A DNA stretch of 64,000 bases from Bdellovibrionales bacterium (lineage in GTDB: Bacteria > Bdellovibrionota > Bdellovibrionia > Bdellovibrionales > UBA1609): contig JBFWVI010000003.1 of the NCBI GenBank assembly GCA_050246815.1, forward strand, positions 32,001 to 96,000, written 5' to 3'. A model generated the notes under the pieces. That model was not told where the DNA came from, ran no database searches, and saw nothing but the letters and a program-made list of their open reading frames with translations. Made by a program: the position numbers and the translations under genes. This document shows, in pieces, positions 1 through 64,000 of this stretch; within the stretch, counting starts at the first letter, position 1; each line of letters begins with the position of its first letter.

Positions 1-505
1 ACTCGCCGCCAACCTTAACAGCACCACGAACAGGCAGAATTGCCTTTGTGATACGACTCACACTGCGAATCACCCCGCAGTTAACTTCACCCGCCGGTAA
101 ATCCTCTGGACGCCCTCTTACAACCTGTACATTCTTTGCGCCTATTCGTTCGGCCATATACTTCAAAAAATCCATTTTCTTTTCGTCAGGTTCAATAACT
201 ATAATTTTTCGTGCGGGATCAAGCGCTGCCATTATTAGACTTGGCAGCCCGTTTCCAGATGCCATGTCGTGGATTACGGGTGCCTTGGTTGCTTCTAGAA
301 TAATTTGCGACCCAATAACGCAGTCATAAATATGCGAAATATCCCCATCCAGCTCGCTCTTCTTGGGTATCAGATTCAGTTTCTGGTTGAAGCGGATAAG
401 ATCCCAATAGAATGCCTCCAAAGAGGTTAAGAACTCAGCGGGTAGCCCCGCGATGTACTCCGGCACTCGCCAATAACCCTGTGGTTTTGCATTATCAGTA
501 CTCAC
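1..505 (-). CDS. rsmG: 16S rRNA m7G527 methyltransferase RsmG/GidB (partial, runs off window; not in ORF track)
   Basis: Manual translation from GTG at 505 (GTGA overlap with mnmG stop): [16 protein letters not shown]...FNQKLNLI...HIYDC...DMASGNGLP...IEPDERKMDFL; RsmG-like motifs; immediately downstream of mnmG. Confidence 0.85.
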
Positions 506-2394
506 GTCCGCGGATGCCTTTCTAACGCGTTGCTTCCAATTGCCCTTAAGTAAATCATTATGGCCTGTACCGCGGATGGATTGACTCCGCTAATGCGCTG
601 CGCCTGACCCAGTGTGCGCGGCTTCACGATTCTTAGCTTCTCAATCTCTTCCGTCGAAAGGCCACGAATTCTCTCATAAAGAAGATCGGCAGGAAGCTCC
701 AAACTTTCAAGTCTCTGAGACTGTTCAATAAGATCTAATTGTCTTTTAATATAACCATTATATTTTACTTCTATCTCAACCGATTCCATAACCTCGAAAT
801 CATCCAATCCTAACTTGATTCCAAACCGTTCTAAATCAGAACAGCGCACTTCGGGTCGTCGCAGCAAGTCTTCTGCTGTACACGGCTTTAAGAGAACAGA
901 TAGATCCATCTCACGCAGTAAACTTTGTGTTTCCTCGTTCGGTACCAGTTTCTTATCTCTCAATTGCTGCAGTAAATCTTGCTTTCCACTTAACAACTTT
1001 AAATATCTTTCTGCTAATGCCTCTTGAACCAAACCGAGATCAATACCAACCTGGCCCAAGCGCTCTAAAGTATTGTCTTCTCTTAAAACCAAGCGATGTT
1101 CAGCCCGAGAAGTCATCATGCGATAGGGTTCATTCGCGCCCTTGGTTATCAAGTCGTCCACCATAACAGCTGTGTAGGCTTGATCGCGTCGCAAAATCAG
1201 CGGCTCGCGTTCGAGTAGCTTTAAACCAGCATTTGCACCTGCGATCAAACCTTGTGCGGCGGCTTCCTCGTATCCGCTGGTCCCATTGATCTGACCGCCT
1301 AAGTAAAGTCCCCCTATATATTTAGTCTCAAGCGTCGTCGTTAGCTGCGTCGGCTGCACAAAATCATACTCAACGGCATATCCGGGACGAAGCAACTTCA
1401 CATTCTCCAGACCGGATATCGTTCTTAAAAATTCGTACTGAACTTCCTCGGGCAGCGAGGTCGAAATCCCCTGCAAATAGATCGAGTCCGTGTTTAATCC
1501 TTCGGGTTCTAAAAAGGTTTGGTGCTCTGTTTTATCCGCAAAACGAACAATCTTATCTTCGATACTGGGACAATACCTAGGCCCTACGCCCTCAATAGCC
1601 CCACAATACATGGGCGATTTATCTAAATTGTTCCTTATGATTTCATGCGTCTTCTCATTGGTATAACCTAAAAAACACGCAACTTGCGGGTGCTTGAGCG
1701 CTTTGGAGCTACGAATGGAAAAAGGTATAAATTTATCGTCTCCCCACTGTGGCGTAAGAAGGTCCCAATTGATCGAATCACGCCTGAGACGCGGGGGCGT
1801 ACCCGTTTTTAGGCGGCCCACTTGGAATCCTTTATCACGTAGCTGGTCAGAAATTCCAACCGAGGCTCGATCCCCCACCCGTCCCCCTGACGTCTGGGTC
1901 ATCCCTATATGCATCACGGCCCGCAAAAAGGTTCCGGTCGTAATCACGACGGCCCGAGAGTAAAGCCGACTGCCATCTTCGGCAACGACGCCACGGCACA
2001 CGGAACCTTCTAAAATCAAAGAGGTAATCTCACCACCCTTGACCTGCAGATTCGGCTGCCTTTGAAGGCGTTGGCCCATGTAAAGACAATAAAGATCCTT
2101 GTCACACTGCGAGCGCGAGCCACGAACCGCGGGTCCCTTTCGCCCGTTGAGCCGCTTAAACTGAATGCAAGTCGCGTCTGCAGCGACTCCCATTTCTCCG
2201 CCTAAAATATCCACCTCGCGCACCATGTGGCCCTTACCTAATCCACCAATCGAGGGGTTGCAGCTCATATAGCCGATGCGATCGAGGTTGTTGGTGATCA
2301 TCACGGTATTAAGGCCAAGACGCGAAGCCGCCAAGGCGGCCTCAATTCCCGCGTGACCGGCCCCCACCACAATGACATCAAAAGACTGGCTCAA
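502..2394 (-). CDS. mnmG: tRNA uridine-5-carboxymethylaminomethyl(34) synthesis enzyme MnmG (GidA)
   Basis: [13 protein letters not shown] motif, [45 protein letters not shown] start at 2394 chosen just after mnmE stop. Confidence 0.97.
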
Positions 2395-2399
2395 GTTTC

Positions 2400-3830
2400 C
2401 TACTTCCCTAGGCAAAATTCGCTAAAGACTCGGTCCATCACTTGGTCGTCAAAACGACGGCCTAAAATCTCATGCATTGCCAAAACGGCTTCGTGCAACT
2501 CAAATGCCGCAAACTCTGGACTCGCGTCCTCTTGCAATAATCGATCGGCCTTCATAACCGCGCTCTGTGCACGGCGTAAAAGTTCGGCGTGACGGGCTCG
2601 GATGGCCATCGGAGCATCTTCGACCATTTGAACCTGCACAGCTTGCGAAAAAAGTTGTTTCAGTCGCTCAAGTCCTTTTGCGTTTTTAGCGCTGGCCGCA
2701 AAAAATCGGTCTTCACTTAAATCCGCCAGCCATCGAGACAAGTTTTCTGGACCGATTTCTGCCGCCTGTCTGAGCGCATGAATTTCTTGCTGCAAATCTT
2801 GCGTCATCAAGTCTGCTTTATTACGTACCAAAATCGTGCGCACGCGCTGTTTATCATCAAGTTTCGCCATTTCCTGCAAAGCCAGTTCATTGGACGTGCC
2901 ATCAATCAAAAACAAAATCATATCTGCTTCCGCCGCTGTGGCTCGCGAACGCTCGATCCCGATGCTTTCAACTTGGTCTTCAGAAACGCGTAGTCCCGCG
3001 GTGTCCGTCAATCGCACACAGACACCGTGAAACTGCAGATGACCCTCCACCAGGTCGCGGGTGGTTCCGGGTGTATCGGTTACGATGGCGCGTTCTTCTT
3101 CAAGCAAAGCATTGAGCAGGCTGCTTTTTCCCACATTCGGTAGCCCTAAAAGTGCAACATGAAACCCTTCGCTTAAAAGTCGACTTTGGTTCTCACTCTT
3201 TAACAGCTCCGAAATGGCTTGATGGACTCCATTTAGACGCGCACTTAAGTTGGAGTTCTGTGCCACCACGATATCTTCTTGGGCGTAATCAATATTCGCC
3301 TCAAGGTTGGCCGCCACCCAGGTGACGCCATCCAAGATTTCCTCGACCCGCTTTGAGGAGGCTCCCTTAAGTTGGCGCAAGGCCGCGCGCGCGGCGGGCT
3401 GACTGCGGCTTTCGATCAAAGACAATACCGCCTCGGCTTGTATCAAATCCAGCCGTCCATTCATGAATGCTCGGTAAGTGAACTCACCCCGCTTCGCCAA
3501 ACGGGCCCCCGCCGCAAGTAATCGCTCTACAACCTGATGAGCTAGCCAATTTCCGCCATGGCAAGAGATCTCCAACACCTCTTCGCCTGTAAACGAGCGG
3601 CCCATTGCAAAATACGAGACCAGAACCTCGTCAATCGGCGTTTGATCTGTTGGATTTTTGAGGGTGCCAAAATAAATACGATGCGACTCAGGCACAGCCG
3701 GCAAAAAGGAGGCTATTGAACTGACTACTGCTAACGCCCGGGCTCCGCTGATTCTAACGACGGCGATTCCACCAGTCCCGGGAGCAGTTGAGACAGCTGT
3801 AATCGTATCTCGGTCCTGCTCCAGGAGCAT
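2400..3830 (-). CDS. mnmE: tRNA modification GTPase MnmE (TrmE)
   Basis: [23 protein letters not shown]-motifs; C-terminal FCLGK. Confidence 0.97.
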
Positions 3831-3851
3831 ATAAATCTCTTTTTTTAAACC

Positions 3852-4403
3852 CTAGACGTTAAAGTTCGGCTCTGCTTGCGCATCGTCCGCACCCTTAACC
3901 GGGTAGATTTTAATTTTTTTGAAATGACCGTCGCCGATCGAGCGGCTTTTCACACGGCCATCTTCAGCCAAGTACTGGTGAACAACTTTGCGATCTTTCG
4001 GCGCCAAAGCGCGAAAATAAACCGACTTGCCCTTGGTTAAGGCGATGTCTTTTAACTTGTCAGCAAGTTCGATTAGTGCGTCGTTGGCCTGCTGTCGGAA
4101 GCCAGCGCAATCCACATTTACATTGATACGCGATTCGGGCTCTTGATGCTGAACCACGCGTTTCAAGTACAGCTGAAATGCGTCAAGTAATTGACCTTCG
4201 CGTGCGGTCAGCATTTCTTCGTCGGCACCTTCGAATTCCACCAAAAGGTCACCTTCGCTGTTTTCTTCGCGAATTGTAAAGGTCAGTTCCAGGCCGCTGA
4301 GGCTGATGATCTCTTCCAGGATCTGCTGCAAGGCTGCGTGCGAGCCTTCGAGCTTGGCCTCATCTTTTTTACCGCGACCGAAAAGTTTGTTTAAAAACGT
4401 CAT
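3852..4403 (-). CDS. jag: Jag/KhpB/EloR-family RNA-binding protein (KH + R3H)
   Basis: KH-like region, R3H motif RKVVH, SRSIGDG; canonical position between yidC and mnmE. Confidence 0.85.
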   Translation of the reverse strand: MTFLNKLFGRGKKDEAKLEGSHAALQQILEEIISLSGLELTFTIREENSEGDLLVEFEGADEEMLTAREGQLLDAFQLYLKRVVQHQEPESRINVNVDCAGFRQQANDALIELADKLKDIALTKGKSVYFRALAPKDRKVVHQYLAEDGRVKSRSIGDGHFKKIKIYPVKGADDAQAEPNFNV

Positions 4404-4413
4404 AACCTGACTC

Positions 4414-6042
4414 CTATTTTTTGGCTGTGACTGGCGTTAAGGGTGAGCTTTTCATCAAGTACAATTGTTGAACAATACCAAAGACCGTGCTGATAAAGAT
4501 ATAAAGCGTCAATCCGCTGGGCAAGGCCAGCATAAAGACGGTCATGATCAGTGGCATGAACATCAAGATTTTTGCTTGCATGGGATCCGCCGACGAAGGT
4601 GTAAGTCTCATTTGGATGAACATGGTGGCGCCCATCAAAATCGGCAACACGAAATAAGGATCCTTAAAACTCAGATCATGAATCCACAACATAAACGGTG
4701 CTTGATAAAGCTCCACGCTGTGGCCAAGCACTTGATATAGCGCAAAAAATACCGGGATTTGCATCAAAACGGGTAAGCAACCACCAACGGGATTCACCTT
4801 GTACGTCTTGAACAGCTGCAACATCTCTTGGTTTAAGCGGGCCTGATCATCTTTGTAACGGGTCTTTAGATCTGCGATCATCGGCTGAATGACCTGCATC
4901 GCTTTCATCGAACGAAACGACATCACATTGAAGGGCAAAACCAAAAAACGAACCAAGATGGTCAGTAAAATAATCGCAATGCCCCAATTGCCGGTCACCT
5001 CATGAAACCATTTCAGCGCACTCAAGATCGGTCGGCCCAAAAGAGCGAAAAAGCCAAAATCGACCACACCGATCAAACTTTCATCCACTGTTCTTAGCAG
5101 CTGAAGATTTTTAGGACCCATAAAGGCGGTGTACTTAAGCTGCATGTTGTCGCCACGATTCAACAATGAATGGCTGATGCTGGTCACCACTGTTTTTTTG
5201 CTGGCGCTAACTTCAGTTTTAAGTTCTGGACGCACGTCAGAACGGTCCACCAAAGCTTGAGTGAAATACTGTGTGCCTAAAGCGGCCACTTGCATTTTAT
5301 CAACGCGCACACTGAGGTCTTGATCTGGCGCTAAATGCAATCGTTCAGAACTTTCTGATCCTAAAGCATACGCTTCTTGACGCTCAAAGGTCGGCGCCAA
5401 AAAGCTACCACCCTCAAAATGCATCAGGGGATCCACCATATATGTAGTCAGTCCCAAAAAAGAATCGCTTTGCCCCTGCACTTGAACTTCGGTGTCGATA
5501 CGATATTTGTTTTCGTCCATCACCAAGGTTTTCACGACCTCAACACCGGCGGCACGGGCCCGGCCGACATAATGTGTCTCAGAAACCTTTTCGATCGTGA
5601 AATTTAAAGGCGCACGCCGCCCAATAAGCTCAGTGGCGAAGGGCAGCCGTCCTTCGACCTCAGTACCAATTTTAATCGGCACGCCCTGGCGGTCATGGTA
5701 GTTCTTAAGCTCAAAATCTTTAAGCCCCATCCCCCAAGACGAGATTTTAAAAGACCATGTCGTGCCCGTGATAGCCACTGTCTGCTCGGGTGTGGCGTTG
5801 TCCGCCGCAATTTCATCGTTCTTCGCCTGCGATGCGGTCGGTACAGCTTCACTGACGGTGCCGGTGATCGCCTCTGTCGCGCCTTGAGTTTGAGCCGCGC
5901 CGACTTGTTGGGCTTGAGTGGGTTTATGTTGGTTCGGATATTTTTTTTGCAGATGAAACTGCCATCCCAACCACACAATGGTGGTGATGATGATCGCCAG
6001 CAATGTCTTTTGATCGAAAAAACTTTGTTTAGGCTGCTTCAT
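4414..6042 (-). CDS. yidC: Membrane protein insertase YidC
   Basis: GNWGIAIILLT, NPVGGCLP, QIPVFFALY, WIHDLS..DP, PSGLTLY. Confidence 0.97.
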   Translation of the reverse strand: MKQPKQSFFDQKTLLAIIITTIVWLGWQFHLQKKYPNQHKPTQAQQVGAAQTQGATEAITGTVSEAVPTASQAKNDEIAADNATPEQTVAITGTTWSFKISSWGMGLKDFELKNYHDRQGVPIKIGTEVEGRLPFATELIGRRAPLNFTIEKVSETHYVGRARAAGVEVVKTLVMDENKYRIDTEVQVQGQSDSFLGLTTYMVDPLMHFEGGSFLAPTFERQEAYALGSESSERLHLAPDQDLSVRVDKMQVAALGTQYFTQALVDRSDVRPELKTEVSASKKTVVTSISHSLLNRGDNMQLKYTAFMGPKNLQLLRTVDESLIGVVDFGFFALLGRPILSALKWFHEVTGNWGIAIILLTILVRFLVLPFNVMSFRSMKAMQVIQPMIADLKTRYKDDQARLNQEMLQLFKTYKVNPVGGCLPVLMQIPVFFALYQVLGHSVELYQAPFMLWIHDLSFKDPYFVLPILMGATMFIQMRLTPSSADPMQAKILMFMPLIMTVFMLALPSGLTLYIFISTVFGIVQQLYLMKSSPLTPVTAKK

Positions 6043-6329
6043 GGCTGTGCATTCTCCTTAAGCGCAGAGGGGACAGGATCCCAGCCGAAAGGGCCCAAGG
6101 GATGGCAACGGCAAATCCGTTTGATCGCCAAAGAGGTCGCTTTCAAGGGCGGGTGCGTCTGATAGGCTTCCACCGCATACTGTGAACAGGTCGGTGAAAA
6201 ACGGCAGGTGCCGCCCAAAAAGCCTCTCAAAAACGATTGATAAAAATAAATTAGCGAAAGCGCCAAGGTGCGGATGATTGCCGCGAATATCTTATGCGAC
6301 TTTTGCCAAGCTCTTAGACAGAACTGCAT
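6039..6329 (-). CDS. yidD: Membrane protein insertion efficiency factor YidD (start uncertain)
   Basis: CRFSPTCSQY, RICRCHP, GWDPVP. Confidence 0.9.
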   Translation of the reverse strand: MQFCLRAWQKSHKIFAAIIRTLALSLIYFYQSFLRGFLGGTCRFSPTCSQYAVEAYQTHPPLKATSLAIKRICRCHPLGPFGWDPVPSALKENAQP

Positions 6330-6663
6330 CGATTTCCTTATGACTGAGTTGTCGGTAAAATTCATTCTGTTGGCGACGAAACACGAGGCTTATATCCACG
6401 GTTTCGTCGTCGCCGATTTGCGCCGCCCAACGACGCAAATGCTCACGGCACCAACGCTTCAGCCGATTGCGTGTGACGGCGGTGCCTACATATCGCGGAA
6501 GTGTGCATCCAAGGCGGATTTTTTTTTGCTGATTCGGCTTTGAATACACCACCAACCATGGGGCCACGATCACACGTCGACCTTTTTGGCGAAGTTGCAG
6601 AAATGATTGAGGTGATTTGAGACTAACCAGCGCCGCCACGGGGGTGGGCTGCTTATTTTCCAC
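6292..6663 (-). CDS. rnpA: Ribonuclease P protein component
   Basis: RLG....[15 protein letters not shown] motif; follows rpmH. Confidence 0.92.
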
Positions 6664-6802
6664 TCACACTCACCGTCAGGCGCTTACGGCCTTTTGAACG
6701 GCGACGTGCCAAAACTTCTCGGCCATCTTTTGTGGCCATGCGAGTGCGAAAACCGTGTGTGCTTTTGCGACGTTTACGGCTGACTTGCAGTGTGCGTTTC
6801 AT
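6653..6802 (-). CDS. rpmH: 50S ribosomal protein L34 (49 aa; below ORF-track cutoff)
   Basis: Manual translation [49 protein letters not shown]. Confidence 0.97.
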
Positions 6803-6954
6803 GCGGTAACTCCCGGTTACGACTGTAGAATACTACGTCAATATATGAAAACCTTTGAGCCGCCGAATAAACCACAATCGGGGCTTCTGGGTCAAGGCGT
6901 CGTGTCGGGCGATTCATTGAAAAATTTTTAGGTTCGTGATAACTCAAGCGCCAC

Positions 6955-6963
6955 TTATCCACA
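6955..6963 (+). promoter_or_regulatory. Perfect DnaA box upstream of dnaA (likely autoregulation)
   Basis: TTATCCACA in the rpmH-dnaA intergenic region. Confidence 0.8.
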
Positions 6964-7019
6964 TTTTAAGCTAAGTATTGCAAACAGAATAGGCAGCTTA
7001 CTTTTTGAGGGGGCATCGC

Positions 7020-8426
7020 ATGAATCATGAGGACTTCTGGGCGCAGGTTAAACACAACCTCAAGTCCAAGAACCTCAACAATAAACCTCTGCAAATGTGG
7101 TTCGAACCGACTTGCTTGGTGGATGTTGAAACCCGTCAAAGTGGTGCTTGCTTTCGTTTAGGCGTGCCAACGGAACTACATAAGTATTGGATTTCACAGA
7201 ATCTTTTAGATCGTATCTGCTCAGAGATTTCGGCTCTCTATGCTCAAGCGTTTCAGGTGGAAGTGGTGGTCACGGGCGCCAATGAACCTGCGGCTAATGA
7301 GGTCGGTCAGTTAGAACTCGAGGCCTCTGTAACCTCCCAAACACAGGCTTCTGAATCCCGTGCCTGGCCGCAAACGACGGGGAATACCTATCAACGTGAT
7401 GGAATTAACAGCGATTACACCTTTTCCACCTTTGTGGTTGGGCGAAATAACGAATTTGCCCATGCGGCCTGCTTTAATGTGGCTGAAAACCCTGGGGGCA
7501 AGGTGAATAACCCCCTATTCATTTGTGGGCCGACCGGCATGGGTAAAACCCACTTGCTGACCGCTGTGGGCAACCATATTCGCCAAAAATTCCCCGAAAC
7601 CCGTATCAACTATGTCAGTGCGGAACGTTTTTTAAATGAATGTATTTCCAGTATCCGCCGTGGCGAAATGGATAAATTTCGTAACCGCTACCGGGATAAC
7701 TGCGACATTCTGCTGATGGATGACATTCAAATCTTAGGGCGTGGAGAAGCCGTTCAAGAGGAGTTCTTTCATACGCTGAACAACTTCTTCGAAAAAAGTA
7801 AACAGGTGGTCGTGGCCTCTGACCGGATGCCAAAAGACATTAAGGGTCTAGAAGATCGTATTCGCACCCGTCTTGAATGGGGTCTTATCGCGGATATTCA
7901 AATGCCAGACATCGAAACCCGTGTGGCCATTTTGAAATACAAGGCCGAACGACGAAGTATTCCCTTGGTGAACGAAGTTGTGGGCTATATCGCCCGCATT
8001 TCCAAACGATCAATTCGTGAACTCGAGGGCAATCTGAACAAGCTGAAAATGTACTCAGAGCTGCAAGGTGTTCCACTTTCTTTGGATCTCGCGAAGCGGG
8101 TATTGGCCCATCATGACGACGTGGCCACCATCACGATCGAAGAGATTCAGCGGTTAGCATCAGAACACTACCAAGTTCGCCTGCCTGACCTAAAGTCGAA
8201 AACACGCACCAAGCCTCTTGTCACGGCTCGTCAAGTGGCCATGTACTTAGTTAAAAAACACCTCGATAAGCCACTGGTTGAGATCGGTCGTGCCTTTGGA
8301 GGCAAAGACCACACCACGGTCATCAACGCTTTGCGTAGGATTGAGAATCAACTGCATAAAGACCCTGAAATTAAGAAAGATGTCGAAGAGTTAGAGGGGC
8401 GTATCCACAACATCACAGGGGTGTGA
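7020..8426 (+). CDS. dnaA: Chromosomal replication initiator DnaA
   Basis: NPLFICGPTGMGKTHL, DDIQ, EEFFHTLN, RELEG, FGGKDHTTV; ATG at 7020 after GAGGGG. Confidence 0.98.
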   Translation: MNHEDFWAQVKHNLKSKNLNNKPLQMWFEPTCLVDVETRQSGACFRLGVPTELHKYWISQNLLDRICSEISALYAQAFQVEVVVTGANEPAANEVGQLELEASVTSQTQASESRAWPQTTGNTYQRDGINSDYTFSTFVVGRNNEFAHAACFNVAENPGGKVNNPLFICGPTGMGKTHLLTAVGNHIRQKFPETRINYVSAERFLNECISSIRRGEMDKFRNRYRDNCDILLMDDIQILGRGEAVQEEFFHTLNNFFEKSKQVVVASDRMPKDIKGLEDRIRTRLEWGLIADIQMPDIETRVAILKYKAERRSIPLVNEVVGYIARISKRSIRELEGNLNKLKMYSELQGVPLSLDLAKRVLAHHDDVATITIEEIQRLASEHYQVRLPDLKSKTRTKPLVTARQVAMYLVKKHLDKPLVEIGRAFGGKDHTTVINALRRIENQLHKDPEIKKDVEELEGRIHNITGV

Positions 8427-8625
8427 ATAGAGCATGTGGAAAACCCTGTGGGCAAATGTGGGGAAGAAAATGTGGATGCGCCTGTGTGTGCATAATTCAC
8501 TAGAATTAACGGATCTTTTCCGCTACTTAATCCACTGGGAAAATGCAGTTAAAACAAAAGGTTAAATAGATAAGGCCGATATACCGTCGCCTACTACGAC
8601 TACTAGTTTTATATTAAATAAAGAG
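8401..8625. other. Replication origin oriC (dnaA-dnaN intergenic)
   Basis: Degenerate DnaA boxes GTATCCACA 8401, TGTGAATAG 8422, TGTGGAAAA 8435, TGTGGGCAA 8447, TGTGGGGAA 8457, TGTGGATGC 8471, TGTGCATAA 8487, TAATCCACT 8528; DnaA-trio-like CTACTACGACTACTAG 8591-8606 then AT-rich run. Confidence 0.85.
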
Positions 8626-8663
8626 ATAGAGAATATAGGGAACTTATTGGATGAGGGGATCAA

Positions 8664-9794
8664 ATGAAAATCAAAATCGATAAGCAAGATTTTGTAGACC
8701 TGATTGGGCGCGCACAAAACATCGTTGAAAAAAGAAACACCATGCCTGTCTTGGTGAATGTTTTGTTGGATGCGCAAGGAGATTTTTTGCAAGTCTTCGC
8801 CACAGATCTTGAAGTGAGCCTGACCGATCAAATGCCCGCCGAAATTATTCAACCGGGTAAAGTGGTGGTCAACGCGCGCAGCCTTTTTGATATCATCAAA
8901 GAACTGCCCGAAGGCCAAGTTCAGTTAGAAAAGAAAGAAAACAACTGGTTAAGAATCACTCAGAATAAAGCCTTGTTTAATATCGTCGGCATCAGCCCGG
9001 ATGAGTATCCGGTGTTCCCCACATTCTCGACGAAAGATTTTGTTGTTGTTGAAACAGAGATGCTTCGCGAGATGATTGAAAAAACGATCTACAGTGTTTC
9101 GACGGACGAGACCCGATACCATCTGAACGGGGTCTTTTTTGAAAAACAGATGGACAAAGATGGCGTCAGTTATCGCATGGTGGCTACCGATGGCCATCGC
9201 TTGAGTCTGATCGACCGCAAAACCAAAGGGGATATGTCCGCATCTATCGGGAAAAGCCCGACTCAAGGTGTGATTATTCCGCGCAAAGGTTTGCATGAAC
9301 TTCGAAAGCTTCTGGATAACGCTGGGGAAACCGTGGATATGGCGATCGAAGGGTCGCAGTTGATCGTTCGTTCAAGCAGTGCCGTGCTGATGGTTCGTCT
9401 GATTGAGGGGAAATATCCCAATTATCAACAGCTTATTCCACAAAACCTAAGAGAAAATTTGTTGGTCAATCGCGCCATGCTTTTGAGTTCGCTCAAACGG
9501 GTGTCGCTTTTGTCGAATGCGAAGTCTCGCGGTGTGACTTTGAATTTGTCCAAAGGGAAAATGGAAATCACCTCGAACAATCCAGAGCTGGGCGACGCCA
9601 AAGAAGAAATCGAGGTGGATTACACCGGTCGAGATATGAAAATAGGTTTTAATGCGCGCTATATTTTGGAAGTGCTCACCAGCATGAACGAGGATTTGGT
9701 ACAAATTGAATTTAACGATCAATTGTCGCCGGGTCTCGTACGTCCGCACAAAGACAAGTCGTACACTTGCGTCGTTATGCCGATGCGGATTTAA
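8664..9794 (+). CDS. dnaN: DNA polymerase III beta sliding clamp
   Basis: ATDLE, VATDGHRL, RLIEGKYP, GFNARY, VVMPMR. Confidence 0.98.
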   Translation: MKIKIDKQDFVDLIGRAQNIVEKRNTMPVLVNVLLDAQGDFLQVFATDLEVSLTDQMPAEIIQPGKVVVNARSLFDIIKELPEGQVQLEKKENNWLRITQNKALFNIVGISPDEYPVFPTFSTKDFVVVETEMLREMIEKTIYSVSTDETRYHLNGVFFEKQMDKDGVSYRMVATDGHRLSLIDRKTKGDMSASIGKSPTQGVIIPRKGLHELRKLLDNAGETVDMAIEGSQLIVRSSSAVLMVRLIEGKYPNYQQLIPQNLRENLLVNRAMLLSSLKRVSLLSNAKSRGVTLNLSKGKMEITSNNPELGDAKEEIEVDYTGRDMKIGFNARYILEVLTSMNEDLVQIEFNDQLSPGLVRPHKDKSYTCVVMPMRI

Positions 9795-9806
9795 GTTTTA
9801 GTTAAA

Positions 9807-10946
9807 ATGCATTTCAGTCGGCTGCGGCTCAAGAATTTTAGAAACTATCAAGATCTTGAGTTGCAGTTCAATCCGGGAGTCAACATCTTCGTTGGCCAAA
9901 ACGGGCAAGGGAAAACAAACTTAGTTGAGGCTCTTCATCTTTTGGTGAAAGGCGATTCGTTTCGTGCCGGGTTGCCGGAAGTTTGGCTTCGTAAGGTGGA
10001 AGAAGGACACGCTGACTTTGCCACTTTACAGGCCTCCGTACATAAAGCTGGTCTCAGTAATGAATTGGAAATGCGTTACCATGGTGGCAAAAGACAATTT
10101 TTTGTCGACCAAAAAAAAGTGATCAGCAATATTTTGCCAGAACGCTATCCGGCCGTGCTTTTTAGTCCAGAAAGTTTGGCTGCAATCAAAGAAGGTCCTG
10201 ATCAACGCCGTCAATTGATCGATGACGCGCTGATGTCGCATGGCGAAGGAGCCCGGGTGACGGATTTCAAAAGAGCCTTGCGCTCAAGAAATCGCCTGCT
10301 GCGCGACTTTAAAGCCGGCATTTACCAAGAGACCCAAATCCTTGAACTGCTTGAGGCCTTCGATCAAGTCTACCTTCCCTTGGCAGCAAAGCTTGCCAGC
10401 GAACGAATACGACGTTTAAACGAGCTTGAGCCCTTGATCCGCGACGCTGTTCGTTCGATTGCGCCGGAAGATCTTGGGGATATCTCTGTGGATTACGAAA
10501 TTTCAGACCGAAGCGCGCGCGAGTATGATTTGCATGAGATTTTACAGACCATGCGTAATAGATTGAAATTACTAAGAAAATCAGAACTTTCGTATGGGGC
10601 CTCTTTGGTGGGCCCACACAAGCACGAGGTGCACTTCCTAAGTGCTGGAAATGACGCGCGTTATTTCTGTTCGCAAGGGCAACAAAGAGCCCTCATTTTA
10701 GGTTTCAAGATGGCGCAAATCATGTATCATTACTCGACTTTTCAGGTTCATCCTTTGTTACTTTTGGATGATGTTTTGTCCGAGTTGGATCCGCATAAAG
10801 GAGCCAACTTACTCAAATTTTTGGAAGGTATCCGTTCGCAGATTTTACTGACGACGACGGATATTTCTTTCCCGTTTGAGTTCGGCAACAAAGGGATGAG
10901 CGTGTATCGGATGAAAAGCGGCGCGGTTGAAGAGCTGCGCCCTTAA
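9807..10946 (+). CDS. recF: DNA replication/repair protein RecF
   Basis: NFRNY, GQNGQGKTN, GPH, SQGQQR, LLLDDVLSELD. Confidence 0.96.
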   Translation: MHFSRLRLKNFRNYQDLELQFNPGVNIFVGQNGQGKTNLVEALHLLVKGDSFRAGLPEVWLRKVEEGHADFATLQASVHKAGLSNELEMRYHGGKRQFFVDQKKVISNILPERYPAVLFSPESLAAIKEGPDQRRQLIDDALMSHGEGARVTDFKRALRSRNRLLRDFKAGIYQETQILELLEAFDQVYLPLAAKLASERIRRLNELEPLIRDAVRSIAPEDLGDISVDYEISDRSAREYDLHEILQTMRNRLKLLRKSELSYGASLVGPHKHEVHFLSAGNDARYFCSQGQQRALILGFKMAQIMYHYSTFQVHPLLLLDDVLSELDPHKGANLLKFLEGIRSQILLTTTDISFPFEFGNKGMSVYRMKSGAVEELRP

Positions 10947-13403
<2,457 letters not shown>

Positions 13404-13415
13404 AGGGATAACCGC

Positions 13416-15869
13416 ATGGATCGTCTTCCTGAACAATTGGGTGTTTCTGACGTCGACATCAATAAAGAAATGCGCGAAGCGTACCTGCAATATTCGATGA
13501 GCGTCATTGTAGGCCGCGCGCTACCAGATGTGCGCGATGGATTGAAGCCGGTTCATCGACGCTGCCTGTTTGCGATGAATGAACTCAGCAACACGCACGA
13601 TAAGCCTTACAAAAAATCCGCCCGTATCGTCGGTGATGTGATCGGTAAGTATCACCCCCATGGCGATATGTCGGTTTACGACACCATCGTGCGTATGGCC
13701 CAAGATTTTTCGTTGCGCTACCCGCTAGTGGACGGCCAAGGTAACTTTGGCTCCGTCGACGGCGATTCTCCGGCAGCGGCCCGTTATACGGAAATTCGCA
13801 TGACCAAGCTGACGGAAGAGTTGCTGGCCGATATCGAAAAAGACACGGTCCCCTTCGGCTGGAACTACGATGATTCGCTTTTGATCCCGCAAATTTTGCC
13901 GGCGAAGTTTCCAAATCTTTTAGTGAACGGAAGTTCGGGTATTGCGGTGGGTATGGCCACCAATATTCCCCCGCATAATTTGGGTGAAGTAATTGATGGC
14001 TGTATCGCGCTGATCAAAAATCCTGAAACCACTTTGGATGAGATCATTCGCTTGATTCCGGGGCCGGACTTTCCCACGGCCGGCGTGATTGCGGGTGCTA
14101 ACGGAATTTTGTCGGCTTATAAAACCGGCCGCGGCGTCATCAACCTAAAGGCAGTCGCCGAAATTGAAATGAAAAAGGACCGCGAAGAAATCATCGTCAC
14201 CGAAATTCCTTACCAGGTGAACAAAGCCAAGCTGATCGAGTCGATGGCAGACTTGGTCAAAGACAAAAAGATCGAAGGCATCGCCGATATTCGTGACGAA
14301 TCCAGTCGCGAAGGCATGCGTATCGTGATTCAGTTAAAACGTGGCGAGAACGCCCAAGTTGTATTGAATCGCCTTTATAAGTTCACCCAGATGCAAGTGA
14401 GCTTTGGCATCATCATGTTGGCCTTGGATGCCCGAAACCAGCCGAAAGTATTTAATCTTAAAGAGGTTTTGGAAGCTTTTATCACCCACCGCAAAGACGT
14501 CGTCACCCGACGCTGCATCTTTGATTTGCGCAAAGCCGAGGCCCGAGCACACATTTTGGAAGGCTTGAAAAAAGCTTTGGACCAGATCGATGCCGTGATC
14601 GCGACCATTCGCGCCGCCAAAGAAGCAGATGTCGCCAAAGAGAACTTGATGAGCAAGTTCAGCTTCAGCGACAAACAGGCGGTCGCGATTTTAGAAATGC
14701 GCTTGCAGCGCTTAACCGGCCTGGAGCGACAGAAAATTTTAGACGAACTGGCCGAAGTCAGCAAAACCATCGCTTGGCTGAAAAAAGTTTTGGGCGATGT
14801 GGGTGAGATCTACAAGCTCATCATGGGCGAGCTAGAAGAAATCAAAAAGAATTTTTCAGATCCCCGCCGCACGAAAATTGAAAGAAGCGGCGAAGAGCTG
14901 CAAGACGAAGATTTGATTGCCCGCGAAGAGATGGTCGTGTCGATGACCCAGGCAGGCTATATCAAACGCATCCCTGTAGATGAGTACCGCGTGCAAAAAC
15001 GCGGCGGCAAAGGCTTAAAAGGGGCCGAGACGCGCGAAGAAGATTTTGTGAACCGAGTTTTTGTTGCGGACACGCTGACGATGATTTTGGCGTTCTCAGA
15101 TCGTGGAAAAATGTATTGGTTGAAAGTGCACCAAATTCCTTTGGGTTCGCGCACCTCAAAAGGCAAAGCGATCAATAACATTGTCAACCTATCGCCCGGT
15201 GAAACGATTCGAACAATTTTGCCCATCAGTCAGTTTACGGCCGAGCATTTTGTGGTCATGCTCACGCAAAAAGGCACAATTAAGAAAACTTCGCTTGAAT
15301 CGTTCTCGAAACCACGCCCGTCTGGGCTTATCGCTTTAACCATCGAGCTGGATGACAATCTGAGCGATGCTAAAATTTCCACCGGCAACGACGACATCTT
15401 TATTGTCACCAAAGACGGGATGTCGATCCGTTTTGACGAGAACGAAGTGCGTGCTATGGGGCGCACCGCGCGCGGCGTACGGGGCATCTCGCTGGCCAAG
15501 GACGATATCGTCATTGGTATGGAAGTGATTGCCAAAGACAGCAAAGAAACTGTCTTGATGGTGACTAAAAATGGATATGGTAAGCGCACCTCGATGGAAG
15601 AATACCGACTGCAAGGCCGCGGTGGCGTCGGCATCATCACACAAAAAACCACTGACAAAGTCGGCGATGTGGTCAGTGCTCGCCTGGTCACGGATCAAGA
15701 GCAAATTTTAATCATGACCAACAATGGTCAATCCATTCGAACAAGCTGCAAAGAAATATCGGTTTTGGGCCGTAACACTCAAGGTGTACGTTTGATGAAT
15801 TTAAAAGATGACGAAACCGTCACCAGTGTAGCGGCATTGGCAGAGGAAGACGACAGCAAGGCGGAATGA
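13416..15869 (+). CDS. gyrA: DNA gyrase subunit A
   Basis: [23 protein letters not shown] catalytic Tyr, GyrA-box QKRGGKG. Confidence 0.98.
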
Positions 15870-16675
15870 AGAATTTTTTTGCGGCCGGCCTTATCTTGGT
15901 TTCAATATTCGGCGTGGCGGGCTGTAATATTTCGTTTCAAAGATGGCAATTTCGCACGGCCAATAAGATGGCCGCAAATAAAGAACATAAAATGGCAGTG
16001 GATCTTTATTCACGGGTAATGAAGCGTGCACCCACACAGCCGCTTGCGATAGAAGCAGCTCGAATGGGTGCGCGCCTGGCCAGCTATGAGGTTAAGGATT
16101 ATGCCAAGGCGGTCGAATTTTACAGTCATATCGTATTGTATTCGCCCGATCCCAGCGAGCGTTTGACGGCGCAGAAGTCACTGACGGAAATTCAGTTTGA
16201 AAAGCTGATGAATTACGATCAGGCACTTATTGAGTTGAATCACCTAATTCCCCTGCTGCCGCCCAAAGAGCGTGCACCGTATCAACTGCAGGTCGCTCAC
16301 AGCTACTTCAATTTGAACAATTCATCGCAAGCCCTGATTGAAGTCGATGAATTGCTGAGTAAAAGAATCAGCTCGGATCTACGTTTCGAGGCCCTGGTTT
16401 TCAAGGGCAACCTGCTTCAAGCGGCGAAACGTTTAGACGAAGCGATCAAAGTCTTTACGGGCTTGCGTAAAGACTTTGAAAGTCGCGCGGCAGCCGAGAA
16501 TATAGGTATGAGCCTGGCCATTTGTTATGAAGAGAAAAGTGACCTGAAATCGGCCATTGAAGTCTTAGAAGACATGAAAAAGCATCATGCCAACCCAGAT
16601 TTTATCCAAATCCGTATTGCGCGCTTAAAAGAACGTTTGGCCAATCTGCCCGGTGCCCAGGGGTTCAAACGATGA
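15866..16675 (+). CDS. TPR-repeat putative lipoprotein
   Basis: Signal peptide with lipobox VAGC; repeated helical TPR-like patterns; ATGA overlaps on both sides. Confidence 0.7.
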
Positions 16676-16896
16676 AACTTCCCCGAAACAGCCCTTTTGC
16701 GGTGTTTGCAGGAATCGGTTTTGAGATCGTGGGGCTGATTCTGGGGGCGGTTTGGTTGGGTGGGTACCTAGACCGCAAATTCGGTCTGCAAGGCATCTTC
16801 ACGCTGATTTTGATTCTGCTGGCGGCAACAGGTTGGATGCTTCACGTTTTCTTCTTATTACGGCGACTTAATCAAAATTCATCGGACCAAAAATGA
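16672..16896 (+). CDS. AtpZ/AtpI-family (ATPase gene 1) small membrane protein
   Basis: G..LG.YLDRKFG motif, two TM helices, upstream of atpB. Confidence 0.8.
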   Translation: MKLPRNSPFAVFAGIGFEIVGLILGAVWLGGYLDRKFGLQGIFTLILILLAATGWMLHVFFLLRRLNQNSSDQK

Positions 16897-17252
16897 GACT
16901 GAAAACAGGCTATCCGGGGGTGATCCAGTTCCATACCCTCTTGATTGTACTGCTTACGGTGACAACCGAATTTCTGTTTGGCCAAAGCCGCGCCACGTCA
17001 TTTATGGCCGGAGCACTGGTGATTTGGCTCAATTGGTGGATTCTGGGTTTGAGCTGGAGGCACGTTGAGGGAAAAAAACCAATTGCTCTGGCGGCAGGTC
17101 TCATTGTAATCAAGTATCCGCTTTTAGCCGCAATATGTCTGCTTTGCCTTCGCCAGGAATGGTTCAGGCTGGGTTGGTTTGCCGCTGGGATCGCAACGGT
17201 GATTCCCGCGGGATTTTGGGGAGCTCTTCGGGGCCGCAAAATTAAAACATAG
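16893..17252 (+). CDS. atpI: ATP synthase protein I-like membrane protein
   Basis: Four hydrophobic segments; position directly before atpB. Confidence 0.6.
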   Translation: MRLKTGYPGVIQFHTLLIVLLTVTTEFLFGQSRATSFMAGALVIWLNWWILGLSWRHVEGKKPIALAAGLIVIKYPLLAAICLLCLRQEWFRLGWFAAGIATVIPAGFWGALRGRKIKT

Positions 17253-17271
17253 ATTTTAGGAAGTACGAGTT

Positions 17272-17961
17272 TTGGTACACTTCAATTGGACACAATTAAT
17301 TCCAGGGGTAGGTCACGATCATTTGCACACGGCAACCGCAGTTGTTGCGGGCACCGTACTTGGTGTCTTTGCTGTCGCGGGCCGATTGGCTCTTGGTTCC
17401 GGTGAGCAAGCAGTGGTTCCGGCCGGCAAATTTTCTCTCAAAGGTATTTTTGAAGTCATCACCGAATTTATTATCGGCATGGTGGACATGGTAATTGGTG
17501 AGCATGGCCGTAAGTACACCCCATTTTTTGCCGCGATATTCTTTTATATTTGGATTAACAACATGATTGGCTTGCTGCCGGGCATGACCGCGGCCACAGA
17601 CAACATGAATACGACACTGGCTCTGGGCCTGTTTGTTTTTGCGGTCTACAATACACTGGGTGTAAAAGAAAATGGCTGGGCTTACTTGAAGCACTTCTTC
17701 GGTCCTGTTTGGTGGTTGGCTTGGTTGATCGTCTTGATCGAAATCATGTCGCATCTTTTGCGCCCGATGACCCTGGGGCTTCGTCTGCGCGGAAATATTT
17801 CGGCCGATCACACAGTTTTATCGATTTTTCTAGATTTGGTTCCTTGGGTTGTTCCGATGGTTTTCTATGGCATGGGTATTTTTGTGGCTTCGATGCAAGC
17901 ATTCGTCTTTACGGTGCTATCGATGGTCTACGTTTCAATGGCAGTGGCTCACGAACATTAG
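17272..17961 (+). CDS. atpB: ATP synthase Fo subunit a (TTG start)
   Basis: NMIGLLPG, RPMTLGLRLRGNISADH, QAFVFTVLS. Confidence 0.95.
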   Translation: MVHFNWTQLIPGVGHDHLHTATAVVAGTVLGVFAVAGRLALGSGEQAVVPAGKFSLKGIFEVITEFIIGMVDMVIGEHGRKYTPFFAAIFFYIWINNMIGLLPGMTAATDNMNTTLALGLFVFAVYNTLGVKENGWAYLKHFFGPVWWLAWLIVLIEIMSHLLRPMTLGLRLRGNISADHTVLSIFLDLVPWVVPMVFYGMGIFVASMQAFVFTVLSMVYVSMAVAHEH

Positions 17962-18007
17962 TATTTGAAATTTAAATCAATTTATTTAACTCAAAGGGAG
18001 TAACAGA

Positions 18008-18328
18008 ATGAAAAAATTGATGTTGGTGTTGGTTGGTTTGGTTGCATCCGCTCCGGCTTGGGCACAAGAAGCAGTTGCGGCAGTGACTCATAGCGGACTG
18101 GGCGATAAAGGCTTTTACGCTCTTGGCGGTGGTATCATCTTGGGCTTGGCGGCCTTAGGCGGTACTTTGGGCCAAGGTAAAATTGGTGCGGCCGCGATGG
18201 ATGGCATTGCCCGCAACCCGCAGGCAGGCAAAGATATGTTCACGCCGATGATGATCGGTCTGGCCCTGGTCGAATCGCTTGTGATCTTGGCCTTTGCCTT
18301 GGCGTTCTTGTTCCAGATGAAAATGTAA
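18008..18328 (+). CDS. atpE: ATP synthase Fo subunit c with N-terminal signal-like extension
   Basis: GQG..GIARNP, LALVES (essential Glu). Confidence 0.95.
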   Translation: MKKLMLVLVGLVASAPAWAQEAVAAVTHSGLGDKGFYALGGGIILGLAALGGTLGQGKIGAAAMDGIARNPQAGKDMFTPMMIGLALVESLVILAFALAFLFQMKM

Positions 18329-18350
18329 TTTTCTGAGACAATAGATCCTT

Positions 18351-18380
18351 AAAAAGCCGACGCAATGCGCCGGCTTTTTT
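18351..18380 (+). terminator. Intrinsic terminator after atpE
   Basis: AAAAAGCCG...CGGCTTTTTT hairpin with U-tract. Confidence 0.8.
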
Positions 18381-18496
18381 GTTTCAAAATGAGAATATGC
18401 TAAGAGTGCTTGAAGGCAGTTCGCCTTTTTGTCCATAAGTGCCAAATTCGATGACAGCGACTTCACAATCTCTTACCAATTCGCCGATATAGAGAT

Positions 18497-20533
18497 GTGA
18501 GCGAAGAAAACAAGCCTCAACAGCCCGTCGTAACGGAAGCCACTGCCCAGACCGATCAGGTCGTGGACATTGATCAACTTGAAGTTGAAGTGCTAATTAT
18601 TTGTAAAAATCCGGCTGGGTTTCAACAGTGCGCTTCTTTTTTAAGTCGTCGCGGCTGGCCGACAACTGTGATGGGCAACTTGAGTAAAGCCATCGATTAC
18701 ATCGTTAAAAATTCACCTGATTTCGTCATGCTCAGTTGCAACCATCCAAATCCTGGAACACAAAGGCTTCCCAACCTATTGGCGCAAATGAAGACGACTT
18801 GCATTGGATTCTCTGAAACCGGAGATGCCTCGAGCAACGCAAAGCTAGCCGGTTTGGCTCTTAAGCATAAGTTGCAAGGGCTGCCCAGCGGCCCAAATGT
18901 GCAGCGCATGATCCGCAAAATTTTAATGGAGATCTACAACCCCCACGCCGCTGCAAAAGAGTCAGAGGGACAAGAGAGCAATGACGGCAAAGATAGAACC
19001 GTTGTAACGGGTTCGAACGCCAAGGGCAAAGATGGCAACTCCATTTCAATTAAGGGTTCTGAGCAGGGCAGTACTGGCCCGCTCTCGCAAGGCAAAGATG
19101 ATGACGAATCTTTGGACGTCGGCAATTATCGAATGGGGCGAAAAAAAGAAAGAAAGCGCCTTAAAGATCTCAATAGTGGAGATGGCGGTCAAAAAGAAGC
19201 CGGCGGCGAAGCCGCGCAGATCGATAAAAAGGCTTTGCTTGAATTGGCGGCTCAAAGTGATGAAAAAGCACGTGGTGAGTCAGGCATGATGTTCATGCCC
19301 AATAAGGGTGAAGACATCCAAAATCATGAACAGGAAAAAGCACGATCCGTAGACCGTAATCGCGAGGCGCAAACAGAACCCCATTTAGCTAAAGATGGTT
19401 TTAGCGCGATTCAAAAGGGTGGAAGTTCTAACGCCCACAATGCCACTCAAGAAGGTGGCGATTCACTAAAACACAATGTGACCGAGCAAGGCCCAGACTC
19501 CTTAAAGCACAGTGAGCATCAACAGGCTCAGGCGGGCAAAAGCCTCAGCAGCCAACAAAAGGCAGGGCCTGCAGCAAATGGCTTTAGCGCAGCACAGGCC
19601 GGATCCAGCGGTGACAAGGCCAACGCCGCGACACAGACGGCGACTGACCAGTCGCCTGAACTCTCGTCAACAGAAGCAGGCCGTTCGCCGAACACGAACG
19701 GCAAAAACGGAGCTCAGTCGAATGCAGGAGATGTCGCAAACGGAAGTCCTGCAAGCCAGGGACAAAATCGAAAAGAGCAACGAAATGGTCCTGTCGTTCC
19801 GATAAAACCACTAAAGACCTTTGTCGATTCAGATGGTCAAGCGCTAAAAGCGGGGTCGTTTCAATCGCTATTCGAAAAATCGATTCAAATCGCGCTTGAA
19901 CGCACATGCAAAGTCGGAATGCCTGGAAAATCAAATGAGTATGTGGACACAGTGGCCACGTTACCTATCGATTCTCCCGAGCTTTACGGCTATTTAGTTG
20001 TCAATATCGCCGGGCTAAGGCCAGAAGTTTTGATGCAGTTTATAACCGAATTTCGCTATGAACTTTGCAAAGTGATGGAAGAGCTCAACGTTCAGGCCAG
20101 TATTGAAGATGGTTTTGTGTTGGTGCAGCAGCAGTTTCACTTTATGGACTGGTCGATGCAGGAAGCGTCGCTGTGCTTAACCACTGAGCATGATGGCTAC
20201 GTTGTCGGTGTTTCTTTCTTGCCCACCGCTGAACGCTTAAAAGATCCGCGCGAAAGTGAAAAACCTGATATGGCCTTGATCAGTCTGGACCACATTGACA
20301 CCGAAAAGCCAGTGCCCTTTAAAGCCTACCTTCACTTCAAGCGTAGCGATCGGTTTTACCTTTACATCAGAAATGGTCGACGACTATTTGCAGAACAAAA
20401 ACAGCGCCTGCTAAAAAGAAAAATTTCTGACTTCTATATTAAGTCGGTGGACATCAACAATTTTCGAACATATTCGGCCGCGAACTTTATCAGTAAAAGT
20501 CTTCGAAAAATCAAAACATCGAAGGCCGGCTGA
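18497..20533 (+). CDS. Hypothetical protein: receiver-like N-domain, long low-complexity linker, globular C-domain
   Basis: 678-aa ORF; EVLII...PDFVMLS receiver-like pattern; G/S/Q/E/K-rich middle. Confidence 0.75.
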   Translation: MSEENKPQQPVVTEATAQTDQVVDIDQLEVEVLIICKNPAGFQQCASFLSRRGWPTTVMGNLSKAIDYIVKNSPDFVMLSCNHPNPGTQRLPNLLAQMKTTCIGFSETGDASSNAKLAGLALKHKLQGLPSGPNVQRMIRKILMEIYNPHAAAKESEGQESNDGKDRTVVTGSNAKGKDGNSISIKGSEQGSTGPLSQGKDDDESLDVGNYRMGRKKERKRLKDLNSGDGGQKEAGGEAAQIDKKALLELAAQSDEKARGESGMMFMPNKGEDIQNHEQEKARSVDRNREAQTEPHLAKDGFSAIQKGGSSNAHNATQEGGDSLKHNVTEQGPDSLKHSEHQQAQAGKSLSSQQKAGPAANGFSAAQAGSSGDKANAATQTATDQSPELSSTEAGRSPNTNGKNGAQSNAGDVANGSPASQGQNRKEQRNGPVVPIKPLKTFVDSDGQALKAGSFQSLFEKSIQIALERTCKVGMPGKSNEYVDTVATLPIDSPELYGYLVVNIAGLRPEVLMQFITEFRYELCKVMEELNVQASIEDGFVLVQQQFHFMDWSMQEASLCLTTEHDGYVVGVSFLPTAERLKDPRESEKPDMALISLDHIDTEKPVPFKAYLHFKRSDRFYLYIRNGRRLFAEQKQRLLKRKISDFYIKSVDINNFRTYSAANFISKSLRKIKTSKAG

Positions 20534-20535
20534 AA

Positions 20536-21909
20536 TCACCCCTTCAGCATGGGCAAAACAATAGATTCAAATTGGTCACGAATATTTTTAAGATTTTGTG
20601 GTGAATCAGCCTCAAAACGAAGGACCAACACAGGTTGAGTGTTTGATGCCCGAGCCAGAGCCCAACCGGTTTCAAAGCTTACGCGAATTCCATCGATCAG
20701 GTTCACCTTGCAGTCCGTGCGCTTGGCAAAGGCGTCACGCAGCTTTGTCACAATTGCATGCTTTTTTTCTTCTGTCGTGTCGATGCGAATTTCGGGCGTG
20801 TTGAACGATGGGGGTAGATCCGACAGTAGCTGACGTATGGTCTTTCCGGATTTGGCTAAGATCTCGACCACGCGAAGACCCGCGTACAGGGCATCATCAT
20901 ATCCATAGTTGCGGTCGGCAAAAAAGATGTGGCCGCTAAGCTCCCCACCAAAAGGGGCTTTCTCCACCTTGATTTTTTCTTTAACTAAGCTGTGGCCGGT
21001 CTTCCACATGATCGGTTGGCCGCCGTACTTGGCGATGTAATCAAACACCCGGTCAGAACATTTGACGTCACCAATGATTTTCTCGCCGGGACGGTCGTTT
21101 AAAATGAAGCGACTGCAAAGAGCCATCAGCTCATCGCCCAAAATGATTCGCCCTTCGTCGTCCACCACGCCAATGCGATCGGCGTCGCCATCAAAACCGA
21201 TACCAACACGGGCCTTGCGCTTTTTTACCTCATGGATCAGATCCACCAAATTTTCTGCCACGGTCGGATCAGGATGATGGTTAGGAAAACGGCCATCTGG
21301 TTCTTCGAATAAAATGGTCGGCTTTAATCCAACACCCTCGTAGAGGCGACGCGCGATGCAGCCCCCCGCCCCGTTGCCGCAATCCAACACCAACGGGATG
21401 TCAGGGATTTGTCCAAACTCTTCCCGGTAGCGTTGAAGATAGGAGGGAAAGATGTCCATCGTTTCTTCGCTTCCCTGCCCTTGTAAAAAATTTTGTTTGT
21501 TTATAATGGCTTTTAACTTCTGAATCTCTTCGCCAAAAATCGTCGATTTGCCTACGGAAATTTTAAAGCCATTGTATTCGGGGGGGTTGTGGCTGCCCGT
21601 CACCATGATCGCGCCGTTCACCTGCTCTATTGTGAAAGTAGCAAAATAGCTGATCGGAGAAGTCACGAGTCCTAAATGGATGACATTGCCACCGGACTGA
21701 CAGATACCGCGCGCCAAAGCGTTGATCAGCATAGGGCTTGAAGAGCGAGCGTCATGGCCCAGGGCGACGGTAGGATTTCTGATACCTTTCTGCTGGTAAA
21801 CAAGCGTCACGTAGGCACGACCTAAGGCTTGTGCAAAATCGGCGTCGAAGTCGTGATCAACAACGCCACGGATGTCATATTCGCGAAAGACCACAGGATT
21901 CATTTTCAT
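20536..21909 (-). CDS. Phosphomannomutase/phosphoglucomutase
   Basis: FREYDIRG, TGSHNP, FDGDADR, GELSGH, RASNTQP; ATGA overlap with pdxA stop. Confidence 0.95.
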   Translation of the reverse strand: MKMNPVVFREYDIRGVVDHDFDADFAQALGRAYVTLVYQQKGIRNPTVALGHDARSSSPMLINALARGICQSGGNVIHLGLVTSPISYFATFTIEQVNGAIMVTGSHNPPEYNGFKISVGKSTIFGEEIQKLKAIINKQNFLQGQGSEETMDIFPSYLQRYREEFGQIPDIPLVLDCGNGAGGCIARRLYEGVGLKPTILFEEPDGRFPNHHPDPTVAENLVDLIHEVKKRKARVGIGFDGDADRIGVVDDEGRIILGDELMALCSRFILNDRPGEKIIGDVKCSDRVFDYIAKYGGQPIMWKTGHSLVKEKIKVEKAPFGGELSGHIFFADRNYGYDDALYAGLRVVEILAKSGKTIRQLLSDLPPSFNTPEIRIDTTEEKKHAIVTKLRDAFAKRTDCKVNLIDGIRVSFETGWALARASNTQPVLVLRFEADSPQNLKNIRDQFESIVLPMLKG

Positions 21910-22892
21910 AACAGACCTCGTTCGGTTTGGCATAAATAGATGGCAGAAGTGAGGGCCTCAAGCATCGAACCCTCACTTGCTTGGTTTTTGGTGAAGAGTT
22001 CTTTGGCAGTTCCATGATCCACGCTGGTGCGAACAAAGGGAAGACCCATGGTCAGATGGATTCCCTGGTCAAAGCCGTGAACCATTTTGAAGGGAATTAA
22101 GCCTTGGTCATGATAGGGGCACACGTAGATTGAAATCTGCTCCTGCATGTGCGGCAAAAAGGCGGCGTCTGGAACCAGGGGCCCAAGCAACAGATGGCCG
22201 CGCTGACGAAAGCGTTTAAGCAAGGGCTGCATCAAAGAATGTTCTTCACGACCGATAAGGCCCTGCTCTCCGGCGTGGGGATTCAGCCCCACTACTGCAA
22301 TTGGTAGTGTACGTTTGGCTTTTGGCAAGAGCTGCCGAAGCTGTAGGGCGTGCTCGATTGCGAGGGAAAGCCGCTTTGCAGTCAGATGCTTTTTCACGGC
22401 GGCAAGAGGCACATGGGCCGTAGTCAAAACCACTCCAAAGTGTTCACCAACAAAGCCCATGAACAAATTTTTGCGGCCACTGATTTTCGCAAGCATTTCG
22501 GTGTGTCCCAATTGTGTAAATCCGGCGGCCTTTTGCCCGGTCTTGCTAAGAGGGCCTGTCACTAGGGCATCACAAAGACCAGCCATACAGGCGTGTGCCG
22601 AGCTCCAAACCCAGGCCGCAGGCGCTGCCGGAGAAATCACGTCAATGATTTCACGATGGTCATAGGGTAAGGTCCAAACATCGGCGTGATCCTTGATCGA
22701 AATGCGAGAAAACTTTTTTTCCAGCAAATGCAGATGCGATCGTGGACACTGTGGTGAGCGCCAAAAAAGAAACTGCACATCCTCTTGCGGGCCTAAACGA
22801 TGAAGCGCTTTGGCCGCAACCTCGCTGCCGATGCCGTCGGGGTCACCGGTGGTGATTGAAATTCGAAGATGACGATTATTTGGCTTTTGCAT
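21906..22892 (-). CDS. pdxA: 4-hydroxythreonine-4-phosphate dehydrogenase PdxA
   Basis: GDPDGIG, GHTE, GLNPHAGE, YHDQG, RTSVDHGTA; follows surA. Confidence 0.92.
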   Translation of the reverse strand: MQKPNNRHLRISITTGDPDGIGSEVAAKALHRLGPQEDVQFLFWRSPQCPRSHLHLLEKKFSRISIKDHADVWTLPYDHREIIDVISPAAPAAWVWSSAHACMAGLCDALVTGPLSKTGQKAAGFTQLGHTEMLAKISGRKNLFMGFVGEHFGVVLTTAHVPLAAVKKHLTAKRLSLAIEHALQLRQLLPKAKRTLPIAVVGLNPHAGEQGLIGREEHSLMQPLLKRFRQRGHLLLGPLVPDAAFLPHMQEQISIYVCPYHDQGLIPFKMVHGFDQGIHLTMGLPFVRTSVDHGTAKELFTKNQASEGSMLEALTSAIYLCQTERGLL

Positions 22893-23862
22893 CCGCCACG
22901 TCGTTAATGCGCACAAAAGCTTCGTCGCGACGCTGGTTCAGCCACGAGCGGAATTGGCGCTTGAAGGCTTCCGCGAACAGTTGGCCGCGGATTTGCTCTT
23001 TTTTACTATCGAGCTCAGGGTCAGAGGTCACTGTTTTTTTCAAAACCTTAACCAGATGAATGCCCATACGAGTCTTAATAGGATTCGAAATGTCACCGAC
23101 ATTAAGGCCACGAACGCCTTCTTCAATTTCCTTTAGCATCTCACCGGATTTGAAATTGCCCAGCAGCCCGCCTTGGGAAAAGTTAGGGTCTTCGCTGTTT
23201 TGTTCGGCCAGCTTTTCAAAGGGTAGATTGTCTTTGAGTTTCTTTTTCACTTGGGTCGCACGCTCGCGAGCTGCCTTTTCGCCTCCGTTTGAGGGCAAAA
23301 AGAGAATATGAGCCAAAGAGTATTCGTAAGCTTGATTGCTTTTGACGCCTTTCACATTGGCGTAATGGGCGGCTACGTCTTCATCCGATATTTTAATACG
23401 CGAAGAAACTTCTCGCTCAATCAAGCTTTGTCGTTCGATCGAAGTTTTAATAAAGGCCTGGTAGTCGCTCATGGACGTGCCCTTTTGTGCCAAAACCTCG
23501 CGCAGCTGCGCGCGCGTGAGTTGGCGGGAACGCAGGATATTTCGAATTTCTTGCTCGACACGCTCAAAGGTGATGTCGAGACCACGTTTTTTAACTTCCG
23601 AATCGATCACGGCCTCATCGATTAAATAATTGATTAAAGCCTGGCGATCTTTGACCAATATTTTGCGATCGACCAGTTGCAAAAGGGCGTCGTCGACCAA
23701 GCCTTCGCCGGTTAATTTTTTGCGGAAACTGTCGACGTCCGACTGCAAAATCACGCGATCATTCACCACAGTGATGATTCTTTCAATGATCTTGGCCGAA
23801 GCTACGCTTGCGCCGAACGCGAGACTGACCAGGAACAGCAATTGATTTCGACGGAACGGCAT
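22876..23862 (-). CDS. surA: SurA-like periplasmic chaperone/parvulin PPIase
   Basis: Signal peptide, IERIITVVNDRVIL SurA N-domain, LAHIL..FEKLA..SED..GGLLG. Confidence 0.85.
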   Translation of the reverse strand: MPFRRNQLLFLVSLAFGASVASAKIIERIITVVNDRVILQSDVDSFRKKLTGEGLVDDALLQLVDRKILVKDRQALINYLIDEAVIDSEVKKRGLDITFERVEQEIRNILRSRQLTRAQLREVLAQKGTSMSDYQAFIKTSIERQSLIEREVSSRIKISDEDVAAHYANVKGVKSNQAYEYSLAHILFLPSNGGEKAARERATQVKKKLKDNLPFEKLAEQNSEDPNFSQGGLLGNFKSGEMLKEIEEGVRGLNVGDISNPIKTRMGIHLVKVLKKTVTSDPELDSKKEQIRGQLFAEAFKRQFRSWLNQRRDEAFVRINDVADAKAK

Positions 23863-23866
23863 AAAA

Positions 23867-24850
23867 TCAATCTCCCTTTGTTTCGATGCGGATCTTGCTG
23901 ATGAGCTCTTGATCCTTGAGCACGCGGGCTTTGCGAAGCTCGCCCTCCAACCAAGCGGTAAACACCGCCTGGCCACGGTTGGCCAGTAAAATATTTTTGA
24001 TGCGTCCCTTTACTTGCTCAAAGGGCACTGTCTGGGCAGGTCGTTTCCCGATGACCTCAAAAATGTGATAGCCGTAGGGCGATTTAAAGATTGGGCTGCG
24101 CTGTCCGGGCCGCATGCTGAAGGCGGTGTCAAAACCGTCTAAGACACCCTTTTCAATCCAGCCGACTACGCCCTTTGCGCGTTTTCCCTCAGGAGTAATG
24201 GAGTGATTTTCTGCAAGATCGGCCAAGGCTTTACCCTTTTTAAGCTGTTCTTCAATCAGTTTGGCGTCGGCCTCTTTGGCCAGAACAATTTGGCGAAGCT
24301 GCACTTGCTCGGGGCGTTCGAAGGTTTCTTTGTTATTTTGATAGTAATTTTTAAGTTCTTCTTCGCTTGGGGGCGAAACCTTTTGATTCAAACGTTCGGC
24401 GACTAATTTTTGTAACAGCGTTCGGCGCAAAGATTCTTTCCAATCTTTAAAGGTAAGCCCCTGTTCAGCCAAAACCTTTTCAAAAGCATTGTCGTCTGGA
24501 TAACTCGAACGAATGCGCGAGATTTCTTTTTCCAAATCTTCCGCGCGGACGAAGATATCATTACCCTTTGCCCAGTTTTCGCTCAAAACCGAGATGATGA
24601 AATCGCGGATCAAATCATCTTTGGTGCGCTGAAGAACTCCAGGATCTTTGGCCGTCAGGGCGTCGAGATGTCGTAATTTCAAAGCCAATTGATCGGCAAA
24701 CACCGAGGCCGTCAGCTCACGACCGTCCACGTTCAATACAGCGCGATTGGCAAGGGGGTCCTTTTTGGTGCAGGCGGCAAGGCCTAAAACGACACAGGCT
24801 GCACTAAGCAGCCTGCCAAGGTCGTTTCGACTGAAAGTCCCAAGAATCAT
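23867..24850 (-). CDS. Parvulin-type peptidylprolyl isomerase, lipoprotein
   Basis: Lipobox LAAC; LRQIV, SPYGYHIF rotamase motif. Confidence 0.85.
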   Translation of the reverse strand: MILGTFSRNDLGRLLSAACVVLGLAACTKKDPLANRAVLNVDGRELTASVFADQLALKLRHLDALTAKDPGVLQRTKDDLIRDFIISVLSENWAKGNDIFVRAEDLEKEISRIRSSYPDDNAFEKVLAEQGLTFKDWKESLRRTLLQKLVAERLNQKVSPPSEEELKNYYQNNKETFERPEQVQLRQIVLAKEADAKLIEEQLKKGKALADLAENHSITPEGKRAKGVVGWIEKGVLDGFDTAFSMRPGQRSPIFKSPYGYHIFEVIGKRPAQTVPFEQVKGRIKNILLANRGQAVFTAWLEGELRKARVLKDQELISKIRIETKGD

Positions 24851-25683
24851 TCGGACTTAATTCCTTTTAGTGCGTCTTTGTTGACGCTGATTTTATATTT
24901 GCCTTTCAAATTCTTAAAATATGCATCAAATAGCTCTTTTCGCTTTTGGTCGAACACAGCCGTGCGGATGGGGCGCTTGTCCGTCACTTCGTCATATGAG
25001 CGTCGCCCTGTCAGCTTGACGATGTGGTACCCATAGCGTGTTTCAACCAGGCCCTTGATTTCGCCGACCTTCATGGAGGCTGCGGCATCATAATAGCTCG
25101 GCACTAAGGTGATGCGATTTTGGTAATCGATATCACCGCCACGGTCTTTGCTGATCACATCGTCGGTGTAAAGTTTGGCCAATTCAGCAAAATCGCGTTT
25201 ACTGCTGCGCACTTCTTTCAAGATTTTTTCAGCACGGTCACGAACGGTCGCTTTGTCTTGGGCCGAAGCGTTTTGGCGGAACTCGAACAAAATATGTGAG
25301 GTACGGAGTTCAGGGTTTTTTTCGTAGTACTTCTTCATTTCCGCTTCGTTCACACGAATGGCGTTGACCTTCTCGCCCAAAGCCTTCTCAACCAACGCTT
25401 TGTACAGTTCTTGACGAAAGCGCTCTTTCACCAAGGGGTCTTCTTGCATTTTTTGCTTTTCAGCTTCTTGCACACCCACCTCATAACGGACCAAGTCTTC
25501 TAAAAACAACTCAGCTGGCGGCGGGTTAATTGCGTTTTTCTTAACTTCTTCGTAACGCTTTTTGAATTCATCCAAAGAGATGGTTTTATTGCCAACAGTG
25601 GCGACGGTTTGAGCCGTGGCAAGGGCGCTGTTGAACAGGCTAAAAACCAATCCTGAGACCACAAACAAGTGCTTGAAATTCAT
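24847..25683 (-). CDS. Parvulin-type peptidylprolyl isomerase, secreted
   Basis: Signal peptide; TSHIL, FAELAK, GGDI, TRYGYHIVKL. Confidence 0.88.
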   Translation of the reverse strand: MNFKHLFVVSGLVFSLFNSALATAQTVATVGNKTISLDEFKKRYEEVKKNAINPPPAELFLEDLVRYEVGVQEAEKQKMQEDPLVKERFRQELYKALVEKALGEKVNAIRVNEAEMKKYYEKNPELRTSHILFEFRQNASAQDKATVRDRAEKILKEVRSSKRDFAELAKLYTDDVISKDRGGDIDYQNRITLVPSYYDAAASMKVGEIKGLVETRYGYHIVKLTGRRSYDEVTDKRPIRTAVFDQKRKELFDAYFKNLKGKYKISVNKDALKGIKSE

Positions 25684-25743
25684 ATGCAAAACCTCTTCGC
25701 TGCGGAATGTCTACAATGCCCCTAAAGGCTACCGCTGCCCGAA

Positions 25744-26388
25744 TCAGTCTGCAATGAGTTTGGCGGCCTGATGATGGGCGTCAGAAAGGGCCCGTTCAAG
25801 GCGCTGGGCAAGGACTTGAGCCCGAATATCATCCTCAGCGGTTAGAGCCGGCCAGGGAGTGCCAAACGTGACCACCACACGGGCAAAGGGTTTAGGTAGT
25901 TTTGCTTTGTTCCAAGATTTTTGAAAAATAAAAGCTGAAGAGGATGCCACGCCCACGGGCACCACACGCGCCTTTGCCAAACGCGAAAGTTCAAACACAC
26001 CGGGCTTAACCTTGTGTAATGGTCCTTTGGGACCATCCACAGCCATTGAGGCGTTAAAATTTTGTCGGAGCAAACGAATGAGTCCCTTTAACGCAGAGAC
26101 GCCGCCACGGGTGGAAGATCCTCGTGAAGTCGCCCCACCCAGGCGTTGAATCACATGGTCAATCAAGCTGCCATCCGAAGAGGTGGAGGTCATTGTGGCG
26201 ATACGGTAGGTCGGCACCAGGTGGGTGATGGCAAGTTCATCGCCGTGCCAGTGCGCAAAAATAAGTGGCCCCTCGGCGTTTCGCATGCCCGCGGGCTCCA
26301 CCAGCCGAACTCGCCAGCTGGCCGTCCAAAGACGGTAAAACCAGTAGACCAATCCGGGCAAAACACGCCGCTTTAAAAAGGCTTTCAT
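25744..26388 (-). CDS. DUF374 / lysophospholipid acyltransferase family protein
   Basis: WHG, S.S.DG, RGSSTRGG, DGPKGP, LPKPF. Confidence 0.85.
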   Translation of the reverse strand: MKAFLKRRVLPGLVYWFYRLWTASWRVRLVEPAGMRNAEGPLIFAHWHGDELAITHLVPTYRIATMTSTSSDGSLIDHVIQRLGGATSRGSSTRGGVSALKGLIRLLRQNFNASMAVDGPKGPLHKVKPGVFELSRLAKARVVPVGVASSSAFIFQKSWNKAKLPKPFARVVVTFGTPWPALTAEDDIRAQVLAQRLERALSDAHHQAAKLIAD

Positions 26389-27353
26389 CACTTCAAGGCG
26401 CTGCGAAACGCTTCCGTTAACTTGGGCACCACTTCAAACAGATCACCTGCAATGCCATAAGTAGACTTCTGGAAGATCGGGGCGTCGGGATCTTTGTTGA
26501 TGGCAACAATGACTTTGCTGCCACTCATGCCCGCCAAGTGTTGAATGGCGCCAGAGATACCGCAGGCGATATAAAGCGAGGGGGCAACGGTTTTTCCGGT
26601 TTGTCCAACTTGCATCGAGTGCGGCACCCAACCCGCATCGGCCACTGCGCGTGATGCACCCACCGTGCCGTGTATGGTGGCGGCAAGATCTTCAAGAAGT
26701 TTGAAATGCTCGGGGCCTTTCATGCCACGCCCACCGGACACAATGGTGTTTGCTTCAGTCAGGTCGATTTTTCCGGCAGCGCCCTTTGCCACGCTTTGAA
26801 CAGTGGTTTTCACGTCACTGGGCGGAAGTGTGAAATCTTTGACAGAAGCAGCGGCCGCTGTGTTTGCGGCGCTGACCGGCAGTTGATTGGGGCGCATCAA
26901 AACAATTTTGACCGGCGAGTTGTGAAATTCAACTTCCGCCGTGCACTTGCCAGCAAACAGGGGGCGGCGGGCTTTAACACCTGAACCATTGAGTTCAAGA
27001 GTGACGCAATCGCTGGCAACGCCAGTGTCAAGGCGGGCGCCCACACGCGGAAATAGGTCTCGCGCTAACATAGACGAAGACGCCAGCACCACGTCTGCCC
27101 CACTGTCTTTGATCGCGGCGCTGGCCGCGGCGGTGTAAAGTTCGGGGTTGTAGTTGGCCAATTTGTCATCGCCACACACCCAAAGGGTTTGTGCACCAAA
27201 ATGACTCACACTTGCGGCCTTGGACTTGCCATCCGGGCCTAAAATAAGAGCGTGTACCTCTCGGCCCGAGGCCTTTGCGGCGGTCAACAGTTCAATGCTA
27301 CCCTTTTTCAAACCACCGTCACCGAATTCGCAGAAAACCAGAACTTTTGCCAT
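26388..27353 (-). CDS. etfA: Electron transfer flavoprotein subunit alpha
   Basis: SGGRG, GASRA, QVGQTGK, GISGAIQH, INKD. Confidence 0.96.
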   Translation of the reverse strand: MAKVLVFCEFGDGGLKKGSIELLTAAKASGREVHALILGPDGKSKAASVSHFGAQTLWVCGDDKLANYNPELYTAAASAAIKDSGADVVLASSSMLARDLFPRVGARLDTGVASDCVTLELNGSGVKARRPLFAGKCTAEVEFHNSPVKIVLMRPNQLPVSAANTAAAASVKDFTLPPSDVKTTVQSVAKGAAGKIDLTEANTIVSGGRGMKGPEHFKLLEDLAATIHGTVGASRAVADAGWVPHSMQVGQTGKTVAPSLYIACGISGAIQHLAGMSGSKVIVAINKDPDAPIFQKSTYGIAGDLFEVVPKLTEAFRSALK

Positions 27354-27369
27354 TTTAAGAGCTCCTCAA

Positions 27370-28149
27370 TTACAAAACTTTAGCTTCGTGGAGTAACAGG
27401 TTGACCAACTCTTTGGCCTGAGCCGCGGGATCGCCACTGATCATCTTAACCGGCGGTTTTTCAGGGGGCAGCTGAAAGTTCACATGTTTTACTTTCAAGG
27501 ATGTGGCAGCGACGCCCAAATCCGCAGGCGCAAGTTCTTTGATTGGCTTTTTCTTCGCCTTCATAATGCCAGGAAGGCTGGCATAGCGAGGGGTATTCAG
27601 CCCTTTGTTGGCCGCAATCAGGGCGGGCCCTGCAAGTTTTAAGATTTCGCGAGTGCCACCCTCGACTTCGCGTTCGGCGATCAAGGAACCCTCTTGAACC
27701 TCTAGCTTTCCGACCACGGTGGTGTGTGGCAGGCCCAAAAACTCGGCCACAAACTGACTGACGCTAGAAGCATTGTCGTCAATGGCCAGCTTGCCGGTCA
27801 AAACCAGGTCGCAGGCGCCTTCTTTTTTGATCGCCGCAGCCATCAACTTGGCGGCGGTGAAGCCATCCACATCATAGGGCGAATCAATGGCCAGTCCGTC
27901 ATCAGCGCCCATCGCCAGTGCAGTTCGAATGGCATCGCTGACTCGGGTCTTGGGTCCGACCGAAACAACAGTCACCTGTGGGGTACCACCGCGGGCCTCT
28001 TTAATTTTAATGGCCTCTTCGACCGCATACTCGTCATAGGGATTCATGATCCATTTGATGCCGGTCTCATCGATGCCTGAGCTGTCGCTCTTGAGTTTGA
28101 TTTTAGTTTCGGTGTCGGGCACCTGCTTGATGCAGACGAAAATACGCAT
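27370..28149 (-). CDS. etfB: Electron transfer flavoprotein subunit beta
   Basis: VCIKQVPD, NPYDEYAVEEA, AMGAD, PRYASL. Confidence 0.96.
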   Translation of the reverse strand: MRIFVCIKQVPDTETKIKLKSDSSGIDETGIKWIMNPYDEYAVEEAIKIKEARGGTPQVTVVSVGPKTRVSDAIRTALAMGADDGLAIDSPYDVDGFTAAKLMAAAIKKEGACDLVLTGKLAIDDNASSVSQFVAEFLGLPHTTVVGKLEVQEGSLIAEREVEGGTREILKLAGPALIAANKGLNTPRYASLPGIMKAKKKPIKELAPADLGVAATSLKVKHVNFQLPPEKPPVKMISGDPAAQAKELVNLLLHEAKVL

Positions 28150-28330
28150 GGCTTAAGCTCCTGTAGAGGAGATCTATATAAATGGCGCAAATCATGAAAG
28201 GCAAAATAATTGACCCCTTACGATCCGCGTTAAGAGACCCAGAGGGGAGACTTTTTTTGTGTTCCTGGACCGCGATCTAAAGCTATTGTAGGGATTGTTG
28301 AAAATCAGCTGATCTTGAAGGACTCCCGCT

Positions 28331-29005
28331 ATGACTCAGAAATCGGGTTTTTTGCAATCCACTATCGGGCGCAAACAATTGGTTGCCCTGACGGGTTTGG
28401 GCATCAGTTTGTTCGTCTTGGGCCACATGGCCGGCAACCTGCTAATGTTTGTCTCGCCCCAGGCCTATAACGAATATGGGCACGCAATTATTAGCAATAA
28501 ACTTATTTATGCGATTGAGTTGGGCCTGGCTGCCGCCTTTTTGGGGCATGCCTTTGTTGCACTTCGCCTGCAGTTTTTAAATCGGGGCGCGCGCCCACAA
28601 CGATATGCGATGACGCCCAACGGGGAAAAAAAACCGGCGGCGGCCAGCCAAACCATGGCCATTCAGGGCACGATACTTTTGGTTTTTATTATTTTGCACT
28701 TACGTACGTTCAAATATGGGCCTTACTACGAGGTCGACTATGGCCAAGGTCCTATCCGCGATTTGTTTCGCCTGATGGCCGAGGTTTTTCAGGGACCGGG
28801 TTACGTGGCCTGGTATGTGGTGGCCATGATCGTTTTGGGCCTGCATTTGAGCCACGGTATTCGTTCTTTGCTCCAAACCGTGGGTGTGCACCACCCGCAA
28901 CATCAGGGCAAAATTAAATGTTTGGCCTATGGTTATGCCTTACTGGTCTCTATAGGCTTTATCTCGCAACCGATTTTCATGCTCTTCTTTTACAAGGGCA
29001 GTTGA
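28331..29005 (+). CDS. sdhC: Succinate dehydrogenase/fumarate reductase cytochrome b subunit (single 5-TM anchor)
   Basis: STIGRK..ALTG, GHMAGNL, HLSHG heme-ligand His pattern. Confidence 0.9.
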   Translation: MTQKSGFLQSTIGRKQLVALTGLGISLFVLGHMAGNLLMFVSPQAYNEYGHAIISNKLIYAIELGLAAAFLGHAFVALRLQFLNRGARPQRYAMTPNGEKKPAAASQTMAIQGTILLVFIILHLRTFKYGPYYEVDYGQGPIRDLFRLMAEVFQGPGYVAWYVVAMIVLGLHLSHGIRSLLQTVGVHHPQHQGKIKCLAYGYALLVSIGFISQPIFMLFFYKGS

Positions 29006-29014
29006 GGCACGCGT

Positions 29015-30934
29015 ATGAAATTGGAATCCAACGTACCCGGCGGCGCGATTCAGGAAAAGTGGGACAAACATCGCTTTGAAATGAAGCTGGTCAATCCGGC
29101 TAACAAACGTAAATTCACGGTGATTGTGGTGGGCACGGGACTTGCGGGGGCGTCGGCATCGGCGACCCTGGCCGAGCTTGGCTACAAGGTGAAAACCTTC
29201 TGCATTCACGATTCTCCCCGTCGTGCACATTCGATCGCCGCGCAAGGGGGCATCAATGCAGCGAAAAACTATCCCAACGACGGCGATTCGATTTGGCGTT
29301 TGTTTTACGACACCGTGAAAGGTGGCGACTTCCGCGCTCGTGAAGCCAACGTGTATCGTTTGGCGCAAATTTCGAACCACATCATTGATCACTGCGTGGC
29401 TGTGGGCGTGCCATTTGCTCGCGAATACGGCGGGTTGCTGGACAATCGCTCGTTTGGCGGGGCGCAGGTTTCACGCACCTTTTATGCCCGCGGGCAAACC
29501 GGGCAACAGCTGCTGCTTGGTGCGTACCAGGTGATGATGCGACAAGTGGGCAAGGGCAATGTTTCCCTTTACTCACGTCGCGAAATGCTGGATTTGGTCA
29601 CGGTGGACGGAAAAGCCCGCGGCATCACTGTACGCAATTTGGTCACAGGTGAAGTCGAATCGCATGCGGCTGACGCGGTGTTGTTGGCCACAGGTGGTTA
29701 CGGCAACGTTTATTTTCTATCGACCAATGCGAAGAACTCCAATGTGACAGCCGCCTGGCGCTGCCATAAAAAAGGTGCGGCCTTTGGCAACCCGTGCTTC
29801 ACACAAATTCACCCGACCTGCATTCCCCGCTCGGGGGATTATCAGTCCAAGCTGACCCTGATGTCGGAATCACTTCGAAACGACGGCCGGGTCTGGGTGC
29901 CCAAACAAAAAGACGACAAACGTCATCCCAAAGACATCCCCGACACGGATCGCGATTATTATTTGGAACGGATCTACCCCAGCTTCGGCAATTTGGCGCC
30001 ACGGGATATTTCTTCACGCCAGGCTAAATTTCGTGTCGATGAAGGGCGCGGTGTTGGGCGCACGGGTGAGGCGGTGTATCTGGATTTCCGTGATGCCATC
30101 AACCGTTTGGGCGCCCCTGCGGTTTCAGAAAAATATGGCAACTTGTTTCAAATGTACGAAAAAATCACCGGTGAAAATCCATACGAGCAGCCGATGCGAA
30201 TTTACCCAGCGGTTCATTACACTATGGGCGGGCTATGGGTGGACTACAACCTGATGAGCACGGTTCCCGGGCTTCATGTTTTAGGGGAAGCCAACTTTTC
30301 AGATCACGGCGCAAATCGCTTGGGTGCCAGCGCGCTTATGCAGGGGCTGGCGGACGGTTATTTTGTGATCCCCTATACGCTTGGAAATTATTTAGCGGCG
30401 AACACCCTGGGCAAAGTCGACACCAGTCACCCGGCCTTTGCAGAAAGCCGCAATACGGTTACTGAACGCCTGAACAAGTTTTTCAGTATCAAGGGCAAAC
30501 AAACGGTGGATGAAATCCACCGTCGTTTGGGACAAACCATGTGGGGCCATGTGGGCATGTCAAGAAACGCGGCAGGCTTGAAAAAAGCGGTTGAAGAAAT
30601 TCGTTCGCTACGCGCGGAATTTTGGAATGATGTGCGTTTGTCGGGCCAAGCCAATTTCAAGAATGAAGAGCTAGAAAAAGCGGGGCGCTTGGCGGACTTT
30701 TTGGAGCTTGGTGAGCTGATGGCCACCGATGCACTGACCCGCGAAGAGTCTTGCGGTGGCCACTTCCGCGAAGAGCACCAAACACCAGACAACGAGGCGC
30801 TTCGTCACGACGACAAGTTCTGTCATGTGTCCGCCTGGGAATACAGCGGCAGTGGGACGCAGCCGCAATGGACCATGCACAAGGAAGATCTGACATTTGA
30901 AAACGTGAAACTGAGCCAGCGCAGTTACAAATAA
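29015..30934 (+). CDS. sdhA: Succinate dehydrogenase/fumarate reductase flavoprotein
   Basis: [18 protein letters not shown] (covalent FAD His), [21 protein letters not shown]. Confidence 0.95.
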
Positions 30935-30943
30935 GGAAGCACT

Positions 30944-31732
30944 ATGAGTGATGCTCATTTGAATTTAAAGCTGAAGATCTGGAAGCAAAATGGCCCCCAA
31001 GACCAGGGTCGATTTTTGGAGTATGAAGCAAGCGGAATTTCACCCCATATGTCGTTCTTGGAAATGATGGACGTGGTGAATGCCGATCTGATCCATAAAG
31101 GGCAAGATCCTGTGGAATTTGATCACGATTGTCGCGAAGGCATATGCGGTTCATGCTCGATGGTGATCAACGGCAATCCACATGGGCCTGACCGTGCCAC
31201 CACCACCTGCCAGCTGCATATGCGCCGCTTTAAAAATGGCGACACGATTGTGATCGAACCGTTTCGCGCCAAAGCTTTTCCGGTGATTAAGGATTTGGTC
31301 GTGGATCGCTCGGCTTTTGACCGCATCATCCAAGTGGGCGGTTTTATTTCGGCCAACACCGGCAACGCCCAAGATGCCAACGCATTGCCGATCTCGAAGG
31401 AAAATGCCGACATGGCTTTTGCCGCCGCCACGTGTATTGGCTGTGGCGCCTGTGTGGCCTCCTGCAAAAATGCTTCGGCCAGTTTATTTGTGGCGGCGAA
31501 AATTTCGCATCTTGGCTTGTTGCCGCAAGGTCAGCCCGAACGTGACCGCCGCGCCTTGGCCATGGTGGCACAAATGGACGCCGAGGGTTTTGGCGCCTGT
31601 ACCAATACGAATGCCTGTTCAGCGGCCTGCCCGAAAGAAATTAGCCTTGAAACAATCGCCCGTATGAACCGGGATTATGTCGGGGCCTCATTCACTAAGC
31701 GCCCCGAAACAAGCGGCGGCGGAGCAGGCTAG
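30944..31732 (+). CDS. sdhB: Succinate dehydrogenase/fumarate reductase iron-sulfur subunit
   Basis: [32 protein letters not shown]. Confidence 0.95.
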
Positions 31733-31773
31733 ATCTAGGGCCAGGTCCAGTTTCAACCCCAATAGCTAGAGAG

Positions 31774-31804
31774 TTATGCACCCTCACCCACAGACTTATC
31801 CACA
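31774..31804 (+). promoter_or_regulatory. Extra-origin DnaA-box cluster
   Basis: TTATGCACC 31774-31782, TCACCCACA 31784-31792, perfect TTATCCACA 31796-31804, co-oriented. Confidence 0.6.
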
Positions 31805-31971
31805 ATTTGCTGGATTTAGGGGCATTTTACTGGTCCTTGGTCTAGACATTTTGCAGCAATTTAACCAAGAAATGTCGCAGCAAGAGTCTAGCTCGTAGGA
31901 CATCGCGAACGCATCTAAGATCCACTTCACTGATCACAGCCAAAGGCCGAAATAATAAAACGAGGTGCACC

Positions 31972-32214
31972 ATGCGGCGCATTGGCGATCTTATGACTGA
32001 TTTAGGTTTCAACAAGGATTCAGACGAAGACACTCAAAAAGCATTTATTCGCCACTTGGTTAGGGCGGCCAATGTTTCTCAGTTTCAAAGAAAAACCAAC
32101 AAGAACTCAAACGAACCGACACAACTGAGTTTCGATTTTGAAAAAGCAGAAGGCGCGTCGCCAGAAGACCACCTGCCTCCCACGACCAAAGTCGGGAACA
32201 AGCAAGTCGGCTGA
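31972..32214 (+). CDS. Small hypothetical protein with beta-clamp-binding-like motif QLSFDF
   Basis: GAGG RBS at 31962-31965, ATG, 80 aa filling the sdhB-subtilase gap. Confidence 0.75.
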   Translation: MRRIGDLMTDLGFNKDSDEDTQKAFIRHLVRAANVSQFQRKTNKNSNEPTQLSFDFEKAEGASPEDHLPPTTKVGNKQVG

Positions 32215-32382
32215 CACCTGTAAACAAAAAATAAAGATTTATTGTTTTTTTGTTAGCAAATAAAAATCCCCTTGGTACCATTTTGGAACTGAAACGGGTG
32301 ACTGGCCGAAGGACTCGGCGCGAAACCACGGATGGGAAGAGTTCGCCCGCAACATACTCAATGGATGGGTATAGGGGGATAA

Positions 32383-34032
32383 ATGATTCACGGAAGAATT
32401 ATGAAGGCCATATCTTTGGGCCTTCTTTTGGTCGCCTCTGCGGCTGAAGCAAAAAAGTTTGACGCTGTTCCCGGCGAATACGTCGTCAAATTGAAAAACG
32501 GTTTCGCCGCAATGTCTGTCAACACGCTGGAACAATCACTTGGGGCTGAAGTAGTTGAGCACCTGTCGGTTGAATCGCAAGCGGTTTTGGTTCGAAAGAG
32601 CCAAATCGAAAAAAGCGAATTCGCCATTCAGTCGCTCAAACAAAACCCCATGGTTGAATACGCCGAGCCGAACTTTATATATAAAGTCATCGGAGGCTCA
32701 ACCAGTCTGCCCAACGATCAATCCCTGGAAAGACTTTGGGGCATGATCAACACGGGGCAAACAAGCACCGGCGACATGGGTAACATCGTCGGTCGCGCAG
32801 GCATTGACATCGATGCCAAGCGTGCCTGGCAAATCGAAACGGGCAGCAATAATGTTTTGGTCGCGAGCATTGACACTGGTGTCGACTACACTATTCCGGA
32901 TTTGGCTCCGAATATGTGGGTGAACGCCGCAGAGAAAAACGGTCAAGCCGGTGTTGACGACGACAATAATGGCGTTGTGGATGATGTCTACGGCTACAAT
33001 GCGATCACGGACAGTGGCGATCCCAAAGACGACCATGGTCATGGTTCGCACACTTCGGGCACGATTGGCGCTAAAGGCAACAATGGTCTGGGCGTGACAG
33101 GTGTGGCTTGGAATGTGTCGTTGATGGGCGTGAAGTTCTTGTCTGCCAGCGGCGGCGGCACTTTGGCCGATGCAGTAAAAGCCGTGGACTACACCACCAA
33201 GATGAAGGTGGATATGACCAATAACTCGTGGGGTGGTGGCGGATACAGCGAAGCGCTGTATGACGCGATCAAGCGGGCTCGCGACGCGGGTATCTTGTTT
33301 GTTGCAGCGGCAGGTAACAGCGGTTCGAACAACGACCTCGATCCCGAGTATCCCGCAAGCTACGACCTAGACAACATCATCTCGGTCGCGGCTTTGGACA
33401 ACGCGGGTTCGATGGCGTACTTCAGCTGCTACGGCCGCACGGCTGTGGATGTCGCGGCTCCTGGAGTGAATGTGTTGAGCACCACTCCCGGTGGTTTTGA
33501 CAGTTGGTCGGGAACCTCGATGGCCTCACCGCACGTGGCGGGTGTAGCGGCCTTGTTGAAATCGGCGAACCCCGAAATGGGCTATGCTGAAATCAAAGAG
33601 CGCATCATCAAGACGGCAAGCCCCTTGGGTTCGATGCGCAACAAAGTTGTGGCTGGCGGCATGGTCAACGCCTATCACGCGTTGATGAACACAGTTCCAG
33701 CAGGTGACCCGAACGATCCCTTTAACTGGGATAAAAACGCGGTGAAAGTGTCGACTCCACATCCGTACACCGACAAATACAAAGGCGAGTGGACGGTGAG
33801 TTCGCCCGGAGCAACGAAGATCGCTCTTTACTTCAGCCGTTTCGATACCGAAATGGGCTATGACAAAGTGACGATCAAAGATAAAACTGGCAAAGTGGTG
33901 GCTGTTTTAAGCGGAGTTCGTGACGATAGCTTCTCACCCGTCATCGACGGAGACACGGCCTACATCACATTTGAGGCCGATGATTCGGCAACCCGTTATG
34001 GTTTCGACATCGAGGGCGTAGCTTACAAGTAA
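32383..34032 (+). CDS. Secreted S8 subtilisin-family serine protease with C-terminal CUB-like domain
   Basis: Signal peptide, prodomain (YAEPN), IDTG, HGSH, AAGN, GTSMASPH; C-terminal FDTEMGYDKV..F..D. Confidence 0.93.
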   Translation: MIHGRIMKAISLGLLLVASAAEAKKFDAVPGEYVVKLKNGFAAMSVNTLEQSLGAEVVEHLSVESQAVLVRKSQIEKSEFAIQSLKQNPMVEYAEPNFIYKVIGGSTSLPNDQSLERLWGMINTGQTSTGDMGNIVGRAGIDIDAKRAWQIETGSNNVLVASIDTGVDYTIPDLAPNMWVNAAEKNGQAGVDDDNNGVVDDVYGYNAITDSGDPKDDHGHGSHTSGTIGAKGNNGLGVTGVAWNVSLMGVKFLSASGGGTLADAVKAVDYTTKMKVDMTNNSWGGGGYSEALYDAIKRARDAGILFVAAAGNSGSNNDLDPEYPASYDLDNIISVAALDNAGSMAYFSCYGRTAVDVAAPGVNVLSTTPGGFDSWSGTSMASPHVAGVAALLKSANPEMGYAEIKERIIKTASPLGSMRNKVVAGGMVNAYHALMNTVPAGDPNDPFNWDKNAVKVSTPHPYTDKYKGEWTVSSPGATKIALYFSRFDTEMGYDKVTIKDKTGKVVAVLSGVRDDSFSPVIDGDTAYITFEADDSATRYGFDIEGVAYK

Positions 34033-34050
34033 GTCGTCCTTTAAAATAAG

Positions 34051-34095
34051 AAGCAAAACCCCGCAAAGCGATTGTTTGCGGGGTTCTTGTTTTTT
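34051..34095 (+). terminator. Intrinsic terminator after subtilase
   Basis: AACCCCGCAAA/TTTGCGGGGTT stem followed by T-rich tract. Confidence 0.8.
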
Positions 34096-34204
34096 GAGGG
34101 CCCTTAAATTTAATTAAAATCGCAAATGGGCACGGTCGGAATGCTCCAACACGTTGGGAACCCACCGTGTCCTCAGGCTTCGCTGGGGTGCGCGGCCCCG
34201 GTTG

Positions 34205-34762
34205 CTATTTGTTACCTTCTGGGCTGAAGCGGCAGAACACTGTTCCTGCACTGAATGGCCCCTCGGACGTCATAGCCGCAGAGACGATTTTTCCTTGGGC
34301 GTCGCGGGTCAATTTCACCAGATTATCGAAGGTTTTTTCGCGACCAAATTTTTGAGTGTCCTGAAAACGCAATTTGAGATTTTCAGCGCCCGCTTCGCAC
34401 GTAACCACGTTTTGTGAACTCAATAGAGAGTCAATATTGATCAAGGATGAATTGGCGCCCGTGTAAACACGACGAATCTTGGTGCCGGGCTGTACAGAAA
34501 AAGCTTCCATGGAAAACGAAAGACGCTCAACGCCAGTCGGGACACCTTCGCGAGTCTCAACAAAGTGTTCAATGATCAGCTCGCAATCGCGGATAGCGCC
34601 GCCCTCGAAATCCGCCACGCCGGCGACAATTTTTTTTGCATTGGCTTGCAGGCCCAGCGAGCTGGCGACGTTTTGAATACATTGGGCGTTTTCTTGGCCG
34701 GCAAGAGCAAAATTGGACGTGAGGCCAAGGACAAGAATAAAAAATAATTTATTGAATGACAT
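34205..34762 (-). CDS. Secreted hypothetical protein
   Basis: AAGGAG RBS, signal peptide ending FALA, 4 Cys. Confidence 0.75.
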   Translation of the reverse strand: MSFNKLFFILVLGLTSNFALAGQENAQCIQNVASSLGLQANAKKIVAGVADFEGGAIRDCELIIEHFVETREGVPTGVERLSFSMEAFSVQPGTKIRRVYTGANSSLINIDSLLSSQNVVTCEAGAENLKLRFQDTQKFGREKTFDNLVKLTRDAQGKIVSAAMTSEGPFSAGTVFCRFSPEGNK

Positions 34763-35058
34763 AAAAAATCTCCTTCAAATTTTGAGATGAATGCCTATTT
34801 TCAACTGCGAATTTGCAAAAGGGACGCCGATGCTAAAAGGGCCCCATGTGTACGTCGAGCTTTTGAGATGTATTCGCGATGAATGCGACAGACCAAAATT
34901 CAGTCAAACCTGCACTTTTTCTAAGCGGCGAAAAGCGTCCGTGCTGAAGCGAACACTGAAATTTTTATACCAATAAAACTACGGGGTGGCGATCATTTGT
35001 AGGGTATCGATGGCACGCTCTTGGAAGAGCGTGACTATCCATCTTGAAAGGAGAGGCT

Positions 35059-35688
35059 ATGCCACGTTCCCTACTTTTATTCGCACTGATCGCGTCGGCC
35101 CATGCAAGCTTGGCGGCGCCCTATTATGAGCAGGAAAACTGCAATGACCCGAACAAAACATGTCTTTGGGGTACACCTAGCAAGCGCGTCGCCAAAGTCT
35201 TTCAATTGAGCGAAGCTAAAAGCAAAATTGGCAATCGATGCGAATTGTTTGGTATTGCCGTGCAAAATGAAATTGTGCGGGCCAGCCGCCAAATGGGTTT
35301 AAAACCAGGCGCCCTGCAGATTCAAAAATTTACTTACAGAGATCTAATTGATCAACCATCGAATGAAAGCCACAGCATCGATTGCCGCCTTGAAATCCAC
35401 GCCGAAGATGCCAACCTGGTCCTGATTAAAAAAAACACGGGCTGGCACACGTGGATTAACCCCTTCGATCCAAAAGAATGCGTGGCTGACCGCAATAAGC
35501 TGTTTTACGAAAATCCTTTAGCGGTCGGCACCCATTATTTATGGGGGTCCTCACTTCTGCAAGGCTCAATGTGCACCATTGGCTATTACCAGGTGATGAC
35601 CCGCGATGCCTATGAGGCGGAGCGCGCAGAAGCGCGTCGGCAGCAGGCCGAAGAACAGCAAAAACGTGCGCTTGAAAGTGGCGGCTAG
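35059..35688 (+). CDS. Secreted hypothetical protein (Cys-containing)
   Basis: AAGGAGAGG RBS, signal peptide ending ASLA, 6 Cys, helical charged C-terminus. Confidence 0.72.
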   Translation: MPRSLLLFALIASAHASLAAPYYEQENCNDPNKTCLWGTPSKRVAKVFQLSEAKSKIGNRCELFGIAVQNEIVRASRQMGLKPGALQIQKFTYRDLIDQPSNESHSIDCRLEIHAEDANLVLIKKNTGWHTWINPFDPKECVADRNKLFYENPLAVGTHYLWGSSLLQGSMCTIGYYQVMTRDAYEAERAEARRQQAEEQQKRALESGG

Positions 35689-36563
35689 CGGTAGCCCAGT
35701 CCGCTTAAAAATTGCTCGATTTTCAGGTTCACCAGGTCGGGCATATCGAGCTGAGTGCAGTGAGACCCATAGGGCACCATAAGATACTGGCTGCCGCGAA
35801 TTTTTTGGTGCATCTCTTCTTGATAGTGTTGCGGGGTAACTGAGTCGTTTCGCCCCGCAATGATCAACGCCGGAACCGCGATGCGCTCTAAAACTGCGCG
35901 ACCGTCGTAGCCCATCATGTTTTCAAACAAAGTTAAGAAGGCATCCAAATCCATGCTGGCAATTCCGCGGGCATAGATCTCAACATCTTTCAAATGAGTC
36001 AGCTTTAAATTAAAGCCGCCGGCCAAAGCGCTCAGCTGAATGGCCAAGGGATTGTTGACCGCCACCCGCCACAAAAAACTTAAGGTCTCTGGCAGTTTCT
36101 CGTAGCCGTCTTTCACCAGGGTAAAAAACGAAGTCGCCAAATCGCTGCCGAACATTCCCTGTAAAGGATTCGTGGCAAAACCGTTGATGAACACCAGGCT
36201 GTTGATTCGGTCTGGAAACATGTCGTAAGTGCGCACGGCCACTTGGGCGCCGAAGCTATGCCCCCATAGACTGGTGCTTTTGATTTGCAGATGGTCCAAA
36301 AGGCCGCGCAGATCTTGTGCTAAGGCATCGATATTCAACTGTTCGCGGCTGACGGGCATATCGGATTTATGGTGCGCACGATAATCAAACACGATGGTTT
36401 GGTACGAGCGCGAGAAATAGCTAATCTGGTGATTCCAATGGTTGATCAGACAGCCGATTCCATAGGCCATGACCACGGGCGGGCCCTCACCGCGCACCTC
36501 GTAGTAAATCTTGGTGCCGTCGTAACTACGAAAAGTCCCGGTGGATTTTGGCGTCAAATTCAT
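35685..36563 (-). CDS. Alpha/beta fold hydrolase
   Basis: DGTKIYYE, GHSFG nucleophile elbow, GRND, GSH. Confidence 0.9.
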   Translation of the reverse strand: MNLTPKSTGTFRSYDGTKIYYEVRGEGPPVVMAYGIGCLINHWNHQISYFSRSYQTIVFDYRAHHKSDMPVSREQLNIDALAQDLRGLLDHLQIKSTSLWGHSFGAQVAVRTYDMFPDRINSLVFINGFATNPLQGMFGSDLATSFFTLVKDGYEKLPETLSFLWRVAVNNPLAIQLSALAGGFNLKLTHLKDVEIYARGIASMDLDAFLTLFENMMGYDGRAVLERIAVPALIIAGRNDSVTPQHYQEEMHQKIRGSQYLMVPYGSHCTQLDMPDLVNLKIEQFLSGLGYR

Positions 36564-37366
36564 AATACCAGCTCGACTTCGATTCGGGTCGCGCCCACGG
36601 CGATAGTGTCACCGGCCTCAAGCGGCTTCACTCGCGTAGGCTGCCCGTTCACAGTGACCTCTTTAGGATGGTTCGTGCGAAACGTCACGCCTTCGGGGGA
36701 CGGAATTATTTCAAAACACACTTCCGGCGCGCCAGGTTCGAAGATGGGCAGGTCCACCGATTGTGCGCCCGCCCGGCGCGGCCCATAACCCAAGGTCCAC
36801 ACTGTCTCTGCCTGCAGTCCGCCGATGAAGTTCAAACGAACGGCCGGGTGAAGCGGGGCCACCGCTTTGGGCTGGTCTTTTAATTCGTGCAAAACCTCTT
36901 CTATAAAACTGGCAAGTAGGTGGTTCCAGCGGTCCTCTTGTCGTACGACAGGATCGACCACCGGATTGGCGGTTAAGGTCCATTCTGGCGCACCCAAAAC
37001 AGCATCGCCGGGCTGGGGTTCAGCCGCTTTGATTTTGGCTTTCGGCTGAGGTGGCGGAGTGGGGACAGACTTGGCTTTGACGGCTTCTTTGACGACTGTG
37101 AAATCTGTATTGCCAATTTGAAAGGAAATCCCGTCTTTCAGGGTGATCTGCATGACTCGTTCGCCATGCAGTCGCAGACCGTTCTTTGAGCCGTTGTCCA
37201 TCAGCACCAGGCGCCCCTCGGTTTCGACCACAAATGCGTGTAATGAGGAGGCTTTTGCATCATCCAGGCGCACGTCCCCTTTGCTGCGGCCGATGCCGAA
37301 GCCCGGGGCCAGAGTGAATTCTTGGCCTTTTAAGGGACCATTGAGAACCTTTAGTTTGAGCGCCAT
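36560..37366 (-). CDS. FHA-domain protein (N-terminal FHA, Pro-rich linker, degenerate C-terminal FHA)
   Basis: IGRS..SSLHA..DNGSKNG; C-terminal VNG..LEAGDTIAVG. Confidence 0.85.
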   Translation of the reverse strand: MALKLKVLNGPLKGQEFTLAPGFGIGRSKGDVRLDDAKASSLHAFVVETEGRLVLMDNGSKNGLRLHGERVMQITLKDGISFQIGNTDFTVVKEAVKAKSVPTPPPQPKAKIKAAEPQPGDAVLGAPEWTLTANPVVDPVVRQEDRWNHLLASFIEEVLHELKDQPKAVAPLHPAVRLNFIGGLQAETVWTLGYGPRRAGAQSVDLPIFEPGAPEVCFEIIPSPEGVTFRTNHPKEVTVNGQPTRVKPLEAGDTIAVGATRIEVELVL

Positions 37367-37486
37367 GTTTTGAATATAACTGAGAAATAAGCCATCAACC
37401 AGGATTCTGGTTGTCCCTGGCCCAAGCGCCATGCTAGACCGACCAATCTCAATGTTGAAAAGTCCGCAGGTGCGGCCTTTTTATTA

Positions 37487-37536
37487 ATCCTTGCTCTTGG
37501 CGTCATAGGGTTGCCGGGGGCTTGAACCGAAAGGAT
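37487..37536 (+). ncRNA. S6:S18 ribosomal protein leader (cis-regulatory RNA)
   Basis: ATCCTT(37487-92) pairs with SD AAGGAT(37531-36); inner stem GCTCTTGGC/GCCGGGGGC; unpaired CCG at 37527-29; directly 5' of rpsF. Confidence 0.7.
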
Positions 37537-37542
37537 GGTCCT

Positions 37543-38094
37543 GTGAGCACAGAGACTATGGCTCAAATCCGTAAGTACGAAGGCGTTGTGATTATGCATC
37601 CCGATGCCAGCGAAGATGAACAAAAAGCGTTGTTTCGCAAAAACGCTGAAATCATCAAGTCGTTCAAGGGTGAAATGAATCACTTGGACACTTGGGGTCG
37701 CCGTCGTCTGGCGAATCCGATCAACAAACTGAACCGTGGCACTTATTTTCACGCCACATTCACGGGCAAAGGCGAAGTGATCGCCGAGCTTGAGCGCACT
37801 ATGCGCATCAACGACCGCGTGCTGCGTTTTTCGCACACCCGTTTGGATGATCGTGTCAGCTTGCCGAAATTCGTTGAAGAATTTAAGGCTGCATTGACCG
37901 AAACCATGAAACGCGAAAGCGAGCGCGAAGCCAAAGCGCAAGCGCGGCGCCAGCAGGCCATGCAGAACCGTGATGGCGGAGGCTTCCGCGAAGGCGGACG
38001 CGAGGATCGCGAGGGCGGCGGTGGCCGTGAGCGCGGCGGCGGGCGTCGTGGTCGAGACTTCGACGGCGGCGGCGACGAAGGCGACATGGAATAA
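37543..38094 (+). CDS. rpsF: 30S ribosomal protein S6 with long coiled-coil and RGG/acidic tail
   Basis: RKYE...WGRRRLANPINK...ELER..RINDRVLR; start GTG 37543 or ATG 37558. Confidence 0.95.
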   Translation: MSTETMAQIRKYEGVVIMHPDASEDEQKALFRKNAEIIKSFKGEMNHLDTWGRRRLANPINKLNRGTYFHATFTGKGEVIAELERTMRINDRVLRFSHTRLDDRVSLPKFVEEFKAALTETMKRESEREAKAQARRQQAMQNRDGGGFREGGREDREGGGGRERGGGRRGRDFDGGGDEGDME

Positions 38095-38118
38095 CGGCGA
38101 ACAGCACGCGGTAAATGA

Positions 38119-39018
38119 ATGATGCTTTCTCCTAAACGAAGATTATTTTCGGTCATGATGCTGGCCTCTTGGTCGGTGTTGTTGACCGCTTTAACAGGTG
38201 TGGTGGGCAGTGTTCCACTGCGCGGTCTTCGTTTGGCGGCGGGAAGCACGCTTTACTGGGTTCTGGGCCTTAGTTCGGCAGCGCTGCTGGGTTTGGGTGG
38301 ATGGTGGATGCTTGGGCTACTGATGGTGGCTATGGTTACCGTGATTGGCTTGTTTTCGGAGTTTGAAGAGCGGGGTCACACCCTTGTGGGCTCGAGCTTT
38401 GGCGCCGTGATCATCACCAGCCTGATGTTGGCCGGAGCCTTTGCGTTTTGGGTGTCGCAACAGGGCGCCTCTTGGTCGTCCACGTTTATTAGCAAAACCG
38501 AGGCTTACTTAGCCGCGGTGCCGGGTTGGACAGAAACCGTGAAGGTTGAAGCCAAAGACCTGCTGGCGCAAATGCCGTCGGCGGTGGTTGTGGTTTTGAT
38601 CTTAGGCCTGTTCTTATCCTTGTTGTTTCAGCGTCGAGTGATGTTGATGGTGGGAGTTCGTCCCAACCCATCTCATCGTCTGACCCGCTTCACTGTTCCA
38701 GACGCCTTTATTTGGGTGTTGGTGGCGGGACTTGCCGGGACGTTTTTGGCCAGCAAAATGACGCTGGTCACGGCAGTGGGCCTGAATTTGCTAAATGTGG
38801 CCGTGGTGGTTTTTTACCTGCAGGGATTAGCGGTTGTGGCCAGCTACTTTGAAACATTTCGAGTGGGTTGGTTTTGGCAGATGCTGATCATGGTGCTGTT
38901 GGTGACCCAGCTGTTTATTTTAGTCAGTGTGATTGGCCTGTTGGATTATTGGGTGAATATCCGCGCTCGCCTAGCCAAGCGAGCAAAAGAACTTGAACAA
39001 GAAATTTTTAAAAAGTGA
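38119..39018 (+). CDS. DUF2232 (YybS-like) membrane protein
   Basis: Polytopic; YLQGLAVV and IGLLDYW.NIR motifs; between rpsF and rplI. Confidence 0.85.
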   Translation: MMLSPKRRLFSVMMLASWSVLLTALTGVVGSVPLRGLRLAAGSTLYWVLGLSSAALLGLGGWWMLGLLMVAMVTVIGLFSEFEERGHTLVGSSFGAVIITSLMLAGAFAFWVSQQGASWSSTFISKTEAYLAAVPGWTETVKVEAKDLLAQMPSAVVVVLILGLFLSLLFQRRVMLMVGVRPNPSHRLTRFTVPDAFIWVLVAGLAGTFLASKMTLVTAVGLNLLNVAVVVFYLQGLAVVASYFETFRVGWFWQMLIMVLLVTQLFILVSVIGLLDYWVNIRARLAKRAKELEQEIFKK

Positions 39019-39025
39019 GGCCGTT

Positions 39026-39469
39026 ATGAAAGTAATTCTGCAAAAAGACGTGAAGAACGTTGGTAAAGTCGGTGATTTGGTGAACGTGAAAGACGGGTTT
39101 GCCCGCAACTTCCTGTTCCCGCGCAAGCTGGCTTCTGAAGCCAATGAAAATAGCATCAAAGAATGGACGCACTTGCAAAAGGTGGCGGAAGTTCGTCGCA
39201 AAAAAGCCGTTGCCGAGCGCCAAGAGACGGTTCAAAAGCTGCAAGGCGTGACCCTGACTTTTAAGTCAGAGGCCGGCGCAGGCGATAAACTTTTCGGTTC
39301 GATCACCAGTCTGGATATTTCGAACCAACTGGAAAAGTTTGGCCACTCGGTCGACAAGCGCGACATCCACATCGAAGAGGCGATCAAGGTTTTGGGTCAA
39401 CACAAAGCTCAAGTGAAACTGGGCGACGGCGTCGTAGCCGAACTGACCATCGTCGTCGAACGAGTGTAG
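39026..39469 (+). CDS. rplI: 50S ribosomal protein L9
   Basis: MKVIL..VKDGFARNFLFP, KLFGSIT. Confidence 0.97.
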   Translation: MKVILQKDVKNVGKVGDLVNVKDGFARNFLFPRKLASEANENSIKEWTHLQKVAEVRRKKAVAERQETVQKLQGVTLTFKSEAGAGDKLFGSITSLDISNQLEKFGHSVDKRDIHIEEAIKVLGQHKAQVKLGDGVVAELTIVVERV

Positions 39470-39520
39470 GCCCTTCTTTTTCTGTCTGCACCGCGTAAAC
39501 AGAGGCTATGTTCAATCCTG

Positions 39521-39558
39521 AAATCAAAATGCCGCCTTACAGGCGGCATTTTGATTTT
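39521..39558. terminator. Bidirectional intrinsic terminator
   Basis: 17-bp perfect stem AAATCAAAATGCCGCCT-TAC-AGGCGGCATTTTGATTT between convergent units. Confidence 0.8.
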
Positions 39559-39710
39559 GTAGTCACCATGACCACGGCCAAGGTCACTTTCTTATAGTGG
39601 TTCCGCGGGAGTTTTTTTATGCACGAACAGGTTATCTGTTCCGAATTCAACGGCAAGCAGGACTCTTTTAACTACACCGAATTGTTGTTTCAGATCATAA
39701 CGACGGACAA

Positions 39711-39917
39711 TTAAAGATCGGCTGTCTTAAGTTCTTGTTTGGCCTGAAGCAGAGTTTCTTGCAAGAATTCGGCAAGAACTTCGCGCAAGTGCTCCATGGT
39801 AAATTGAGTGGGGCTTAGTCCCCGCTTTTGTAAAAGGTTGCGCAGTTCGTCTTCAACCCAAGCTTTGGGTAGGCCTGTGGCAGCAGCCAATTGAGAAATG
39901 AGTGCATCGCCTTCCAT
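39711..39917 (-). CDS. Small helical hypothetical protein (68 aa)
   Basis: AAGGGG RBS, ATG; MEGDALISQLAAATGLP...; downstream of dnaB. Confidence 0.7.
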   Translation of the reverse strand: MEGDALISQLAAATGLPKAWVEDELRNLLQKRGLSPTQFTMEHLREVLAEFLQETLLQAKQELKTADL

Positions 39918-40119
39918 GGAGACCCCTTGCCGTCCTGCCAATCCGTGGCGAAGGACTTAAATGACTGACAACTCAATTGAAGCAATCGGTGAGTCCAGGG
40001 GCCAGTCTGGCCCAAAGAGGTAGCAATATTCTGGACGAAAGCTTGGGTTAAAACTCGACCAAAGCCGTGAAAAGAGGCGAACTTTAGTGCAAAGTTATAG
40101 GGTGAGAAAGAAGCAGCGA

Positions 40120-41571
40120 CTACCCAGGAGCGAAGTTGGTGGGTTTACGGGGGCCGCCTCCTTGCGGCGGGCCACCGGAACCAGAGGATGACGAGCGCGA
40201 AATGTTGGGTGGGGGCGCCTCGGGCATGGGGGCGTTAGGGCCCTGGATCAGGTTATCGAACAGGCCGAACTCTGGCATCCAGCGTAGTTTGACAGTGTCG
40301 GTCGGCCCGTTACGCTGTTTGCCGATGATCACTTCAGCGTGACCTTTAATCTCGGGATTGTCGCGATCATAATAGTCTTCGCGATAAAGCATCATGATCA
40401 CGTCGGCATCTTGTTCGATGGATCCTGATTCGCGTAAATCCGAAAGCATCGGACGGCGGTCCGAGCGTCCCTCCACGCCCCGATTTAGCTGGGCGAGTGC
40501 GATCACAGGAACTTTTAATTCTTTAGCGATGGACTTCAGAAGCTTCGATATTTCCGAGACCTCTTGCTGACGGTTTTCGATTTTTTGCTTCATGTTCATG
40601 AGTTGCAAATAATCGACGATGATCATGTCTAGGCCATGGGTCGCTTTAAGGCGGCGGGCTTTGGCACGGATCTCGAAAGGGCTGATGCCCGAGGTGTCAT
40701 CGATAAAGAGGCTGGTCTCGCTCATGGCGGCTGCCGTGTTGATCAGGCGAGGCCAGGCCTTATCGTCGATTTGACCAATGCGCAAATCGCCCAGGCGCAC
40801 TTTGGCGGCGCTGGCCAATAGACGAATCATCACCTGCTCTTTGGCCATCTCGACCGAGAAGTAGGCGATTTTCTTTTTCTCTTTCATGGCGGCATGCATG
40901 GTCACGTTCAAGCTAAACGCGGTTTTACCCATGGACGGACGGGCCGCGATAATAATGAATTCGCCGGGCTGAAAGCCGGCAGTCAGATCGTCCAATTCAA
41001 GAAAGCCGCTCGGCACACCCGTGACCTTAAGTTTTTGAGCATAAAGCTCTTCGATTTTTTCGAGGCTGGTTTTAACCAACTCGCTGGCGTCGACAAGCCC
41101 CTGTGAGCCGCGCGCCTGGCTGACTTGGAAGATTTGCTGCTCAACGGAATCCAAAAAGCCCGTGATTTCCTCAAAGTCGGGATTAAAAGCCCGCTCAATG
41201 AAGCCCTGGCTGACGCTGACCACCTGACGCAAAACGGACTTGTCGCGTACGATACGTGCGTAAGACTGAATATTGAAGGCCGAGGGTGTTTGATCCATGA
41301 TTTCCGCCAAGTAAGACGGGCCACCCATTGACTCCAATTCGCCATGTTCAGATAAATAATTCGAGACAGTCATCAGATCGGCGGCCTGCTGGCGCTTATT
41401 CAAGGCCTGAATGCTTAAAAATATTTTACGATGTGCGGGCTTATAAAAATCTTCGGCACTGATGATTTCGGCCACATCATCCCAGCGATCCGGCGCGATC
41501 ATGAGCCCGCCCAAAACGGCTTGTTCGGCTTCTAGATGTTGGGGTGGCACACGCTGATCAAGCGAACTCAC
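40120..41571 (-). CDS. dnaB: Replicative DNA helicase DnaB
   Basis: PPQHLEAEQAVLG, ARPSMGKT, DYLQL, SDLRESGSIEQDAD, KQRNGP; GTG start after GGAGG. Confidence 0.98.
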   Translation of the reverse strand: MSSLDQRVPPQHLEAEQAVLGGLMIAPDRWDDVAEIISAEDFYKPAHRKIFLSIQALNKRQQAADLMTVSNYLSEHGELESMGGPSYLAEIMDQTPSAFNIQSYARIVRDKSVLRQVVSVSQGFIERAFNPDFEEITGFLDSVEQQIFQVSQARGSQGLVDASELVKTSLEKIEELYAQKLKVTGVPSGFLELDDLTAGFQPGEFIIIAARPSMGKTAFSLNVTMHAAMKEKKKIAYFSVEMAKEQVMIRLLASAAKVRLGDLRIGQIDDKAWPRLINTAAAMSETSLFIDDTSGISPFEIRAKARRLKATHGLDMIIVDYLQLMNMKQKIENRQQEVSEISKLLKSIAKELKVPVIALAQLNRGVEGRSDRRPMLSDLRESGSIEQDADVIMMLYREDYYDRDNPEIKGHAEVIIGKQRNGPTDTVKLRWMPEFGLFDNLIQGPNAPMPEAPPPNISRSSSSGSGGPPQGGGPRKPTNFAPG

Positions 41572-41652
41572 GAAGGGTATCCTCCAAAAGACAAATGTGC
41601 GGGCCGTAATCAAAGATGAGCGAGCTTAAGCTGACCCGCCGATGCTGAAAAA

Positions 41653-41958
41653 CTAAACGGGTTGAGATTTATTTCTAACCCGAATTTTATAGGTATCAAT
41701 CTTTTTCTTTAGCGTGTTGCGATTGATTCCAAGCATTCGCGCGGTGCGGACCTGATTGCCGTTATAGGCGCGCAAAGCCAATTCGATCAAGGGGCGCTCC
41801 ACTTGCTCCAAGACAATCTGATGCAAATTTTCAAGGTCCACCTGGGCCTCTTCGCGCTGCAAAAATAAAACTTCAAGCTTGCTTTTCACCAAACGCTCAA
41901 GGCTTACGGTTTGCAGATTCGCCACTAGCAAATTGTCGGATTGGTTTGCATTCGACAT
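41653..41958 (-). CDS. fis: Fis-family nucleoid-associated/HTH protein
   Basis: VERPLIELAL..GNQVRTARMLGINRNTLKKK Fis HTH; stand-alone ~100 aa. Confidence 0.85.
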   Translation of the reverse strand: MSNANQSDNLLVANLQTVSLERLVKSKLEVLFLQREEAQVDLENLHQIVLEQVERPLIELALRAYNGNQVRTARMLGINRNTLKKKIDTYKIRVRNKSQPV

Positions 41959-42000
41959 ATCCTTTAGACCCCCCACGCGCTTCAGGATACGGGCGTTTTT

Positions 42001-42639
42001 CTAAACGCCTCGCTGACGTTCTGACCAAATATACTTATGCAGCTGCAATTGCAACCGGGCCGGTGATTTCTGCAGAAGAATTTTTTCTGCAAGCCATTGG
42101 GGAGCAATTTGATTGAATGATGGGCTGTATAAAACGTTGAAATTTTCAAAGAGACGGTTTTCACGCGAAAATTCTTCTGCCCAAAGAAAATCCTTCTCGG
42201 AGCAAATCACAAATTTGAATTCAATGTTTTTGTCTTCAAGTTGCAAATTTTCTTTCGAGAACTTTCCGAATTCGCCGCTATCGGGTGTTTTTATATCGAT
42301 AATTTTGCGCACGCGCGGATCAACTGATTTGCACGACAGATCACCACTTGTTTCCAAAGAGACTGTGTAATTCAGGTCACACAGTTGGCGCATCAAATCC
42401 CCGACTTCAGGCTGGAGCAAGGGCTCACCACCGGTCAGGCAAATGTGTTTTGCCTGATACTTTTGAATCTCTGCCAAGATGGCCGCATGATCCATTTTAC
42501 GACCTTCGTAATAGGCATAGGTTGTGTCACAATAAGTACAGCGCAGATGGCAGCCCGAAGTGCGCACAAACACCGTGGGAAAACCCACTAAAGAAGACTC
42601 GCCTTGAATACTGTAGAAAATCTCGTTAATTTTCAGCAC
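42001..42639 (-). CDS. queE: 7-carboxy-7-deazaguanine synthase QueE (radical SAM)
   Basis: EIFYSIQGE, CHLRCTYCDT, TGGEP, LETSG, QLHK. Confidence 0.9.
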   Translation of the reverse strand: MLKINEIFYSIQGESSLVGFPTVFVRTSGCHLRCTYCDTTYAYYEGRKMDHAAILAEIQKYQAKHICLTGGEPLLQPEVGDLMRQLCDLNYTVSLETSGDLSCKSVDPRVRKIIDIKTPDSGEFGKFSKENLQLEDKNIEFKFVICSEKDFLWAEEFSRENRLFENFNVLYSPSFNQIAPQWLAEKILLQKSPARLQLQLHKYIWSERQRGV

Positions 42640-42715
42640 GGCGCAACATAGATACCTCAGGAGCGGCTCAAAATCCAGACTTTCAATCGCCTTTTTGCTT
42701 CCGTAAACTGTCGGA

Positions 42716-45076
42716 ATGAATCATTTATTCAAAAAATTTAGACGCGACATCGCGGGGCTCATGTGGGCGGCCCTGGGGATTTTCATTGGTTTGGCTCTTT
42801 TTAGTTACTCTCCCACGGATCCCTCCCTGAACTCCATTGGCAAATCCAGCGTGGCGCATAACTTTTGCGGTTATTTTGGCTCGTTTCTGGCGGATCTTGC
42901 TTATCAACTTTTTGGTTTGAGCGCGTGGGTTTTGGTGTTGGGTTCGCTGAAGGTGTCCTATGCACATTTTCGCGCGCGAGAAGTGGCCGTGACTCGCTGG
43001 CGACTGGTGGTCGGTGCGCTTTTGATGATCACCTTGGCGAGCCTTGGAGCGCTTTATTTTCCGCAGATGCGTTGGTTTTCGGACCAAGTCGCCCTGGGTG
43101 GTGAGGTTGGCCGTTTGGTGAGTCGAGGTTTGATTCGTATTTTTAACGAAGGCGGCGTTGCGGTTATCTTGTGGACAGCCGTTGCAATGTTATTGGTATT
43201 TTACACCGAACGCCCCGTGGCAGAATTGTTGCGTCGACCTTGGCAGATGTTGAGCAGGGGGCCACGCCGGGCGTGGGCGACGATGATGGTCGGGGGCGAG
43301 CGCTTTATGAATGTGTGGCGCAGTTGGTTGATTGCCCCGGCCACGCCCGTAATCAACGCCGAAGAGATCGTGGGAATTCGCGCCAAGCAATTTCGAGCAG
43401 CGGTTGAAGAGGCTCCCGAACGGCGGTTTTTTCCATTGTCGAAAGACAAAGCCGCCGTGCAGGCCGGCGCTCAGGATGAAATCGAAGAGGCAGAGACTCG
43501 CGAACCGGAAATCACACACACGCGTCGCAAAGTTCGATTGTCGATGAAGATCGCGCGTCGTGTGGAGAACTGGGAGCTTCCAAAACTTTCGTTGCTTGAG
43601 GATCCCCCCGCCACTCGCACCCGCCTGGATGAGCGAGAGATTAAGAACAAAGCCAAGCTGCTAGTCGAAAAGCTCGCACAGTTTGATATTCAAGGCGAAG
43701 TTGTGGGTATTAAACCCGGGCCGGCCGTGACGATGTTTGAATTCAAGCCTGCGGCTGACGTCAAAATCAGCCGCATAACGGATCTGGCGGATGATCTTTC
43801 ATTGGCTCTAAGCAGTGAGTCCGTTCGTATCGTCGCGCCGATCCCGGGTCGGGATGTGGTGGGAATTGAAACTTCAAACACCCAGCGCGAAGGTGTTTAT
43901 TTGAAAGACATCGTCGCGCAGAATGATTTTTGGCAAGAAGACTGCAAGCTGCCACTGGCCTTAGGCCGTCGTGCGAATGGTGAGCCCAAGATTGTGGATC
44001 TTCGTAAAATGCCGCATTTGTTGGTAGCGGGAACTACGGGCTCGGGCAAATCGGTATTTGTCGTTTCTGTTCTGACGGGCCTGCTCTTTCGCCATTCGCC
44101 AAAAACGTTGAAACTAATTTTAGTTGATCCGAAGCAAGTGGATTTGGCTGCGTTCAACGAGGTTCCCCATCTTGTGATGCCGCCGATACGTGAAGCGCGA
44201 AAAGCTGTCGGTGCTTTACGCTGGGCAATTCGTGAAATGGAGAAACGTTACCGCTCGATGTCGAAATTCGGGGCGCGCGGCCTTGAGGCTTTCAATGAAA
44301 TGGTGGGAAATCTTTCAGCGGATGAAATCAAAGAACATGAAACTTACAATCAGCCGACCGATGGGCCGGCCAAGCAGGACACCTATTATTTTGCACCACA
44401 ACCCTACATTGTGATTGTCGTTGAAGAGTTTGGTGATCTGATGGCGGTAGACAAAGCGAACGTTGAGCAAGCAGTGGTCCGCTTGGCGCAAATGGCGCGC
44501 GCTTGCGGAATCCACTTGATTTTGGCGATGCAGAGTCCACGCCGTGATGTGGTCACCGGCCTGATCAAAACCAATATCCCTGGTCGGATTAGCTTCAAGG
44601 TGGCCAGCAAGATGGATTCGCGCATTATTCTTGATGAGGGCGGCGCAGAGCGTCTGCTGGCGCGTGGCGACATGCTCTTTTTAGCCCCGGGTGTGGCAAA
44701 GCCAGATCGTCATCATGGACCGTTTCTGTCAGAACCTGAAATTGCGGCAGTGGTTAAAAGTTGGCGTTCTCAAGGTGAACCCGAGTACGACCCTTTGGCG
44801 CTACGCTCGGTGGATGGGAATCCCATGGGCGAGATGGGCGATATTGGAGCTGGTGAGATGTCATTTGATGACGACGATATAAAGGACGAACGCTACGATG
44901 AGATTTTAGCTCACGTCGCAACATTAAAGGATGTGAGCGCCTCGTTGCTGCAGCGCAAATTTCGTCTTGGCTACCCGCGTGCAGCCCGAATGATTGAGAT
45001 ATTTGAAGCGGAGGGCGTGATTGGGCCGGCCAATGGTAGCAAGCCGCGCCAGGTTTTAATCAAAGAGCTCAAATAA
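42716..45076 (+). CDS. ftsK: DNA translocase FtsK
   Basis: N-terminal 4TM, PHLLVAGTTGSGKS, GAERLL..GDML, gamma domain SASLLQR..GYPRAAR. Confidence 0.96.
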   Translation: MNHLFKKFRRDIAGLMWAALGIFIGLALFSYSPTDPSLNSIGKSSVAHNFCGYFGSFLADLAYQLFGLSAWVLVLGSLKVSYAHFRAREVAVTRWRLVVGALLMITLASLGALYFPQMRWFSDQVALGGEVGRLVSRGLIRIFNEGGVAVILWTAVAMLLVFYTERPVAELLRRPWQMLSRGPRRAWATMMVGGERFMNVWRSWLIAPATPVINAEEIVGIRAKQFRAAVEEAPERRFFPLSKDKAAVQAGAQDEIEEAETREPEITHTRRKVRLSMKIARRVENWELPKLSLLEDPPATRTRLDEREIKNKAKLLVEKLAQFDIQGEVVGIKPGPAVTMFEFKPAADVKISRITDLADDLSLALSSESVRIVAPIPGRDVVGIETSNTQREGVYLKDIVAQNDFWQEDCKLPLALGRRANGEPKIVDLRKMPHLLVAGTTGSGKSVFVVSVLTGLLFRHSPKTLKLILVDPKQVDLAAFNEVPHLVMPPIREARKAVGALRWAIREMEKRYRSMSKFGARGLEAFNEMVGNLSADEIKEHETYNQPTDGPAKQDTYYFAPQPYIVIVVEEFGDLMAVDKANVEQAVVRLAQMARACGIHLILAMQSPRRDVVTGLIKTNIPGRISFKVASKMDSRIILDEGGAERLLARGDMLFLAPGVAKPDRHHGPFLSEPEIAAVVKSWRSQGEPEYDPLALRSVDGNPMGEMGDIGAGEMSFDDDDIKDERYDEILAHVATLKDVSASLLQRKFRLGYPRAARMIEIFEAEGVIGPANGSKPRQVLIKELK

Positions 45077-45154
45077 ATTAAGTGCAGGACATCACTTGCC
45101 CCCGACGTTTGGTTGTGATGCGATAGCCGGACTTATTAATAAAGGGGGGCAATT

Positions 45155-45742
45155 ATGCTCAAAAAACTAGTACTCGCAGTTTCTGCGATGATGGCATTCC
45201 AGGCTGGCGCAGCTTCATTGAATATCAATCCGTTCGATGCAAAAAGCTTGGCCACCAAAGTTATGGATGACGTTCGCGCTTCCAAAATTCCTCTGACAGT
45301 TGGCGACACCGCCAGCTACAGCATCGACCTGGCAGGTTTGTTGAAAGGAACTTTGGAAATGTTGGTTCGTGAAGAAACGGCCGAAGGCATTTGGCTAGAA
45401 CAAAACATCGACCTGACGATTCAAAAGCAAAAAGTTGAAACGCTGTTCGATGCCGAAACCGGCGCAGTAAAGAAGATGTTGGTTGATGGCCAAGAACAAA
45501 AGCTCGAGGAGGGCGGCAAAAGCGAAATCGTGGAGTCGAAACCCGACACCATCACTGTTCCCAAGGGCACCTTCGAGTGCACTTACTTGAAAATTCGCAA
45601 CACCGATGCTCAGGGCCAATCCAGCGAAGCTGAGTTGTGGTTAAACCCGGAACTCGTTTCGATCGTGGGCTTGATCAAACAAGTTGCTCAATCGCAACTT
45701 GGCCCCGTGACAGTCGAATTGACGGATTTCAAGAAACAATAA
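45155..45742 (+). CDS. Secreted beta-rich hypothetical protein
   Basis: Signal peptide ending AGA; TITVPKGTFEC motif. Confidence 0.75.
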   Translation: MLKKLVLAVSAMMAFQAGAASLNINPFDAKSLATKVMDDVRASKIPLTVGDTASYSIDLAGLLKGTLEMLVREETAEGIWLEQNIDLTIQKQKVETLFDAETGAVKKMLVDGQEQKLEEGGKSEIVESKPDTITVPKGTFECTYLKIRNTDAQGQSSEAELWLNPELVSIVGLIKQVAQSQLGPVTVELTDFKKQ

Positions 45743-46644
45743 TGTTTCGATATGAAGTCTTGAAACTAAGGGCGACCATTCAATGGGTCGCCCTTTTTCT
45801 TTTTTTAAAGGCCCCGTTTGCGATGGCTAAGCCGCCTGTGCCGCCGGCGAAGGCCCCAGATTTCAAAGACGTCCTGGCTCAGGCCCAAGAATTGCTACTC
45901 AATAAAAAACGTAACGAGGCGCTTCAAAAGCTGCAGCAGCTGCGAGCACAAAATAGTCTGAAGCCGACCGAACGCGAAGAGCTCAACGAGGCCACCAAAG
46001 AGATTGCCACACGGTTTTTGACCGACAAAGGGCAACGTTCTTATGAATTAGGCCTTTCGCGGCTCCCTGCTCAGGCCGCCACCGCACTAACTCACTTGCG
46101 AGCCGCAGAATTGTTAGAGGACGGCAATGCTCAAATTCAAGAGGCGGTGGTTCGCGCACTTTTAGCGAACGAAGATTGCAAAACAGCGGCAAAAGAGGCC
46201 GCTGTTTTGCAATCTTTATCCGCGGTATTTTCGCAACTGCAAGAGCTGCAGATGCAAATCGCATGGTGCCTAGATGATGCAGCTGAAGTCGAAAGTCTTT
46301 TAAAGCGCAAGGCCGCAGAGAACAGGCTTACGCCACATTTGCAGAAGCTCGCTGCGGCTTGGCTTAAGTGGCGGCAAAAAGATCCTGAGCGCGCCGTCAC
46401 CCTGCTTCGAGAAGTTGTGGCAACGGACCCCAAAAACCCTGCCGCACTTTATTGGCTGTGGCGCGTGCAAAAAGAGCAAGATCTTGACGCTCAGGCCGCG
46501 GCGGCGGCCTTCACCAAGCGTTGTCGGCTTTACGAGGTGGAATTTCGTCGACGGACGAGCCCAATGATCGAAATGTGTTTGCACTTCAATGAGGTTGAGG
46601 CTTATTTGAAGGCCAAAGGAGCAGAGGGCGCAGATGCAGGATAA
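45742..46644 (+). CDS. TPR-like helical hypothetical protein (start uncertain)
   Basis: TAATG coupling to upstream gene; Ala/Leu-rich helical repeats (DPKNPAALYWL). Confidence 0.65.
   Translation: MFRYEVLKLRATIQWVALFLFLKAPFAMAKPPVPPAKAPDFKDVLAQAQELLLNKKRNEALQKLQQLRAQNSLKPTEREELNEATKEIATRFLTDKGQRSYELGLSRLPAQAATALTHLRAAELLEDGNAQIQEAVVRALLANEDCKTAAKEAAVLQSLSAVFSQLQELQMQIAWCLDDAAEVESLLKRKAAENRLTPHLQKLAAAWLKWRQKDPERAVTLLREVVATDPKNPAALYWLWRVQKEQDLDAQAAAAAFTKRCRLYEVEFRRRTSPMIEMCLHFNEVEAYLKAKGAEGADAG
45768..45806 (+). terminator. Intrinsic terminator-like hairpin
   Basis: AAGGGCGACC/GGTCGCCCTT stem + TTTCTTTTTTT. Confidence 0.7.
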
Positions 46645-46870
46645 GAGGAATCAAGCTTTTATTCAACTCACCCTGCTGCTGACAGTTGGCTTATTACTTG
46701 GCTGCGGTGTGCGTGGCGACCCTGTTCCGCCACAGCGCCCGGCCGAGCTAGGCCGCGGCAGACCGACCTACCGACGGGCCACCGAACGGGTCAAAGTGCA
46801 GACCAATCTTGAGGCCGAAGAGACCGAAGAGACCGAGGAAAACGATGAAGAGAACGAGGAAAACGAGTGA
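46634..46870 (+). CDS. Small lipoprotein, LptM/LppL-like, with acidic tail
   Basis: LLLGC-GVRGDPVPP lipobox motif; directly before dap genes. Confidence 0.65.
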   Translation: MQDKRNQAFIQLTLLLTVGLLLGCGVRGDPVPPQRPAELGRGRPTYRRATERVKVQTNLEAEETEETEENDEENEENE

Positions 46871-47772
46871 GCGAGCACAGTTCTTTAGGCCTAGATGGCG
46901 TCATCACCGCGCTGGTCACACCCTTTTATAAGGGCGAAGTGGATGATCGCTCTTTTAAACGATTATTGTTTAATCAGTTGAATGACGGTGTTGATGGCGT
47001 GGTCGTCAGCGGCACCACAGGTGAAAGTCCGACACTTCGATACAACGAAATCGAAAAGCTGTTCATGATGGCGAAGACCGAGGCCGGGGGCAAAGTTCCG
47101 GTTTTGTTGGGCACAGGCTCCAATTGCACCCGCCATACCATCGAAATGACTCAAGCAGCCGGCCGGTGGGGTGCGGATGCAGCTCTTGTGGCCACGCCCT
47201 ACTACAACAAACCACCCCAGCGTGGACTTTTGGCCCACTTCACGGCGGTGGCCGAGGCCAGTCAGATACCGATCGTTCTTTACGATGTACCTGGGCGAAC
47301 GATCACCTCGATTGCGGTGGAAACGGTAATTGCGCTGGCCAAGCACCCTCGCATTGTCGGCATCAAAGAGGCGAGTGGGGACCTAAAGCGGCTCGATCAA
47401 ATCAAGGCCAATGTGGCCGCCGACTTTACTTTGTTGAGCGGTGATGACGATACCTGCGTTGAATTTTGCCGTCGTGGCGGTCAAGGTGTGATTTCCGTGG
47501 TGTCGCACTTGATGGTTCCCGAGCTGAAAGAATTTTTGCGTCGAGCGCGCGGCCAAGACCCCAAGGCCGAGCAAGATTTCAAAAAATACCAAGCCTTGCT
47601 GCGTGCGATTTATGCCGAATCCAACCCGATTCCGATCAAAGCGGCTCTTTACCTGAAGGGGCTGATTGACTCGATGGAAATGAGATTACCTTTGGTCGCC
47701 TTGGCCGAAGAGCATTTGACGAACCTTAAGGATGAAATGCAAAAATTAGGTATGATCGGAGCCCATACATGA
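46867..47772 (+). CDS. dapA: 4-hydroxy-tetrahydrodipicolinate synthase
   Basis: TALVTPF, GTTGES, PYYNKP, YDVPGRT, GIKEASG, NPIPIK. Confidence 0.96.
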   Translation: MSEHSSLGLDGVITALVTPFYKGEVDDRSFKRLLFNQLNDGVDGVVVSGTTGESPTLRYNEIEKLFMMAKTEAGGKVPVLLGTGSNCTRHTIEMTQAAGRWGADAALVATPYYNKPPQRGLLAHFTAVAEASQIPIVLYDVPGRTITSIAVETVIALAKHPRIVGIKEASGDLKRLDQIKANVAADFTLLSGDDDTCVEFCRRGGQGVISVVSHLMVPELKEFLRRARGQDPKAEQDFKKYQALLRAIYAESNPIPIKAALYLKGLIDSMEMRLPLVALAEEHLTNLKDEMQKLGMIGAHT

Positions 47773-48470
47773 AGAAGTTGGCCGTGGTCGGAGCTGCCGG
47801 CCGTATGGGCAAAGAGATTTTGCTTTTGCTCGAAAACCACGAGGAGCTCAAAGTCACAGACACGGTGGATCCGCATGGACGGACCTCGGCCCGCACCATT
47901 GAGGAGGTGGATCCAGAGCGTTGTGACGGGGTGATTGATTTTTCGCAGCCAGCCTCGACAATGAAGGTGGCCAAATGGTGTGCCAAGCACAAAAAGTTTT
48001 TAGTCAGTGGTACCACAGGCCTTTCGCGCGCCCAGCAAAGCAGTCTCAAAACCTTAAGTCGGCGCATTCCGATTTTGTGGGCCCCCAACCTGAGTATGGG
48101 CATCGCGGCTATGAAAGAAGCTCTTAAGGCGTTCGCAGGATTGAAGGACTTTGATTTTCAGATCGAAGAAATTCACCATCGCCACAAAAAGGACAGTCCA
48201 AGCGGGACCGCGATCGCTCTTCAACAAGTGCTCAGCGAGGCGTTAGGCCGCCGTTTACCCGAGCCGGTTTCAGTGCGCGGCGGTGGAGTGCGGGGCGTGC
48301 ATCGGGTTTTTGCCATGGGCGAGGGCGAAATTATTTATCTTGAACACGTGGCGATGGATCGGGCGATTTTTGCCCGGGGCGCGGTTGCGGCCGCCGAGTG
48401 GTTAAGCCATCAGCGGCGGGGTTTTTACGGAGTGGATGATTTATGGCAGCAGCAACACCGCAAACGGTGA
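47769..48470 (+). CDS. dapB: 4-hydroxy-tetrahydrodipicolinate reductase
   Basis: GAAGRMG, IDFS, GTTG, EIHHRHKKDSPSGTA. Confidence 0.95.
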   Translation: MKKLAVVGAAGRMGKEILLLLENHEELKVTDTVDPHGRTSARTIEEVDPERCDGVIDFSQPASTMKVAKWCAKHKKFLVSGTTGLSRAQQSSLKTLSRRIPILWAPNLSMGIAAMKEALKAFAGLKDFDFQIEEIHHRHKKDSPSGTAIALQQVLSEALGRRLPEPVSVRGGGVRGVHRVFAMGEGEIIYLEHVAMDRAIFARGAVAAAEWLSHQRRGFYGVDDLWQQQHRKR

Positions 48471-48979
48471 TCTTGGGCCTGAAGGTCCACAGCAGCGATG
48501 GTCTGAATCTGGTCAAAAACGCCCTGCAAGAGTTTGGCAAAGTGGTGCAGCCGGTGTCGATCTCTTCAGTCTATCGTGTTCATACCGAGGCAGAAATCTC
48601 AGCGCACATTCATGATTTAAGATCCCACGCGGTTTTTGAGGGCTTGGTGGTCGCAATGAAGGGTTTCAGCACGTTGTCGCCCGAGGCTCTTAACCAGGCC
48701 TTACGCCACAAAGAGGCGCTTTTCCGCAACGAAGCCTTGCGGCAAAGCGTCACAGTTTCATTTAGTTTCTATGGTTCGGCCACAATGATGACACCGGATT
48801 TGACCCTGCCCGACCCTATTTTCCATCTGCAACCAGAAAGTGTGCTGCCCGCGGCAGAAATCTCGCCGGAATTTGTTCATCCGGTGCTGCGAAAGACCTT
48901 GCGTGAGCTGGCCAAACCCTTTGTTTATGCTCATTGGGGCGAGTTCGTGGCTCAGGGCAAGGCGATGCTTGATTTTTAG
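48443..48979 (+). CDS. FolK (HPPK)-fold protein, catalytically degenerate
   Basis: SSVY, LSPEAL, DLTLP, VLP.AEI.P..VHPVL scaffold retained; catalytic motifs missing. Confidence 0.65.
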   Translation: MAAATPQTVILGLKVHSSDGLNLVKNALQEFGKVVQPVSISSVYRVHTEAEISAHIHDLRSHAVFEGLVVAMKGFSTLSPEALNQALRHKEALFRNEALRQSVTVSFSFYGSATMMTPDLTLPDPIFHLQPESVLPAAEISPEFVHPVLRKTLRELAKPFVYAHWGEFVAQGKAMLDF

Positions 48980-49047
48980 CGGCACTGCCAATAAACCTTG
49001 CCCCATTCGCCTGATATCCAGGGGTTGCGCTGAAGGAGTTTGATAGC

Positions 49048-49692
49048 ATGCAATTTTATATTGATACCGCCGACATCGAAGAAATCCGTCAGGCCAACCG
49101 CCGCGGCTGGGTGGATGGTGTGACCACCAATCCCACCTTGATCGCCAAAACAGGCCGCCGTCACCACGATGTGATTAAAGACATTTGCAATGAAGTCAGT
49201 GGTCTGGTTTCCGCGGAAGTGATTAGCACAACCACCGATGCTATGGTGAAAGAGGGCCTTGAGCTTGCGAAAATCGCCGACAACGTGGTCGTGAAGATTC
49301 CCATGTGCGAGGACGGCTTGGTCGCGGTTCGCCGACTGGCGTCAGATGGTATCAAGACTAACGTCACGCTGGTGTTCTCTCCGCTACAAGCGCTCCTGGT
49401 AGCGAAGGCCGGGGCCACGCTGATGTCACCGTTTGTGGGCCGCCTAGATGACGTGGGCTATAACGGAATGCAGTTGATTAGTCAGATTACTCAGATCTAC
49501 ACCAACTATGGTTATGAAACCAAAGTCTTGGTTGCCAGCGTTCGTCACCCGGTGCACATCTTGGATGCCGCAATGATCAGCGCCGACATTGTGACCATTC
49601 CGTACAAGGTGATGCAGCAATTGGCTCAGCACCCCTTAACTGACAAAGGTATCGCTCAGTTCTTGAAAGACGCGCAAAACCTGCCAAAATAA
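49048..49692 (+). CDS. fsa: Transaldolase family / fructose-6-phosphate aldolase
   Basis: IDTAD, GVTTNPTL, VKIP, NVTLVFS, SPFVGRLDD. Confidence 0.92.
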   Translation: MQFYIDTADIEEIRQANRRGWVDGVTTNPTLIAKTGRRHHDVIKDICNEVSGLVSAEVISTTTDAMVKEGLELAKIADNVVVKIPMCEDGLVAVRRLASDGIKTNVTLVFSPLQALLVAKAGATLMSPFVGRLDDVGYNGMQLISQITQIYTNYGYETKVLVASVRHPVHILDAAMISADIVTIPYKVMQQLAQHPLTDKGIAQFLKDAQNLPK

Positions 49693-49696
49693 TCGG

Positions 49697-50143
49697 ATGT
49701 TGTTGAGAACATTCGCCTTTGCCGTGCTGGTTATTCTGTGTGGTTGCGTCAGCCCTGGGGGGCTGACTGTGGGCGAAGTGGATCGCCCGTTAAGCGAGTT
49801 GCAACACATTGCCGCAAAATCTTTGCCTCTAGGATTAAGAACTACCTCGGCCAACGGCCGGGAGTTTTTCTCAAACTATTTTGTTGCGGCAGGCCGCAAA
49901 TTTAAGGCAGCCGAAAAATTGCGGGAGCGAAAGTACGCGCAAATTCAGGTTCTGGGCGATCGTCGCCCCTACAAGATTCAAGTTTATGTGCAAAATGAGC
50001 GAACGGACGCGGCCAGCCAGACTGGCTATTCAAATGTGGGTACAGACCTTGGGTTAGCAAAGGTGATCAAGCGACGCGTTCAGCAGCAACTCAACAAACG
50101 TCGCGAAGATCTCAACATCATTGACGATTTCAGAGTATTCTAA
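49697..50143 (+). CDS. Hypothetical lipoprotein
   Basis: Signal with LCGC lipobox; 148 aa. Confidence 0.7.
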   Translation: MLLRTFAFAVLVILCGCVSPGGLTVGEVDRPLSELQHIAAKSLPLGLRTTSANGREFFSNYFVAAGRKFKAAEKLRERKYAQIQVLGDRRPYKIQVYVQNERTDAASQTGYSNVGTDLGLAKVIKRRVQQQLNKRREDLNIIDDFRVF

Positions 50144-50195
50144 CTAGACTATTCACGGGGCCAAGAAGGAATCTGGGCTTTTTTCTAAGGATGGA

Positions 50196-52475
50196 TTGAT
50201 GATCAGGGCTTCTTTTAAGAAGCGAATTGGATCTAAATATTCGTGGTTTATCGCTGCGGCGGTTACCTTTTCTGGAAGCAATCTTGCTCACATCGATGCC
50301 CGTGGAACAGCAAATCAAGCACTAACAATTTCTTTGCCCCACATGTCGCCTGCGATGGCCGCGCTTGAAGACAGCGTGAAAAGTTGGAACGTGCAACAGG
50401 TCGGCACTCGACCAGTTATTCAGGAAATCAAGTTGAACTCAGGTGCCAGTGGCGCGGCTATGGTCGAAAAAATTCTACGACCCATGGTTCCCTACGAAAT
50501 TCGTATGCAACAGTGGTTGGCCCGAATCCCCATGGGCGGGCGCATCCGCATGCCAGCGGTGCAATCAACCGCCTTTCCTGCAGGCCAAATGGTGGCCTTG
50601 CAGGGCATGACCATTCGTCAGCCCGAGCCAGCTCAGCCAATCGCTATTTCGCCAGTGCAACCCGTGACCGCGAAAATTCAACTGCCGCGTCGCGAGTGGA
50701 ACGAAGGTGCAACCGAACTTTCATCCAACCAGCGTGATCGTCTGGTCGCACAACTATCTGAACAAAACTGGAACACCGCAACTTTTGCTGAAAAAGCAAA
50801 ACAGCTCATCGAAAAAGAAAAGGGCCCAGCCCCCACCGACCAAAGCGTGCGCTATAACGGTGGAATTTTGGTTGCAACACAAGTGCCGCAGCCGCCCCCT
50901 GCTGTGCCGCCCCTATCGACTTCGCCACAGACAAGTTTGCCGCCGACACCTAATAATGTCGGCTCTCATTCCGAACCGACCCCGGGTATCAGCTGGGCAA
51001 AACCAGACGATGGGCAATCTGTTCGCGCCACTTTAAGCGGCACGATTCGTTTGGCCGGAGGCCTGGCGGTGACAGATCCTGGTGAAACGTTGGTCATATT
51101 CCGTGAATGGGAAGGTCTGGCCGTCGAGAGGGCACAAGTGTGGATGAACGATGGCCGTTTTGAAGTATCGACCCGCTCTTTGCGAGGTCGACTGCTGGGT
51201 CAGTTGCGCGACGCCCGCGGCCAAATATTGGGTGAAGGCGAAATCAAACTAAACCAGCTCACTCCCCGCGCTGACACCGACCGCATTGACGATTTGATGA
51301 TGACACTTCGGCCGGTCTTTGCTGGCGCGCGTGTTGATGTGATCTCAGTGCACTCGTATGGCCAGCAGATTCAAACCGTCAAAACCGCCAAAGTGTGGAT
51401 GATGGGCGAAAGCCAACCCATGAAGACCGATGAGGACCGTCGCTATTTCAGTGAAGAAGGTTTGAAAAAAAGCAGCACCTTTGTGGCACAGGCATCCGCC
51501 GAGAACCATTGGGGCACGATCGTGGTGGGTTTGACCGGCCAAGAAAGTCGAGCACTTTTGTTTCCGAACAAGTTTATGGAGGCTTTGCTGAACCTGACCA
51601 TCGGCAGCGGTCGTCAGGTGGCCGATCGCAGCGGTGTGATCTGGGGCCGAGTCACCAAAAACGGACAGCCCGTCACCGGTGCGCGGGTTGAAATGGCTGG
51701 GGATCACCGTCAGCAGGGTCATTATTTTAATGCCATGCTGTTGCCCGATCGCTTTGCTGACGCCACGGGCGAAAACGGGACATTTGCTTTTGTCGAAGTC
51801 ACGCCGGGTATTCAATCTGTGCGCGTGATCTATCAAGGTCAGGCTTGGCCGGCCCAGATCATTCCGGTTGAGAGAAATCATGTTTCTTATTTAGATTTCG
51901 AGTTGGGCACGCCGGAGTCCGTGCCGCTTGAGATTTTTGATCCTTTGGATGGCAGCCAAGAACTCAATGGAATCTTGCGATGGGCCGGCGATGAAACCAG
52001 TGAAATAGAAGTGCAAGGTCGCGGTCGTCTGGGTGTGCCAAGTGGGCCTGGGCTTGTGATGCTTGAAGCCGATGCCGGTGAAAAGTTTGAATTGATGCGC
52101 TACACGATTTCTCGCAATACCCGTCGTCTGAAGCTGCCTGTTGTGCGTCGTGACTGGATTTTGTCGCTGGCATCACGAAAGCGTGTGAACTTGGATGCGG
52201 GCGTAGGTATAGCGGTCGGTTTCGGGCTGCCAGAAGACTTCACGGTTCATTTGGATCGCACCGAAGACAGTTCGGCAACACCCGAAATCGTCTATTTTAA
52301 TTCGCAGGGCCAAGCGATGTTCACCGATGAGGGCGTCGCTGGCGGCGGATTTATCGTGTTTAATGTTCCGACGGGACTGCGCACTGTCACCTTGGCCAGC
52401 AAAAGTGATCGAAAACTTTTCCGCCAAGTCATCTTGTCTTCCAGCGACGCGGTTAATTTAGTTTTGACCGAGTAG
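50196..52475 (+). CDS. Large exported hypothetical protein with Pro-rich linker and carboxypeptidase-regulatory-like beta domains
   Basis: 759-aa ORF; IWGRVTKNGQPVTGARV, TGENGTFAF..V.PG, GGFIVFNVPTG. Confidence 0.75.
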   Translation: MMIRASFKKRIGSKYSWFIAAAVTFSGSNLAHIDARGTANQALTISLPHMSPAMAALEDSVKSWNVQQVGTRPVIQEIKLNSGASGAAMVEKILRPMVPYEIRMQQWLARIPMGGRIRMPAVQSTAFPAGQMVALQGMTIRQPEPAQPIAISPVQPVTAKIQLPRREWNEGATELSSNQRDRLVAQLSEQNWNTATFAEKAKQLIEKEKGPAPTDQSVRYNGGILVATQVPQPPPAVPPLSTSPQTSLPPTPNNVGSHSEPTPGISWAKPDDGQSVRATLSGTIRLAGGLAVTDPGETLVIFREWEGLAVERAQVWMNDGRFEVSTRSLRGRLLGQLRDARGQILGEGEIKLNQLTPRADTDRIDDLMMTLRPVFAGARVDVISVHSYGQQIQTVKTAKVWMMGESQPMKTDEDRRYFSEEGLKKSSTFVAQASAENHWGTIVVGLTGQESRALLFPNKFMEALLNLTIGSGRQVADRSGVIWGRVTKNGQPVTGARVEMAGDHRQQGHYFNAMLLPDRFADATGENGTFAFVEVTPGIQSVRVIYQGQAWPAQIIPVERNHVSYLDFELGTPESVPLEIFDPLDGSQELNGILRWAGDETSEIEVQGRGRLGVPSGPGLVMLEADAGEKFELMRYTISRNTRRLKLPVVRRDWILSLASRKRVNLDAGVGIAVGFGLPEDFTVHLDRTEDSSATPEIVYFNSQGQAMFTDEGVAGGGFIVFNVPTGLRTVTLASKSDRKLFRQVILSSSDAVNLVLTE

Positions 52476-52572
52476 GTGCGGGAGATTGCGTTAGAATTTA
52501 GTCATTCCAATGAGTATGGCGGCTTTTTTGCCACCTGCCTGGCAGGGGCCGAGTGCCGTCGCTGCGCGCCTC

Positions 52573-52602
52573 GTTTCAAAAGTTGAAACACTTGTTTCAA
52601 AA
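52573..52602. promoter_or_regulatory. Palindromic operator array upstream of TIGR02147 gene
   Basis: GTTTCAA-AAG-TTGAAAC overlapping TTGAAACA-CT-TGTTTCAA. Confidence 0.55.
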
Positions 52603-52643
52603 CCTACTTGCTTCACAGGACGTTCAAAGAGCAAGCTAGTCCC

Positions 52644-53420
52644 ATGGCGGGGAATGAAGGTTTAAGACAGCAGCTGACGAACTATTTTGCCCAGATGAGG
52701 CAAAAAAATCCGGGCTATTCGCTGCGTGCCATGGCCCGTGTTTTCAAAACCAGTCCCGCGCAGCTCTCACAGGTTCTTTCGGGTAAGCGGCCGATGAGTC
52801 GCAAATTCGTTTTAAGTGTCTCGGACAGACTGGGCCTGTCGCCCCTTGAAACCAAAGAGGCACTTGAATCACAATGCCCCTCACCTAGATCAAAAATTAG
52901 CTTTGAATCGATTGCCGAAGATCAGTTCAAACTGATCGCGGACTGGCATCACTTTGCGATTTTAAGTTTAGGTGAAACTGCCGACGCAAAAGCGGACCCA
53001 AAGTGGATTTCAAAGCGATTGGGCTTGGACTATTACGTCGTCCGCGAAGCGCTAACCAGGCTTCAAAAGCTTGGGATTATTGAAATCAAAAACGGGCGTT
53101 ACCGGCAAATCACAAAACCGATCCACACCACTCAAGACATCCCGAGTGCGGCCATTCGTAAAAATCATCGGCAAAACTTGGCTCTGGCCAGTGAAAAATT
53201 GGAACAAGTCGATGTGGCCGACCGCGAGTTCACATCGATGACGATGGCCATCAGCCGAAAAAAAATAGATTTGGCGAAAAAGATGATCAGAAAATTCAAA
53301 ACCGAAATGTATGAATTTTTGCAGGCAGGAGCAAAAGAAGAGGTTTACACTTTGGCGATCCAGCTCTTCCCCGTCTCAAAAATTGAACAAGAACAAGAAT
53401 CCCAAGGAGGGAAAAAATGA
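52644..53420 (+). CDS. TIGR02147/DUF4423-family HTH protein
   Basis: KNPGYSLRAMAR..SPAQLSQVLSGKR HTH; WHHFAIL, WISKRLG, AIRKNH, EVYTLAIQLFP. Confidence 0.85.
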   Translation: MAGNEGLRQQLTNYFAQMRQKNPGYSLRAMARVFKTSPAQLSQVLSGKRPMSRKFVLSVSDRLGLSPLETKEALESQCPSPRSKISFESIAEDQFKLIADWHHFAILSLGETADAKADPKWISKRLGLDYYVVREALTRLQKLGIIEIKNGRYRQITKPIHTTQDIPSAAIRKNHRQNLALASEKLEQVDVADREFTSMTMAISRKKIDLAKKMIRKFKTEMYEFLQAGAKEEVYTLAIQLFPVSKIEQEQESQGGKK

Positions 53421-54535
53421 AATACACGATGTTGGTCATTTTAACATTTTTGTCTTGGCCAAGCTTTGCCAATGGTGTGGGGAATGGCGGCGATGAGCTG
53501 AGGTTTTTGTTCCAGGAGGGGCGTGGCCACGCCATTCACAAAATCGCTGCTTTGAAAAGATGCTCATTCGAAGCCGCAGAGTCAGAAGAGCTGGTCGATT
53601 GGATTTTGCAAAGAAAGTACGTCTTGATGGCCGACGTTGAAAATTCACCGCACGAGTGGATCACAGACGCACAGTCCACATGCGCCTTTACGCAAACTAA
53701 ATCACAACACCCGATCACGCTGTCTTTTGAGGCGTGCAAGAATATTTTGACCAAAGAACAGGCCGGGCGACTATTGATCCATGAATCGGTCCATCATATG
53801 GGTGTGAGCTCCGAAAGTTTTGCCGACGAAGTCGCCTACGCCATCTATGGCGCGTCCAATCGTGATGTTTGCCCTGAACCCACGGATGACCCCTTTGAGT
53901 CGTCAAGTTGCACGGGTTCGCCAATGTCAGAAGAGGCGGCCCTGGCCTATATCCCACGGGGAGAGATTGAGTCTGCTGAGATCGCGGCCATGTCGATGCA
54001 TTCCCGATATCGGGTTTGCCAAGCGCAAACGGGCTGCACGGCTTGGCGTGAGGGTGCTGAATTTGGTTTTCTGTACCCGGTGACGTCATGCACCGGCTGC
54101 GGCAACGATCCGCAAACGGGGTACCGAAACTTTATGGCCAACCAGGCGAAGTCGAAAAACACTTTAAACTTCCGAATTGGCCTGAAAGGCAAAATCATTC
54201 TAGATCTGGATCAGACGCAGCCTTCCGAATCGTGGCCGCCCACCGCGTACAGTTGGCGTTTCATCAGTCGAAGCATGGATCACAGGCGCGAAATCAGTGT
54301 CAGTGAGCATTTTTATGACGCTTATTACGGCTCAGGCCAGCTGGTGCTGGGCGGGCATAATGAATTGGGAGAATACAGATCCTCAAGCGAGCGCAACAAA
54401 CAATATCTGGCGCCACTGCGGGGCAAGCTGACCGATCATTGCCTTCGCCTGACCACATCAAACCGGGTTCAATTGCCCGACGGAAGATGGGTTGAAAATC
54501 AGGGTGTCTTGTTCTCGCGCTTTGAAGGAAAATAA
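53417..54535 (+). CDS. Secreted protein with HExxH zinc-metallopeptidase-like motif and Cys-rich C-domain
   Basis: Signal peptide ending SFA, NGVGNGGD, LLIHESVHH; ATGA overlap with upstream gene. Confidence 0.75.
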   Translation: MKYTMLVILTFLSWPSFANGVGNGGDELRFLFQEGRGHAIHKIAALKRCSFEAAESEELVDWILQRKYVLMADVENSPHEWITDAQSTCAFTQTKSQHPITLSFEACKNILTKEQAGRLLIHESVHHMGVSSESFADEVAYAIYGASNRDVCPEPTDDPFESSSCTGSPMSEEAALAYIPRGEIESAEIAAMSMHSRYRVCQAQTGCTAWREGAEFGFLYPVTSCTGCGNDPQTGYRNFMANQAKSKNTLNFRIGLKGKIILDLDQTQPSESWPPTAYSWRFISRSMDHRREISVSEHFYDAYYGSGQLVLGGHNELGEYRSSSERNKQYLAPLRGKLTDHCLRLTTSNRVQLPDGRWVENQGVLFSRFEGK

Positions 54536-54549
54536 GAAGCTGCAGGCAT

Positions 54550-56061
54550 TTAACCTGCGGACTTTGATTTTTTCAGATTCTCAGAGATTTTCGATGGCGC
54601 GTGCGAGGCCGGCTTTAGGCGCGCGCGCAGGCGTTCAGGCAAATACTCGCTGGTGCCGGGGGGCAAGTGCAAAACGAATCCGCGCGGCAAAGAAATTTGG
54701 CGGATGTATTTGCGGTTTAAATCTAAATTTTGCTCGAGCAGCTTTGTCATGTTCAGGTTGCCCTGGTCGGCCAGGTGTTTCAGGCGCAAACCACCTTGGG
54801 TGATAGTAAAGCGCTCGTGCGGCAAAGCGGGTTCGCGCGCGACAGACGGAAAAGCCACTTCGGAGTAGCGTTCGGCATACAAGGCGGCCAAAAAACAAGC
54901 ATAGAAGTTCGAAGAGGCAAATTTAAAATCCCCGCGATGGTAGCGGTCAATGATCGTGGGCAAGTCGCGTGAGCGGGCGGCTCGAATGGCTTTTTCGATG
55001 TTGCCGATGCCGTGGTTGTAAGCGGTCACCGCCAACGGCCAGCTGCCTAGGGCGTGACGGTAGCTGCGCAGCAGGCGTGCCGCCATATCGGTGGCTTTCA
55101 ACGGAGAATTCCGTTCATCAATTGCTTCGCTAACAATGCCATAGGCGCGGCCAGTGGCGGGCATCACTTGCCAGATGCCACTAGCGCCCACCTTGCTTTC
55201 GGCGCGCTCATTGAAGCTGCTTTCAACAAAGGGCATGCGCGTGAGATCCAAGGGTAGTCCGGCGTTGAAAAAAGTCTCTTCCATATAAGGAAGATAACGG
55301 CTGCTGCGGCGAAGACCTGAGATAAAGAAGTCTTTTTGGCCCAACTGCGTGCGCAGCATACCCGCAGCCGTGCGGTAAACTTTTTTGCGTGAACCGGGCA
55401 CAACTTTTAAAACTTCAACCAGATGACGTTCAAGGTCGTTTTTGCGGCGGCCGGGGTTTGCGGCCAAGCGAGCCAAGGCGGCACGAATGTCGCGTGCTCG
55501 TTTTTTTGCATATTTGTTGGCGCGATCGATACGCAACCACTCTGGGCCCTTGCCGGTTTGGATTGCCTCACTGAAGTCTAAAATCTCGTAGGTGATCCAG
55601 GGATAAAGAGTATGGTGAATCACGTGAGTGGTGCGGCCGTGCCGAGTGTAAATATCAAACCAAAATTGCACGCGTTCGCGCATCCCTTCGGGAATATTGA
55701 ATTCATCATTCACGCGGTTCATGGGGTCATCTAAAAGCTCATTGTGAGTCAGGCGTTCCAGACGTTCGGATTCACCCAAAACCGGGGCTGAAGGCAATGC
55801 GGCCGGTAAATCAGCCAAATCTTGGCCTTTATCAAGCTGTGGGGTTGGTAAAAAACTGCTGGGCTTTCGATTGGTCCACTTTTGCCAAATATTGACGGCG
55901 GTGACCATCTTGGCCTGATAGGGCTTTAAGTCCAAAGTGGACCAATTGGCGGCAAAGGAGCCACCAAAAGCCAAAAAGCAAAGCAAAAACAAAGACTTGG
56001 TTCGATAAAGCCCACCAGCCCGGTTTTTTTCAGGTTTTGCGGTCCACCCACGAAATAGCAT
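54550..56061 (-). CDS. Lytic transglycosylase (SLT/MltD-like)
   Basis: PFVESSFN (catalytic Glu), GASGIWQ, DERNSP, AYNHG; possible degenerate C-terminal LysM. Confidence 0.88.
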   Translation of the reverse strand: MLFRGWTAKPEKNRAGGLYRTKSLFLLCFLAFGGSFAANWSTLDLKPYQAKMVTAVNIWQKWTNRKPSSFLPTPQLDKGQDLADLPAALPSAPVLGESERLERLTHNELLDDPMNRVNDEFNIPEGMRERVQFWFDIYTRHGRTTHVIHHTLYPWITYEILDFSEAIQTGKGPEWLRIDRANKYAKKRARDIRAALARLAANPGRRKNDLERHLVEVLKVVPGSRKKVYRTAAGMLRTQLGQKDFFISGLRRSSRYLPYMEETFFNAGLPLDLTRMPFVESSFNERAESKVGASGIWQVMPATGRAYGIVSEAIDERNSPLKATDMAARLLRSYRHALGSWPLAVTAYNHGIGNIEKAIRAARSRDLPTIIDRYHRGDFKFASSNFYACFLAALYAERYSEVAFPSVAREPALPHERFTITQGGLRLKHLADQGNLNMTKLLEQNLDLNRKYIRQISLPRGFVLHLPPGTSEYLPERLRARLKPASHAPSKISENLKKSKSAG

Positions 56062-56196
56062 ACCTTCCTCTAGAGCAAATTGAGTGCCGCCGCGTCATTG
56101 TAAAAATTAAGTAGTTACAGGCACTTATGATAAGATCAAATTAAGACATCGGGGCATGCTCTAGACAGCAGTTGTGGTGTTCGACACCTCAAAAGG

Positions 56197-57702
56197 ATGC
56201 GTCTCAAAATGGGAGAAGTTTTTAGCGAAAATCTGGCGGGTTTGGCCAACTTCGCGAACGCTAAGTTCACGGCGATCATCAGCGATTTGCATCTTTGCGA
56301 AGAGGAACCCGTCCATCATGATCACCCACTGTGGAAGAAGTATAAAAGTCGACAGTTTTTTTTCGACCAGGAGTTTGAGGAGTTTCTTAAACACGTGCGC
56401 GAGCGAGCCAAAGGTGAGCCCGTTGAGCTGATTTTAAACGGCGATATCTTTGACTTCGATAGTGTGACCACTTTACCCGAGTTGCCACCCTATCGTTTGA
56501 GCTGGCTTGAGCGTCGACGCGGCCTGCATCCACAAAAAGAGAAATCGGAATTTAAAATTCAAAGAATTTTGCAACATCACGAACAATGGGTGCGGGCCTT
56601 GAGCCAATTTGTGCAAGAGGGCAACCGGGTGATCTTCATCATCGGAAACCATGATTTAGAGCTGCATTTTCACAGGGTTCAAGAGGCGATTGTTGAAGCC
56701 CTGAACTTGACCGAAGACGCCAAACAACGAGTCCGTTTCAATGAGTGGTTTTACATCTCGAATGGCGACACTCTGATCGAACATGGTAATCAGTACGATC
56801 CCTATTGTATGGCCCAAGACCCCGTGAACCCCTATGTCCTGCGTTTTAATCGTATTGAAGTCAGAGTGCCGTTTGGCAATTTGGCGACCCGCTATTTGAT
56901 TAACGGCATGGGCTTTTTTAATCCCCACGTCGACACAAATTATTTAATGAGCGCGAAAGAGTATGTGCGATTTTTCTTTCGTTACATGATCCGCGCCCAA
57001 CCGCTCTTAATGGTGGATTGGTTTTGGGGTTCGACTGTGACTCTGGTGCAGTCTTTTGTGGACCGCTTGCGGCCGTCGCTTCGTGATCCCTTGACCATCG
57101 AAGATCGCGTGCAGTGGATCGCGGCCAAGGCCAATGCCACGCCGCGAATGGTGCGTGAGCTGCAGGAGCTTTTTGTTGCGCCGGCCTCGAGTTACCCGAC
57201 AATCATTGCCAAGGAGCTTTGGTTGGATCGGGCTTTTTTAGTGGTGGCGTTCTTACTGTTGATGATGCAGCTGATGCTTTTTTTGGCGACTATGGAGAAT
57301 AAATTCATGTGGTGGGTGATTTTGCCCATTGTACCGCTACTTTTTTTCGTGCCCTTTTTTATTTTTTACTCACGCACAGTGGCTTCGTTGGTGGTGGAAT
57401 CCAAAGAGCCCAAAGAAGAGATTTTGGCGATGGCCGGTCAGATCACCAAAACCAATCGTATTGTTTATGGCCATACCCACATCATGCGACATGAAGTCAT
57501 TGGTCCTATCGAGCACCTGAACAGCGGCACATGGTCCCCGGCATTTGCGGATGTGGAGTGCGAGAAGCCGGTGGGCCTTAAAACGTTTGTTTGGCTTGAG
57601 CCGACCAATGACGGAGGGCGGCACGCGCTGCTGTTAGCCTTCCGACACAGCCGTAGCTTTGCCGCCTTTGCCGCGCCTAAACGGCACACAGTTGGCGCGT
57701 GA
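56197..57702 (+). CDS. Calcineurin-like metallophosphoesterase with membrane hairpin
   Basis: SDLH, GDIFD, GNHD, EHGN, GHTH, NSGTW; two TM helices near the C-terminus. Confidence 0.85.
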   Translation: MRLKMGEVFSENLAGLANFANAKFTAIISDLHLCEEEPVHHDHPLWKKYKSRQFFFDQEFEEFLKHVRERAKGEPVELILNGDIFDFDSVTTLPELPPYRLSWLERRRGLHPQKEKSEFKIQRILQHHEQWVRALSQFVQEGNRVIFIIGNHDLELHFHRVQEAIVEALNLTEDAKQRVRFNEWFYISNGDTLIEHGNQYDPYCMAQDPVNPYVLRFNRIEVRVPFGNLATRYLINGMGFFNPHVDTNYLMSAKEYVRFFFRYMIRAQPLLMVDWFWGSTVTLVQSFVDRLRPSLRDPLTIEDRVQWIAAKANATPRMVRELQELFVAPASSYPTIIAKELWLDRAFLVVAFLLLMMQLMLFLATMENKFMWWVILPIVPLLFFVPFFIFYSRTVASLVVESKEPKEEILAMAGQITKTNRIVYGHTHIMRHEVIGPIEHLNSGTWSPAFADVECEKPVGLKTFVWLEPTNDGGRHALLLAFRHSRSFAAFAAPKRHTVGA

Positions 57703-57737
57703 AGCGGCGCACCGTTTTGTGCAAATCTCAGATCCCC

Positions 57738-57774
57738 TATAATTAATCTGGACAAGCATGGGTGGTATAATTAA
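57738..57774 (+). promoter_or_regulatory. Tandem sigma70 -10 elements upstream of histone gene
   Basis: TATAATTAA at 57738 and 57766; second is extended TGnTATAAT; GGAGG RBS at 57799. Confidence 0.55.
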
Positions 57775-57807
57775 ACCTCGGTACTAGGGACTTCTTGTGG
57801 AGGACAA

Positions 57808-58002
57808 ATGTCTGACGTTCTGGTTGTAACTAGCAAAGTTAAAAAGTTTATTAAAGAAAAAGGTGGCTGCAACACTTCTGCCGAGACCGTTGACGTTTTG
57901 AGCAAGGCTGTTGAAGCTCTTTGCCAAAAGGGCGTTGAAAGCGCCAAGGCCGATGGTCGCAAGACTGTCATGGCACGCGATATCGTCATCGACCATCTGT
58001 AG
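57808..58002 (+). CDS. Bacterial histone (histone-fold singlet, Bd0055/HBb-like)
   Basis: 64 aa MSDVLVVTSKVKKFIKEK...AKADGRKTVMARDI; RKTV..RD histone-fold signature. Confidence 0.9.
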   Translation: MSDVLVVTSKVKKFIKEKGGCNTSAETVDVLSKAVEALCQKGVESAKADGRKTVMARDIVIDHL

Positions 58003-58032
58003 TCGTCGAAGCGGTCTTAAATTTTGAATTTT

Positions 58033-58061
58033 AAATGGGATCGCTCGATCCCATTTTTTTT
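58033..58061 (+). terminator. Intrinsic terminator after histone gene
   Basis: AAATGGGATCG-CT-CGATCCCATTT + T tract. Confidence 0.8.
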
Positions 58062-58069
58062 AAAGCGGC

Positions 58070-60545
<2,476 letters not shown>

Positions 60546-60546
60546 A

Positions 60547-62025
60547 ATGAGCGACATGTTTTTTTCTTCTCTCATTGAAATGCGCGACAAGGTTCGTCGA
60601 AGAGAAATCAGCGCGAAGGCTTTGACCGAAGCCCATTTAAGCCGCAGTCGCGATTTGAACCCAAAGCTGAATGCCTACACCACCTTCAACGAAAAGGCTG
60701 TTCAGGCGGCCGAAAAAATCGATCAGATGATTCAAGCGGGCAAGGATCCGGGCCCGCTGGCCGGTGTGCCGTTCTCGATCAAGGACATGCTTTGCACCAC
60801 GGGGCTACGTACGACGGCAGGCTCGAAAATGCTGCACAATTTTGTGCCGCCCTATTCAGCCACAGTGGTCGAGCGTTTAGAAAATGCCGGCGCCGTGGTG
60901 ATCGGTAAAGCCAATCAAGATGAGTTTGCAATGGGCTCGAGCAACGAGTCTTCGTACTTTGGTGCTGTAAAAAATCCGTGGAGCCTGCAACATGTCCCAG
61001 GCGGTTCAAGCGGTGGTTCGGCCGCCGCGGTTTCAGCAGGGCTGGCCGCCGCCTCAATTGGCACCGATACGGGCGGTTCGATTCGCCAGCCGGCGAACTT
61101 CTGCGGCATTGTGGGGGTGAAACCCACTTACGGTCGGGTGAGCCGCTACGGAATTGTCGCGTTTGCTTCGAGCTTAGATCAAGCTGGGCCAATGACCCGC
61201 ACGGTGGCCGATTCGGCCCAGATCATGGAAGTGATTTGTGGCTTGGATGAGCGCGATTCCACCACGGCCAATCAGCCTGTGCCCGCTTGGTCGAAACAAT
61301 TAAGCAACAATTTGAAGGGTCTTAAAGTTGGCTTGCCAAAGGAGTATTTTTCAGACGAGGTCAGCGCCGACACCCGTAAAGTGGTCGAACAAGCGCTTAA
61401 AATCGTGAAAGATGCAGGGGCCACCACGGTGGAAGTCTCGATTCCTCTGACCTCTTACGGTGTGCCAATTTATTATTTGATTGCGACCTCTGAAGCCTCT
61501 TCGAATTTAGCCCGCTACGATGGTGTGCGCTTTGGCCATCGTGCTGACTTTTCAAAACGGGCGGCCTCGGATTTAGAAGAATTTTATTCGCGTTCGCGTG
61601 GAGAAGGTTTTGGTGCCGAAGTTAAACGACGTATCATGCTGGGGACCTATGCGCTTTCAAGCGGCTATTACGATGCGTTTTATCGCAAGGCGGGCCAAGT
61701 GCGCCGTTTGTTGCGCGATCAGTTTTTGCAGGCCTTCCGCCAGTGCGATGTGCTGTTGACGCCGGTGACCACATCGCCCGCATTTAAAATTGGCGAGCGC
61801 TCATCGAATCCGCTGCAAATGTATTTGAATGATATCTACACGACTTCGACCAATCTGGTGGGCATTCCTGGCATGAGTGTGCCGGGTGGATTTTCAAGTG
61901 AGGGGTTGCCGATTGGCGTGCAGCTGTCGGCCGCGCATTTCCAAGAGGACAAAATGTTGAACGTTGGATTCACCATCGAGCAAGCCCTGAATTTAACCAA
62001 GAAGGTGCCCCATGGCATTCAATGA
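60547..62025 (+). CDS. gatA: Asp/Glu-tRNA amidotransferase subunit A
   Basis: KD, GGSSGGS, GTDTGGSIRQP, EVKRRIMLGTY. Confidence 0.97.
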   Translation: MSDMFFSSLIEMRDKVRRREISAKALTEAHLSRSRDLNPKLNAYTTFNEKAVQAAEKIDQMIQAGKDPGPLAGVPFSIKDMLCTTGLRTTAGSKMLHNFVPPYSATVVERLENAGAVVIGKANQDEFAMGSSNESSYFGAVKNPWSLQHVPGGSSGGSAAAVSAGLAAASIGTDTGGSIRQPANFCGIVGVKPTYGRVSRYGIVAFASSLDQAGPMTRTVADSAQIMEVICGLDERDSTTANQPVPAWSKQLSNNLKGLKVGLPKEYFSDEVSADTRKVVEQALKIVKDAGATTVEVSIPLTSYGVPIYYLIATSEASSNLARYDGVRFGHRADFSKRAASDLEEFYSRSRGEGFGAEVKRRIMLGTYALSSGYYDAFYRKAGQVRRLLRDQFLQAFRQCDVLLTPVTTSPAFKIGERSSNPLQMYLNDIYTTSTNLVGIPGMSVPGGFSSEGLPIGVQLSAAHFQEDKMLNVGFTIEQALNLTKKVPHGIQ

Positions 62026-63445
62026 TTGGGAAGCGGTCATCGGGCTTGAAATCCACGCGCAGCTGTTGACCAAAAGTAAAATGTTTTCACCGGATTCTGC
62101 TGAATTTGGCGGCGCCGACAACGAACACACCCACCCGATCAGTCTTGGCATGCCCGGGACACTGCCCGTCGTGAATCGCGAGGCCATTGACGATTCCATT
62201 CGCACCGGCTTGGCACTGAACTGCAAAATTCGTCAAAAATCAGTGTTTGCCCGCAAAAACTATTTTTATCCTGACCTGCCCAAAGGCTATCAAATTTCAC
62301 AATTCGATCAGCCGCTTTGCGAAGAGGGCTATGTTGAATATTTCTTAGACAATCAAATCAAGCGCGTGCGTATTGAACGGGCCCACATGGAAGAAGACGC
62401 GGGCAAATCAACTCATTCGGTGGATTTTAGTCTAATCAACTTAAATCGCGCAGGGGTGCCCTTGCTTGAAATTGTGTCAGGCCCCGATATGCGTTCGCCG
62501 GCTGAGGCTGCCGAATACGCACGAACTGTGCGCAAAATTTTGCGTTACTTGGAGGTATGTGATGGCAACCTTGAAGAGGGCTCGATGCGTTGTGATTGCA
62601 ACGTCAGCGTTCGCCGCCGAGGCGAAACCAAGTTAGGCACAAAGGTAGAGCTCAAGAACATCAACTCTTTCCGCTTTGTCGAAAAGGCGATCGAATACGA
62701 AATCCAGCGGCAAATCGACGCGATTGAAAGTGGCGAAAAGATTGTTCAAGAGACGCGGCTTTTTGATTCGACTAAAAACCGCACGTTTGCGATGCGCTCC
62801 AAAGAAGAAGCGCATGATTACCGTTACTTTCCAGATCCGGATTTGCTTCCTTTGGTGGTCAGCGATGAGTGGCTAAATGAGGCCAAAAGCAAACTACCAG
62901 AGCTACCCTTGGCCCGCGCACGCCGGTTTCAAGAATTTTACGGTCTGCCCGAATATGATTCTTTTGTGCTGACGGCGGAAAAAGAGATTGCCGAGTATTT
63001 TGAACAGGCCGCCAAAATCAGCAACAACCCGAAGGCGGCGTCCAACTGGATTATGGGCGATCTGCTGCGCGAGCTCAATGAAAGCAAAAAGCAAGTGACC
63101 GATTCGCCCATCACCAGCCAAGCGCTTGGCGAGTTGGTAAAAATGATCGATGCCAAAACCATTTCTGGCAAAATGGCGAAAGAAGTTTTTGCCGAGATGT
63201 GGAAGAGCAGCAAAGCACCCGCGGCCATCGTCAAAGAAAAAGGCATGTCGCAAATAACCGACACAGGGGCCATTGCCAAGATCGTCGACGAAGTGCTGGC
63301 GGCCAATCCTGGTCCTGTCGCCGAATATCGCGGCGGAAAAACAAAACTTCTGGGCTTTTTCGTCGGTTTGGTGATGAAGGCTTCAAAAGGACAGGCCAAC
63401 CCGGATGCAGTGAATCAGCTCTTGCAAGAGAAATTGAAGGGCTAA
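62012..63445 (+). CDS. gatB: Asp/Glu-tRNA amidotransferase subunit B
   Basis: IGLEIHAQL, RKNYFYPDLPKGYQISQ, MEEDAGK, DYRYFPDPDL. Confidence 0.97.
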   Translation: MAFNDWEAVIGLEIHAQLLTKSKMFSPDSAEFGGADNEHTHPISLGMPGTLPVVNREAIDDSIRTGLALNCKIRQKSVFARKNYFYPDLPKGYQISQFDQPLCEEGYVEYFLDNQIKRVRIERAHMEEDAGKSTHSVDFSLINLNRAGVPLLEIVSGPDMRSPAEAAEYARTVRKILRYLEVCDGNLEEGSMRCDCNVSVRRRGETKLGTKVELKNINSFRFVEKAIEYEIQRQIDAIESGEKIVQETRLFDSTKNRTFAMRSKEEAHDYRYFPDPDLLPLVVSDEWLNEAKSKLPELPLARARRFQEFYGLPEYDSFVLTAEKEIAEYFEQAAKISNNPKAASNWIMGDLLRELNESKKQVTDSPITSQALGELVKMIDAKTISGKMAKEVFAEMWKSSKAPAAIVKEKGMSQITDTGAIAKIVDEVLAANPGPVAEYRGGKTKLLGFFVGLVMKASKGQANPDAVNQLLQEKLKG

Positions 63446-63449
63446 CCCG

Positions 63450-64000
63450 GTGCGAGTGGCGGCGCTGGACCTGGGCTCGAACACATTCTTGCTTTTGATC
63501 GCGGATCTTGATGGACAAAACATTAAAAAAGTTTTGCTCGACGAAACCCGCGTTACGCGTTTAGGGCAAGGCGTGCACCAGGCGCGTGAGTTTCACCCTG
63601 AAGCTTTGGCCAGAGCCGATGCCACGCTATCGGAATTCGCAAAAGCCATAGCGGAACACAAATGTGACAAAGTGGTGGCCGTGGCCACCAGCGCCGCACG
63701 CGATGTGAAAAACGGGATACGACTGATCGAAATCGGCCAACGCCATGGCATTCCGATTCAGATCATCTCGGGGCAGCAAGAAGCTGAGATCACATACGAC
63801 GGGGCCACGGCGGATTTTCCGGCAGACACGGCAGCTAGCGTGATCGATGTGGGCGGTGGTTCGACGGAAGTCATCGGGCGCTGGGGCGACAGGTTGCAGG
63901 GGTGCAGTGTGGATGTCGGTAGTGTGCGGTTGACAGAAATGTTTTTAGCACAGCACCCTTGCCGGGCCGAAGATATGCAACGGATGCAAAATTACATCAA
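63450..64000 (+). CDS. Ppx/GppA phosphatase family (partial, runs off window; not in ORF track)
   Basis: Manual translation MRVAALDLGSNTFLLLIAD...TRLGQG...ATSAARD...ISGQQEA...IDVGGGSTE. Confidence 0.9.
   Translation, partial: MRVAALDLGSNTFLLLIADLDGQNIKKVLLDETRVTRLGQGVHQAREFHPEALARADATLSEFAKAIAEHKCDKVVAVATSAARDVKNGIRLIEIGQRHGIPIQIISGQQEAEITYDGATADFPADTAASVIDVGGGSTEVIGRWGDRLQGCSVDVGSVRLTEMFLAQHPCRAEDMQRMQNYI

Follow-up and report, generated by a model that had tools for sequence, protein, structure and literature searches.

A conserved Bdellovibrionales microprotein with a predicted DnaN-binding motif and a FliA-type promoter

Introduction

Several small bacterial proteins act on the peptide pocket of the sliding clamp. 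SocB from the SocAB system of Caulobacter and RipA from the RipAB system of S. pneumoniae are small clamp-pocket toxins linked to ClpX(P) (PMC12795458, PMC8138137). The same pocket is occupied by Hda, the protein of the RIDA pathway, and by other hexapeptide ligands (QLSLPL, QLVLGL, QVELEF), which share a motif of the form Q-aliphatic-x-hydrophobic-x-hydrophobic. Hexapeptide and QL[SD]LF clamp motifs have been treated as separate classes, with an invariant Q, an aliphatic residue at +1, and an aromatic residue at +3 as the signature of clamp binding; on some clamps, hexamers are described as 10- to 20-fold weaker binders (bioRxiv 10.64898/2026.05.27.728225). Outside the origin, datA and DARS are small conserved clusters of DnaA boxes. 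An IHF site is required at datA, which promotes ATP hydrolysis. Of the three boxes of DARS, I and II point in opposite directions (PMC6868365).

In Bdellovibrio, how replication is held while cells hunt and then restarted inside prey is stated as an open question in a 2023 review, according to which B. bacteriovorus has no known initiation regulator (PMC11318664). Restart after prey entry is reported to take 74 min in aged cells and 23 min in newborn cells, and DnaN is present throughout the cycle and diffuse in attack phase (PMC6606864). Here, we describe a small gene from a member of the Bdellovibrionales (GenBank assembly GCA_050246815.1, contig JBFWVI010000003.1, positions 32,001 to 96,000) and compare it with these systems. 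We refer to the whole 64,000-nucleotide stretch that was analyzed as the window.

Results

The small gene is a real, lineage-wide microprotein gene. In the window, it lies between sdhCAB and a subtilase gene, and the order sdhB, small gene, subtilase is also the usual one across the family. Because dnaA-dnaN occupies 7005-9794 and a cluster of DnaA boxes is found at about 8401-8495, the locus and the likely origin are about 23 kb apart. When we re-checked the letters of the window, every coordinate that a sequence-only reading had assigned to the open reading frame, the motif, the boxes, the promoter, and the ribosome-binding site proved exact (Table 1). The same reading had called the frame an orphan, which was wrong: 59 of 60 candidates proved to be family members, and 417 cluster representatives matched at an E value of ≤0.001.

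Table 1. Features of the small-gene locus and its predicted partner, in window coordinates
Feature	Position	Strand	Basis or remark
DnaA-box triad, co-oriented, spacing 0/10/22 bp	31774..31804	+	about 23 kb from origin
Box 1, TTATGCACC	31774-31782	+	2 mismatches to TTATCCACA
Box 2, TCACCCACA	31784-31792	+	2 mismatches to TTATCCACA
Box 3, TTATCCACA	31796-31804	+	0 mismatches
Second promoter, TTAACC-N19-GTCTAG, likely ECF (RpoE-like) sigma	31861..31891	+	conservation
FliA (sigma28)-type promoter, CTTCAC ... GCCGAAAT	31925..31953	+	TCAC at 31927-31930, N15, GCCGAAAT at 31946-31953; start predicted at 31960
GAGG (ribosome-binding site)	31962-31965	+	re-check of window letters
Small gene, 80 aa	31972..32214	+	orthologue of B. 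bacteriovorus Bd0027; family and synteny evidence
Helix-loop-helix, residues 4-38	31981..32085	+	conserved core of protein
QLSFDF, hexapeptide-type clamp-binding motif (predicted)	32122..32139	+	residues 51-56
Basic and small-residue C terminus	32200..32211	+	KQVG here; KKAVS, KKAI, KKTGS in relatives
dnaN (beta clamp), predicted partner	8664..9794	+	pocket residues conserved

Across a sample of the phylum, a profile search detected the gene in 75 of 102 genomes from 12 families of the window's order and class, with a single match per genome in nearly all carriers, and in none of 298 other genomes of the phylum. It was not found by this search in the remaining 27 of the 102 related genomes. 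With a richer profile, the gene was recovered from 0 of 29 genomes of the order, chosen mostly as earlier misses, and from all four further genomes of the class. No diverged copy was hidden at the sdhB locus, as judged by profile and motif at 27 loci with 1.5 kb of flank. We also considered whether loss of the gene was tied to loss of FliA and ruled this out, since fliA was kept in 28 of 29 gene-less genomes. Titled relatives belong to the Bdellovibrionales or Pseudobdellovibrionaceae almost without exception. In named genomes, a single-protein search gave no match, whereas an alignment-based search did. The frame behaves as coding sequence, with a pN/pS of 0.33 over 29 N-terminal codons (pS being near saturation) and a Shine-Dalgarno-like word ahead of the gene in 90 of 96 loci. 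There was no convincing family match in Pfam, NCBIfam, or PHROG (the Pfam-type scan covered 59 members), no homology to solved structures in the PDB or to phage families, and no RNA family listed for the stretch.

In B. bacteriovorus HD100, the gene Bd0027 is found in the same place, with the same length class and promoter, and is annotated as a hypothetical protein. It is tabulated as a hypothetical gene of 252 nt between sdhB and the subtilase gene (PMC3627812), and a family member of 252 nt from B. bacteriovorus YOA24 is preceded by a promoter identical in every letter to the one printed for Bd0027; the start site lies 13 nt ahead of the ATG. Table S2 of the same study gives Bd0027 a mapped start (35 reads) and the entry "FliA site: yes," and the tables list RPKM values of 1224 in attack phase and 112 in growth phase, or about 11-fold enrichment. 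This ratio is similar to that of fliA (990 versus 104). The order of the two RPKM columns is our own reading, taken from the values for dnaA (4/224) and fliA (990/104); by that order, the transcript is also present in growth phase. The orthologue thus combines a promoter resembling TTAAG-N16-CCGATA, a mapped start, and attack-phase enrichment, the features by which the FliA regulon is recognized, and the FliA-type attack-phase transcription that had been proposed from sequence is borne out by the tabulated data. The mapped start lies 8 nt past CCGAAA. Identical spacing at this locus leads to 31960, in agreement with the start near that position that had been anticipated.

Taken alone, none of the DNA motifs at the locus is rare, and their weight comes from conservation. 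The whole genome has 40 copies of TCAC-N15-GCCGA and 331 of GCCGAAAT, so that a single motif is weak evidence. The FliA -10 pattern precedes the small gene in 78 of 96 loci, above the control counts (23 of 95 for an upstream stretch; 27.8 for shuffled sequences). The weak -35 element resembles the CTTCAG of other promoters flagged for FliA (Bd1007 and Bd2486; PMC3627812). The FliA site and the attack-phase data are thus already tabulated in that study but have drawn no discussion of Bd0027. In the openly accessible full-text literature, Bd0027 appeared in one unrelated paper, with no described function, motif, or partner, and no description of a Bdellovibrio sliding clamp-binding or DnaN-binding microprotein was found. 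Neither Bd0027 nor the control Bd0002 was present among the supplementary files searched for PMC10627809, which makes that data set uninformative here.

A second promoter, which the sequence-only reading had overlooked, lies farther upstream. The pattern TAACC-N18/19-GTC precedes the gene in 75 of 95 loci (0.69 in shuffles), with a spacing that is sharply 18 or 19. It also precedes an ECF sigma gene (G000:C123:363-968) in all 30 of the fetched orthologues (38 matches; 0.15 in shuffles). The strict form has nine sites in the genome, six of them intergenic and one directly before the ECF sigma gene, and other sites stand ahead of unrelated genes. Since ECF factors typically have self-promoters, the pattern is likely the consensus of this factor, which is probably Bd0743, judged by length alone (201 versus 206 aa). 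Bd0743 is reported as constitutive, and the Bdellovibrio ECF sigma factor is described as having no E. coli-like consensus (PMC3464611). In the openly accessible literature on Bd0743, there was no description of a system of this kind. The ECF-type promoter may account for the growth-phase transcript of the small gene.

The candidate ECF regulon comprises the ECF sigma gene itself (G000:C123:320-968; L147) and sites at G000:C3:417, C39:4525, C1:38995, C88:4283, and C142:2522. Some precede frames that we take to be DksA/TraR- and PhaR-like, and several precede uncharacterized genes. Between the two promoters, CATC words are enriched (window 31901-31915; positions -115 to -40 across the family), with 149 occurrences compared to 31 in shuffles. 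They are present in 76 of 96 loci, where they often abut the FliA -35 element, and are possibly an activator site or an extended -35.

The protein consists of a hairpin, a linker, a motif, and a tail, with little else. Within the hairpin, G12 and F13 are invariant, and N14, A24, F25, and L29 are conserved in at least 90% of members. The AlphaFold2 model has a pLDDT of 88-93 over residues 1-30 and a tail of low confidence. Neither family scans nor this model revealed an enzyme or DNA-binding domain that could serve the motif as cargo, which we counted in favor of competition for the clamp pocket. Structure searches with Foldseek (best E value, 9) and VIA (best Z score, 3.5) are uninformative either way for a two-helix hairpin, and matches in the ESM Atlas were confined to the family's own cluster. 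At the C terminus, the basic and small-residue pattern was found in its strict form in 51 of 96 family proteins versus 34 of 3,117 genome ORFs, and in its loose form in 62 of 96 versus 185 of 3,117, with the pattern having been defined post hoc, after inspection of the data. By sequence, this end appears to resemble a MuA-type ClpX degron, for which the degron tabulated in PMC8138137 served as reference.

Conservation of the predicted clamp-binding motif had been a key expectation of the sequence-only reading. Of 151 distinct proteins, 150 have Q[LM]x[FLM]; the remaining one is a truncated frame of 34 aa. It sits 35-79 residues past the LGF anchor, with a linker of varying length. Retention of the motif is not a by-product of motif-based selection, because all 10 checked loci with a tblastn match to the N-terminal part alone also carry it. 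The motif codons vary freely, with a pN/pS of 0.24. Among the 151 proteins, the common forms are QLSFDF (32), QLSFDP (31), QLSFDA (11), and QMSFDF (10), and the sixth residue is something other than F in about one-third of members. Q[LM][SA]F[DE]F does not occur in any of the 3,117 ORFs of at least 90 aa from the same genome. QLSFD departs from the pentamer consensus QL[SD]LF, and only rare members read QLSLF or QLDLF. As a hexamer (Q-aliphatic-x-L-x-L, conserved and in a flexible region), the motif fits, with F at both hydrophobic positions.

Co-folding with the DnaN dimer placed the motif in the peptide pocket, as had been proposed, with a score of 0.68 compared to 0.00 for the best control. 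Of 157 solved pairs, 116 attain the pass mark that was used, as do 2 of 215 mismatched ones. The agreement of contacts was ≥52%, the pLDDT of the partner was ≥49, and residues 48-61 contacted DnaN T175, G177, H178, 252-257, and M372-I376 (including M372-R375). The N-terminal hairpin had no confident contact with DnaN. Because this is the textbook pocket, the pass may reflect resemblance to solved clamp-peptide complexes, and occupancy of the DnaN pocket by QLSFDF is accordingly a prediction of the model.

The DnaA-box triad is conserved in part of the family. Counts of TTWTNCACA in the window (8 versus 6.6 expected) are unremarkable, and the triad is the sole cluster with a perfect box among 14 listed three-box clusters (defined by ≤2 mismatches and ≤45 bp; 4 of the 14 are overlapping windows at the origin). 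A perfect box was found at -320 to 0 in 21 of 95 loci, against 0.18 for shuffled sequences and none of 98 downstream stretches, and the 31-letter triad pattern occurred in 17 of 81 family genomes, at one site each, with none in reversed controls. Boxes with ≤1 mismatch were absent from the 700 nt upstream of the gene in Bdellovibrio-titled loci (L008, L017, and L036) and in most complete-genome loci (L052-L077). The boxes, whose conservation the sequence-only reading had proposed to test, are conserved above chance, with a perfect box in a minority of loci.

Its claim that DnaA controls the gene is not supported, and we rejected it from the distribution of the boxes: triad and gene are separable in both directions. 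The gene stands without a perfect box in 72 of 93 loci, and 6 of 27 gene-less genomes keep a perfect box 67-202 nt past sdhB, in 3 cases facing a convergent gene. Where the triad occurs, the small gene is present in 14 of 17 loci, and the two remain together despite a change of upstream gene (L005, L016, L039-L041, L047, and L048). The gap from the box to the ECF -35 element ranges from 18 to 88 nt (57-58 nt at 7 of 15 measurable box loci), so the boxes are not co-conserved at a fixed distance from the promoter, as they would be at a DnaA-regulated one. Based on conservation, the triad is real and under selection, and it is likely a DnaA-binding site independent of the gene rather than its operator. 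Like datA and DARS, it is a small, conserved group of DnaA boxes located outside oriC; unlike the opposed boxes of DARS, its boxes are all co-oriented.

Several related arrangements were observed. At three gene-less loci (L185 in G016, L198 in G172, and L200 in G247), the box cluster persists, flanked by sdhB and a convergent alpha/beta hydrolase gene, and the small gene and the subtilase gene are both gone from that place; in L185, the cluster overlaps the last codons of the hydrolase gene. The origin cluster includes three boxes at 8435-8465 (- strand) whose 0/10/22 spacing matches that of the triad at 31774. A perfect box at 6955-6963, just upstream of dnaA, is consistent with autoregulation.

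Discussion

The evidence leaves an even chance, in our estimate, that the small gene encodes an attack-phase microprotein, likely short-lived, that competes for the DnaN pocket and damps replication without being an essential gate. A FliA-type promoter would drive its transcription in attack phase, as seen for the orthologue; to judge by its conservation, the ECF-type promoter is a likely source of additional basal or stress expression. A ligand of the pocket would have a target at that time, given the published presence of diffuse DnaN in attack-phase cells. The lack of an Hda in this genome and of a known initiation regulator in B. bacteriovorus (PMC11318664) also speaks for this reading. 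The motif, carried on a flexible linker, is predicted to dock in the pocket used by the polymerase; the helical hairpin might oligomerize or bind a second partner and so confer avidity, which is a guess. Finally, the basic C-terminal end would likely let ClpXP remove the protein after prey entry. A bolder version is tentative: that a FliA-driven, ClpXP-cleared "clamp cap" fills the DnaN pocket while cells hunt and determines the speed of replication restart after prey entry. If true, the clamp cap would be the first named replication regulator of Bdellovibrio, clamp blocking would be used for cell-cycle arrest without a toxin-antitoxin system, and a separate origin-proximal DnaA sink would adjoin the gene in some lineages that lack Hda.

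Published data also bear on this reading. Insertions in EP01_RS11955, the syntenic gene, had W values of 1.31-1.43 in four conditions in a host-independent strain, within the spread of the rows for neighboring genes (PMC6561027). We ruled out that W values of 1.3-1.4 mean faster growth upon loss, because the neighbors range similarly. The gene is dispensable in that data set. Tolerance of insertions without fitness loss weakens the idea of an essential gate, as does the fact that no sampled genome from other families of the phylum has the gene. In a life-cycle proteome, the row for DnaN is nearly flat (8.1-8.6), and Bd0027 is absent from the tables searched (PMC12546842). Bd0743 is missing from them as well, so small or rare proteins may escape this proteome.

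The predicted microprotein has in common with SocB and RipA its small size and, if the docking is right, its action at the clamp pocket. It differs from SocAB and RipAB in lacking an antitoxin or adaptor gene that is conserved next to it (its neighbors are sdhB, the subtilase gene, and variable genes), in being retained vertically at one locus, and in having expression that follows the life cycle; a 93-nt call, Bd0028, had no counterpart noted in family loci in an unsystematic look. Since there is neither a conserved antitoxin neighbor nor any sequence likeness that we found, we have not filed the protein as a member of a toxin-antitoxin system. With Hda and the other hexapeptide ligands it shares the motif type and the predicted pocket, in a protein of 80 aa without an AAA+ or polymerase domain. 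Identity with Hda was ruled out by the lack of an AAA+ domain and of a family match. Identity with DciA (DUF721) was ruled out as well, because PF05258 is absent in 59 members and the DciA of this genome is a separate gene.

Blocking is not the only use to which a clamp motif could be put. The motif could instead anchor the protein on the clamp while the hairpin recruits a second factor (DnaA, RNA polymerase, a protease, or a repair enzyme); the protein would then tether rather than block. The hairpin is conserved like the motif yet lacks a confident clamp contact in the co-fold, the linker varies in length as tethers do, phages Mu and T4 are described as having clamp-dependent late transcription, and no Hda scored over the cut-off in this genome, which is thus without that link between clamp and DnaA. 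Against this, no partner was identified, a conserved neighbor of a fitting kind was not found at family loci, and the near-flat level of DnaN argues against degradation of the clamp (PMC12546842). We regard an adaptor as somewhat unlikely. More doubtful is the suggestion that the motif is structural or serves another partner, and that the protein acts in attack phase or under stress with no part in replication. The imperfect fit to the clamp consensus, the fact that the DnaE motif of this genome is a pentamer (QSSLF), and the sharing of the ECF-type promoter with unrelated genes would all suit that suggestion. The invariant Q, aliphatic +1, and aromatic +3 nevertheless form the published clamp-motif signature, canonical pentamers occur among the variants, and the co-fold puts the motif in the canonical pocket, so that we consider it improbable.

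The full module proposed by the sequence-only reading, in which DnaA acts at the triad to control the gene and the gene is a gate that arrests attack-phase replication, is the least probable, and we think it very unlikely to be correct. The adjacency of triad and gene in most triad loci, their pairing through changes of the upstream gene, and the recurring 57-58 nt gap between box and promoter speak for it. Most gene loci nonetheless lack the perfect box, some gene-less genomes retain it, the gap is otherwise variable, and the gene is dispensable in the Tn-seq data. The question of replication arrest is directly testable at this locus, because it involves a single nonessential gene in a model species, a motif that can be point mutated, and existing DnaN reporter strains. 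The analysis also yields two testable by-products: a consensus that a Bdellovibrio ECF sigma factor may recognize and, outside the origin, a conserved triad of DnaA boxes.

Some minor observations concern the surroundings of the gene and the wider genome. At window 32272-32287, before the subtilase gene, lies TTGGTACCATTTTGGA, which we take to resemble a sigma54 -24/-12 site. The 300 nt downstream contain its core in 48 of 96 loci, and the core is retained where the small gene has been lost (L184 and L186). ARAGORN made two tmRNA calls on one contig of G000, one with the tag GNTEHALAA and the other probably spurious. A box-like triad with 0/10/22 spacing at about 5830-5862 of G000:C85, which may be due to chance, lies within the end of an ORF that is presumably LexA-like, upstream of a presumably ImuB-like ORF.

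What the first reader, a model, noticed from the sequence alone, without database searches (positions are those of the whole stretch)
57808..58002. Bacterial histone near the origin
The 64-aa protein has the histone-fold C-terminal RKTV..RD signature and, from memory, closely resembles Bdellovibrio bacteriovorus Bd0055 (HBb), reported as an abundant, essential histone that binds DNA without forming canonical nucleosomes. It is monocistronic with its own promoter and terminator. Histones are rare in bacteria; this is a known family, not a new one. It has two Cys (GGCNTS, ALCQK).
Basis: partly seen in the sequence, partly recalled or inferred. Interest (0 to 1): 0.7.

Follow-up and report, generated by a model that had tools for sequence, protein, structure and literature searches.

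The report
Known Bdellovibrio-type bacterial histone gene
This 64-codon gene encodes a protein 86% identical to Bd0055/HBb, the already crystallised histone of the predatory bacterium Bdellovibrio, so it likely packages DNA in the same way and is an expected, ordinary member of a known family.

Summary
The ORF at 57808-58002 (+) is real and encodes 64 residues. It matches the solved structures of Bdellovibrio bacteriovorus Bd0055/HBb end to end (8FVX, 8CMP; E about 3e-30; 55 of 64 identical). The papers' own text ties those codes to Bd0055/HBb.

The RKTV motif, the R51-D58 clamp, D49, the S9-K10 motif and all ten DNA-contact residues reported for HBb are present. A predicted model shows the short-alpha2, one-turn-alpha3 histone fold, and HBb chains are its top five fold matches.

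A full-length orthologue occurs in 36 of 41 related genomes. It lies 42-51 kb from dnaA in 5 of 5 complete relatives and 50.8 kb in the window.

Caveats:
- A terminator is present, but the promoter is only a candidate and monocistronic transcription is not shown.
- C39 is shared with HBb, and C21 is the family's majority residue (107 of 121), not a peculiarity.
- Abundance and essentiality are inferred from HD100 only.

This scan already reported the same gene in 8 other genomes. Verdict: already known, low interest.

The parts
57808..58002 (+). Coding sequence of a 64-aa HBb/Bd0055-type ('bacterial dimer', alpha3-truncated) histone, stop codon included
   Evidence: ORF list and translation. 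Matches 8fvx_A at E 2.9e-30 and 8cmp_A at E 3.2e-30 over residues 1-64. Pfam PF00808 scores 22.6 bits against a cut-off of 21.4.
57799..57803 (+). Shine-Dalgarno sequence GGAGG, 4 nt before the ATG
   Evidence: Read from the sequence. A GGAGG-like motif stands at the same place in nearly all of the 60 upstream stretches printed (by eye, not counted).
57763..57771 (+). Candidate extended -10 promoter element TGGTATAAT (inferred, not shown to be used)
   Evidence: It is the only TGNTATAAT in the 64-kb window on either strand, where 0.68 are expected per window. The sigma-70 two-hexamer scan found no promoter because the -35 is weak. The motif is not conserved in sequence in relatives.
57738..57743 (+). 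Second perfect TATAAT hexamer in the 105-nt intergenic gap (alternative -10 candidate)
   Evidence: Read from the sequence. Not reported by the consensus scan.
58033..58064 (+). Intrinsic-terminator-like hairpin (10-bp stem, 4-nt loop) followed by a T-run, 31 nt after the stop codon and just before the convergent ligA
   Evidence: Terminator scan. MFE is -13.5 kcal/mol. A hairpin plus T-run is found within 110 nt downstream in 91 of 105 relatives' loci, against 459 of 1050 (44%) mononucleotide shuffles with the same loose detector.

Best explanation
The gene encodes an orthologue of the Bdellovibrio bacteriovorus histone Bd0055/HBb, which likely forms a homodimer that binds DNA without sequence preference and bends it locally as a major nucleoid protein.

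Shown here:
- an intact 64-codon gene;
- 86% identity to the crystallised protein;
- every published DNA-contact, clamp and dimer-core residue present (one dimer-core residue as a conservative I35V change);
- a predicted alpha3-truncated histone fold;
- conservation across the order;
- a conserved place 42-51 kb from dnaA.

Inferred from the HD100 protein, not tested here:
- Two chains would pair head to tail through alpha2 (L31, V35, L38) with V11 and I59.
- The paired L1 (G-G-C-N-T-S) and L2 (G-R-K-T-V) loops and the alpha1 lysines (K10, K12, K16) would contact only the phosphate backbone.
- R51-D58 with D49 would hold loop L2 in shape.
- Because alpha3 is one turn long and the alpha2/L2 region has no histidine, dimers would not stack into tetramers or hypernucleosomes.
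- At low occupancy each dimer would bend DNA. At high occupancy end-on coating of straight DNA is possible.
For: Identity: phmmer against PDB gives 8fvx_A E 2.9e-30 and 8cmp_A E 3.2e-30, both covering residues 1-64. The printed alignment shows 9 differences (positions 2, 3, 14, 20, 21, 28, 35, 37, 40). PDB codes are tied to Bd0055/HBb by passages of PMC10627809 and PMC11317129.

Residues: the ten residues with most DNA contacts in Hu et al.'s MD (N22, R57, S9, T53, T8, S24, K10, K12, K52, K16) are all present. Nine are invariant and S24 is 120 of 121 in the 121-sequence alignment. R51, D58 and K52-T53-V54 are 121 of 121, and D49 is 117 of 121. Dimer-core residues V11, L31, L38 and I59 are kept, with I35 changed to V.

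Fold: AlphaFold2 with 121 sequences gives helices 9-19 and 24-48 and one turn at 56-58 (mean pLDDT 74.1). The Foldseek top five are HBb/Bd0055 chains (E 5.5e-6 to 1.9e-5), followed by the FtF histones HTkC and HLp, then H4 and HMfA.

Conservation: a full-length match at 60-100% identity occurs in 36 of 41 genomes, own genome included. The best 80 are almost all labelled Bdellovibrionales, Pseudobdellovibrionaceae, Bdellovibrionaceae or Bdellovibrio.

Position: the gene is 50.8 kb from dnaA in the window and 50.7, 50.7, 50.5, 49.0 and 41.9 kb away on the dnaA strand in 5 of 5 complete genomes checked.

Function in HD100, from passages read: ranked 12th of 2,125 proteins and most abundant in the nucleoid fraction; binds genomic DNA without sequence specificity and bends DNA.
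Against: Nothing here measures DNA binding, oligomeric state, abundance or need for the gene in this organism.
- Codon adaptation gives no independent support for high expression. CAI is 0.708, and 388 of 2784 ORFs are equal or higher. 27% of length-matched 63-codon windows from all ORFs also reach it.
- The monomer model is only moderately confident (pLDDT 74.1, pTM 0.49; TM about 0.6 and rmsd about 5 A to the crystal chains).
- Pfam PF00808 passes its cut-off only narrowly (22.6 against 21.4 bits), and NCBIfam's archaeal histone model is not reached (30 against 50 bits).
- The binding mode is disputed in print. Hocher et al. saw end-on binding that encases straight DNA, and Hu et al. saw bending.
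- The studied protein carries Met21, whereas this one carries Cys21 next to the main contact residue N22.
Confidence: 0.88

Rival explanations
1. Same protein, different mechanism. The dimers would bind DNA end-on through a single L1-L2 interface and pack side by side into a sheath around straight, unbent DNA (a nucleohistone filament), so the protein would stiffen and shield DNA rather than bend it.
For: The crystal structure 8FW7 of Bd0055 with 35-bp DNA shows this arrangement, as described in passages of PMC10627809. The L1-L2 residues used there are all kept in the window's protein. The very high abundance reported for HD100 would allow dense coating.
Against: Hu et al. report two other co-crystal forms, tethered-particle, topology and circularisation assays and MD that all indicate bending, and they question the physiological relevance of filaments. 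A later paper from that group summarises HBb as bending DNA. Nothing in the sequence distinguishes the two modes, and they may both occur at different occupancies.
Confidence: 0.3
2. A histone-fold protein that acts as a specific transcription-factor subunit (NF-Y/CBF-like), as some database names suggest, rather than as a general chromatin protein.
For: The Pfam family hit is 'Histone-like transcription factor (CBF/NF-Y) and archaeal histone'. One source names a relative 'NFYB/HAP3 family transcription factor subunit'.
Against: That name is only the family label. The protein is 86% identical to HBb, for which DNA affinity purification and sequencing showed binding along the whole genome without sequence specificity. 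The protein has only the 64-residue fold and no extra domain.
Confidence: 0.03
3. A chance open reading frame or a decaying gene copy with no function.
For: The ORF is short (64 codons). No RNA data exist for this organism.
Against: 30 positions are invariant and 13 more are at least 90% conserved across the 121 sequences aligned. Length is fixed at 64 aa in 107 of 121. The gene has a strong Shine-Dalgarno and a terminator. An orthologue is present in 36 of 41 genomes of the order.
Confidence: 0.01

Closest known systems
Bd0055 / HBb of Bdellovibrio bacteriovorus HD100 (PDB 8FVX, 8FW7, 8CMP, 9EZZ, 9F0E); 'bacterial dimer' category of the alpha3-truncated histones (Schwab et al. 2024, PMC11390915)
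   Same: Same length (64 aa) and 55 of 64 residues identical. All published DNA-contact residues, the RD clamp, D49, the S9-K10 motif and C39 are the same. The predicted helix layout is the same. Complete Bdellovibrio sp. genomes carry the gene about 50 kb from dnaA, as here. The position in HD100 itself was not checked.
   Different: Nine substitutions. The only one in a functional loop is M21C, beside G20 in place of Q20. C21 is the commoner state in the family, at 107 of 121. The host is an uncultured Bdellovibrionales-type genome in 149 contigs, and no biochemistry exists for this variant.
Face-to-face (FtF) alpha3 histones: HLp of Leptospira perolatii (9QT0) and HTkC of Thermococcus kodakarensis (9F2C)
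   Same: Short alpha2, one-turn alpha3 and the RKT loop. Weak but real sequence matches (E 4.9e-5 and 3.9e-7), and these are the next-best fold matches.
   Different: FtF histones form stable tetramers that wrap about 60 bp. The window's protein is roughly 25 orders of magnitude closer to HBb in E-value. A separate FtF-like gene exists elsewhere in the same genome.
Archaeal nucleosomal histones HMfA/HMfB
   Same: Histone-fold topology, the RD clamp, and the K-T DNA-contact motif in loop L2.
   Different: Only marginal sequence matches (HMfA E 0.16), and the NCBIfam archaeal histone model stays below its cut-off. Alpha2 is shorter and alpha3 is one turn instead of about ten residues. The sprocket arginine and the tetramer histidine are reported missing in the bacterial proteins. 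The only His here is H63. No hypernucleosome is expected.
HU/IHF family nucleoid-associated proteins
   Same: Works alike according to Hu et al. and Schwab et al.: a small, abundant dimer that bends DNA non-specifically and may stiffen it at high density.
   Different: The fold is unrelated and there is no sequence similarity. This is a functional analogy only.

Membership tests
Bacterial dimer histones (HBb/Bd0055 type; alpha3-truncated histone family) | Clusters by sequence with HBb (the category is defined by sequence clustering, per PMC11390915) | tested here: met
   55 of 64 identical to 8fvx_A over the full length, E 2.9e-30. The next family (HTkC, HLp) scores E 3.9e-7 and 4.9e-5.
Bacterial dimer histones (HBb/Bd0055 type; alpha3-truncated histone family) | Histone fold with alpha3 truncated to 3-4 residues and a shortened alpha2 | tested here: met
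   The model has helices at 9-19 and 24-48 and a 3-residue helix at 56-58. The top five Foldseek matches are HBb chains. Model confidence is moderate (pLDDT 74.1).
Bacterial dimer histones (HBb/Bd0055 type; alpha3-truncated histone family) | RKTxxxD motif with the R-D clamp, plus conserved alpha1 lysines and the S-K motif | tested here: met
   R51, K52, T53, V54, R57, D58, S9, K10, K12 and K16 are present and are 121 of 121 in the alignment. D49 is 117 of 121.
Bacterial dimer histones (HBb/Bd0055 type; alpha3-truncated histone family) | Forms dimers only, with no tetramer or hypernucleosome | not tested
   No oligomer prediction was run. The one indirect hint is that H63 is the only histidine. 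The FtF interface residues named were not mapped onto this protein.
Bacterial dimer histones (HBb/Bd0055 type; alpha3-truncated histone family) | Non-specific DNA binding, high abundance, nucleoid localisation | not testable with these tools
   Known for HD100 only. The codon-bias proxy was inconclusive, and no RNA run is listed.
Pfam PF00808 CBFD_NFYB_HMF | Score at or above the gathering cut-off | tested here: met
   22.6 bits against 21.4, E 1.3e-4, residues 11-59. The margin is narrow.
NCBIfam NF043032 archaeal histone / nucleosomal HMf-type histones | Score at or above the curated cut-off; full-length alpha3 | tested here: not met
   30 bits against a cut-off of 50. HMfA scores E 0.16. 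Alpha3 is one turn. The protein is not filed here.
Face-to-face (FtF) histones | Closest similarity to FtF members such as HLp or HTkC | tested here: not met
   HLp E 4.9e-5 and HTkC E 3.9e-7, against HBb E about 3e-30.

The most novel reading that the evidence does not exclude
The family's normal form carries a cysteine (C21) in DNA-binding loop L1, directly beside N22, the residue with the most DNA contacts. The only protein ever studied (HD100, Met21) lacks it. C21 could therefore be a thiol switch that makes DNA coating or bending by this histone respond to oxidative stress during predation, a property the model protein would have hidden.
Probability: 0.04. Interest if true: 0.5.

Novelty: already known. 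Interest (0 to 1): 0.12.

Why it matters
Bacterial histones are a recent and still debated discovery, but this gene adds little to that debate. It is the positional orthologue of the one bacterial-dimer histone that has been crystallised and assayed. Its family, distribution in Bdellovibrionota and abundance are in print (PMC10627809, PMC11317129, PMC11390915).

Two small points may help people working on HBb. Neither term set was found in the main text of the two primary papers, and supplements and figures were not seen.
- The model HD100 protein has the minority residue (Met) at position 21, where 107 of 121 close relatives have Cys.
- The gene keeps a fixed place 42-51 kb from dnaA on the dnaA strand in 5 of 5 complete genomes checked. 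That position would give a gene-dosage advantage during the multi-round replication of these predators (inference).

Tried and rejected
1. Codon adaptation as a proxy for abundance. The reference set was 27 ribosomal-protein and elongation-factor genes verified by NCBIfam (4741 codons). The histone scores CAI 0.708 against a genome median of 0.654 and a reference median of 0.735. However, 388 of 2784 ORFs and 27% of length-matched windows reach that value. Inconclusive, and not used as evidence.

2. Public sequencing runs. No RNA holder is listed: the three rows are DNA-type runs of one study, two of which may be the source of the DNA. Nothing was laid, so expression and transcript ends remain untested.

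3. Sigma-70 two-hexamer scan. It found 0 promoter-like sites in 57400-58400, so the promoter rests only on a TGNTATAAT motif. A single match anywhere in the window is not unusual, since 47 of 100 shuffles have at least one. Only its location is suggestive.

4. Upstream conservation. No shared promoter motif is evident among the 60 upstream stretches printed.

5. Terminator count in relatives. My detector is loose and fires on 44% of shuffles, on 53 of 105 reverse complements and on 43 of 107 upstream stretches. The 91 of 105 figure is therefore about a two-fold enrichment, and the relatives are not independent.

6. Rfam. There are 0 matches at gathering thresholds in the whole window, so no known leader or small RNA lies at the locus.

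7. Cysteine pair as a disulfide or metal site. Rejected as the main reading. Position 21 alternates with Met and Phe, and HLp has Phe aligned there, which fits a hydrophobic packing position. C21 (loop L1) and C39 (middle of alpha2) are far apart along the fold (inference; no coordinates were available to measure).

8. Homodimer prediction was not run.

9. Earlier notes of this scan near this place: none.

Full report
**Observation**

The + strand carries an ORF from the ATG at 57808 to the TAG ending at 58002, encoding 64 residues. No in-frame start codon lies upstream after the previous stop. GGAGG sits at 57799-57803, four bases before the ATG.

**Identity**

- phmmer against all PDB chain sequences returns two near-identical top sequences, 8fvx_A (also 8fw7) at E 2.9e-30 and 8cmp_A (also 9ezz, 9f0e) at E 3.2e-30. 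Both align residues 1-64 of the query.
- The printed alignment shows nine differences, at positions 2, 3, 14, 20, 21, 28, 35, 37 and 40, so 55 of 64 residues are identical.
- I read passages of the two primary papers, not the whole texts. PMC10627809 states that 8FVX is apo Bd0055 and 8FW7 is DNA-bound Bd0055. PMC11317129 states that 8CMP is free HBb and that 9EZZ and 9F0E are HBb-DNA complexes.
- The next PDB matches are much weaker: HTkC 9f2c at E 3.9e-7, HLp 9qt0 at 4.9e-5, HmvA at 4.5e-4 and HMfA at 0.16.
- Pfam PF00808 passes its cut-off narrowly (22.6 against 21.4 bits). NCBIfam's archaeal histone model does not pass (30 against 50 bits).

**Functional residues**

- Hu et al. list N22, R57, S9, T53, T8, S24, K10, K12, K52 and K16 as the residues with most DNA contacts. 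They name R51-D58 as the RD clamp, augmented by D49, and L31, I35, L38, V11 and I59 as the dimer core.
- Hocher et al. stress the RKTV motif, a bacterial S9-K10 motif and the shorter alpha2.
- All of these are present here. The only change is I35V.
- I aligned the query with the 120 best cluster representatives from the large protein collection. T8, S9, K10, K12, K16, N22, T23, R51, K52, T53, V54, R57 and D58 are 121 of 121. S24 is 120 of 121 and D49 is 117 of 121.

**Fold**

AlphaFold2 on that alignment gives helices at 9-19 and 24-48 and a single turn at 56-58 (mean pLDDT 74.1, pTM 0.49). That is the alpha3-truncated layout described by Schwab et al. (passages of PMC11390915).

Foldseek against the PDB puts five HBb/Bd0055 chains first (E 5.5e-6 to 1.9e-5, TM about 0.6). 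HTkC and HLp follow, then eukaryotic H4 and HMfA. The moderate confidence and the rmsd of about 5 A are what one expects when one chain of an obligate dimer is modelled alone (inference).

**Distribution and context**

- A search of 41 genomes (the window's own plus 40 relatives from its genus, family and order) finds some match in 41 of 41.
- 36 of the 41 have a full-length match at 60-100% identity.
- The other five (G005, G006, G019, G020, G036) show only distant or long-frame histone-fold hits.
The best 80 are almost all labelled Bdellovibrionales, Pseudobdellovibrionaceae, Bdellovibrionaceae or Bdellovibrio sp.. The host is therefore a Bdellovibrionales-type bacterium. Its assembly has 149 contigs and 3.40 Mb.
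- Within the window, dnaA (7005-8426), dnaN, recF and gyrB are verified, and GC skew changes sign at about 6-7 kb. The histone gene is 50.8 kb from the dnaA start.
- In 5 of 5 complete genomes checked, the distance is 50.7, 50.7, 50.5, 49.0 and 41.9 kb, on the dnaA strand. 'Near the origin' is fair, and the position is conserved.
- Neighbours are a 501-aa membrane metallophosphoesterase upstream on the same strand (PF00149) and a convergent ligA downstream.
- The phosphoesterase is adjacent in 47 of 95 loci with enough flank. ligA is convergent downstream in 46 of 66.

**Expression signals**

- A terminator-like hairpin (10-bp stem, 4-nt loop, then a T-run) lies at 58033-58056, with an MFE of -13.5 kcal/mol.
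- A loose detector finds a hairpin plus T-run downstream in 91 of 105 relatives. It also fires on 44% of shuffles, so this is only about a two-fold enrichment among non-independent genomes.
- The consensus sigma-70 scan finds no promoter.
- The only TGNTATAAT in the whole window is at 57763-57771, 37 nt before the ATG, and another TATAAT is at 57738-57743. These are candidates only, and they are not conserved in relatives.
- The upstream gene ends 105 nt away on the same strand with no terminator-like site between, and no RNA run is listed. 'Monocistronic with its own promoter' is therefore plausible but not shown.

**The cysteines**

C39 is shared with HBb and is invariant (121 of 121). C21 replaces the Met of HD100 but is the majority state: Cys in 107, Met in 12 and Phe in 2 of 121. 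Because position 21 alternates among hydrophobic residues, the simplest reading is a packing position in loop L1 rather than a redox or metal site (inference). The terms Cys, C39, M21 and disulfide do not occur in the main texts of the two primary papers, apart from a proteomics setting. Figures and supplements were not seen.

**Mechanism**

By homology, the protein likely forms a head-to-tail homodimer that contacts only the DNA backbone through its paired L1-L2 loops and alpha1 lysines. Two in-vitro pictures exist:
- end-on binding that sheathes straight DNA (Hocher et al.);
- bending by about 84 degrees over 36 bp as single dimers (Hu et al.).

Later papers from the second group adopt bending. 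A 2025 preprint says the in vivo function is still unknown. I commit to bending at ordinary occupancy, with coating possible at high density. The sequence cannot decide between them.

High abundance (12th of 2,125 proteins) and probable, not proven, essentiality (0 deletions, 133 and 150 reversions) are HD100 results. My codon-bias proxy for this genome was inconclusive.

**Verdict**

The gene is the positional orthologue of a crystallised, assayed protein in a clade where it is near-universal. This scan has already reported it in 8 other genomes with the same conclusion. It is already known and of low interest.

Noticed in passing
Outside the window: G000 contig C57, locus L003 1042-1611 (+): A second histone-fold gene in the same genome. 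The 189-aa ORF has a Cys/His-rich N-terminal part, a low-complexity linker and a C-terminal HBb-like histone fold (residues 129-185 match 8cmp at E 1.6e-9). The architecture fits the published description of ZZ histones, but no Pfam family, ZZ included, hit at E <= 0.01. Similar long-frame hits occur in many relatives.
   Followed up: partly
Outside the window: G000 contig C41, locus L114 1515-1712 (-): A third histone-fold gene. It is a singlet of about 65 aa, counted from an internal Met of a 106-aa ORF, and also carries G-C-N-T-S. Its nearest solved relative is HLp of Leptospira perolatii (9QT0), a tetrameric face-to-face histone, at E 2e-11, against E 2.5e-4 for HBb. Schwab et al. place Bdellovibrionota FtF histones mainly in class Bacteriovoracia, so three alpha3-histone subtypes in one Bdellovibrionales-type genome may be worth a look.
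   Followed up: partly
window 57868-57870 (codon 21): Cys21 is the majority state among close relatives (107 of 121; Met 12, Phe 2). It is also Cys in most of the 30 orthologues read from relatives' genomes. The crystallised HD100 protein has the minority Met.
   Followed up: yes
window 7005-57808, and complete relatives G027 and G041-G044: The histone gene keeps a nearly fixed distance from dnaA on the same strand: 50.8 kb here, and 50.7, 50.7, 50.5, 49.0 and 41.9 kb in 5 of 5 complete genomes checked. The terms 'origin of replication' and 'synten' were not found in the main text of PMC10627809.
   Followed up: yes
Relatives G005, G019, G020 (1.2-1.5 Mb) and G006, G036: 5 of the 41 genomes of the order lack a 64-aa HBb-type orthologue. 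Three small genomes have only weak singlet hits (E 2e-7 to 7e-5), and two have only a long-frame (ZZ-like) hit. This could reflect loss, replacement or assembly gaps, and was not examined.
   Followed up: no
window 6043-7004: The GC skew changes sign here, just upstream of dnaA-dnaN-recF-gyrB-gyrA at 7005-15869. This is the probable oriC region. DnaA boxes were not searched for.
   Followed up: no
window 58070-60334 (-): The ligA ORF as listed (754 aa) is about 70 residues longer at its N-terminus than the LigA models, whose match starts at residue 70-75. The true start is probably an internal Met, which would also remove its overlap with the gatC start at 60261.
   Followed up: no
window 56197-57702 (+): The upstream neighbour is a 501-aa calcineurin-like metallophosphoesterase (PF00149, E 9.4e-9) with no NCBIfam match. 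It is adjacent to the histone gene in 47 of 95 relatives' loci.
   Followed up: partly
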